Part shown: piece after piece, positions 1 to 17,287 of the stretch
Layout: every line of letters starts with the position of its first letter
Position numbering within the stretch: the first letter of the stretch is position 1
Notes under the pieces: generated by a model
Seen by the model: the letters and a program-made list of their open reading frames with translations, nothing else
The model's database searches: none
What the model was told of the DNA's origin: nothing
Made by a program: the position numbers and the translations under genes
IMG/VR virus record: IMGVR_UViG_2713896795_000005
Location: 1-17,287 of that record
Reading direction: 5' to 3' (one strand)
DNA length: 17,287 nucleotides
From: a virus
Taxonomy: Duplodnaviria > Heunggongvirae > Uroviricota > Caudoviricetes

Positions 1-31
1 AAAACTAGTATTAAGACTATCACTTATTTAA

Positions 32-3676
<3,645 letters not shown>

Positions 3677-3684
3677 ATAAACCA

Positions 3685-3714
3685 GTAAGGGAGTAATTCC
3701 ATACACTCCCTTAC
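3685..3714 (+). terminator. Stem-loop after the fibre gene (weak U-tract)
   Basis: GTAAGGGAGT (3685-3694), 10-nt loop, ACTCCCTTAC (3705-3714): perfect 10-bp inverted repeat 9 nt after the stop. The downstream tract is only moderately T-rich. Confidence 0.45.
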
Positions 3715-3748
3715 TATCAAATTAAATCTTTATAAGGAAATTAAAATT

Positions 3749-3919
3749 ATGGCTATGGATATTATGTCAGGTGCAAACCTAAAAGTAGAAGTAGGTACAA
3801 GTGCTGGTAACACACTAGCGACCGACTTTAAAGAAGTTCCCGAAGTTGCTAGCTTTACTACTTCTGGCTTTGAATCAGTTGTTATAGACGTAAAAACTTT
3901 CAACTCTTCATATAACCGT
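3749..3919 (+). CDS. Exon 1 of intron-containing small tail protein (putative major tail/tube protein by position)
   Basis: ATG 3749 preceded by AAGGAA (3734-3739). Unspliced reading stops at TAA 3923-3925 after 58 codons. Homologous to the fibre N-terminal domain (EVASFTTSGFESVV vs [13 protein letters not shown]). Confidence 0.6.
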
Positions 3920-4189
3920 GGATAAAATAGCGGCCTATAGTAGCAATACTATTTGAATAACTCCTTTAATTGCTGGAAACTCTTATTATTAAGTTAAAGA
4001 CAATCAGCAGCGAAACCATATTATATGGAACGTTCAACGACTAGCCGAAAGGCGTAGGGATTAAGTAATCTCGAAATGGGGAGAATCCGAAATATCGGAT
4101 TGTGATATAGTCTAATCTGTATAGAAATATGCAGCAGTCATAAAGACCGATGACGATGTAGTATTAACGCCACTACATGAATAAAAATG
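3920..4189 (+). ncRNA. Group I self-splicing intron, ~270 nt, no homing endonuclease ORF
   Basis: Conserved core elements: P AATTGCTGGAAAC (3968-3980), Q AATCAGCAGCG (4002-4012), R GTTCAACGACTAG (4032-4044), S GATATAGTCTAA (4104-4115). P4 pairing TGCTG/CAGCA and P7 pairing GACTA/TAGTC. 5' exon ends in U3919 with a candidate guide GCGG (3930-3933) pairing CCGU. Intron ends ...AAAAATG (G4189), like the T4 td intron 3' end. In-frame stops sit at both intron ends (TAA 3923-3925, TGA 4178-4180). Confidence 0.75.
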
Positions 4190-4477
4190 AAATTGCTCGG
4201 CACAAAATCGATCCCTGATATTGAACTAAGTGTTAACTATCTTGCGGATAATACAGTACACCAACAATTAGAGACTCTCGCAGACGAGCAAAAACGCTGT
4301 CAGATTCGTCTAAGCTACTATACTGATGCAACCCACACTACTGGTTTTTATGTAGTTTATACTTGCTTCGTTAGTTCCACTACTATTGATGGCGACAAAG
4401 ATGAAGTAGTAACTAAAGCATTCAACCTAGCTGTAGACGGTGCAGCCGTTGAATCAGGTACACTACCTTCTATCTAA
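4190..4477 (+). CDS. Exon 2 of intron-containing small tail protein
   Basis: Same frame as exon 1; removing 3920-4189 (270 nt) joins ...SSYNR to KLLGTKSIPDIELSVNYL..., collinear and gap-free against the fibre N-domain (...SSGYSEKLLAEQDIGNIEVVVNYL...). Shared GDKD-x-VVTK motif near the C-terminus. Stop TAA 4475-4477. Confidence 0.6.
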   Translation, partial: KLLGTKSIPDIELSVNYLADNTVHQQLETLADEQKRCQIRLSYYTDATHTTGFYVVYTCFVSSTTIDGDKDEVVTKAFNLAVDGAAVESGTLPSI

Positions 4478-4485
4478 AATAAATA

Positions 4486-4520
4486 AGAGTGTTAGCTTAT
4501 GGTTAGCACTCTATTTTTTT
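4486..4520 (+). terminator. Rho-independent terminator
   Basis: 11-bp stem AGAGTGTTAGC / GTTAGCACTCT (two G-U pairs), 5-nt loop, then A plus T7 (4514-4520). Confidence 0.7.
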
Positions 4521-4542
4521 AACTTTTAATAAGGAATACACA

Positions 4543-4845
4543 ATGAATCTACAAGACATCCTAAAAAAACTATCTCCAAAAAAACATACTTTTAATATTG
4601 AAGGTGCAGAATTTTTTATTCACCGTGCACGTTCTAAAGATATTGAAGCATTAAACAAGCCACTAGAGGCAATCATGGTTTGTACTTGTGATGAAAATGG
4701 CGATCCAATCTTCAGTACCGAAGATATCGAAGGACGTATTAATCTAAATGCTCTTGATTCAGAATATGTATCAAAAATCTATCTAGCTATTATTGAATTG
4801 TATAAAGACCATTCTGATATACAGGACGAAATCGAAAAAAAATAA
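4543..4845 (+). CDS. Tail assembly chaperone (lambda gpG-like)
   Basis: 100-aa acidic ORF immediately upstream of the tape measure gene, with AAGGAA SD, ending in a poly-A slippery tract. Called from synteny and the frameshift arrangement. Confidence 0.6.
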   Translation: MNLQDILKKLSPKKHTFNIEGAEFFIHRARSKDIEALNKPLEAIMVCTCDENGDPIFSTEDIEGRINLNALDSEYVSKIYLAIIELYKDHSDIQDEIEKK

Positions 4846-5240
4846 TAGAGGATCATGAATTACGCACCTATCTAGATTTAATTACTACTAATGGGATTAG
4901 TATTAGTGAGATGGAAAATTTAGATCCTGATTTGTTTATGGCTATTAGGATCTATAAATCCTGTATGAGTAGTAAGGCAGAAAAAACGCAGATGTTATAC
5001 CACGCCCATACATGCTACCTAATGGCTATGTACTCTAATATATCAACTGATTATAAAAAGGGTCTATCTTATACTGATTTTGACTTTCTGGATATTCTTG
5101 ATGATTCTCTAACAACTAAAGAACGTGCGGAAAAGAGAAAACAAAATTCAATCAAAAAGCAATCTAACGATATTGCACAAATGGGAGAATATATTAAAAA
5201 CCTAGCTCAACAAGGAAGTAAGAAAGATGGCAAAAAATAA
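4543..5240 (+). CDS. GT-like frameshift fusion chaperone (G-like ORF joined to ORF 4911-5240 by -1 shift at ~4842)
   Basis: Frame of ORF 4911-5240 has no stop between the slippery site and 4911. Its 3' end overlaps the tape measure start (5227). This is the conserved G/GT arrangement of long-tailed phages. Confidence 0.5.
4836..4842 (+). promoter_or_regulatory. Programmed -1 ribosomal frameshift slippery heptamer A AAA AAA
   Basis: Heptamer lies in the zero frame of the G-like ORF two codons before its stop (4843-4845). The -1 frame is open from the TGA at 4815-4817 through to 5240. Confidence 0.55.
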
Positions 5241-7425
5241 CGATAAAATTAGAGTAGAAATAGATGGCGATAGTACCGGACTGTCTAAATCACTACAGCA
5301 GGCAGAAAATAAAATTGATGCCTTTGGCAAGAAGGCTGGCGGTACTTTAGGTGGTATGGCATCGAGTACAGGTCAAGTATTCGATACTCTATCCCGTGGT
5401 GTATTGGGTGTTGCAGGTGTTGCTACTAGTGCTGGTATTGCGGTTGCAGCCTTTGCACTTAAAGTTAATGATGCAGTACGCGAACTAAACCAATTATCAA
5501 AACAGTCCGGTATGTCGGTATCACAACTACAGAAGCTACAGAAGGCATTCTATCAAACTGGTATTGGTGCCGAAGGTCTAGCAGATATCAACCAAGATAC
5601 CCTAGATAAAATGGGTGAGGGATATGCAGCAGGAACAGGTGAATTTGTTAACGTCATCAAAGAAATGGGCTTAAACGTAAATGACTTTACAAAGTACGTA
5701 GGTAAGGCTAATGGCGGGATCGAGTCCATGTCACAACTTTACTTTAAGTTGAAAGATGCTGGTAAGACACAAGCCGAAATCGCGTATGCAATGGAAGCAG
5801 TAGCAAGTAATGGATATCGATTAGCTGGCGTATTAGGTGACTTCAAAACACATGAAGATGCAATGATTCATATTCAGAAGCAATCAGTAGCAGTATCTGA
5901 TGAACAGGCTAAAGCATTCTCAAAATTTGATGATAATATTAATAAATTATCTACTAGTTTCCAAACCTTATCAGTAAAAGGTGCTACGCCATTAGTTGCA
6001 AAATTAAATGAACTACTAGACGTATTGAATAGTAATGATTTAGGTAGTAATACCTTTATGGATCAGTTGACAGGAAAAACTCTTGCAGCAAATAAAGCAT
6101 TATCTATTAATGAACAGTTAATGGGTAAGGTTTCGAAAGAATTAGTTCCAGGAAGATTAGCAGGTAATAAAGGTAATGAAGCGGACTTTATTGCAAAGAG
6201 TAAGCGAGATGGTGATATTGCATTTGCAAAATTAAATGCAAAGAAAGAATCTGTTAATAATCCACGTGGTGATAAGGCTTGGACTGAAATCGAAGATCCC
6301 GCAAAGATTAAACAGAAAGCCGAAGCAGCAGCGAAAGCAAGAAAGGCAGCAGAAGATAAGGCAGCTAACGAGCGTATTGCAGCACAAAAGGCATTAGATA
6401 AAATCTTAGTAGATCAAACTATCGGTACTAATGAGCGTCAATTAGCAGAGTTTGAACGCCAACAGAAAGAGATAGTAGAAACTATTAGGAAGAGTGCTAA
6501 AACATTAGGACTATCAGATGAGAAACTACGCCAGCTATTAAATGATCAAGTTACAGCAGGTGCAGCAAGTAGACTACAGATGATTAATCAAATGGTTGGT
6601 TATTCCAATCCAAATGAAACTACTAATCAGCAAAATAGTCTATTAGCTAGTGGACAAGTTGGGGCAGCAGGTCAAGCATTCTTAGGTAATCAGATTGATG
6701 AAACTTATGGAGTGGATAATACACAATATAAGCTAGACCAGATGAACGAAGAAAGAGAAGCAATCCTCCGCCAGAATGATTTACTAATTCAGGACAAGGA
6801 ATCATTTGAAAAACGTAAAGCAGCTATTACAGCACACTTCGCAGCGAAAGCAGTACAGATTCAGAACCAAGAAACAATGAAAACTCTCTCTATTTCTGCC
6901 GATGCAATGTCTCAAATGGGGGCAGGTATGGCGGCGGCTTTTGGTGAGTCATCCGGTGCGGCTCAGGCGTTCTATGCAGTACAACGCGGTCTAACTATCA
7001 GTATGACTATCATGAAGATTCAAGAGGCGTTAGCTAGTGCACTATCATTAGGTTTCCCACAAAACATTCCAGCTTATGCACAAATTGCAGGAATGGGTAT
7101 GTCTATCATCAGTACCGCCAAGGGTGCTAGTGCTGGTCAGTTCCACGGTGGCGTAGATGAAATACCCGCTAACTTGAATAATAAATCTTTTATTCTTAAA
7201 GAGGGTGAACGCGTAGTTCAACCAGAGGCCAATACTAAATTGACTCGTTTCCTAGATCGTCAGGAATCAGGTGGTGATAATACTTCTGGTGCTGGTGAAA
7301 TTGTTGTTAATGCCCCAATGTATGTTTACGGTGCAGATAATGATCAACAATTCCAGGAGAAACTAAAGAAACATAAAGACAGTATCGTACAGGCTGTACG
7401 TGATTCACAACGTCGTAACTCATAA
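5227..7425 (+). CDS. Tail tape measure protein
   Basis: 732 aa, Ala/Gln/Lys-rich with long predicted helical segments, directly downstream of the chaperone pair; SD AAGGAAG at 5213-5219. Confidence 0.85.
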   Translation: MAKNNDKIRVEIDGDSTGLSKSLQQAENKIDAFGKKAGGTLGGMASSTGQVFDTLSRGVLGVAGVATSAGIAVAAFALKVNDAVRELNQLSKQSGMSVSQLQKLQKAFYQTGIGAEGLADINQDTLDKMGEGYAAGTGEFVNVIKEMGLNVNDFTKYVGKANGGIESMSQLYFKLKDAGKTQAEIAYAMEAVASNGYRLAGVLGDFKTHEDAMIHIQKQSVAVSDEQAKAFSKFDDNINKLSTSFQTLSVKGATPLVAKLNELLDVLNSNDLGSNTFMDQLTGKTLAANKALSINEQLMGKVSKELVPGRLAGNKGNEADFIAKSKRDGDIAFAKLNAKKESVNNPRGDKAWTEIEDPAKIKQKAEAAAKARKAAEDKAANERIAAQKALDKILVDQTIGTNERQLAEFERQQKEIVETIRKSAKTLGLSDEKLRQLLNDQVTAGAASRLQMINQMVGYSNPNETTNQQNSLLASGQVGAAGQAFLGNQIDETYGVDNTQYKLDQMNEEREAILRQNDLLIQDKESFEKRKAAITAHFAAKAVQIQNQETMKTLSISADAMSQMGAGMAAAFGESSGAAQAFYAVQRGLTISMTIMKIQEALASALSLGFPQNIPAYAQIAGMGMSIISTAKGASAGQFHGGVDEIPANLNNKSFILKEGERVVQPEANTKLTRFLDRQESGGDNTSGAGEIVVNAPMYVYGADNDQQFQEKLKKHKDSIVQAVRDSQRRNS

Positions 7426-7428
7426 TAT

Positions 7429-7452
7429 AAGGGGGAATTATACCCCTTTATT
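7429..7452 (+). terminator. Stem-loop plus T-tract after the tape measure gene
   Basis: GGGG (7431-7434) / CCCC (7443-7446) stem with AATTATA-type loop, followed by TTTATT. Confidence 0.5.
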
Positions 7453-7491
7453 CGTATAAATATAATAAGAAATCTTATAAGGAATTTAATA

Positions 7492-8046
7492 ATGATTAAC
7501 TTTACAAATGCAATTAAAGTATCAAACGTGAATCTAAAGAACGTGCAACCAATCTATGAGCATCAAGCCTGGAGCGGTAAAAAGTTACAACGTGCAACAG
7601 GTATACAATACTATGAAGTAGAATTTACTCTCACCTATAACGTAAAAGATCGTCGCGAAGTAGATAGCTTCCTAGCCTCATATTCTCTTGGTAAACCATT
7701 CCAGATGGACTTAGGACACCTATCAACTTATTCAGGTGCACAAAATACCGCAGTATCCAGTGTATCAGCCGTCGCGGCGGGTAATATCGTACTGAATACT
7801 AACTCTCAACTATTGGGCGTAGGTGACTTAGTACAATTTACTAATCACACCAAACTATATCGAATCATTGACCGTACTAATACCAGTATTACAGTATTCC
7901 CAGCACTCAGGGAAGCAGTACAGGCAGGTGAAATCATCAAGTATAACAACCTAACACTAACGGCTATTTTGAATGCAGATAATGATTATACAGTACCTAT
8001 TACTAACGTAATGATGATCAAACTGAAGGCAACGGAGAATTTATAA
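7492..8046 (+). CDS. Minor tail protein (distal tail / gpM-like position)
   Basis: 184-aa ORF directly after the tape measure gene with AAGGAA SD (7479-7484). Function assigned by synteny only. Confidence 0.45.
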   Translation: MINFTNAIKVSNVNLKNVQPIYEHQAWSGKKLQRATGIQYYEVEFTLTYNVKDRREVDSFLASYSLGKPFQMDLGHLSTYSGAQNTAVSSVSAVAAGNIVLNTNSQLLGVGDLVQFTNHTKLYRIIDRTNTSITVFPALREAVQAGEIIKYNNLTLTAILNADNDYTVPITNVMMIKLKATENL

Positions 8047-8047
8047 T

Positions 8048-8655
8048 ATGGATGATTTAAAAACAAATGCCAACCTCCTAAAATACTGGAATCTAACACG
8101 TGGTGGTAATCGTAAATCACTTACTATTCAGGAGATCATGAGTTTAGGGCAGCATGTTACCTGTTTTGATGTTTTCCCCCGTGGACAAAATGCCATTCAC
8201 TGGACTGATGCATTCATTGACCTAAACCTAAATAGTGTAGTATACCAGTCCTTCCCAGATATTATTCAGGATTCACTACCTAGCTTTAGTGAAGAAAAGG
8301 GAATTAGTAATAACTCTATCTCCTTTAAAGTTAGTAATATTGACAACTCAGTACAGATGCTTGCATTAGGTAATGGCCTATTCAAAGCGAAAGTTAATAT
8401 TATTATGGTAATTCTAGATCCATACACCACCACACCAATCTATCAGATGTTGATGTTCTCTGGCTTCATTGATTACTGTCAAGCAACAGCAGATCCAAAC
8501 CAGAAAGTAACCGAACTAACGATTAACGTTAACAGTATCTACCAGAAGCTGGACGTACAGACTCGTACTATTGCGAGTGATTCAGTGTATCAATCTTATT
8601 ATCCAGGTGATGCGTTTATGTCACTACTAGGACAGGTAAACCAAGCAAACCAAGA

Positions 8656-8671
<16 letters not shown>
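8048..8671 (+). CDS. Minor tail protein (gpL-like position)
   Basis: 207-aa ORF starting 2 nt after the previous stop. Function by synteny only. Confidence 0.4.
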
Positions 8672-12262
<3,591 letters not shown>

Positions 12263-12275
12263 TAAATAAAAGCGT

Positions 12276-12305
12276 AGGTGAGGGAATTATCCCCTACCTT
12301 TTTTA
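12276..12305 (+). terminator. Rho-independent terminator after the J-like gene
   Basis: Imperfect hairpin AGGTGAGGGA / TCCCCTACCT followed by a T7 tract (12299-12305). Confidence 0.6.
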
Positions 12306-12318
12306 AAAGGATAATATT

Positions 12319-12522
12319 ATGTTTCAATATCTAAAAGACGAAGATGGCGTAATCAAAGCAGTTCTACTAACTAATATTTGTGAAATTGCCGCATCAGGTG
12401 ATGACTTTCTAATCATTAAATCAAATAACGTATCGTGGGAAGAACTACCACAACGTCTAATGGTTAATATGGATGCACTTTCGGGTAAAGATGAAGACAT
12501 TCAGGAAGGAGATCAAGAGTAA
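12319..12522 (+). CDS. Hypothetical small acidic protein
   Basis: 67-aa ORF with AAAGGA SD; its stop overlaps the next start (TAATG at 12520-12524). Confidence 0.5.
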   Translation: MFQYLKDEDGVIKAVLLTNICEIAASGDDFLIIKSNNVSWEELPQRLMVNMDALSGKDEDIQEGDQE

Positions 12523-12818
12523 TGGCACAAGGTCTACAATGCTGGAATGCAGCAGGGCAGATAGTAGTAGATTTGGGTGATTATAATATGCGTTATATGG
12601 GGGCAACTTCATTGAACATTGCATCAGGCACTACAAATACCTGGGGTGTTGCTTTCGGTGGTATGCGTACAACTGGCTGGCTAGCCGTTCCACGTTCCGT
12701 AGCATGGGGTACAGAATTTTACTGTATTCCTGGTAATGACGCATTTACAGTACGATATACTCCTACTGGTTATATCTATGCACAAACTGTAATTTTCGAT
12801 GTTTACTCATTTGGATAA
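12522..12818 (+). CDS. Hypothetical protein, paralogue A of a two-member family
   Basis: N-terminus GLQCWNAAGQIVVDLGDYN and C-terminal AFTVRY match the next ORF (GFNVYNAYGKLTVDSDN ... SFTVQY). Confidence 0.55.
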   Translation: MAQGLQCWNAAGQIVVDLGDYNMRYMGATSLNIASGTTNTWGVAFGGMRTTGWLAVPRSVAWGTEFYCIPGNDAFTVRYTPTGYIYAQTVIFDVYSFG

Positions 12819-12827
12819 GGATTATCT

Positions 12828-13475
12828 ATGTCAGGTTTTAATGTTTATAATGCGTATGGGAAACTCACTGTAGATTCTGATAATAGAGCTACTCTAATTT
12901 CTCAAGTTAAGGATATGGGCGGTCTAATTGATGTCGGTGCCTTCAATATTCCATCTGCTTTCGGTAATGGGTCTACACTAGGTTATATTGGCCTTAATTT
13001 CTTCCCCGCCGATGGTCTACGCTGGTTTCAACTATACAGTGATGGTAGATACTGCTTTCCTGGTGCATCGCTCTATGAAGCTGGTACAGGCCGTTTTATG
13101 CTATCTAATAATACTAATGCAATGACGTCTGGTTATCTTGATGTGTTCAATGGTGGCGGTGGTTTGATCTGGAGTGCTGCCAGTGCTGGTACTATGCCGC
13201 GTATACTGGACTTTTTCACAATTCCGGCTGGTCATGATCTGGCAAGTCCTATCACCTTCAATACCAATTTTGCTAATCCGTGGATTTGCATTAGTCAGTG
13301 TCCAGGTAACGTAACAGATGACGGTACTGTAGGTGGTTATTCCGGTATCATGATTCGTCGTAATAGTGCTACATCATTTACAGTACAGTACGTTAACAAG
13401 AACCAGATGAACTACCCCACGGCAATGGGATCATCACAAGTACAAATCGCACTAGCTGCCTTTACTGGTTATTAA
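12828..13475 (+). CDS. Hypothetical protein, paralogue B (longer, Gly-rich insert)
   Basis: 215-aa ORF with AAGGA SD, sharing N- and C-terminal motifs with 12522-12818. Confidence 0.55.
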   Translation: MSGFNVYNAYGKLTVDSDNRATLISQVKDMGGLIDVGAFNIPSAFGNGSTLGYIGLNFFPADGLRWFQLYSDGRYCFPGASLYEAGTGRFMLSNNTNAMTSGYLDVFNGGGGLIWSAASAGTMPRILDFFTIPAGHDLASPITFNTNFANPWICISQCPGNVTDDGTVGGYSGIMIRRNSATSFTVQYVNKNQMNYPTAMGSSQVQIALAAFTGY

Positions 13476-13536
13476 CTGGTACTACTCTCTAAGCATAAAT
13501 AAAAGTAACTATAAAATATAAAATAGGGTCTATTAT

Positions 13537-13863
13537 ATGGCAGGATGGGAAAATATAATTGCCGTCATAATAGCTTTGGGTGCTTTTATTTGGAATCTCA
13601 TTAGAGATAAATTCGCAGACTTTAAAACACTTGAATCACGACTGGCTAAAATAGAATCAGATTTAGCACATACTAAATCGGACGTAGAAAGGTTAGAAAA
13701 GGGTCAGGATGATTTAGAATCAGCACTCAATGATTTACGTTCTCAGATTCATTCAATGGATCTAAAAATAGAACGAGTGATAGCAATATTAGAAAAAAAT
13801 AAGGGGCTTATTGCCCCTTTTCTTTTTGCTATTTGTTTACTAATTGATAAATCATATCTTTAA
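13537..13863 (+). CDS. Membrane-anchored coiled-coil protein (lysis-associated candidate: i-spanin-like or holin-like)
   Basis: N-terminal TM segment (IIAVIIALGAFIWNLI) followed by a predicted heptad-rich helical region. The 3' end reads through the terminator hairpin and overlaps the convergent lysozyme gene by 35 nt. Paralogue of the frame-split ORF at 15968-16218. Confidence 0.55.
   Translation: MAGWENIIAVIIALGAFIWNLIRDKFADFKTLESRLAKIESDLAHTKSDVERLEKGQDDLESALNDLRSQIHSMDLKIERVIAILEKNKGLIAPFLFAICLLIDKSYL
13801..13828. terminator. Bidirectional rho-independent terminator shared by convergent genes
   Basis: AAGGGGC (13801-13807) / GCCCCTT (13813-13819) hairpin; + strand followed by TTTCTTTTT, - strand followed by ATTTTTTTC. 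Confidence 0.6.
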
Positions 13864-14281
13864 CGCGGTTAGGTGTCTGACGATACCATAGACTATCTTT
13901 AGCCTGAATAATCGCCCCCTTCCAATCCTTGCGGTGTAGTGCTGCAATCATCTTCTTGAACTTCTTAACACCACCTAAACCCAACTGAAAGGCCATAATA
14001 ACTAAGAAGTCTTGCCAGTCCTTCGGTAAGTCCAAGCCCAATGTTTTAACATCCTTGATAGTACGGTCAATATCCCATGCCAGTAGTAAATCTGCATCAA
14101 TGGCACTGATACCGTTTTTGTACTTTTCGATTTCATTAGGTAGGATCTTATGTCCGTAACCGATTGTAGCGTACCCTTCGGTATCCACATATGGGTAGAA
14201 CTTGTCTTGTCGATAGTATCCGCGTACTCGTTGGTATTCTTTAGTACCTTCATATAGTTTTAATCTTTCTTTAATGTCCAT
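13829..14281 (-). CDS. T4-type lysozyme (glycoside hydrolase family 24 endolysin)
   Basis: Close match to the T4 lysozyme pattern: E11 in LKLYEG, DTEGYATIGYGH (T4 DTEGYYTIGIGH), SLWYRQTPNRVKDM (T4 SRWYNQTPNRAKRV). No signal peptide. Confidence 0.85.
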   Translation of the reverse strand: MDIKERLKLYEGTKEYQRVRGYYRQDKFYPYVDTEGYATIGYGHKILPNEIEKYKNGISAIDADLLLAWDIDRTIKDVKTLGLDLPKDWQDFLVIMAFQLGLGGVKKFKKMIAALHRKDWKGAIIQAKDSLWYRQTPNRVKDMIYQLVNK

Positions 14282-14319
14282 AAATAACCTTATAATAATA
14301 GTAATAATTAAGGATATTT

Positions 14320-14757
14320 ATGGTGTGGGATATGTTTGATCCAGAAGTCTGGAATATAAAAGATGTAGATTCTGGCAACTATGCCGCATTTGTTTACTTA
14401 ATTCAGTTTGATAATGGTAGTTGGTATATTGGTATGAAACAGATATATCAGGGCGTTAAAGATATTAAAAAATTAAAGTCCAGTACCAAACAATCGAACT
14501 GGAAGGACTACACATCAAGTAGTAGAACAGTAAATGCCTTAATTGACGCAGGGGAGGACTATAAAAAGTATGTTCTATGGTGTTTCCCTACTGCGAACCA
14601 AGCAAGCATAGTAGAAACGGCCTTAATCGCTACGAGTGGACTACTACCGCATAATCTGAATAAAGCCATACTTGCAAAGGCAAGACTACCAGCGAGCGAT
14701 ACAGACGCGTTAAAGCTATTTAAAATTGTAAAAGGACTAATAGGATCTCTAACATGA
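14320..14757 (+). CDS. Hypothetical protein, possible GIY-YIG nuclease-like fold
   Basis: FVYLIQFDNGSWYIG gives a V-Y-L ... (9 aa) ... Y-I-G spacing like GIY-YIG motifs; later IVETALI and PHNLN could supply the Glu and Asn. No clear catalytic Arg. AAGGA SD; stop overlaps the next start. Confidence 0.4.
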   Translation: MVWDMFDPEVWNIKDVDSGNYAAFVYLIQFDNGSWYIGMKQIYQGVKDIKKLKSSTKQSNWKDYTSSSRTVNALIDAGEDYKKYVLWCFPTANQASIVETALIATSGLLPHNLNKAILAKARLPASDTDALKLFKIVKGLIGSLT

Positions 14758-15332
14758 AAATCAATGCAAAAATAACTGGCCTATCCAGTGCAAAGGGCTA
14801 TCTAAATCAACAGGGAAAATTATATGGTAATCAATTCCAAGATGAACTAATCAAACGTACTCGCCAACTAGCTAAGGAAATGCAAGCAGATTTAAATGAT
14901 TCAATTGATAAAGGGGGCGTAGCCTTTACAAAGAATGCTGTACTGTACTTTTATAACAAGTCCGGTACTAGCGTAAAATGTACCATCATGATTAAAGATA
15001 TTCAGGCTGGGTATCTTTATGACGTGATAGTACATCCAGATCCACTAAAGAAATTTGTACCTACATCTGCGGCACGTCTGACTAAACAGGGGAACATACC
15101 CCAGCTTAAAAGTAATGTTGAAAAGGGTAAATATCGCGTAGTAGTTGAAAACGGGAAAAAGTACCTAATCGATACAACTAAGAAAGATACGAAGACAAAA
15201 ACTAAACGTGTAATTGGTGTACGTGAAACGAAGAAGAGGAAGCTAATTTATGACTTCTATGAAGAAGCAGAAAAGGGAGTAACTACAATTGTTAGCGGCA
15301 TGAAAGGACACTTTAAACTGAAGAAGGGGTAA
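14754..15332 (+). CDS. Hypothetical protein with lysine-rich basic C-terminal region
   Basis: 192-aa ORF, translationally coupled (ATGA overlap at 14754-14757). No family recognised. Confidence 0.5.
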   Translation: MKINAKITGLSSAKGYLNQQGKLYGNQFQDELIKRTRQLAKEMQADLNDSIDKGGVAFTKNAVLYFYNKSGTSVKCTIMIKDIQAGYLYDVIVHPDPLKKFVPTSAARLTKQGNIPQLKSNVEKGKYRVVVENGKKYLIDTTKKDTKTKTKRVIGVRETKKRKLIYDFYEEAEKGVTTIVSGMKGHFKLKKG

Positions 15333-15335
15333 CAA

Positions 15336-15656
15336 ATGAATTTAGAAGAACATCACTATGGGGAGGAAGTTAACGAGATTACATTAGATGGGGTAACACC
15401 ATTTGGTAATTCATATCAGTTCGAACTTTTTCAACTAGACAATAAGAAAATAAAAAAGAAAGTTAAAACTTTTGCACCTGATATTAAAACTTATATGAAT
15501 GTAGTTTTCTCCTATAAGCAATCACAGTGGACTGATGGGGATATACTAACATGGACGTATAAAAGTATACCCTTTGAAGTAGTGCTACTCGATTCACATT
15601 TTATCAGTGTTAAGGGTAAACATTTCTATCAATATGTAATAGGAGTAAAAAAATGA
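15336..15656 (+). CDS. Hypothetical protein
   Basis: 106-aa ORF starting 4 nt after the upstream stop. No family recognised. Confidence 0.5.
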   Translation: MNLEEHHYGEEVNEITLDGVTPFGNSYQFELFQLDNKKIKKKVKTFAPDIKTYMNVVFSYKQSQWTDGDILTWTYKSIPFEVVLLDSHFISVKGKHFYQYVIGVKK

Positions 15657-15946
15657 TTAGTATCTTAGTAGAACTATTAAAATCTGGTATGGATTTTTTC
15701 ATCAGGAAAAAAATAGTGGAAAAAGAAGTTCAGAAAACTAACGCCGAAGGACAAATAGAAGTAAACAAAGAAGAAATTGAAAGAGTATCATTTCACTGGC
15801 GTAACACACTTGGATTTGTGTTAACTATGATTGTGGCTTACAACTGGTTAATAGTACCGCTGCTAGATGCGTTTGGAATTGTAGTTATTCAAGTCCCATT
15901 AGGAGAATTGCTTACTATCCTACAAATCATGATTGGCGGAGTATAA
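15653..15946 (+). CDS. Small membrane protein (two C-terminal hydrophobic helices)
   Basis: 97-aa ORF overlapping the upstream stop (ATGA). Hydrophilic N-terminal half, then two hydrophobic segments (GFVLTMIVAYNWLIVPLL, IVVIQVPLGELLTILQIMIGGV). Confidence 0.5.
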   Translation: MISILVELLKSGMDFFIRKKIVEKEVQKTNAEGQIEVNKEEIERVSFHWRNTLGFVLTMIVAYNWLIVPLLDAFGIVVIQVPLGELLTILQIMIGGV

Positions 15947-15967
15947 AAACAAAATAAGGATAAAGTA

Positions 15968-16218
15968 ATGGACTACATCGCGTTAGGGGGGCTATTAATG
16001 GCTTTTTTACATTTATGGCTCGTCTACTCTATAGACGAAAACAAGAGATCTTAGAAGCTGAAAGACGTATAAGTGATATTGAAAGTATGCTTCTAGTATT
16101 AGAAACTAAAATAGAAAGTAATGAAGCAGATATTGATGAATTGTATGATTTAGTACGGGATTTATCAAAAATAAAAAGTGACACTTCAAAAATTAAAGGA
16201 ATATTAAAATCTAAATGA
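15968..16218 (+). pseudogene. Frame-disrupted paralogue of the 13537-13863 coiled-coil membrane protein
   Basis: A 28-codon ORF (15968-16054, MDYIALGGLLMAFLHLWLVYSIDENKRS, AAGGA SD) carries the TM helix. The coiled-coil part is in the -1 frame (ORF 16015-16218). One extra A in the A4 run at 16038-16041 would give a single ORF collinear with the paralogue. Confidence 0.5.
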
Positions 16219-16219
16219 A

Positions 16220-16246
16220 GCCCCTTATGGGGCGTTCACTTTTATT
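16220..16246. terminator. Palindromic GC hairpin with flanking T-rich tracts
   Basis: GCCCC (16220-16224), loop TTAT, GGGGC (16229-16233), then GTTCACTTTTATT on the + strand. The - strand side is also T-rich, so it may serve the convergent - strand genes too. Confidence 0.5.
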
Positions 16247-16318
16247 AAAATTTATATATAAGTTTGCTAAAAAAAGTTATTTTTGTGTGCTATTGACTTG
16301 TTTTAATAACTAGTTATT

Positions 16319-16564
16319 TTATTCACATTTCCATATGGTATTTTGTACACCCGTACCGGCGGGTAGATGTGGGTTAACATTAGCACTATGTGTATAGGTT
16401 GCTTTTGATTTTCCATATTGCTTACATGCGGCATCTGCTGTCTTCTGTAAGCTATCTAACCCGTACCATCCGTCTGATTGGATACTGACTGTTTTACCAT
16501 CGTTGTACTGAACCATTGCACAACCAGATACAAGGATTGACATTGCAAATACTATTTTTTTCAT
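16319..16564 (-). CDS. Small lipoprotein, probably outer-membrane (candidate Cor/Llp-type exclusion lipoprotein)
   Basis: Signal peptide MKKIVFAMSILVSG-C with lipobox V-S-G-C and Ala at +2; mature part ~66 aa with two further Cys, one next to the C-terminus. AAAGGG SD upstream on the - strand. Confidence 0.65.
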   Translation of the reverse strand: MKKIVFAMSILVSGCAMVQYNDGKTVSIQSDGWYGLDSLQKTADAACKQYGKSKATYTHSANVNPHLPAGTGVQNTIWKCE

Positions 16565-16606
16565 CCTAAGACCCTTTAATTTATTATTTTATATTCTGTA
16601 GTGTTT

Positions 16607-17287
16607 TTATTTTCTTTCATAACAAAATACATCTTCAAATCTTATCTCTAAATTATTATAAATTTCTATAGCATTTTTATAATTGATGTTTATTTGTTCG
16701 TTGTTTTTTTGCCAACAAAAGTATCTATTAAAATAGGTCATGTCAATTGCAGACTTAATGAAATCTTGAATGCTCTCTCTGGTATTATCTGCGGCTGTGA
16801 TGTAATTAATATACTCTATTTCTGCCTTGCAGTGCATATCCCACGAACCTAACGTTTTTATCTCCACTAATAATTGTGCGACCTCAATATTTAAAGATCT
16901 GCTAAGATCTAATAATTCATTGGCTATATTTTTCATTTTTGTATTTTCAGTTGGAGATAATTCTTTGCACTGTGAGTATTCATCGCAGAAGTTATCATAT
17001 CCACTTTTAAGTGAATGAAGTTTTATAAATGATTGAGTCATGTTCATTAGTATTTTTTCTGCATGTTCAAAACCTTTATTTTTGACTCTATCTTTCAACC
17101 AGTTACGAACACTTAAGGCTGCATATATTGCAGACCCAGCAACTACAGTATCCATAATGGCAGAAACAGTACTGCTTGTAAATTCATGTAAAAATAATAC
17201 ATCTAAGTAGATTGCTGTCAATACACCAAGACTGAAGTACATAATATGTGAAAATTCTATTTTATCAACTAAGACTCTAATATTCAT
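16607..17287 (-). CDS. Membrane protein with two N-terminal TM helices and a ~160-aa soluble domain, unknown function
   Basis: 226-aa ORF whose ATG sits on the last three bases of the window, so the true start may lie beyond it. Hydrophobic segments MYFSLGVLTAIYLDVLFL and AIMDTVVAGSAIYAALSV. Roughly 20-30% GC by spot counts of two 60-nt lines, versus ~30-50% in two tail-gene lines. Confidence 0.55.
   Translation of the reverse strand: MNIRVLVDKIEFSHIMYFSLGVLTAIYLDVLFLHEFTSSTVSAIMDTVVAGSAIYAALSVRNWLKDRVKNKGFEHAEKILMNMTQSFIKLHSLKSGYDNFCDEYSQCKELSPTENTKMKNIANELLDLSRSLNIEVAQLLVEIKTLGSWDMHCKAEIEYINYITAADNTRESIQDFIKSAIDMTYFNRYFCWQKNNEQININYKNAIEIYNNLEIRFEDVFCYERK

What the first reader, a model, noticed from the sequence alone, without database searches (positions are those of the whole stretch)
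13793..13863. Coiled-coil membrane gene reads through a bidirectional terminator, with a slippery A7 tract at the junction
ORF 13537-13863 passes through the terminator hairpin (13801-13819) and overlaps the 3' end of the convergent lysozyme gene. This adds a 21-residue hydrophobic tail (GLIAPFLFAICLLIDKSYL) that its paralogue lacks. Just upstream, an A7 run (13793-13799) forms a canonical heptamer A AAA AAT with TAA in the -1 frame at 13800-13802. A -1 slip, or an A8 allele, would end the protein at ...ILEKK, at the position equivalent to the paralogue's stop. This could be a recoding site giving two isoforms, a phase-variable tract, or a homopolymer sequencing error.
Basis: seen in the sequence. 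Interest (0 to 1): 0.6.

Follow-up and report, generated by a model that had tools for sequence, protein, structure and literature searches.

The report
One-base deletion extends prophage lysis gene
The long reading frame comes from an ordinary one-base deletion in a run of eight A's at the end of a small E. coli prophage membrane protein gene; most relatives keep eight A's and stop just before the terminator, so this is a mutation hot spot, not programmed recoding.

Summary
The window is an E. coli prophage. More distant homologues are 86-95 aa, end soon after a conserved KIERILTILEK motif, and never have a hydrophobic tail. In 77 of 77 viral relatives the gene is followed by a hairpin and a convergent lysozyme. 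The A-rich last codons double as the U-tract of the lysozyme terminator.

A7 alleles sit on at least three separate haplotypes, each with an A8 sister 0-13 SNPs away over 2.85 kb. Several are seen in independent assemblies. The tract is therefore a real, recurrent slippage hot spot. An equal-length A8 tract in the same prophage, the tail-chaperone frameshift site, almost never varies.

Programmed frameshifting is not supported. The hairpin starts 0-2 nt after the heptamer, and neither the site nor the tail is conserved. A sequencing error in this particular assembly cannot be fully excluded. The finding is ordinary and of low interest.

The parts
13537..13863 (+). ORF as it stands in the window (A7 allele), 108 aa. 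It has an N-terminal membrane segment (about residues 5-22), a coiled coil, a conserved C-terminal motif ...KIERVIAILEK, and then a 21-residue frameshift-derived tail.
   Evidence: The same allele occurs in other assemblies.
13537..13802 (+). Extent of the ancestral gene. With A8 instead of A7 (one base longer) it encodes the 88-aa protein ending ILEKK, with TAA at the position of 13800-13802.
   Evidence: The 88-aa proteins P0002, P0003 and P0007-P0009. DNA alignments. Family length of 86-95 aa.
13793..13799 (.). A7 homopolymer (A8 in most relatives). On the + strand it supplies the last Lys codons. On the - strand it is the U-tract of the lysozyme gene's intrinsic terminator. It is a recurrent 1-nt indel hot spot.
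13794..13800 (+). A AAA AAT. It formally matches X_XXY_YYZ, but it is a by-product of the deletion.
   Evidence: Read. Not conserved in relatives.
13800..13802 (+). TAA. It is the ancestral stop codon, now in the -1 frame.
13801..13819 (.). GC-rich hairpin (7 bp stem, 5 nt loop) of a bidirectional intrinsic terminator. It is followed by TTCTTTTT on the + strand and by T7 (13799-13793) on the - strand.
   Evidence: A hairpin with flanking A/T tracts occupies the same place in 77/77 related viral loci, with several unrelated stem sequences.
13820..13827 (+). T-rich tract of the + strand terminator. In this allele it is translated as part of the hydrophobic tail.
13829..14281 (-). Convergent T4-type soluble lysozyme gene (150 aa). 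Its stop lies 9 nt before the hairpin on its own strand.
   Evidence: It is conserved downstream and convergent in all 77 viral relatives.
13829..13863 (.). 35-nt antisense overlap between the extended ORF and the lysozyme 3' end. The overlap is absent in A8 alleles.

Best explanation
The window carries a derived one-base deletion (A8 to A7) in the last codons of a small prophage gene. The gene encodes an N-terminally membrane-anchored coiled-coil protein that always sits tail-to-tail with the phage lysozyme gene. In the ancestral arrangement the gene ends GAA AAA AAA TAA (ILEKK*), immediately in front of a shared bidirectional terminator. The A-run therefore does two jobs: it is two Lys codons on one strand and the U-tract of the lysozyme terminator on the other. 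An uninterrupted A8/T8 run is prone to replication slippage, and the deletion has arisen repeatedly. The deletion puts the old stop out of frame. Ribosomes then read through the hairpin and the T-tract, whose T-rich codons give a hydrophobic tail, into the antisense of the lysozyme 3' end, up to a fortuitous TAA at 13861-13863. Shown here: the allele states, their recurrence, the ancestral length of the family, and the conservation of the terminator. Inferred: the deletion is neutral or mildly harmful while the prophage is silent. Transcripts that stop at the terminator would lack an in-frame stop and would be handled by tmRNA; read-through transcripts would give the 108-aa product. A low level of the normal 88-aa protein could still arise by unprogrammed -1 ribosomal or transcriptional slippage on the A-run.
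For: 1. Majority state. The 88-aa ILEKK* proteins account for about 189 contigs, against about 20 with the EKNKG... frame. A8 is present in all deep sub-clades of the E. coli group.
2. L014 and L019 (A8) have exactly the same downstream sequence as the window and differ only in run length.
3. Over 5-6 kb, the A-tract is the only indel between the window and each of six close relatives.
4. Recurrence. L025 (A7) differs from L024/L027/L028 (A8) by 0 substitutions in 2.85 kb. The window (A7) is 13 SNPs from L021 (A8) but 40 from the other A7 haplotype. L016/L017 (A7) are 3 SNPs from L014 (A8). The proteins P0010 and P0014 show the same frameshift on two further backgrounds.
5. All A7 lineages are shallow tips, while A8 spans the whole tree.
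6. Family level. Homologues at 25-59% identity are 86-95 aa and end 0-9 hydrophilic residues after KIERILTILEK; none has a hydrophobic tail.
7. In 77/77 viral loci the gene is followed by a hairpin and a convergent lysozyme. The stop lies just before the hairpin or in its loop (...AAA GGG GCA TAA = KGA*). A-runs there are mostly 3-6.
8. Control. The equal-length A8 tract at the tail-chaperone frameshift site of the same prophage family shows an A7-like end in 2 of 150 contigs, against 20 of 209 here (Fisher p about 0.001). This argues against a general A8 sequencing artefact and for different selection on the two tracts.
9. A7-frame proteins have NCBI isolate accessions as well as Logan/ENA contigs.
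Against: No raw reads could be inspected, so for this assembly (GCA_001077955.1, the only record with this exact protein) an assembly error is not excluded. Contig counts are not phylogenetically independent. Recombination could move an A7 tract between haplotypes, instead of new mutation. The fate of the product (tmRNA tagging or the 108-aa protein) and the fitness effect are untested. All observed changes are deletions, with no A9; this fits the known deletion bias but could also hide selection.
Confidence: 0.78

Rival explanations
1. Homopolymer sequencing or assembly error in this particular genome: the isolate really has A8 and the 88-aa gene.
For: The window's exact 108-aa protein (with F26) is on record from a single assembly. 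Its nearest relative (L021, 13 SNPs away) has A8. Reads were not available.
Against: The same A7 state occurs on other haplotypes in independent NCBI, ENA and Logan assemblies. The tract is the only indel in 5-6 kb, although the stretch holds other A6-A7 runs. The equal-length A8 tract of the tail-chaperone site is almost never miscalled in these collections.
Confidence: 0.12
2. A phase-variable (contingency) tract. Reversible A7/A8 slippage would switch the protein between a single-anchor 88-aa form and a tailed or unstable form. This could tune prophage lysis, or could be selected in the host to disarm the prophage.
For: There are at least 3-5 independent A8->A7 events among very close haplotypes. 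About 10% of contigs carry A7. The E. coli H120 allele combines A7 with a +1 in an upstream A5 run, which restores the original stop; this could reflect selection to regain the normal end. The nearest outgroup (L035/L036) has A7 in frame with a stop in the hairpin loop, so the tract length has changed in deeper history too.
Against: A8 is short for a dedicated contingency locus. Only deletions are seen, and no reversal is demonstrated. A7 lineages are all recent tips, as expected for transient neutral or slightly harmful mutants. From remembered E. coli mutation rates (rough, not computed here), an indel rate at an A8 run comparable to the substitution rate of some hundreds of bases would give this many events with no selection. 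The change affects only the last residue plus a tail, so it is not an on/off switch of the body of the protein. The gene is a late phage gene, silent in the lysogen.
Confidence: 0.07
3. A programmed -1 ribosomal frameshift (or programmed transcriptional slippage) at A AAA AAT, stimulated by the hairpin. It would give a fixed ratio of the 88-aa and 108-aa isoforms.
For: A formal X_XXY_YYZ heptamer, a -1 frame stop immediately after it, and a stable hairpin downstream. The wild-type 12-mer GAAAAAAAATAA is identical to the prophage's own tail-chaperone frameshift site, so some slippage on such runs is plausible.
Against: The stem starts 0 nt after the heptamer (2 nt for the GC core), whereas stimulators generally start 5-8 nt downstream (PMC4066793). 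In that paper's E. coli survey, A_AA.A_AA.U is not among the 18 motifs selected for combining more than 0.1% frameshifting without a stimulator with under-representation, and the sibling motif A_AA.A_AA.C is called inefficient. The heptamer exists only in the minority deletion alleles. Distant relatives have interrupted A-runs and no slippery site. The zero-frame tail differs in sequence and length between lineages (14, 20 and 62 extra residues). The hairpin is fully explained as a terminator conserved in 77/77 loci.
Confidence: 0.03

Closest known systems
Indel mutation hot spots at homopolymeric A/T runs (replication slippage), and the 'leaky' frameshift alleles they create
   Same: There is a single-base length change in an A8 run. 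It recurs on independent backgrounds and shifts the frame at the 3' end. AAAAAAA is noted as under-represented in E. coli genes, possibly because of transcriptional slippage or high indel rates (PMC4066793).
   Different: Nothing essential differs. The only local twist is that the run is kept in place because it also serves as the U-tract of the convergent gene's terminator.
Tail assembly chaperone G/GT programmed -1 frameshift of long-tailed phages (present in this same window at 4835-4842)
   Same: The 12-mer GAAAAAAAATAA is identical in wild-type alleles, and the slippery run is followed at once by a stop.
   Different: At G/GT the -1 frame stays open for 130-135 codons up to the tape-measure gene. 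The tract is conserved down to about 75% protein identity and almost never varies. At the gene studied here the alternative frames give short, unconserved tails and the tract is polymorphic.
Non-stop mRNAs made by an intrinsic terminator placed before any in-frame stop, the classical tmRNA (ssrA) substrates (from my own knowledge: Keiler, Waller and Sauer 1996 used a trpA terminator in this way)
   Same: In the A7 allele the terminator hairpin and T-tract lie inside the reading frame, 34-60 nt before the stop. Terminated transcripts would therefore have no stop codon.
   Different: Here the arrangement arose by natural mutation. Whether termination or translation-coupled read-through dominates is untested.
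Phage Mu gp25 'releasin', Pfam DUF2730 (PMC9239132)
   Same: A small protein with an N-terminal membrane segment, no positive charge before it and RDK after it (which suggests N-out, C-in), and a helical cytoplasmic part. It is encoded next to the endolysin gene. DUF2730 proteins are also found paired with soluble endolysins.
   Different: The Pfam score is below the gathering cut-off (23.9 and 20.5 against 24.9). hhalign against Mu gp25 gives 1.7% probability. The prophage sits at a fixed chromosomal site (yegD-alkA) in many strains rather than being Mu-like and transposable. Generic coiled-coil families score just as well.
Phase-variable contingency loci with homopolymer tracts (for example Neisseria or Haemophilus surface genes)
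   Same: Tract-length polymorphism among near-identical genomes changes the reading frame.
   Different: The tract is short and at the extreme 3' end, so the protein body is unaffected. It lies in a silent late prophage gene, and no evidence of reversible switching was found.

Membership tests
Programmed -1 ribosomal frameshift site | Slippery heptamer X_XXY_YYZ in the zero frame | tested here: met
   A AAA AAT at 13794-13800, with zero-frame codons AAA AAT.
Programmed -1 ribosomal frameshift site | Stimulatory structure starting about 5-8 nt downstream of the heptamer | tested here: not met
   The stem starts at 13801 (spacer 0 nt) and the GC core at 13803 (spacer 2 nt). The 5-8 nt rule is from PMC4066793.
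Programmed -1 ribosomal frameshift site | The site, and both protein products, are conserved in relatives | tested here: not met
   About 90% of contigs have A8 with an in-frame stop. Distant relatives have interrupted A-runs. The tails differ in sequence and length.
Programmed -1 ribosomal frameshift site | Measured frameshifting above background | not testable with these tools
   Needs a reporter assay or mass spectrometry.
Phase-variable homopolymer (contingency) locus | Tract length differs between otherwise near-identical genomes, through independent events | tested here: met
   A7 and A8 sisters lie 0, 3 and 13 SNPs apart over 2.85 kb on three haplotypes. Two further backgrounds are seen at protein level.
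Phase-variable homopolymer (contingency) locus | Reversible switching in both directions and heterogeneity within a population | not testable with these tools
   No reads or culture data. Only A8->A7 changes are seen, and none to A9.
Phase-variable homopolymer (contingency) locus | The switch turns expression of a selected function on and off | tested here: inconclusive
   The shift replaces only residue 88 and adds a tail; residues 1-87 are intact. The function of the protein is unknown.
Bidirectional intrinsic (Rho-independent) terminator | GC-rich hairpin flanked by an A-tract upstream and a T-tract downstream, between convergent genes | tested here: met
   (both strands). Folding z-scores of -4.2 and -3.8.
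Bidirectional intrinsic (Rho-independent) terminator | Structure conserved at the same position in relatives | tested here: met
   77/77 loci have a stable hairpin at the gene end. There are at least four unrelated stem sequences, and T-tracts follow. Actual termination was not measured.
DUF2730 / Mu gp25 releasin | Pfam PF10805 score at or above the gathering cut-off | tested here: not met
   23.9 bits for the window protein and 20.5 for P0002, against a cut-off of 24.9. Only 7 of 25 family members match at E<0.01.
DUF2730 / Mu gp25 releasin | Detectable homology to Mu gp25 | tested here: not met
   hhalign of family alignment A3 against Mu gp25 gives probability 1.7%. The template was a single sequence, so sensitivity was low.
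DUF2730 / Mu gp25 releasin | N-terminal membrane segment, cytoplasmic C-terminal domain, and a gene close to the endolysin gene | tested here: met
   Hydropathy, charge distribution read from the sequence, and an adjacent lysozyme in 77/77 loci. The topology is inferred, not measured.
DUF2730 / Mu gp25 releasin | Carried by Mu-like transposable phages (PMC9239132) | tested here: not met
   The prophage lies at the same yegD-alkA site in many strains. This points to site-specific integration.
Two-component spanin (Rz/Rz1) | An i-spanin with an embedded or adjacent o-spanin lipoprotein gene | tested here: not met
   There is a weak PHROG hit to Rz-like spanin (E 1e-4). No lipoprotein ORF lies within or next to the gene, and the charge pattern suggests the coiled coil is cytoplasmic.

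The most novel reading that the evidence does not exclude
In this E. coli prophage clade the A-run, adjacent stop and terminator hairpin could act as a deliberate isoform generator. Wild-type GAAAAAAAATAA is the same 12-mer the phage uses for its tail-chaperone frameshift. Slippage there (ribosomal, transcriptional or mutational) would add a short hydrophobic C-terminal anchor to a lysis-associated membrane protein. The tailed and untailed forms could then work as a regulator pair for lysis timing, loosely like holin and antiholin. The A7 allele would hard-wire the tailed form.
Probability: 0.04. Interest if true: 0.6.

Novelty: already known. Interest (0 to 1): 0.15.

Why it matters
It matters little beyond annotation. 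The 108-aa protein models deposited for this gene (for example WP_049595132.1) are frameshift variants of an 88-aa protein, and the hydrophobic 'second anchor' is a translation of terminator and antisense sequence. The case shows that a formally canonical slippery heptamer next to a hairpin can be the scar of a homopolymer deletion at a gene end that shares its A-tract with a terminator. The same window offers the real thing, the G/GT site, as an internal contrast. If the tract were shown to switch at high rate, it would be a modest example of a mutational hot spot in a prophage lysis module.

Tried and rejected
- Megablast of the locus and tblastn of the 108-aa protein against 50,697 phage records found no match, so no annotated phage relative could be used. 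The lysozyme alone hits only distant T4-type lysozymes.
- Only 2 of 5,426 complete E. coli genomes carry the locus, at 85% identity, and both have the 88-aa gene.
- A pattern scan of one-genome-per-species contigs found nothing. The viral and metagenome scans gave only three loci.
Their A7 state is therefore inferred from protein sequence only. I got around this with look-ups of the neighbouring lysozyme and the 215-aa protein.
- The look-up of the 96-aa tail protein gave too few contigs for a control. It was replaced by a protein-cluster comparison for the chaperone gene.
- Releasin/DUF2730 membership was rejected as unproven.
- A profile search of solved structures gave only generic coiled coils.
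- The spanin reading was rejected because there is no o-spanin ORF.
- Rfam has nothing at the site above threshold. There are two sub-threshold sRNA-model hits of 23-26 bits against a gathering score of 50, which I take as most likely terminator-like matches.
- Structure prediction was not run, because a single helix plus a frameshift tail would not discriminate between the hypotheses.

Full report
**1. Checking the observation**

The region reads ...ATA TTA GAA AAA AAT AAG GGG CTT ATT GCC CCT TTT CTT TTT GCT ATT TGT TTA CTA ATT GAT AAA TCA TAT CTT TAA. ORF 13537-13863 is 108 aa. The A7 run is at 13793-13799. A AAA AAT (13794-13800) fits X_XXY_YYZ in the zero frame, and TAA at 13800-13802 is in the -1 frame.

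The hairpin AAGGGGC/TTATT/GCCCCTT at 13801-13819 is picked up as terminator-like on both strands. It folds far better than shuffled sequence (z -4.2 and -3.8). The convergent 150-aa gene at 13829-14281 is a T4-type lysozyme (Pfam E 4.8e-9) and overlaps the ORF by 35 nt.

Two details need softening:
- The window is 37.7% GC and holds six A7 runs and one A8 run, plus four T7 runs, so the run alone is not remarkable.
- The 'paralogue' (16015-16218, 67 aa) is only weakly similar over a coiled-coil stretch (BLASTP E 0.019; hhalign probability 62%).

**2. Origin of the window and the state of relatives**

The window is an E. coli prophage (source GCA_001077955.1). In many strains it is inserted at yegD next to alkA.

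A protein search found four clusters. Their members fall into two classes:
- 88-aa proteins ending ...AILEKK*: P0003 (80 contigs), P0007 (68), P0008 (19), P0009 (15) and others, about 189 contigs in all.
- Proteins reading ...AILEKNKG... into a tail: P0001, P0005, the window's own P0006, P0010, P0014 and the H120 allele P0004, about 20 contigs.

At the DNA level the 88-aa genes end GAA AAA AAA TAA, that is, A8. L014 and L019 have A8 and are otherwise identical to the window through the hairpin and beyond. Over 5-6 kb the A-tract is the only indel between the window and each of six close relatives.

**3. Real allele or artefact?**

The A7 frame is present in NCBI isolate assemblies as well as in ENA and Logan contigs, and for several backgrounds in more than one sample.

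The same prophage family has a second A8 tract of identical sequence context (GAAAAAAAATAA) at the end of the tail assembly chaperone gene (window 4835-4842). This gives an internal control. Across six protein clusters only 2 of 150 contigs show an A7-like end there, against 20 of 209 at the gene studied here (Fisher p about 0.001, with the caveat that contigs are not independent). A general A8 sequencing artefact should hit both tracts alike. For the window's own assembly an error still cannot be excluded, because its exact haplotype is on record only once and no reads were available.

**4. Recurrence**

A substitution matrix over 2.85 kb of flanking sequence shows the following:
- L025 (A7) is identical to L024, L027 and L028 (A8).
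- The window (A7) is 13 SNPs from L021 (A8) but 40 from L025 (A7).
- L016/L017 (A7) are 3 SNPs from L014 (A8) and more than 118 from the rest.

At the protein level, the body of P0001 equals P0008 and the body of P0005 equals P0007. P0010 and P0014 show the same shift on two more divergent backgrounds, with different tails of 14 and 62 extra residues. That makes at least three, and probably five, independent deletions.

All A7 lineages are shallow tips, while A8 spans the whole depth of the clade. This pattern is expected for a neutral or slightly harmful hot-spot mutation in a gene that is silent during lysogeny. From remembered E. coli mutation rates (a rough estimate, not computed here), an A8 run mutates by indel about as often as a few hundred bases mutate by substitution. 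That rate would give this number of events without any selection.

**5. What the gene and its end normally look like**

An exhaustive HMMER search gave 40 hits. The true homologues, at 25-59% identity, are 86-95 aa. They share an N-terminal membrane segment and a conserved C-terminal KIERILTILEK motif followed by 0-9 hydrophilic residues. None has a hydrophobic tail.

In 77 of 77 related viral contigs the gene is followed by a stable hairpin and then a convergent lysozyme homologue. The stems differ between sub-groups (AAGGGGC, AAAGGCAAG, AGGGATAGTA, GGGAAGGT...) but keep the same position. They have A-rich sequence before and T-rich sequence after, which is good comparative support for a bidirectional terminator.

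The stop codon lies either just before the hairpin or inside its loop (...AAA GGG GCA TAA TGCCCC, giving ...KGA*). Partial overlap of the coding sequence and the terminator is therefore normal for this family. What is abnormal in the window is passing right through the hairpin.

The A-rich last codons are the template of the U-tract that follows the hairpin on the lysozyme strand. In most relatives this tract is interrupted (runs of 3-6), and only the E. coli clade has an uninterrupted A8. The nearest outgroup (L035/L036) reads GAA AAA AAT AAA GGG GCT TAA (ILEKNKGA*), that is, A7 in frame with a stop in the loop. This suggests a possible history:
- a +1 change created the early ILEKK* stop in the E. 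coli clade;
- the loop stop then decayed;
- a later return to A7 now finds no stop until 13861.

**6. Programmed frameshifting**

The hairpin begins directly after the heptamer (spacer 0 nt, or 2 nt to the GC core). Stimulatory structures generally start 5-8 nt downstream (PMC4066793). In that paper's E. coli survey, A_AA.A_AA.U is not among the 18 motifs selected for combining more than 0.1% frameshifting without a stimulator with under-representation, and A_AA.A_AA.C is described as inefficient.

The heptamer exists only in the minority deletion alleles. The tail is not conserved. The hairpin is fully accounted for as a terminator. The true programmed site of this phage, for contrast, is at 4835-4842. 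There the -1 frame stays open for 132 codons up to the tape-measure gene, and both the tract and the open frame persist at 75% protein identity. Some unprogrammed slippage on A7, ribosomal or transcriptional, may still restore a little 88-aa protein. This is inference.

**7. Likely consequences (inferred)**

If the + strand terminator works, transcripts end near 13820-13828, before the new stop. These would be non-stop messages of the kind rescued by tmRNA, with the product tagged for degradation (established knowledge, not tested here).

If close coupling of translation suppresses the hairpin, transcription reads antisense into the lysozyme gene and the 108-aa protein is made. Its tail is as hydrophobic as the N-terminal anchor (Kyte-Doolittle mean 2.3 over 15 residues). 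It has only 14 uncharged residues between K89 and D104. The lysozyme coding sequence is unchanged, and its U-tract shrinks from 8 to 7.

**8. Function of the protein**

The constant pairing with a lysozyme points to a lysis-associated role. The best named resemblance is Mu gp25 'releasin' (DUF2730). That protein has an N-terminal anchor and a cytoplasmic helical domain, is encoded near the endolysin, and is sometimes paired with soluble endolysins (PMC9239132).

Membership is not established, for these reasons:
- The Pfam scores are below the cut-off.
- hhalign against Mu gp25 gives 1.7% probability.
- Coiled-coil families such as XhlA and FlaC score similarly.
- The prophage is not Mu-like.
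- A spanin reading lacks an o-spanin partner.

**9. Verdict**

This is an ordinary, real and recurrent homopolymer deletion allele at a gene end that shares its A-tract with a terminator. It is not a recoding device. Interest is low. The residual novel reading, a deliberate isoform switch, has a probability of about 4%.

Noticed in passing
window 3749-4477 (intron about 3922-4189): A group I intron (Rfam RF00028, 81.9 bits against a gathering score of 50, full-length model match at 3910-4134) splits the major tail protein gene. ORF 3749-3925 and ORF 4187-4477 align end to end (...SYNR | KLLGTK...) with the intact 150-aa Phage_tail_3-like protein of intron-less relatives (L121). The 5' exon ends in T (3921) and the insert ends in G (4189), as expected for group I splice sites.
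   Followed up: partly
window 4835-4842 (ORF 4543-4845 and ORF 4911-5240): This is the classic tail assembly chaperone G/GT programmed -1 frameshift site. GAAAAAAAATAA ends the 100-aa chaperone ORF, and the -1 frame stays open for 132 codons up to the tape-measure gene (5227-7425). The tract and the open frame are conserved in relatives at 75% protein identity (L113-L128). It is the same 12-mer as the wild-type end of the gene under study.
   Followed up: yes
L016 3226-3267 (E. coli H120, GCA_000190855.1) and the IMG/VR copy L017/L034; equivalent to window 13764 and 13793: A double frameshift allele. The upstream A5 run is A6 and the terminal run is A7. Eleven residues are scrambled (IERVIAILEKK becomes NRTSDSNIRKK), but the original stop and the 88-aa length are restored. 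This is either a compensatory second-site change or two homopolymer errors in an older assembly.
   Followed up: partly
window 14320-14757 (+): A free-standing GIY-YIG SegE-like homing endonuclease gene (Pfam E 1.6e-17) lies directly next to the inverted lysozyme gene. The segment 14605-14737 is a patch of dense differences, with paired one-base gaps, between the window and L014/L016. It looks like a divergent or recombinant stretch.
   Followed up: no
window 32-3676 (+): A 1214-aa ORF. Its N-terminal 400 residues match a major tail protein family (phrog_158). The rest matches tail fibre families, and the neighbouring-locus annotation shows a Peptidase_S74 domain. This is an unusual fusion-like architecture upstream of the split major tail gene.
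   Followed up: no
window 15653-16218 and 16319-17287: A 97-aa protein with a sub-threshold match to GTA_holin_3TM (22.6 bits against a cut-off of 24.8) is the likely holin. The 67-aa coiled-coil ORF (16015-16218), an 81-aa lipoprotein-like ORF (MKKIVFAMSILVSGC..., 16319-16564, - strand) and a 226-aa ORF are cargo. They differ between otherwise similar prophages, several of which instead end at a truncated yegD next to alkA.
   Followed up: no
L035 and L036 (IMG/VR), gene end about 2740-2790: The nearest outgroup has A7 T A3 GGGGCT TAA, read as ILEKNKGA* with the stop in the terminator loop. In many more distant relatives the stop codon also lies in the hairpin loop. The position of the stop relative to the shared terminator has moved repeatedly in this family.
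   Followed up: partly

What the first reader, a model, noticed from the sequence alone, without database searches (positions are those of the whole stretch)
14320..15946. Translationally coupled four-gene block of unknown function opening with a GIY-YIG-like ORF
Four ORFs are chained by overlapping or near-abutting stop and start codons (ATGA at 14754 and 15653), diverging from the lysozyme gene across a 38-bp gap. The first has a GIY-YIG-like double motif with plausible downstream Glu and Asn but no obvious catalytic Arg, so it could be a small stand-alone nuclease or an inactivated derivative. The others are a basic protein, a 106-aa protein and a small membrane protein. The block could be a host-takeover, anti-defence or defence cassette.
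Basis: partly seen in the sequence, partly recalled or inferred. Interest (0 to 1): 0.5.

Follow-up and report, generated by a model that had tools for sequence, protein, structure and literature searches.

The report
Prophage late genes: nuclease, tail-completion, holin
The four tightly packed genes are real, but they are the ordinary tail end of a prophage's late gene region (a nuclease descended from a homing endonuclease, a tail-completion protein with a small partner, and a holin), not a defence cassette.

Summary
Four + strand ORFs (145, 192, 106 and 97 aa) are chained by ATGA overlaps at 14754 and 15653 and a 3-nt gap at 15333-15335. They diverge from a T4-type lysozyme gene across 38 bp.

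The block is conserved in more than 200 loci of one family of roughly 30-36 kb Enterobacterales siphovirus prophages with GTA-like tail tips. It is a composite, not one cassette.
- **ORF1** is a SegE-type GIY-YIG nuclease domain (PF19835, 1.6e-17). Its Tyr/Tyr/Glu/Asn core is invariant in 112 sequences and dN/dS is 0.08. It lacks the zinc-finger DNA-binding module that long alleles carry in the same slot.
- **ORF3** is its constant small beta-barrel partner, role unresolved.
- **ORF4** is a holin of the RcGTA type (PF11351), a borderline match.

In an alternative gene order, ORF2-ORF3 follow the tail-tip gene while ORF1-ORF4 stay with the endolysin.

The defence or anti-defence reading is not supported. 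What ORF1 cuts remains unknown.

The parts
13537..13863 (+). Membrane-tethered coiled-coil protein ('TMcc', 108 aa). It resembles the DUF2730 / Mu gp25 'releasin' family and always sits beside the endolysin.
   Evidence: PF10805 DUF2730 at E 4.7e-5, 23.9 bits against a cut-off of 24.9. Weak Rz-like spanin PHROG hits. N-terminal hydrophobic segment at residues 1-24. Syntenic with the lysozyme gene in nearly all loci. The DUF2730 family is described in PMC9239132.
13801..13819 (.). Bidirectional intrinsic-terminator-like hairpin between the convergent TMcc and lysozyme genes. It ends the upstream tail operon.
   Evidence: Found on both strands (7 pairs, 5 G-C, followed by a T-run). An equivalent terminator follows TMcc in loci where the lysozyme gene is co-directional.
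13829..14281 (-). T4-type (GH24) endolysin of 150 aa with no signal or SAR segment, so it would need a holin.
   Evidence: PF00959 at E 4.8e-9. PHROG lysozyme and endolysin families. No hydrophobic segment. E11 and the DTEGYxTIGYGH motif are visible in the translation.
14278..14323 (.). Conserved inverted repeat (arms 14278-14292 and 14309-14323). It covers both divergent translation-initiation regions and is a probable promoter or operator element of the lysis unit.
   Evidence: 15-nt arms, 93% complementary (pair I6). TAAATA...TATTTA is invariant in 24 of 24 diverse loci. Five further pairs show compensatory changes, 91% of cells are paired, and 0 of 500 shuffles reach the observed covariation score. 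In loci with a co-directional lysozyme gene a single (G)ATAAATAC(C) copy lies between the terminator and the lysozyme RBS.
14320..14757 (+). ORF1: stand-alone SegE-type GIY-YIG nuclease domain (145 aa). It is the short allele of a homing-endonuclease-type gene and has no DNA-binding module.
   Evidence: PF19835 at E 1.6e-17. phrog_7363 homing endonuclease. PADLOC HEase. 32-37% identical to the N-terminal domains of T4-like seg-type endonucleases. Invariant F24, Y26, Y36, G38, K40, W61, Y64, S67, S68, E99, I103, N114 and K120 in 112 sequences. dN/dS 0.077. 300-305-aa alleles with an N-terminal DUF723 zinc finger occupy the same slot.
14754..15332 (+). ORF2: basic 192-aa protein with the siphovirus tail completion protein fold (lambda gpZ / HK97 gp10 / SPP1 gp16.1 / 80alpha gp51 class).
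15336..15656 (+). ORF3: 106-aa small beta-barrel protein, the constant partner of ORF2. Probably a virion or assembly protein; role unresolved.
15653..15946 (+). ORF4: holin-like membrane protein of 97 aa. It has an N-terminal amphipathic helix, a charged linker and a hydrophobic stretch long enough for two spans. It belongs to the RcGTA holin type.
   Evidence: PF11351 GTA_holin_3TM at E 1.7e-4, 22.6 bits against a cut-off of 24.8. 6 of 12 family members hit PF11351, best E 1.6e-5. phrog_3427 holin at E 1e-3. Hydrophobic stretch 52-97. Directly follows ORF1 with a 4-nt overlap in L012.
16015..16218 (+). 67-aa coiled-coil ORF. Possibly a fifth gene of the same transcription unit in this window. 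It is not part of the conserved core.
   Evidence: No terminator is predicted between ORF4 and this ORF. It shares a 27-nt repeat with TMcc (family D1) and gives a weak BLAST hit to TMcc of L005. It is absent at the prophage end in L001.
16220..16233 (.). Terminator-like hairpin that would close the ORF1 to cc67 unit.
   Evidence: GCCCCTTATGGGGC on both strands.

Best explanation
The block is the distal end of the late region of a temperate siphovirus prophage. The family comprises roughly 30-36 kb Enterobacterales prophages with RcGTA-like tail tips, and no cultured representative was found. The block consists of two modules nested in each other.

**Lysis module**
- It consists of a DUF2730-like membrane protein, a T4-type endolysin (inverted in this lineage), ORF1 and ORF4.
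- ORF4 is the holin that lets the cytoplasmic endolysin reach the wall.
- ORF1 is a GIY-YIG nuclease of homing-endonuclease ancestry that has become fixed between the endolysin gene and the genes downstream.
- The window carries the common short allele, which is the nuclease domain only. Rare long alleles in the same slot add zinc-finger (DUF723) DNA-binding repeats.
- I infer that the short form is still an active DNA nuclease made late in infection.
- It most plausibly acts selfishly or competitively on related genomes, as seg genes do, or has been domesticated for a late DNA-processing task.

**Virion-completion module**
- ORF2 is a gpZ/gp10/gp51-type tail completion protein. [quoted passage not shown]
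- ORF3 is its obligatory small beta-barrel partner.

**Transcription**
- The unit appears to be transcribed separately from the tail operon.
- A bidirectional terminator precedes it.
- A conserved TAAATA/TATTTA palindrome spans the 38-bp divergent region.

**Shown versus inferred**
- Shown: gene structure, synteny, family and fold assignments, conservation.
- Inferred: enzymatic activity, virion location, holin function, promoter function.
For: **Context**
- The upstream genes are a siphovirus tail module: S74 fibre, tape measure protein, distal tail protein, hub, DUF6950 and tail tip.
- The same layout occurs in the E. coli WGI31CT prophage, where the block is the last set of genes before the attachment site in yegD.

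**Two modules**
- Order A is TMcc-lys-O1-O2-O3-O4. Order B is tail tip-O2-O3-TMcc-lys(-)-O1-O4.
- In L012, ORF2 starts on the last base of the tail-tip stop codon and ORF1 overlaps ORF4 by 4 nt.

**ORF1**
- PF19835 at 1.6e-17.
- Invariant catalytic core in 112 sequences and dN/dS 0.077.
- Present in 77 of 79 ORF4-seeded loci and 78 of 80 ORF2-seeded loci.
- Long DUF723 + GIY-YIG alleles sit in the identical slot.
- DUF723 is described as a zinc-finger DNA-binding domain of phage GIY-YIG-type homing endonucleases, and nucleases are reported to sit at boundaries of genetic exchange (PMC10448857).
- Against L264, the body of ORF1 is 44% identical while the flanking genes are 72-84% identical.

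**ORF2**
- In L001 the head-proximal cluster contains W-like and FII-like proteins, one unassigned 130-aa protein and the tube protein. None of them is recognisably Z-like.

**ORF4**
- PF11351 hits in half of the family and a C-terminal hydrophobic stretch long enough for two spans.
- The endolysin has no export signal.

**Transcription unit**
- Terminators and the palindrome.
Against: - The ORF3 fold is generic, so its role is open.
- ORF4 scores just below Pfam's cut-off.
- ORF1 has no DNA-binding domain and no invariant Arg, so its activity and substrate are unproven.
- One natural genome (L199) lacks ORF1 while the rest of the cluster is intact, so ORF1 is not structurally required.
- Near-universal presence and purifying selection are unlike a classical sporadic homing endonuclease.
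- No spanin was identified.
- The sigma-70 scan found fewer promoter-like sites than shuffled sequence gives.
Confidence: 0.6

Rival explanations
1. ORF1 is a domesticated late nuclease that is functionally part of the lysis or maturation programme. It might resolve or trim branched DNA before packaging, or destroy host DNA around the time of lysis. It would not be a selfish element.
For: - It is fixed in about 98% of loci, always next to the endolysin, and in order B it is translationally linked to the holin gene.
- It shows strong purifying selection and an invariant active site.
- In the distantly related phage record DCP80 an Endonuclease VII gene, a resolvase family, sits immediately before the ORF2-like and ORF3-like genes and near the endolysin.
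Against: - There is only one analogous locus.
- Endo VII-like and GIY-YIG genes are also common free-standing homing endonucleases.
- Long alleles with homing-endonuclease-type zinc fingers occupy the same slot.
- A natural ORF1-less genome exists.
- The short form has no DNA-binding module.
Confidence: 0.2
2. ORF1 is a decaying remnant of a homing endonuclease with no present function, and the block is otherwise plain late genes.
For: - It lacks the DNA-binding domain that long alleles carry.
- It has no canonical Arg.
- One genome has lost it cleanly.
Against: - dN/dS is 0.077.
- Thirteen positions, including Y26, Y36, E99 and N114, are invariant across 112 sequences that are only about 40-55% identical overall.
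- No frameshifted copies were seen among more than 150 loci.
Confidence: 0.08
3. One reading: the four genes form a host-takeover, anti-defence or defence cassette.
For: - The block sits at the attachment-site-proximal end of the prophage, where cargo genes often lie.
- It contains a nuclease domain, and two of its proteins have no family assignment.
Against: - There are no defence-system profile hits beyond the generic HEase match.
- ORF2 has a tail-completion fold and ORF4 is a holin type.
- The genes are core and syntenic, not variable.
- ORF2-ORF3 relocate to the tail operon in order B.
- Composition is the same as in the rest of the prophage.
- Co-expression with a holin is incompatible with expression in the lysogen (inference).
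Confidence: 0.05
4. ORF2 and ORF3 are not virion proteins. They would be a DNA-binding pair that supplies target recognition to ORF1.
For: - ORF2 is very basic (pI 9.9) and is translationally coupled to ORF1 in order A.
- ORF1 has no DNA-binding domain of its own.
Against: - In order B, ORF2-ORF3 are separated from ORF1 and fused to the tail operon.
- The ORF2 fold matches a tail completion protein.
- L199 keeps ORF2-ORF3 without ORF1.
Confidence: 0.05

Closest known systems
T4 SegE and other free-standing seg-type GIY-YIG homing endonucleases (Pfam PF19835)
   Same: ORF1 matches the SegE_GIY-YIG profile well above the cut-off. It shares the FVY / YIG-x-K / Y-x-S-S / E / N pattern and is 32-37% identical to the N-terminal domains of T4-like homing endonucleases. 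Like T4 SegE, it has no Arg at the I-TevI R27 position.
   Different: - It is only 145 aa, with no C-terminal DNA-binding domain.
- It is almost universally present at one fixed position in its phage family, not sporadic.
- It lies in a lysis operon of a temperate siphovirus.
Zinc-finger (CapR / DUF723 / DUF4397) plus T5orf172 / GIY-YIG homing endonucleases of ICP1-like and other phages (PMC10448857)
   Same: The long alleles in the ORF1 slot (P0136, P0137) have DUF723-type zinc-ribbon repeats joined to the nuclease domain. The slot lies at a boundary of genetic exchange: lysozyme inversion, relocation of ORF2-ORF3, and ORF1 allele replacement.
   Different: The window's allele has lost, or never had, the zinc fingers. 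The nuclease domain belongs to the SegE-type Pfam family, not to T5orf172.
Tail completion protein: lambda gpZ, HK97 gp10, SPP1 gp16.1, 80alpha gp51 (PDB 9mu2 chain P)
   Different: - There is no detectable sequence similarity.
- The gene lies after the tail-tip or lysis genes, not between the head-closure and terminator genes.
- Its partner ORF3 is a beta barrel, not a recognisable terminator.
RcGTA holin rcc00556 family (Pfam PF11351, GTA_holin_3TM)
   Same: ORF4 and half of its family match the profile over positions 45-116. It is encoded with a lysozyme-type endolysin in an element with RcGTA-like tail genes.
   Different: It scores just under the Pfam cut-off. Only two clear hydrophobic spans plus an amphipathic N-terminus are seen, not three transmembrane segments. 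It is separated from the endolysin gene by one to three genes.
Mu gp25 'releasin' (DUF2730, PMC9239132)
   Same: The neighbouring TMcc protein has an N-terminal transmembrane segment, an acidic coiled-coil cytoplasmic part, a borderline DUF2730 match, and lies next to the endolysin gene.
   Different: The endolysin here has no SAR segment and the phage is not Mu-like. The paper found DUF2730 only in transposable phages among isolated phages.
T4 endonuclease II (DenA), a stand-alone 136-aa GIY-YIG enzyme that attacks host DNA (from general knowledge, not tested here)
   Same: A small single-domain GIY-YIG protein of a phage with no separate DNA-binding domain.
   Different: It is an early gene of a virulent phage whose own DNA is modified. 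No sequence comparison was made here.
PilZ domain (fold only)
   Different: The c-di-GMP-binding RxxxR and [DN]xSxxG motifs are absent from the family alignment. Phage hub and stopper barrels score nearly as well.

Membership tests
GIY-YIG nuclease superfamily, SegE-type domain (PF19835) | Profile match above the curated cut-off | tested here: met
   64.3 bits against a cut-off of 25, E 1.6e-17, residues 13-113.
GIY-YIG nuclease superfamily, SegE-type domain (PF19835) | The two Tyr motifs (GIY and YIG) | tested here: met
   F24-V25-Y26 and Y36-I37-G38. Y26, Y36 and G38 are invariant in 112 sequences.
GIY-YIG nuclease superfamily, SegE-type domain (PF19835) | Metal-binding Glu and structural Asn (I-TevI E75 and N90, 15 residues apart) | tested here: met
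   E99 and N114 are 15 residues apart and both invariant in 112 of 112 sequences. The equivalence rests on spacing and on the family alignment, not on a structure.
GIY-YIG nuclease superfamily, SegE-type domain (PF19835) | Catalytic Arg in the first helix (I-TevI R27) | tested here: not met
   The window has G45 at the aligned column, which in the family is G/R/S/K. T4 SegE also has no Arg there. K40 is invariant and position 47 is always K or R, so either may substitute (inference).
GIY-YIG nuclease superfamily, SegE-type domain (PF19835) | Nuclease activity | not testable with these tools
   Needs biochemistry.
Free-standing homing endonuclease (mobile seg-type gene) | Nuclease domain joined to a DNA-binding domain | tested here: not met
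   145 aa with no second domain. Long alleles in the same slot do have DUF723 zinc fingers.
Free-standing homing endonuclease (mobile seg-type gene) | Sporadic presence or absence among close relatives | tested here: not met
   Present in 77 of 79 and 78 of 80 loci seeded with other genes. One clean absence, L199.
Free-standing homing endonuclease (mobile seg-type gene) | Cleaves the endonuclease-less allele near the insertion site | not testable with these tools
   Needs a cleavage assay on the L199-type lys|ORF2 junction.
Tail completion protein (gpZ / HK97 gp10 / gp16.1 / gp51) | Characteristic fold: long N-terminal helix, beta hairpin, short helix, C-terminal helix | tested here: met
Tail completion protein (gpZ / HK97 gp10 / gp16.1 / gp51) | Sequence-family membership (Pfam HK97-gp10_like or Minor_tail_Z) | tested here: not met
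   No Pfam, PHROG or NCBIfam hit. hhalign against gpZ and gp10 gave probability below 1%. Profile search against PDB sequences found nothing.
Tail completion protein (gpZ / HK97 gp10 / gp16.1 / gp51) | Gene lies between the head-closure and tail-terminator genes | tested here: not met
   It lies after the lysis genes (order A) or directly after the tail-tip gene (order B). In L001 the head-proximal cluster has no recognisable Z-like gene.
Tail completion protein (gpZ / HK97 gp10 / gp16.1 / gp51) | Located inside the tail or neck of the virion | not testable with these tools
   Needs virion proteomics or cryo-EM.
Holin, PF11351 GTA_holin_3TM | Profile match above the cut-off | tested here: inconclusive
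   22.6 bits against a cut-off of 24.8 for the window protein. 6 of 12 homologues hit at E <= 0.01, best 1.6e-5.
Holin, PF11351 GTA_holin_3TM | Small membrane protein with transmembrane segments, encoded with an endolysin that has no signal | tested here: met
   A hydrophobic stretch at 52-97, long enough for two spans. The endolysin has no hydrophobic segment. The two genes are linked in all loci.
Holin, PF11351 GTA_holin_3TM | Forms lethal membrane lesions that release the endolysin | not testable with these tools
   Needs expression or complementation tests.
PilZ c-di-GMP receptor (considered for ORF3) | RxxxR and [DN]xSxxG binding motifs | tested here: not met
   Absent from the 32-sequence alignment A4. 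Only the barrel fold is similar.
Known anti-phage defence systems (PADLOC) | Profile hits to system components | tested here: not met
   Only the generic 'HEase' hit for ORF1 (7e-8). ORF2 and ORF4 gave nothing, and ORF3 gave one insignificant hit at E 0.039.

The most novel reading that the evidence does not exclude
The short GIY-YIG protein is neither a selfish leftover nor an ordinary homing endonuclease. It would be a domesticated nuclease that has become a working component of a holin-endolysin operon. Examples would be a late enzyme that clears branched or host DNA in step with lysis, or a competition weapon against co-infecting relatives that works without its own DNA-binding domain. It would be co-regulated with the endolysin through the conserved TAAATA/TATTTA palindrome. 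That would add a nuclease to the repertoire of lysis-cassette accessory functions.
Probability: 0.18. Interest if true: 0.55.

Novelty: new variant of a known kind. Interest (0 to 1): 0.3.

Why it matters
- It turns four 'hypothetical' genes of a widespread but uncultured family of Enterobacterales prophages into testable assignments: nuclease, tail completion protein, partner protein and holin.
- It shows that a tail-completion gene can sit far from the neck genes. This matters for automated phage annotation.
- It offers a natural series for studying what happens to a homing endonuclease after fixation. Long zinc-finger alleles, short nuclease-only alleles and one deletion all occupy the same slot.

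If the short nuclease proved to have a role in lysis or DNA maturation, that would be new. Otherwise the block is ordinary phage late-gene content.

Tried and rejected
- **DNA similarity searches.** Megablast and blastn of the region against 50,697 phage records and against plasmids found nothing. Only two syntenic E. coli prophages, 82-83% identical, turned up among 5,426 complete genomes.
- **Family libraries for ORF2 and ORF3.** NCBIfam and PADLOC gave nothing useful.
- **hhalign comparisons.** ORF2 profile against lambda gpZ and HK97 gp10, ORF3 profile against lambda gpU and the HK97 terminator, and ORF3 against the two neck proteins of L001 all gave probability below 1%.
- **PDB sequence searches.** ORF1 alone and the profiles of ORF1 and ORF2 found nothing.
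- **ORF1 against reference GIY-YIG proteins.** hhalign of the ORF1 family against I-TevI aligned only the GIY...YIG stretch. Against T4 SegE it gave only 34% probability. Residue equivalences therefore rest on MAFFT alignments and motif spacing.
- **Foldseek of ORF2 against viral models.** Hits were weak (E >= 0.05), although several were named neck or tail proteins.
- **Embedded o-spanin in TMcc.** None found.
- **RNAalifold on the intergenic palindrome.** No consensus structure was returned. The pairing was then counted directly.
- **More DCP80-like loci.** A search meant to test whether other nucleases replace ORF1 returned only the same lineage.
- **Rfam.** No RNA family lies in the block.
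- **Defence-cassette idea.** Considered and rejected for the reasons given under the rival explanations.
- **ORF3 as a PilZ c-di-GMP receptor.** Considered and rejected because the binding motifs are absent.
- **ORF1 as a terminase-associated nuclease like HK97 gp74.** Considered and rejected. In L001 ORF1 lies about 20 kb from the terminase genes, at the opposite end of the integrated prophage.
Full report
**1. The observation**

The sequence shows ATGA overlaps at 14754 and 15653 and a 3-nt spacer between ORF2 and ORF3. Each start has a purine-rich Shine-Dalgarno-like run 5-8 nt upstream. The lysozyme gene (PF00959) runs on the - strand from 14281 to 13829, so the divergent gap is 38 bp.

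The ORFs are genes, not chance. Every one has homologues in syntenic loci, and dN/dS against the closest complete relative is 0.055-0.16. G+C content is 34-42% throughout the window, so the block is not a compositional island.

**2. Where the window comes from**

The upstream genes are a siphovirus tail module:
- an S74-type fibre (32-3676);
- tail assembly chaperones;
- a 732-aa tape measure protein;
- a distal tail protein;
- a hub N-terminal domain;
- DUF6950;
- a 1070-aa tail tip protein.

Bases 1-76 are an IS2 end.

- **Source record.** The exact ORF2 protein is encoded on one public contig, GCA_001077955.1 LFKC01000010.1. There the prophage ends shortly after the window, followed by an MFS transporter gene, a lipid A acyltransferase gene, a rhodanese gene and yceI-like genes.
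- **Cultured relatives.** No phage or plasmid record matches at the DNA level.
- **Closest complete relative.** Two of 5,426 complete E. coli genomes carry a syntenic prophage 82-83% identical. In E. coli WGI31CT this prophage is about 32 kb and is inserted in yegD. It has a serine-recombinase-type gene at one end, and the four-gene block forms the very last genes at the other end.

**3. The block is conserved, and it is a composite**

I seeded searches with ORF2, ORF1 and ORF4 and retrieved 13 genomic loci and about 240 viral-contig loci, many from the same contigs. Profile HMMs of the six proteins give two main gene orders.
- **Order A, as in the window:** (p215) - TMcc - lysozyme - ORF1 - ORF2 - ORF3 - ORF4. 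The lysozyme gene is on either strand.
- **Order B, 33 + 3 loci:** tail tip - ORF2 - ORF3 - TMcc - lysozyme(-) - ORF1 - ORF4.

In the Leclercia locus L012, ORF2 starts on the last base of the tail-tip stop codon, and ORF1 overlaps the ORF4-like gene by 4 nt. So ORF2 and ORF3 travel together and belong with the tail genes. ORF1 and ORF4 stay with the endolysin and the TMcc protein. The 'four-gene block' is one module nested inside another.

**4. ORF1**

*Family assignment.* ORF1 matches PF19835 (SegE_GIY-YIG) at E 1.6e-17, phrog_7363 'homing endonuclease', and PADLOC's generic HEase. In cultured phages its relatives are the N-terminal domains of T4-like seg-type endonucleases, 32-37% identical. 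One example is a 359-aa protein of Cronobacter phage Cronuts beside nrdD.

*Relatives across all proteins.* An exhaustive HMMER search found 71 clusters. Most are stand-alone proteins of 115-160 aa.

*Conservation.* In 112 unique sequences from this prophage family, F24, Y26, Y36, G38, K40, W61, Y64, S67, S68, E99, I103, N114 and K120 are invariant, and position 47 is always K or R. E99 and N114 are 15 residues apart, as E75 and N90 are in I-TevI. I confirmed the I-TevI sequence against PDB 1MK0.

*The missing Arg.* The column that aligns with the catalytic R27 of I-TevI is G in the window and G/R/S/K in the family. T4 SegE also has no Arg there. From general knowledge, SegE is an active endonuclease. 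The missing Arg is therefore a trait of this subfamily, not evidence of inactivation. With dN/dS 0.077, I consider an active enzyme likely. This is inference.

*Long alleles in the same slot.* Two representative clusters, P0136 (305 aa) and P0137 (300 aa), carry an N-terminal 165-residue region of CxxC zinc-ribbon repeats that matches DUF723, followed by an ORF1-like domain. Both are encoded in exactly the ORF1 slot of the same prophage family, in the order lysozyme(-) - long allele - ORF2 - ORF3 - ORF4. One of them lies in a prophage at the same chromosomal site as the window's.

Barth et al. (PMC10448857) describe DUF723 as a zinc-finger DNA-binding domain of phage GIY-YIG-type (T5orf172) homing endonucleases. 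They report that such nuclease genes sit near essential genes and at boundaries of genetic exchange. That fits here:
- the lysozyme gene is inverted in some lineages;
- ORF2-ORF3 relocate between the two gene orders;
- against L264 the body of ORF1 is 44% identical, while the flanking genes are 72-84% identical and the DNA alignment breaks exactly at the ORF1 borders.

*Distribution.* ORF1 is unlike a classical sporadic homing endonuclease. It is present in 77 of 79 ORF4-seeded loci and 78 of 80 ORF2-seeded loci. One genome (L199) lacks it cleanly, with 191 nt between the lysozyme gene and ORF2.

*Reading.* ORF1 is a nuclease of homing-endonuclease descent that has been fixed in this slot. The window has the common short, nuclease-only allele, which selection still maintains. 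What it cuts is unknown.

**5. ORF2**

*Sequence searches.* ORF2 has 96 homologues, all 'hypothetical' and all from Enterobacterales. No Pfam, PHROG or NCBIfam family matches.

*Structure.* The AlphaFold2 model from 43 sequences has mean pLDDT 73. Its elements in order are:
- a long helix (10-50);
- a beta hairpin (63-80);
- a short helix (82-92);
- a beta-rich insert (99-159);
- a C-terminal helix (168-182).

*What the hit is.* That chain is gp51 of phage 80alpha, the tail completion protein. The authors equate it with lambda gpZ, HK97 gp10 and SPP1 gp16.1. They describe it as a long bent N-terminal helix, a loop with a hairpin and a short helix, and a C-terminal helix, and they note that gpZ has an extra beta domain at the apex. 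ORF2 fits that description and is 192 aa, as gpZ is.

[quoted passage not shown] A basic protein (pI 9.9) suits that role. In the WGI31CT prophage the head-proximal cluster has a W-like connector protein, an FII-like head-closure protein (PF05354), one unassigned 130-aa protein and the tube protein. None of them is recognisably Z-like.

*Against.* No sequence-level similarity to gpZ or gp10 was found. Foldseek against viral models gave only weak hits, although several were named neck or tail proteins. I put this assignment at about 0.7.

**6. ORF3**

The first search found only five close homologues. A profile built from locus-derived sequences raised this to 34.

ORF3 always follows ORF2, in both gene orders. 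It does so even in the distant phage record DCP80, which has ORF2-like (E 2e-25) and ORF3-like (E 2.6e-5) genes beside an endolysin gene. I therefore regard it as a partner of the tail completion protein, probably in the virion or in assembly. This is inference.

**7. ORF4 and the lysis genes**

- **ORF4.** It matches PF11351 (GTA_holin_3TM) just below the cut-off. Six of twelve family members hit the profile, best E 1.6e-5. It also matches a PHROG holin family weakly. It has a hydrophobic stretch at 52-97, long enough for two spans, after a charged linker and an amphipathic N-terminus. The RcGTA lysozyme and holin pair rcc00555/rcc00556 is the reference for this family.
- **Endolysin.** It has no hydrophobic N-terminal segment, so it would need a holin.
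- **TMcc.** This upstream protein (13537-13863) has an N-terminal transmembrane segment and a coiled coil, and it is a borderline match to DUF2730. That is the family of the Mu gp25 'releasin', which is always encoded near an endolysin.
- **Spanin.** I found none, and no embedded lipoprotein frame in TMcc.

**8. Transcription signals**

A bidirectional terminator-like hairpin (13801-13819) separates TMcc from the convergent lysozyme gene. Another (16220-16233) follows the 67-aa ORF after ORF4.

The 38-bp divergent region is a palindrome. Arms 14278-14292 and 14309-14323 are 93% complementary and include both Shine-Dalgarno sequences and both start codons. Across 24 diverse loci:
- TAAATA...TATTTA is invariant;
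- five further pairs change on both sides;
- 91% of cells pair;
- 0 of 500 shuffles reach the observed covariation score;
- slid registers fall to 32-51% paired.

Part of this is forced, because both arms are ribosome-binding sites. In loci where the lysozyme gene is co-directional, however, one copy of (G)ATAAATAC(C) lies between the terminator after TMcc and the lysozyme ribosome-binding site. I therefore read TAAATA as a promoter or operator element of a separate lysozyme-to-ORF4 unit, duplicated in mirror image when the lysozyme gene was inverted. This is inference. The sigma-70 scan gives no support either way.

**9. Comparison with known systems, and novelty**

- Every component resembles something known: seg-type or zinc-finger GIY-YIG homing endonucleases, the gpZ/gp10/gp51 tail completion protein, the RcGTA-type holin, and the Mu releasin family.
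- What differs is the arrangement:
  - a nuclease-only GIY-YIG allele is fixed in a lysis operon;
  - a tail-completion pair lies at the far end of the late region, or behind the tail-tip gene, not in the neck cluster;
  - a palindromic control region sits between the endolysin gene and the nuclease gene.
- A full-text literature search found no paper describing a GIY-YIG gene as part of a lysis cassette.

I class the finding as a new variant of a known kind. It is of modest interest.

**10. Verdict**

The proposed defence or anti-defence function is not supported. The most likely account is an ordinary late-gene segment: nuclease of homing-endonuclease descent, tail completion protein and partner, and holin. 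The substrate and role of the short nuclease remain the open question.

Noticed in passing
window 3749-4471 (Rfam match 3910-4134, + strand): The major tail (tube) protein gene is split by an ORF-less group I intron. Rfam RF00028 scores 81.9 bits (cut-off 50), E 7.5e-20, over the full-length model. tblastn with the uninterrupted 152-aa tube protein of the WGI31CT prophage places residues 1-59 at 3749-3919 and residues 60-152 at 4190-4468, in the same frame. This also explains the short megablast hits to Bacillus SPO1-like phages. No match to this segment was found in 5,426 complete E. coli genomes. A group I intron in a structural gene of an enterobacterial prophage may deserve its own follow-up, especially alongside the homing-endonuclease-type gene 10 kb away.
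   Followed up: partly
window 13537-13863: The membrane-tethered coiled-coil protein next to the endolysin gene is a borderline match to DUF2730, the Mu gp25 'releasin' family. PMC9239132 reports that family only from transposable phages among isolated phages, and mostly with SAR endolysins. Here it accompanies a cytoplasmic T4-type lysozyme in a phage that is not Mu-like.
   Followed up: partly
window 14278-14323 and the equivalent intergenic regions of L020-L260: A conserved palindrome (TAAATA...TATTTA invariant, with compensatory changes in five further pairs) covers the ribosome-binding sites and start codons of both divergent genes. A single copy follows the terminator in loci where the lysozyme gene is co-directional.
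   Followed up: yes
window 1-76: The window begins with an IS2 end, 97-100% identical to IS2 copies in phage records. The long fibre ORF (32-3676) starts right at it. The head genes present in the WGI31CT relative are not in the window, so this prophage may be interrupted or truncated by IS2.
   Followed up: no
window 16015-17287: Three extra genes lie between ORF4 and the prophage end: a 67-aa coiled-coil ORF partly similar to TMcc, an 81-aa lipoprotein on the - strand (lipobox LVSGC; phrog_7757, E 2.5e-45), and a 226-aa protein with one N-terminal hydrophobic segment and no family match. This is probably variable cargo and possibly superinfection exclusion. All three are absent from the WGI31CT prophage.
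   Followed up: no
L179 (Escherichia phage DCP80, PQ671644.1, 17671-29949): A record classified as a T4-like Gaprivervirus contains a large unannotated 1252-aa ORF, Endonuclease VII, ORF2-like, ORF3-like, a signal-peptide protein, a homologous endolysin and a small-terminase-like gene. This is siphovirus-like late-gene content. It is the only cultured-phage record with an ORF2 relative, and a different nuclease family sits next to ORF2.
   Followed up: partly
window 15653-15946 compared with L001 and L008: The holin allele is mosaic. ORF4 is only 48% identical to that of the otherwise closest relative, WGI31CT, where neighbouring genes are 81-87% identical. It is 76% identical to the ORF4 of a Buttiauxella prophage.
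   Followed up: no
L013 (5107-5940) and L141: Some family members are remnants. In L013 an IS3-family transposase gene replaces everything upstream of ORF2. L141 keeps ORF2-ORF4 but lacks the lysozyme gene and ORF1.
   Followed up: partly

What the first reader, a model, noticed from the sequence alone, without database searches (positions are those of the whole stretch)
15968..16218. Second TM-coiled-coil paralogue is split across two frames at an A4 run
The TM helix is encoded by a 28-codon ORF with a good SD, and the coiled-coil part by the -1 frame ORF 16015-16218, which has no SD. One extra A in the run at 16038-16041 would fuse them into a ~84-aa protein (...YSIDEKQEILEAERRISDIESML...) collinear with the 13537 paralogue (...IRDKFADFKTLESRLAKIESDL...). 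Both family members thus have frame-critical A-tracts, suggesting either homopolymer-mediated switching or recent pseudogenisation of a duplicated lysis or membrane gene.
Basis: seen in the sequence. Interest (0 to 1): 0.55.

Follow-up and report, generated by a model that had tools for sequence, protein, structure and literature searches.

The report
Frameshifted prophage membrane-helix gene remnant

Summary
The two overlapping ORFs are real (15968-16054, 28 aa; 16015-16218, 67 aa), and together they are the remains of one 83-aa gene. The break is not at the A4 run. Intact 83-aa orthologues in Citrobacter prophages and IMG/VR contigs read ...MAFFTFMGRLLYRRKQEILEAE... with the same CGAAAACAAGAG, so A4 is the native in-frame sequence (RRKQE). 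The lesion is a 1-nt deletion at GCC-TTTTTT (window T6, 16003-16008).

The same T6 allele occurs in five assemblies from independent projects, so it is not a sequencing error. A sister allele has lost two bases (T5) and sits in a different frame. Intact alleles are under strong purifying selection (dN/dS 0-0.25; 12 synonymous versus 0 nonsynonymous in one pair). The two broken alleles differ by 1 synonymous and 9 nonsynonymous changes, which indicates relaxed constraint.

Most related E. coli prophages lack this gene entirely. The first paralogue (13537) is a distant family member (hhalign 96%) with a real A7/A8 polymorphism (108 versus 88 aa).

Verdict: pseudogene. Homopolymer switching and programmed frameshifting are not supported. 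Relatives of the family sit directly upstream of the endolysin gene. That placement suggests a lysis accessory or holin-like role, but the function is untested.

The parts
15956..15960 (+). Shine-Dalgarno (AAGGA) of the ancestral 83-aa gene, 7 nt before the ATG
   Evidence: Read directly from the sequence. The same upstream region is present in intact orthologues.
15968..16002 (+). Native 5' coding part (M1-M11 plus the first two bases of Ala12) of the ancestral gene, still in its original frame
   Evidence: DNA alignment with intact Citrobacter genes.
16003..16008 (+). T6 run, the site of the inactivating 1-nt deletion. Intact genes have GCC TTT TTT and the sister allele L007 has T5. In frame 0 the deletion creates T_TTT_TTA (16003-16009).
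   Evidence: Alignment A1, allele table, and identical sequence in L002-L006.
15968..16054 (+). Present-day 28-aa ORF. Its first 12-13 codons are native and the rest (LHLWLVYSIDENKRS) is out-of-frame read-through.
16009..16218 (+). Native frame for residues T15-K83 plus the TGA stop. Gene callers report only 16015-16218 (67 aa), starting at an internal Met that is Ile in several intact alleles.
16038..16041 (+). It is the native in-frame sequence (CGA AAA CAA = R K Q), invariant in all intact and broken alleles, and is not the lesion.
16220..16233 (.). GC-rich hairpin (GCCCCTTATGGGGC) directly after the stop codon. It is a terminator-like end of the + strand late/lysis genes and is conserved in orthologues.
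13537..13863 (+). First paralogue (P1). It is 108 aa here because of the A7 run at 13793-13799. The A8 form ends after 88 aa at a TAA immediately before the bidirectional terminator (13801-13819) shared with the convergent lysozyme gene.
   Evidence: The Pfam DUF2730 score is 23.9-24.3 bits, just under the 24.9 cut-off.
13829..14281 (-). Phage lysozyme (endolysin) with no N-terminal hydrophobic or SAR segment
   Evidence: Pfam PF00959, E 4.8e-9; PHROGs.
15653..15946 (+). 97-aa holin-like membrane protein immediately upstream of the broken gene
   Evidence: Sub-threshold matches to GTA_holin_3TM (22.6 bits against a cut-off of 24.8) and to PHROG holin phrog_3427 (E 1e-3).

Best explanation
The two ORFs are the halves of a pseudogene. 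The ancestral gene encoded an 83-aa protein that is one continuous helix: a short N-terminal membrane anchor (about residues 3-22), an RRK motif, then a roughly 60-residue charged helix. It is the last + strand gene of the late/lysis region of a siphovirus-type prophage integrated next to mdtG in E. coli.

In the E. coli lineage one base was lost at the GC(C/T)-TTTTTT tract (window 16003-16008), and a second base was lost in a sister allele. Translation from the good SD now ends after 28 codons. The remaining 67 codons have no ribosome-binding site of their own.

Shown:
- the position of the lesion
- its presence in independent assemblies
- a second, different lesion at the same tract
- purifying selection on intact alleles and neutral drift of the broken ones
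- complete absence of the gene from most related E. coli prophages

Inferred: the intact protein is an accessory or holin-like component of the lysis cassette. The inference rests on family members that sit directly upstream of the endolysin gene. The gene appears to have become dispensable in prophages that also carry the first paralogue (13537).
For: 1. Intact 83-aa orthologues exist (P0002 in 97 contigs, P0009 in 121 contigs, mostly Citrobacter freundii). They read MDYIAIGGLLMAFFTFMGRLLYRRKQEILEAE..., which places the junction at the T-run.
2. The T6 sequence is identical in the NCBI assembly GCA_001077955.1 and in Logan assemblies of DRR771913, SRR21291477, SRR27902277 and ERR11558579. These differ from the window at 8-13 nearby sites.
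3. Allele P0014 (L007, found in 3 contigs) has T5, a 2-nt loss that puts it in a different frame.
4. Nei-Gojobori counts: intact pairs give dN/dS 0-0.25, for example L008 versus L011 with 12 synonymous and 0 nonsynonymous changes. Window versus L007 gives 1 synonymous and 9 nonsynonymous, including L10S and F16S in the membrane segment. Fisher p = 2e-5. The probability of at least 9 of 10 changes being nonsynonymous at omega 0.2 is 0.003, and at omega 1 it is 0.35.
5. Eleven related E. coli prophages (L019, L022-L031) have no trace of the gene, and L001 also lacks it.
6. Met17, the start of the 67-aa ORF, is Ile in several intact alleles, and no SD precedes it.
7. AlphaFold2 models the intact orthologue as a single helix over residues 2-82 with mean pLDDT 94.9.
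8. Remote family members P0025 and P0031 lie immediately upstream of, and co-oriented with, the lysozyme gene. In L033 the stop and start are adjacent at 4261/4262.
Against: - The downstream 67 codons are still open in all three broken haplotypes. Only 10 substitutions separate the two broken alleles, so the selection test has limited power and rests on one pair.
- The deletion happens to create a textbook -1 slippery heptamer (T_TTT_TTA) in the correct frame, 11 nt downstream of a G6 run. Some full-length protein could therefore still be made.
- No expression data or sequencing reads were available.
- The proposed lysis role of the intact protein rests only on gene position and architecture. 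No family hit reaches a curated threshold.
Confidence: 0.8

Rival explanations
1. Compensatory or programmed -1 ribosomal frameshifting. Ribosomes slip on T_TTT_TTA (16003-16009), helped by the SD-like G6 run 11 nt upstream. They would make an 83-aa protein (MAF-L/F-TFMARLLYRRKQ...) from the split gene.
For: The heptamer is a perfect X_XXY_YYZ site in the zero frame and is identical to the HIV-1 site (via PMC4373837). The G6 run at 15986-15991 has dnaX-like spacing (read from the sequence; dnaX spacing from my own knowledge). The downstream frame is open in every broken allele.
Against: - The heptamer is a by-product of the deletion. Intact relatives encode the same protein in one frame, and their tract is often interrupted.
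- The sister allele L007 (T5) would need a +1/-2 shift instead.
- There is no stimulatory structure downstream: MFE -10.5 kcal/mol, z = +0.87, and 160 of 200 shuffles fold as well.
- In E. coli, U_UUU_UUA is much less shift-prone than A_AAA_AAG (PMC5009743).
- Substitutions in the broken clade look neutral.
- The G-run encodes the conserved Gly-Gly and is also present in intact alleles.
Confidence: 0.07
2. Phase variation. The homopolymer tract switches length by replication slippage, turning the gene on and off.
For: Three tract states are seen in nature: C+T6 intact, T6 and T5. The other paralogue shows an A7/A8 polymorphism, and both states occur in several independent assemblies.
Against: - The tracts are short (5-7 nt).
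- No in-frame allele of the E. coli clade was found in the protein collection or by pattern scans.
- T6 is fixed across two haplotypes and five assemblies.
- The tract is not conserved as a homopolymer in intact alleles.
- In the 13537 paralogue, A7 is always linked to a second change (T5 instead of T4 after the hairpin), which indicates an inherited haplotype.
- The broken clade evolves neutrally.
Confidence: 0.05
3. The fragments have their own functions. The 67-aa soluble helix would be made from the internal ATG 16015, and/or the 28-aa membrane peptide would act as a new small protein.
For: Both ORFs are open, the 28-aa ORF keeps the good SD, and gene callers annotate the 67-aa ORF as a hypothetical protein.
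Against: No SD precedes 16015. Met17 is not conserved and is Ile in many intact alleles. Within the 67 codons the two broken alleles differ by 4 nonsynonymous and 0 synonymous changes. In L007 the upstream peptide has a different out-of-frame tail.
Confidence: 0.05
4. A sequencing or assembly error in a homopolymer, so the real gene is intact.
For: The lesion lies in a homopolymer, and a second homopolymer difference (A7 versus A8) occurs 2.2 kb away in the same assembly.
Against: The same T6 occurs in five assemblies from different sequencing projects, and a T5 allele occurs in three more contigs. The long ORFs of the window (1214, 732 and 1070 aa) are uninterrupted. The A7 form is also present in at least 7 other contigs.
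Confidence: 0.02

Closest known systems
Intact 83-aa orthologues in Citrobacter freundii/portucalensis prophages (e.g. P0002, P0009; annotated 'hypothetical protein')
   Same: After repair at the T-run the identity is 78-88% over all 83 residues. The genomic slot is the same: after the 97-aa holin-like gene, followed by the same hairpin, a lipoprotein gene and a 226-aa membrane protein gene on the other strand.
   Different: The window copy has lost one base and is split into two frames. The orthologues are under purifying selection and the window clade is not.
Phage Mu gp25 'releasin' / Pfam DUF2730 (PF10805)
   Same: Both are small proteins of about 80-100 aa with an N-terminal TMD, very few residues before it, an RR/RK motif at the membrane-cytoplasm junction, a helical charged C-terminal domain, and a gene in the lysis region (PMC9239132; sequence). 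NCBI names the L001 relative a 'DUF2730 family protein'.
   Different: - Pfam scores are below threshold: second paralogue at most 13.9 bits, first paralogue 24.3 bits, cut-off 24.9.
- hhalign against Mu gp25 gives 1.7% for the second-paralogue family and 26% for the first-paralogue family.
- The endolysin here has no SAR domain.
- The prophage is not Mu-like.
- The C-terminal domain is near neutral (13 K/R versus 14-15 D/E), not strongly acidic.
Single-TMD small lysis proteins of Gram-positive phages (BhlA holin family PF10960, XhlA PF10779)
   Same: All are short proteins with one TMD plus a coiled-coil segment, encoded next to the endolysin. There are weak sub-threshold hits (XhlA E 0.006-0.3; BhlA E 0.012 for the L001 relative).
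   Different: The scores are far below the cut-offs and are probably driven by coiled-coil composition. XhlA has its TMD at the C-terminus (from my own knowledge).
Frameshift-compensation cases such as the herpesvirus thymidine kinase G-run 'savior' indel, and dnaX/HIV-type -1 slippery sites
   Same: There is an indel in a homopolymer, and the resulting sequence is a canonical slippery heptamer (PMC5009743).
   Different: There is no evidence of conservation, a stimulatory element, or selection on the product.

Membership tests
83-aa TM-helix protein family of Citrobacter/Escherichia prophages (the second paralogue's type, here called P2) | Full-length collinear sequence similarity | tested here: met
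   The sequence repaired at the T-run is 78-88% identical over 83 of 83 residues. The HMM of the intact family scores its nearest representative (P0005) at E 1.9e-49.
83-aa TM-helix protein family of Citrobacter/Escherichia prophages (the second paralogue's type, here called P2) | One uninterrupted reading frame | tested here: not met
   There is a 1-nt deletion at 16003-16008, leaving ORFs of 28 and 67 aa. The window copy is therefore a pseudogene of the family.
83-aa TM-helix protein family of Citrobacter/Escherichia prophages (the second paralogue's type, here called P2) | Conserved genomic position at the end of the late/lysis region | tested here: met
   The neighbours are the same in L008-L011 and L013-L017.
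DUF2730 / Mu gp25 releasin | Match to Pfam PF10805 above the gathering score | tested here: not met
   The repaired window protein gives no hit at E<=1. Orthologues score 13.7-13.9 bits (E 0.06) against a cut-off of 24.9. The first paralogue scores 23.9-24.3 bits, just below.
DUF2730 / Mu gp25 releasin | Detectable homology to Mu gp25 itself | tested here: not met
   hhalign probability is 1.7% for the second paralogue's family and 26% for the first paralogue's family.
DUF2730 / Mu gp25 releasin | N-terminal TMD with N-out/C-in topology and an RR/RK motif at the cytoplasmic junction | tested here: met
   The sequence reads MDY-[hydrophobic 3-22]-RRK. The topology is inferred from the positive-inside rule only.
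DUF2730 / Mu gp25 releasin | Pairing with a SAR endolysin whose release it promotes | tested here: not met
   The lysozyme starts MDIKERLKLYEGTKEYQ and has no N-terminal hydrophobic segment. The Mu paper notes that many DUF2730 genes also accompany cytoplasmic endolysins, where their function is unknown.
DUF2730 / Mu gp25 releasin | Carried by a transposable (Mu-like) phage | tested here: inconclusive
   Only the tail and lysis end of the prophage is in the window. The element sits at the same chromosomal site (next to mdtG) in several E. coli genomes, which argues against random transposition.
Programmed -1 ribosomal frameshift site | Slippery X_XXY_YYZ heptamer in the zero frame | tested here: met
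   T_TTT_TTA at 16003-16009.
Programmed -1 ribosomal frameshift site | Conservation of the two-frame arrangement among relatives | tested here: not met
   All other relatives are single-frame, and L007 is shifted by two bases.
Programmed -1 ribosomal frameshift site | Downstream stimulatory RNA structure | tested here: not met
   The fold of 16003-16090 is no more stable than shuffled sequences (z = +0.87).
Phase-variable (contingency) homopolymer locus | Both in-frame and out-of-frame tract lengths within one lineage | tested here: not met
   Only T6 and T5 are found in the E. coli clade, and no in-frame allele was found.
Phase-variable (contingency) homopolymer locus | Within-isolate tract heterogeneity | not testable with these tools
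   Raw reads cannot be inspected here.
Two-component spanin, inner-membrane subunit (Rz-like) | N-in/C-out topology with a periplasmic coiled coil, plus a partner lipoprotein gene embedded in or adjacent to it on the same strand | tested here: not met
   There are only weak PHROG phrog_739 hits (E 1e-4 to 7e-3). The RRK motif after the TMD predicts a cytoplasmic C-terminus. No same-strand lipobox ORF overlaps or follows the gene, and the nearby lipoprotein gene is on the opposite strand.

The most novel reading that the evidence does not exclude
The deletion-created U_UUU_UUA heptamer, 11 nt downstream of an SD-like G6 run, might support low-level compensatory -1 frameshifting. In that case the 'pseudogene' would still deliver a trickle of full-length membrane protein, a down-tuned rather than dead lysis accessory gene. 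More broadly, this family of 76-92-aa proteins may be an uncharacterised single-TMD lysis component for cytoplasmic endolysins, because it occupies the slot directly upstream of the endolysin gene in a whole group of enterobacterial prophages.
Probability: 0.06. Interest if true: 0.4.

Novelty: new member of a known kind. Interest (0 to 1): 0.15.

Why it matters
The practical value is for annotation. The 67-aa 'hypothetical protein' in public records is the tail of a frameshifted gene, and the correct repair site is the T-run rather than the A-run.

The case also shows that an apparent frame-critical homopolymer can be the native sequence, and that only orthologues reveal where a frame was actually lost.

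The wider family is uncharacterised. It consists of small proteins with one TMD and a long helix, sitting beside the endolysin in many enterobacterial prophages. It could be worth testing as a holin-like or releasin-like lysis factor, but the window copy itself is a dead gene.

Tried and rejected
- Megablast of the region against the phage and plasmid collections found nothing. The search of complete E. coli genomes gave one partial hit, to the holin-like gene only. The gene is rare.
- The scan of GTDB species representatives with the family alignment found no relative.
- Exact-pattern scans for the E. coli-clade allele with any tract length found nothing in JGI metagenomes or GTDB genomes. 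No in-frame allele could be recovered, and no census beyond the look-ups was possible.
- Pfam, PHROGs and NCBIfam gave only sub-threshold hits that look driven by coiled-coil composition (MTR4 stalk, ABC_tran_CTD, FtsL, Rz-like spanin, SMC/Rad50). I rejected these as family assignments.
- The DUF2730/releasin assignment for the second paralogue was rejected after direct comparison with Mu gp25.
- An i-spanin reading was rejected on predicted topology and the lack of a partner gene.
- An attempt to decide whether IS2 truncates the tail-fibre gene, by searching E. coli genomes, was uninformative.
- No fold search was run, because a single long helix gives meaningless structural matches.

Full report
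**What is in the sequence.**
The window is the tail and lysis end of a siphovirus-type prophage. From position 6015 onward it is identical to E. coli assembly GCA_001077955.1, contig LFKC01000010.1.

Gene order on the + strand:
- tail genes: an S74-chaperone tail fibre, a distal tail protein, DUF6950 and a tail tip protein
- a small TM-helix gene at 13537-13863, here called P1
- a convergent lysozyme gene at 13829-14281 on the - strand
- a SegE-like GIY-YIG endonuclease
- two unknown genes
- a 97-aa holin-like gene at 15653-15946
- the region in question, followed by a hairpin at 16220-16233

A lipoprotein gene and a membrane-protein gene then follow on the other strand. In the source contig the chromosomal gene mdtG comes next.

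ORF 15968-16054 (28 aa) has an AAGGA SD. ORF 16015-16218 (67 aa) lies in the -1 frame without an SD. The A4 run is at 16038-16041.

**Where the frame was actually lost.**
P0002 occurs in 97 contigs and P0009 in 121 contigs. They read MDYIAIGGLLMAFFTFMGRLLYRRKQEILEAERRISDIES....

The DNA alignment and the allele table show three things:
- The stretch AGA CGA AAA CAA GAG, which contains the A4 run, is invariant in every intact and broken allele.
- Intact genes read ATG GCC TTT TTT ACA, with variants GGA TTC TTT, GCC TTT TGT, GGA TTC TTA and GGA TTT TTT.
- The window reads ATG GC- TTT TTT ACA, a one-base loss that leaves T6 at 16003-16008.

Repair at that site gives an 83-aa protein that is 78-88% identical to the intact proteins.

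**It is not an assembly error, and it is not alone.**
The exact 67-aa product is encoded on contigs from five data sets: the NCBI assembly and Logan assemblies of DRR771913, SRR21291477, SRR27902277 and ERR11558579. All carry the same T6/A4 sequence. The four Logan contigs share a haplotype that differs from the window at 8-13 nearby positions.

A diverged sister allele (P0014, L007, three contigs) has T5. That is a two-base loss and a different frame. No in-frame protein of this allele clade was found in the 5.8-billion-protein collection. Pattern scans allowing any tract length found nothing further.

**Selection.**
Nei-Gojobori counts on the repaired codon alignment give dN/dS of 0.00-0.25 among intact alleles. 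L008 versus L011 has 12 synonymous and 0 nonsynonymous changes. L014 versus L018 has 25.8 and 10.2.

The two broken alleles differ by 1 synonymous and 9 nonsynonymous changes, including L10S and F16S inside the membrane segment.
- Fisher's exact test for this contrast gives p = 2e-5.
- Nine or more nonsynonymous changes out of ten has probability 0.003 at omega 0.2.
- The same outcome has probability 0.35 at omega 1.

The broken clade therefore evolves as if unconstrained. The sample is a single pair with ten changes.

**Distribution.**
A tblastn of both paralogues against all fetched loci, together with the gene tables, gives three patterns:
- Citrobacter and IMG/VR prophages L008-L011, L013, L015 and L016 have the intact second paralogue (P2) and no P1.
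- L014 and L017 have both paralogues intact.
- Eleven E. coli prophages (L019, L022-L031) have P1 and no trace of P2. L001 also lacks P2.

The gene is therefore dispensable in the E. coli lineage, where it is either deleted or frameshifted.

**The rivals.**
In the zero frame the deletion creates T_TTT_TTA (16003-16009). This is the HIV-1-type -1 slippery heptamer (PMC4373837), and it lies 11 nt after a G6 run. A -1 slip there would rebuild the 83-aa protein.

I rate this at about 7%, for these reasons:
- The arrangement is not conserved. Relatives are single-frame, and L007 would need a different shift.
- The G-run is simply the conserved Gly-Gly codons.
- The downstream RNA folds no better than shuffled sequence (z = +0.87).
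- U_UUU_UUA is a poor shifter in E. coli compared with A_AAA_AAG (PMC5009743).
- The selection signal is neutral.

Phase variation is unlikely. The tracts are only 5-7 nt, no ON allele exists in the clade, and the tract is not kept as a homopolymer in intact alleles. An independent function for the 67-aa ORF is unlikely because it has no SD, its start Met is Ile in many intact alleles, and its four differences between the broken alleles are all nonsynonymous.

**The first paralogue.**
P1 (13537-13863) is 108 aa in the window because of an A7 run at 13793-13799. With A8 the ORF ends at TAA after 88 aa, immediately before the hairpin at 13801-13819.

That hairpin scores as a terminator on both strands. 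The A-run is the U-tract for the convergent lysozyme transcript.

The 88-aa form is the common one. P0021 occurs in 80 contigs, and P0020, L003, L004 and L022-L031 also carry it. The 108-aa form is also real in nature: the near-identical protein P0019, which differs from the window's copy at one residue (F26S), occurs in at least 7 contigs from other projects. The window's exact 108-aa sequence was found only in its own source assembly. The A7 form is always linked to a second change, T5 instead of T4 after the hairpin, so it looks like an inherited haplotype.

Whether the 20-residue hydrophobic extension harms P1 is unknown.

**Are the two genes paralogues, and what family is this?**
Pairwise BLASTP between them is weak (E 0.005). 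Profile-profile comparison of the two small families gives 96% probability and E 2.5e-9, collinear over 75 columns including the membrane segment, at 19% identity. Compositional bias of TM plus coiled-coil segments may inflate this.

A HMMER search of the intact P2 profile against 1.84 billion representatives found only ten proteins at E <= 1e-3. Most of them are 76-92-aa proteins with the same layout.

Two of these (P0025, P0031) occupy the P1 slot in related prophages. They lie immediately upstream of the lysozyme gene, co-oriented with it, and in L033 the stop and start are adjacent. Another (P0029) is close to the protein in L001 that NCBI annotates as a 'DUF2730 family protein'.

P1 and P2 thus belong to one small, old family tied to the lysis cassette. 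They are not a recent duplicate.

AlphaFold2 models the intact orthologue as one helix over residues 2-82, with mean pLDDT 94.9.

**Comparison with known systems.**
The architecture matches what Chamblee et al. describe for Mu gp25 and DUF2730 (PMC9239132):
- an N-terminal TMD with almost nothing before it
- an RR/RK motif at the junction
- a helical cytoplasmic domain
- a gene near the endolysin

Membership is not shown. Pfam scores are at most 13.9 bits for P2-type proteins and 24.3 bits for P1, against a cut-off of 24.9. hhalign against Mu gp25 gives 1.7% for the P2 family and 26% for the P1 family. The endolysin here has no SAR segment. The C-terminal domain is near neutral.

Hits to Rz-like spanin, XhlA and BhlA are weak and probably compositional. 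The slot directly upstream of the endolysin is the classical holin position. My best guess for the intact family is therefore a holin-like or holin/endolysin accessory membrane protein. This is inference from position and architecture only.

**Verdict.**
The split is real. The proposed site is wrong. The feature is a frameshift pseudogene of a rare, uncharacterised small lysis-region gene. Interest is low.

**Seen in passing.**
Rfam finds a full-length group I intron at 3910-4134 (81.9 bits). It interrupts the major tail (tube) protein gene. Exon 1 (3749-3919) and exon 2 (4190-4477) join to match the uninterrupted homologue of L001 across ...FNS(S/A)YNR|KLLGTKS.... The joined product also aligns continuously with the tube-like N-terminus of the fibre ORF (E 7e-17).

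Noticed in passing
window 3749-4477 (intron core 3910-4134): A full-length group I catalytic intron (Rfam RF00028, 81.9 bits, E 7.5e-20) interrupts the major tail (tube) protein gene. Exon 1 is 3749-3919 and ends in U. The intron spans about 3920-4189, ends in G and has no internal ORF. Exon 2 is 4190-4477. The joined exons match the uninterrupted 'phage tail protein' of L001 (4415-4858) across the junction. Gene callers see only a 96-aa ORF. The intron also explains the odd 60-nt hits to Bacillus SPO1-like phages. A group I intron in a structural gene of an E. coli prophage seems unusual and may deserve its own look.
   Followed up: partly
window 13793-13799 (and 13801-13819): There is an A7/A8 length polymorphism at the 3' end of the first paralogue. 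A7 gives a 108-aa protein with a hydrophobic 20-residue extension that runs through the terminator and 35 nt into the convergent lysozyme gene. A8 gives the common 88-aa form. The A-run also serves as the U-tract of the bidirectional terminator on the minus strand. A7 is always linked to T5 (instead of T4) after the hairpin.
   Followed up: yes
window 1-76: The left edge of the window, which is also the contig end, is an IS2 terminus (94-100% identity to IS2 ends in phage records). It abuts the 1214-aa tail-fibre ORF. The N-terminal roughly 145 residues of that ORF are homologous to the tail tube protein (E 7e-17). IS2 may have cut off the first codons of the fibre gene.
   Followed up: partly
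L033:4001-4714, L036:4001-4790 versus window 13537-14281: In more distant relatives the small TM-helix gene and the lysozyme gene are co-oriented and abutting, like a holin-endolysin pair. In the E. coli and Citrobacter prophages the lysozyme gene is inverted, so the two genes converge on a shared hairpin.
   Followed up: partly
window 14320-14757: A SegE-like GIY-YIG homing-endonuclease gene (Pfam E 1.6e-17) sits next to the lysozyme gene in every relative examined. In L001 it is split into two ORFs. Whether it is connected to the intron 10 kb away is unknown.
   Followed up: no
L001:14619-15417: The related E. coli SI-NP020 prophage carries two tandem holin-like genes. The second (15004-15120 plus 15169-...) is itself frameshifted and unannotated. 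This is another sign of decay at this end of the prophage.
   Followed up: no
L008:5065-5987; L009:3064-4095: Citrobacter prophages have two extra overlapping ORFs (103 aa and 219-241 aa, no Pfam hits) between the holin-like gene and the 83-aa gene. These ORFs are absent from the window. In L009 a DDE transposase is inserted in the 186-aa gene.
   Followed up: no
window 16319-16564 (-) and 16607-17287 (-): At the prophage end there is an 81-aa lipoprotein gene (lipobox LVSGC; PHROG phrog_7757, E 2.5e-45, unknown function) and a 226-aa membrane protein gene on the opposite strand. They look like a moron-like cargo pair. The pair is conserved in Citrobacter relatives and replaced by other genes in many E. 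coli relatives.
   Followed up: no

What the first reader, a model, noticed from the sequence alone, without database searches (positions are those of the whole stretch)
16319..17287. AT-rich - strand cargo: lipoprotein plus 2-TM membrane protein, a candidate superinfection-exclusion module
The last ~1 kb is transcribed opposite to the structural genes and is much more AT-rich than the tail genes by spot counts of a few lines. It encodes an 81-aa lipoprotein with a clean lipobox, preceded by a 226-aa protein with two N-terminal TM helices and a soluble domain I cannot place in any family. Small outer-membrane lipoproteins encoded beside tail genes are the signature of Cor/Llp-type receptor-blocking exclusion proteins. 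The membrane protein could be a second exclusion or abortive-infection factor.
Basis: partly seen in the sequence, partly recalled or inferred. Interest (0 to 1): 0.65.

Follow-up and report, generated by a model that had tools for sequence, protein, structure and literature searches.

The report
Prophage-end cargo: YecR-like lipoprotein, membrane protein
The last kilobase of this prophage carries two real but independent accessory genes, an outer-membrane lipoprotein whose closest known relative is the flagellar-ring lipoprotein YecR (not Cor or Llp) and a two-helix inner-membrane protein, in a swap-prone spot that holds known anti-phage genes in related prophages, so a protective role is likely but untested.

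Summary
Both ORFs are real and full length. The 81-aa protein has a textbook lipobox (LVSGC, Cys15, Ala at +2). Its mature domain is under strong purifying selection (omega about 0.04-0.10). The 226-aa protein has an N-terminal two-helix hairpin and a predicted cytoplasmic four-helix bundle.

They are not a fixed module. Only 1 of 80 viral lipoprotein loci carries the membrane gene, and 1 of 10 membrane-gene loci carries the lipoprotein. The lipoprotein (phrog_7757) also sits in P1-like phage-plasmids and Klebsiella lambdoid prophages.

The site lies between the last conserved late gene and the prophage-host junction. In relatives this spot holds AbiGi, PD-T4-7, Abi_alpha-like genes and an orphan methylase.

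A spanin pair is rejected. Only the membrane gene is AT-rich (GC 0.30); the lipoprotein gene is not (0.39).

Verdict: genuine prophage cargo in a defence hotspot, with an anti-phage role inferred by association. The Cor/Llp label is not supported. Interest is moderate.

The parts
16319..16564 (-). 81-aa prolipoprotein gene (phrog_7757). The mature protein is 67 aa with a beta-beta-alpha-beta-beta fold and conserved Cys47/Cys80.
16520..16534 (-). Lipobox codons L11-V-S-G-C15. Cys15 is at 16520-16522. Ala16 at +2 is not a Lol-avoidance residue, so outer-membrane sorting is predicted.
   Evidence: Direct reading of the sequence. The lipobox is conserved while the rest of the signal peptide varies (24% against 83% pairwise identity). 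The +2 sorting rule is established knowledge for Enterobacterales.
16565..16606 (-). 42-bp spacer between the two genes, with a Shine-Dalgarno-like AAGGG 7 nt upstream of the lipoprotein ATG. No terminator lies between the genes, so co-transcription is likely.
   Evidence: Sequence read. No terminator-like site was found here. Co-transcription is an inference.
16607..17287 (-). 226-aa inner-membrane protein gene. It is complete, and its promoter lies beyond the window end.
   Evidence: ORF. 36 homologues of 212-250 aa. Alignment A2. AF2 pLDDT 82.4.
17108..17251 (-). Conserved two-helix transmembrane hairpin (aa 13-60) with polar residues in the membrane (D29, H34, S38, T40, S42, D46, T47).
   Evidence: Hydropathy and charge: +3 after TM2, 0 at the N-terminus, -1 in the loop. 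72% mean pairwise identity against 31% for the rest. Weak DUF4231 (SLATT-type) hits on this part in 5 of 36 members.
16610..17107 (-). Fast-evolving C-terminal domain (aa 61-226), predicted to be a cytoplasmic four-helix bundle. Some relatives carry a different domain here.
16220..16233 (.). GC-rich hairpin (GCCCC-TTAT-GGGGC) that serves as a convergent, bidirectional terminator between the plus-strand late genes and the minus-strand cargo.
   Evidence: Terminator scan: 2 found against 0.6 expected. The same hairpin is conserved in L001.
15653..15946 (+). 97-aa 3TM holin-like gene. It is the last conserved gene of the late operon and marks the inner edge of the variable cargo slot.
   Evidence: GTA_holin_3TM at E 1.7e-4, below the Pfam cutoff. 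Annotated as '3TM-type holin' in an E. coli relative. Conserved at this position in all related prophages, while what follows varies.
16015..16218 (+). 67-aa coiled-coil ORF with no TM segment, between the holin-like gene and the terminator. It is present at this position in only a few relatives.
   Evidence: ORF. Only sub-threshold coiled-coil hits. Found at this position in L001. A 44%-identical copy lies elsewhere in L020 and L041.

Best explanation
Window 16319-17287 is a two-gene accessory cassette at the very end of a temperate siphovirus prophage of Enterobacterales. It lies in a hypervariable slot between the last late gene (holin-like, 15653-15946) and the prophage-host junction. The two genes are independent, separately mobile units that happen to be joined here in one minus-strand transcription unit.

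Gene 1 (16319-16564) makes a small lipoprotein that is lipidated at Cys15. It is sent to the inner leaflet of the outer membrane and folds into a disulfide-stabilised beta-beta-alpha-beta-beta domain of the YecR type. By analogy with YecR, which clamps onto the outside wall of the FlgH barrel, and with Llp, which binds FhuA from the periplasm, it most likely binds a conserved outer-membrane protein assembly from the periplasmic or inner-leaflet side and changes what can pass through it. Blocking entry of other phages is the most likely benefit.

Gene 2 (16607-17287) makes an inner-membrane protein. Its conserved polar two-helix hairpin is the likely effector, either as a pore or leak or as a block of a membrane channel. 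Its rapidly diverging cytoplasmic helical bundle is the likely sensor or specificity domain. This is the layout of a single-protein abortive-infection or exclusion factor.

Shown here: the genes, lipobox, topology prediction, fold, family distribution, independence of the two genes, purifying selection, and hotspot content.

Inferred: outer-membrane location, disulfide, binding to an outer-membrane partner, expression in the lysogen, and any anti-phage effect.
For: - Real genes under constraint. The lipoprotein mature domain has pN 0.03-0.16 with saturated pS, giving omega 0.04-0.10. For the 226-aa protein, the hairpin has omega 0.10-0.17 and the C-domain 0.21-0.63.
- Lipobox and Cys15 are invariant, and position +2 is Ala.
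- Sequence: mature-domain hhalign to YecR scores 25.6, E 1e-3, with the helix Cys and the C-terminal Cys aligned. Llp, Cor and Bor controls score 8.6-10.9, E 0.35-0.63.
- YecR is a lipidated outer-membrane protein bound to each FlgH subunit (read, bioRxiv 10.1101/2020.12.05.413195).
- Independence of the two genes: 1 of 80 lipoprotein loci and 1 of 10 membrane-gene loci in IMG/VR have both. Enterobacter remnants keep the membrane gene alone. A Serratia prophage keeps the lipoprotein alone.
- Hotspot content in the same slot: AbiGi at PADLOC E 1.6e-45, PD-T4-7 at E 3.3e-25, an orphan methyltransferase, DUF2806/Abi_alpha and DUF4238.
- Position at the prophage-host junction. The membrane gene is retained in degraded prophages.
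- Precedent that sequence-diverse small lipoproteins of temperate coliphages exclude phages by receptor: PMC11893012.
Against: - No functional data exist for either family. No PADLOC, Pfam or NCBIfam model matches either protein.
- Guilt by association in a hotspot is weak evidence. Such slots also carry non-defence cargo.
- The YecR link rests on a predicted model plus a weak profile match (probability 21% once the signal peptide is removed).
- The full-length profile score is inflated by the signal peptide, as the Llp, Cor and Bor controls show.
- No convincing promoter could be identified. It lies outside the window, and the scan of the 88%-identical locus was no better than chance. Expression in the lysogen is therefore unproven.
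- The SLATT-like hint for the hairpin is sub-threshold and could be a compositional effect.
Confidence: 0.5

Rival explanations
1. Classical Cor/Llp-type self-exclusion. The lipoprotein blocks the very receptor used by this phage's own tail, which prevents superinfection and stops progeny being inactivated on cell debris.
For: It is a small outer-membrane-type lipoprotein in a temperate siphovirus and is transcribed independently of the late operon. Receptor-specific lipoproteins of unrelated sequence exist in other coliphages.
Confidence: 0.15
2. Lysogenic-conversion factor for host fitness rather than phage defence. Examples would be Bor/Iss-like serum resistance, envelope stabilisation, or immunity against a periplasm-acting toxin or lysozyme.
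For: Its position after the lysis-type genes on the opposite strand mirrors lambda bor (established knowledge; the lambda region was read). The mature domain is very strongly conserved across genera, which suggests a conserved host or competitor target. The gene is widespread in clinical Klebsiella and E. coli plasmids.
Against: There is no sequence similarity to Bor. Nothing in the neighbourhood points to virulence. The neighbours in other loci are anti-phage genes.
Confidence: 0.2
3. The lipoprotein is a functional YecR mimic that docks on the flagellar L-ring (FlgH). It would alter motility or block flagellotropic phages.
For: YecR is the best structural match, the lipid Cys aligns in the full-length comparison and the two other Cys in the mature-domain comparison. 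YecR binds FlgH. A yecR knockout scored as lambda-infection-defective in a genome-wide screen (PMC2900299).
Confidence: 0.07
4. The pair is the phage's spanin system (i-spanin plus o-spanin) or another lysis component.
For: It is a membrane protein followed by a small lipoprotein, close to a holin-like gene and an endolysin.
Against: - The genes are on the opposite strand from the late genes.
- They co-occur in only a few loci.
- The upstream protein has two TM helices with a predicted cytoplasmic C-domain, not a single TM with a periplasmic coiled coil.
- The lipoprotein is a folded, disulfide-bonded domain with 3% proline.
- The lipoprotein also sits in early or accessory regions of P1-like and lambdoid elements.
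- A better lysis-accessory candidate (108 aa, TM plus coiled coil, weak Rz-like hit) lies next to the endolysin.
Confidence: 0.03

Closest known systems
YecR (E. coli b1904; Salmonella YecR in PDB 7bgl), Pfam PF13992
T5 Llp (PDB 8a60_B, 7qjf_A)
   Same: It is a phage-encoded small lipoprotein that would act from the periplasmic side of the outer membrane. This is the mechanism I think most likely.
Cor of phi80, N15 and T1
   Same: It is a small lipoprotein of a temperate siphovirus.
   Different: Similarity is limited to the signal peptide. Cor lies inside the tail-fibre cluster and is co-directional with it. This gene lies in the terminal cargo slot on the opposite strand.
Lambda Bor (Iss family)
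   Same: It is a lipoprotein gene placed after the lysis region and transcribed against the late operon. That is classic 'moron' placement.
   Different: There is no sequence similarity in the mature part.
SLATT/DUF4231-type two-TM effectors and single-gene Abi proteins (for the 226-aa protein)
   Same: It has an N-terminal two-helix hairpin with polar residues and a variable soluble domain, and it sits in a defence hotspot. Five of 36 family members give weak DUF4231 hits over the hairpin.
   Different: All hits are below the Pfam cutoff (12-16 bits against 24.7). There is no linked nucleotide-signalling enzyme and no PADLOC match.

Membership tests
Cor (phi80/N15/T1 exclusion lipoprotein) | Sequence homology of the mature protein to Cor | tested here: not met
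   BLASTP, HMM and hhalign against phi80 Cor align only the signal peptide and lipobox. Mature-only hhalign scores 9.7, E 0.44.
Cor (phi80/N15/T1 exclusion lipoprotein) | Gene embedded in the tail-fibre/J cluster of a phage that uses the blocked receptor | tested here: not met
   The gene is 4 kb and about nine genes from the J-like gene, on the opposite strand. The same protein occurs in P1-like and lambdoid elements.
Cor (phi80/N15/T1 exclusion lipoprotein) | Blocks FhuA-dependent phage adsorption | not testable with these tools
   This needs adsorption and plating assays.
Llp (T5 lytic-conversion lipoprotein) | Sequence or fold homology to Llp | tested here: not met
Llp (T5 lytic-conversion lipoprotein) | Divergent gene pair with the receptor-binding protein gene | tested here: not met
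   T5 llp abuts oad. Here the neighbours are a 226-aa membrane protein and a 67-aa ORF.
Bacterial lipoprotein (Lgt/Lsp/Lnt substrate, outer-membrane sorted) | N-terminal signal peptide with a [LVI][ASTVI][GAS]C lipobox, and a non-Asp residue at +2 | tested here: met
   The sequence reads MKKIVFAMSILVSG|C-A. Cys15 is invariant in alignments A1 and A3. Actual acylation and sorting cannot be tested here.
YecR family (PF13992) | Match to the family HMM at the curated threshold | tested here: not met
   The window protein has no PF13992 hit at E<=1. One of 33 distant relatives hits it at E 0.004.
YecR family (PF13992) | Shared fold and Cys framework | tested here: met
YecR family (PF13992) | Binds FlgH of the flagellar L-ring; flagellar regulon member | not testable with these tools
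   The only indirect evidence is against it: the protein is common in Klebsiella and Raoultella, which lack flagella by general knowledge.
Two-component spanins (Rz/Rz1 type) | i-spanin with one N-terminal TM helix and a periplasmic coiled-coil domain | tested here: not met
   There are two TM helices. The charge distribution puts the C-domain in the cytoplasm, and that domain is a four-helix bundle.
Two-component spanins (Rz/Rz1 type) | Obligate co-occurrence of the two genes in the lysis cassette | tested here: not met
   The two genes co-occur in 1 of 80 and 1 of 10 viral loci. They are on the opposite strand to the late genes.
SLATT / DUF4231 two-TM effectors | Match to a SLATT-clan HMM at threshold | tested here: not met
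   The window protein has no hit. Five of 36 relatives hit DUF4231 at E 0.012-0.18, scoring 12-16 bits against a cutoff of 24.7, always over residues about 2-68.
Known anti-phage defence proteins (PADLOC-DB 2.0) | Match to any defence HMM | tested here: not met
   Neither protein has a hit at E<=1. Other genes in the same slot do match: AbiGi and PD-T4-7.

The most novel reading that the evidence does not exclude
YecR-fold lipoproteins may be a general class of inner-leaflet 'barrel-wall binders'. Temperate phages of Enterobacterales would then have captured and minimised one to mask or lock a conserved outer-membrane machine from inside the membrane. That would be an exclusion mechanism distinct from Llp and Cor, and it would give the first functional handle on the orphan protein YecR. 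In parallel, the 226-aa protein would found a new single-gene abortive-infection family, with a conserved SLATT-like pore hairpin and a hypervariable cytoplasmic sensor.
Probability: 0.2. Interest if true: 0.7.

Novelty: new variant of a known kind. Interest (0 to 1): 0.42.

Why it matters
- Prophage-end cargo slots are a productive place to find new anti-phage genes. This slot mixes validated systems (AbiGi, PD-T4-7) with two uncharacterised families.
- The lipoprotein family is widespread. It is found on about 300 plasmid records, mostly 90-115 kb non-mobilizable phage-plasmids of E. coli and Klebsiella, and in many prophages. In the rows listed it is mostly left unannotated.
- It is conserved far more tightly than its carriers, so it probably targets something important and invariant in the enterobacterial envelope.
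- If it blocks phage entry, it bears on phage-therapy host-range failures in Klebsiella and E. coli.
- If it really is a YecR relative, it offers a route to the unknown function of YecR.

Tried and rejected
- Megablast and tblastn of the region and of both proteins against 50,697 phage records found nothing. The families appear to be confined to prophages and phage-plasmids, or the collection lacks relatives.
- Profile searches of PDB sequences gave only chance-level hits for both families.
- Foldseek against AFDB50 was unavailable.
- BFVD gave no informative viral match for the lipoprotein. The one hit was an 'uncultured Caudovirales lipoprotein' at E 9e-4.
- Full-length hhalign to YecR (probability 54-66%) looked good. 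The Llp, Cor and Bor controls then showed that the signal peptide alone gives 33-45%. I redid the comparison on mature domains and rely on that result.
- The search for related loci with the divergent alignment A3 failed because no stretch was conserved enough.
- Cluster look-up of distant lipoprotein relatives gave only anonymous metagenome singletons.
- Promoter scans were no better than shuffled sequence.
- The spanin-pair idea was considered seriously and rejected (see rival explanations).
- Weak DUF4012, TrbL_4, Ntox50 and HEF_HK hits were treated as noise.

Full report
**Observation**

The ATG of the longer ORF is the last triplet of the window. Its 36 homologues are 212-250 aa and begin at the same residue, so the protein is complete and only its promoter is missing.

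The 81-aa protein starts MKKIVFAMSILVSG|CA, a canonical lipobox. Cys15 is invariant in 36 close and 33 distant relatives. Ala at +2 predicts release to the outer membrane by the Lol rule known for Enterobacterales.

The 226-aa protein has two hydrophobic segments, with peaks at residues 15 and 40. Net charge is +3 right after the second segment, 0 at the N-terminus and -1 in the six-residue loop. Both termini, and therefore the whole 165-residue soluble domain, should be cytoplasmic.

The AT-richness claim is only half right. The region has GC 0.319 against 0.381 elsewhere, in the lowest 4.6% of equal-sized windows. The dip begins about 1 kb earlier on the plus strand. The lipoprotein gene itself is 0.394. 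The membrane gene (0.297) and the spacers carry the signal. A GC-rich hairpin at 16220-16233 is a convergent terminator between the two transcription directions.

**Setting**

The window is the tail-to-end part of a temperate siphovirus. It contains:
- a fibre with an S74 chaperone domain;
- a tail assembly chaperone and a tape measure protein;
- a pb9-like distal tail protein, a hub protein and a DUF6950 protein;
- a J-like tip protein;
- an endolysin, a GIY-YIG endonuclease and a 3TM holin-like protein.

It has no close cultured relative. The best hit for the tip protein is 29% identical.

Related elements are integrated in chromosomes of Serratia, Kluyvera, Pseudescherichia, Phytobacter, Mangrovibacter, Enterobacter and E. 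coli. In these loci the holin-like gene is the last conserved gene. Host genes begin 1-3 kb further on. The finding therefore occupies the terminal cargo slot next to the prophage-host junction.

**The two genes are not a module**

I ran tblastn over all fetched loci.
- Of 80 IMG/VR loci with the lipoprotein, about 19 belong to this prophage family. About 45 place it upstream of the phage pol III theta (hot) and humD genes of P1-like phage-plasmids, directly upstream in many. The rest are lambdoid or other elements. Only one has the membrane gene next to it.
- Of 10 viral loci with the membrane gene, all at the end of this prophage family, one has the lipoprotein.
- Enterobacter prophage remnants keep the membrane gene alone.
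- A Serratia prophage keeps the lipoprotein alone, beside AbiGi.
- Klebsiella lambdoid prophages carry the lipoprotein in their early region.
- tblastn finds the lipoprotein on 301 plasmid records, mostly 90-115 kb non-mobilizable plasmids of E. coli and Klebsiella. The two plasmid loci inspected are P1-like.

The pairing occurs in the window and in about five other loci (L001/L002, L003, L020, L041; inverted order in L028). This alone excludes an obligate two-component system such as spanins.

**The lipoprotein**

It belongs to phrog_7757, of unknown function (E 2.5e-45).

Signal peptides differ freely (24% pairwise identity), while the mature 67 residues are 83% identical across genera. Synonymous sites are saturated while pN is 0.03-0.16, giving omega about 0.04-0.10.

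An exhaustive HMM search of 1.8 billion representatives found only 48 clusters. Nearly all are 50-130-aa proteins. The full-length ones aligned are lipoproteins sharing C15, A43, C47, G51, A55 and C80.

AlphaFold gives a confident beta-beta-alpha-beta-beta domain (pLDDT 82.8).

Profile-profile comparison with YecR aligns the lipid Cys, the helix motif A-x-x-A-C-x-Q-x-G and the C-terminal Cys. Cor, Llp and Bor reached 33-45% probability through the signal peptide alone. I therefore repeated the test on mature domains:

| Target (mature domain) | hhalign score | E-value |
|---|---|---|
| YecR | 25.6 | 1e-3 (44 columns) |
| Llp | 8.6 | 0.63 |
| Cor | 9.7 | 0.44 |
| Bor | 10.9 | 0.35 |

The YecR link is thus specific but weak at sequence level and rests mainly on the predicted fold. 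It does not meet the Pfam YecR threshold.

Cor, Llp and Bor are excluded as relatives. Llp structures are in the PDB but are not among the top 60 matches.

**The membrane protein**

The hairpin region (residues 13-75) is 72% identical on average. It carries conserved polar residues (D29, H34, S38, T40, S42, D46, T47). The C-terminal domain is 31% identical, has five- to six-fold higher dN, and is replaced outright in P0093/P0094.

Five of 36 members give sub-threshold DUF4231 (SLATT-type) hits over the hairpin.

A second, faintly related family of '2TM plus helical domain' proteins occupies the same slot in other prophages.

A conserved membrane element with a fast-evolving cytoplasmic domain, kept even in decayed prophages, fits a sensor-effector defence protein. 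It fits a periplasm-facing injection blocker less well, because the periplasmic loop is six conserved residues.

**The slot**

In relatives the same position holds:
- AbiGi (PADLOC E 1.6e-45);
- PD-T4-7 (E 3.3e-25);
- a DUF2806/Abi_alpha protein;
- a DUF4238 protein;
- an orphan DNA methyltransferase.

This is the main support for an anti-phage reading of the two unknowns. It is evidence by association only.

**Mechanism, with likelihoods**

I commit to the following reading, at about 0.5 overall. The cassette protects the lysogen.
- The lipoprotein acts from the inner leaflet of the outer membrane on a conserved envelope machine and hinders phage entry.
- The membrane protein acts at the inner membrane as a single-gene abortive-infection or exclusion factor.

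Rivals:

| Rival reading | Probability | Main point |
|---|---|---|
| Non-phage fitness factor (Bor-like or immunity-like) | 0.2 | Position resembles lambda bor |
| Classical self-receptor blocking (Cor/Llp logic) | 0.15 | Weakened because the same protein travels with unrelated tails |
| FlgH docking like YecR | 0.07 | Weakened by abundance in non-flagellate Klebsiella and Raoultella |
| Spanins or other lysis component | 0.03 | Genes co-occur in only a few loci; wrong topology |

**Comparison and novelty**

In mechanism the lipoprotein probably works like Llp, as an outer-membrane lipoprotein acting on an outer-membrane protein. In ancestry and fold its nearest known relative is YecR. It is a member of neither family by the tests run.

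I found no paper in the held library linking YecR-like proteins to phages.

I rate this a new variant of a known kind (prophage moron or defence cargo), of moderate interest.

**Side finding**

Rfam detects a full-length group I intron at 3910-4134 (81.9 bits). Its P1 pairing suggests splicing after U3919. Joining 3749-3919 to 4190-4477 gives a 152-aa protein that matches the major-tail-protein family phrog_158 continuously across the junction (E 5.6e-20).

Noticed in passing
window 3749-4477 (intron core 3910-4134, +): A full-length group I catalytic intron (RF00028, 81.9 bits, E 7.5e-20) interrupts what looks like the major tail protein gene. Joining 3749-3919 to 4190-4477 (5' exon ends in U, intron ends in G) gives a 152-aa protein that matches phrog_158 'major tail protein' across the junction (E 5.6e-20). 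The splice sites are inferred, not proven.
   Followed up: partly
window 32-3676 (+): The 1214-aa 'tail fibre' ORF begins with a major-tail-protein-like domain (phrog_158, aa 15-404, E 3e-23). This is followed by fibre repeats and a C-terminal S74 intramolecular chaperone. It looks like a tube-protein/fibre fusion sitting just upstream of the intron-containing tube gene.
   Followed up: no
window 14320-14757 (+): A free-standing GIY-YIG (SegE-like) homing endonuclease gene lies between the endolysin and the conserved late genes. It is conserved at this position in most relatives.
   Followed up: no
window 13829-14281 (-); compare L010 10836-11288 and L025 7682-8125: The endolysin gene is inverted relative to the late operon in the window and in most relatives. 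It is co-directional with the late operon in the Serratia (L010) and Mangrovibacter (L025) prophages.
   Followed up: no
window 13537-13863 (+): A 108-aa protein with an N-terminal TM helix, a coiled coil and a hydrophobic C-terminus overlaps the 3' end of the endolysin gene. It has a weak Rz-like spanin hit (phrog_739, E 1e-4), and the E. coli relative is annotated DUF2730. It is a better lysis-accessory candidate than the genes in the finding.
   Followed up: partly
L004 8001-8491; L039 5740-6208; about 45 of the IMG/VR loci L049-L119: In P1-like phage-plasmids the lipoprotein gene sits upstream of, and co-directional with, the pol III theta homologue (hot) and humD. The gap is about 8 bp in many loci and 0.4-1 kb in others. 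Under the listed plasmid matches RefSeq and PLSDB mostly show no annotated gene. In Klebsiella lambdoid prophages theta lies about 1 kb upstream instead. The reason for the linkage is unknown.
   Followed up: partly
L010 7786-7995; L021 4786-4995; L024 5263-5487; L027 5270-5479; L028 1434-1640: A 68-74-aa soluble protein (MTDEQFEENYP...) repeatedly travels next to the lipoprotein, on either side of it. It has no family match.
   Followed up: no
L017 7834-8586; L025 5287-6030; L026 5292-6002; L028 1687-2520: A second family of '2TM plus helical domain' proteins (236-277 aa) occupies the same prophage-end slot. It is only faintly similar to the 226-aa protein (BLASTP 1e-4 to 1e-7). In L017 both types sit side by side.
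   Followed up: partly
L005 10066-10419: E. coli SI-NP020 carries a related prophage next to mdtG. Its copy of the membrane gene is cut down to 117 aa: the hairpin is kept and most of the C-domain is deleted.
   Followed up: no
whole window: The prophage is about 38% GC. No cultured phage in the collection is close: the best tip-protein match is 29% identical, to the 141-kb Escherichia phage DCP80.
   Followed up: partly
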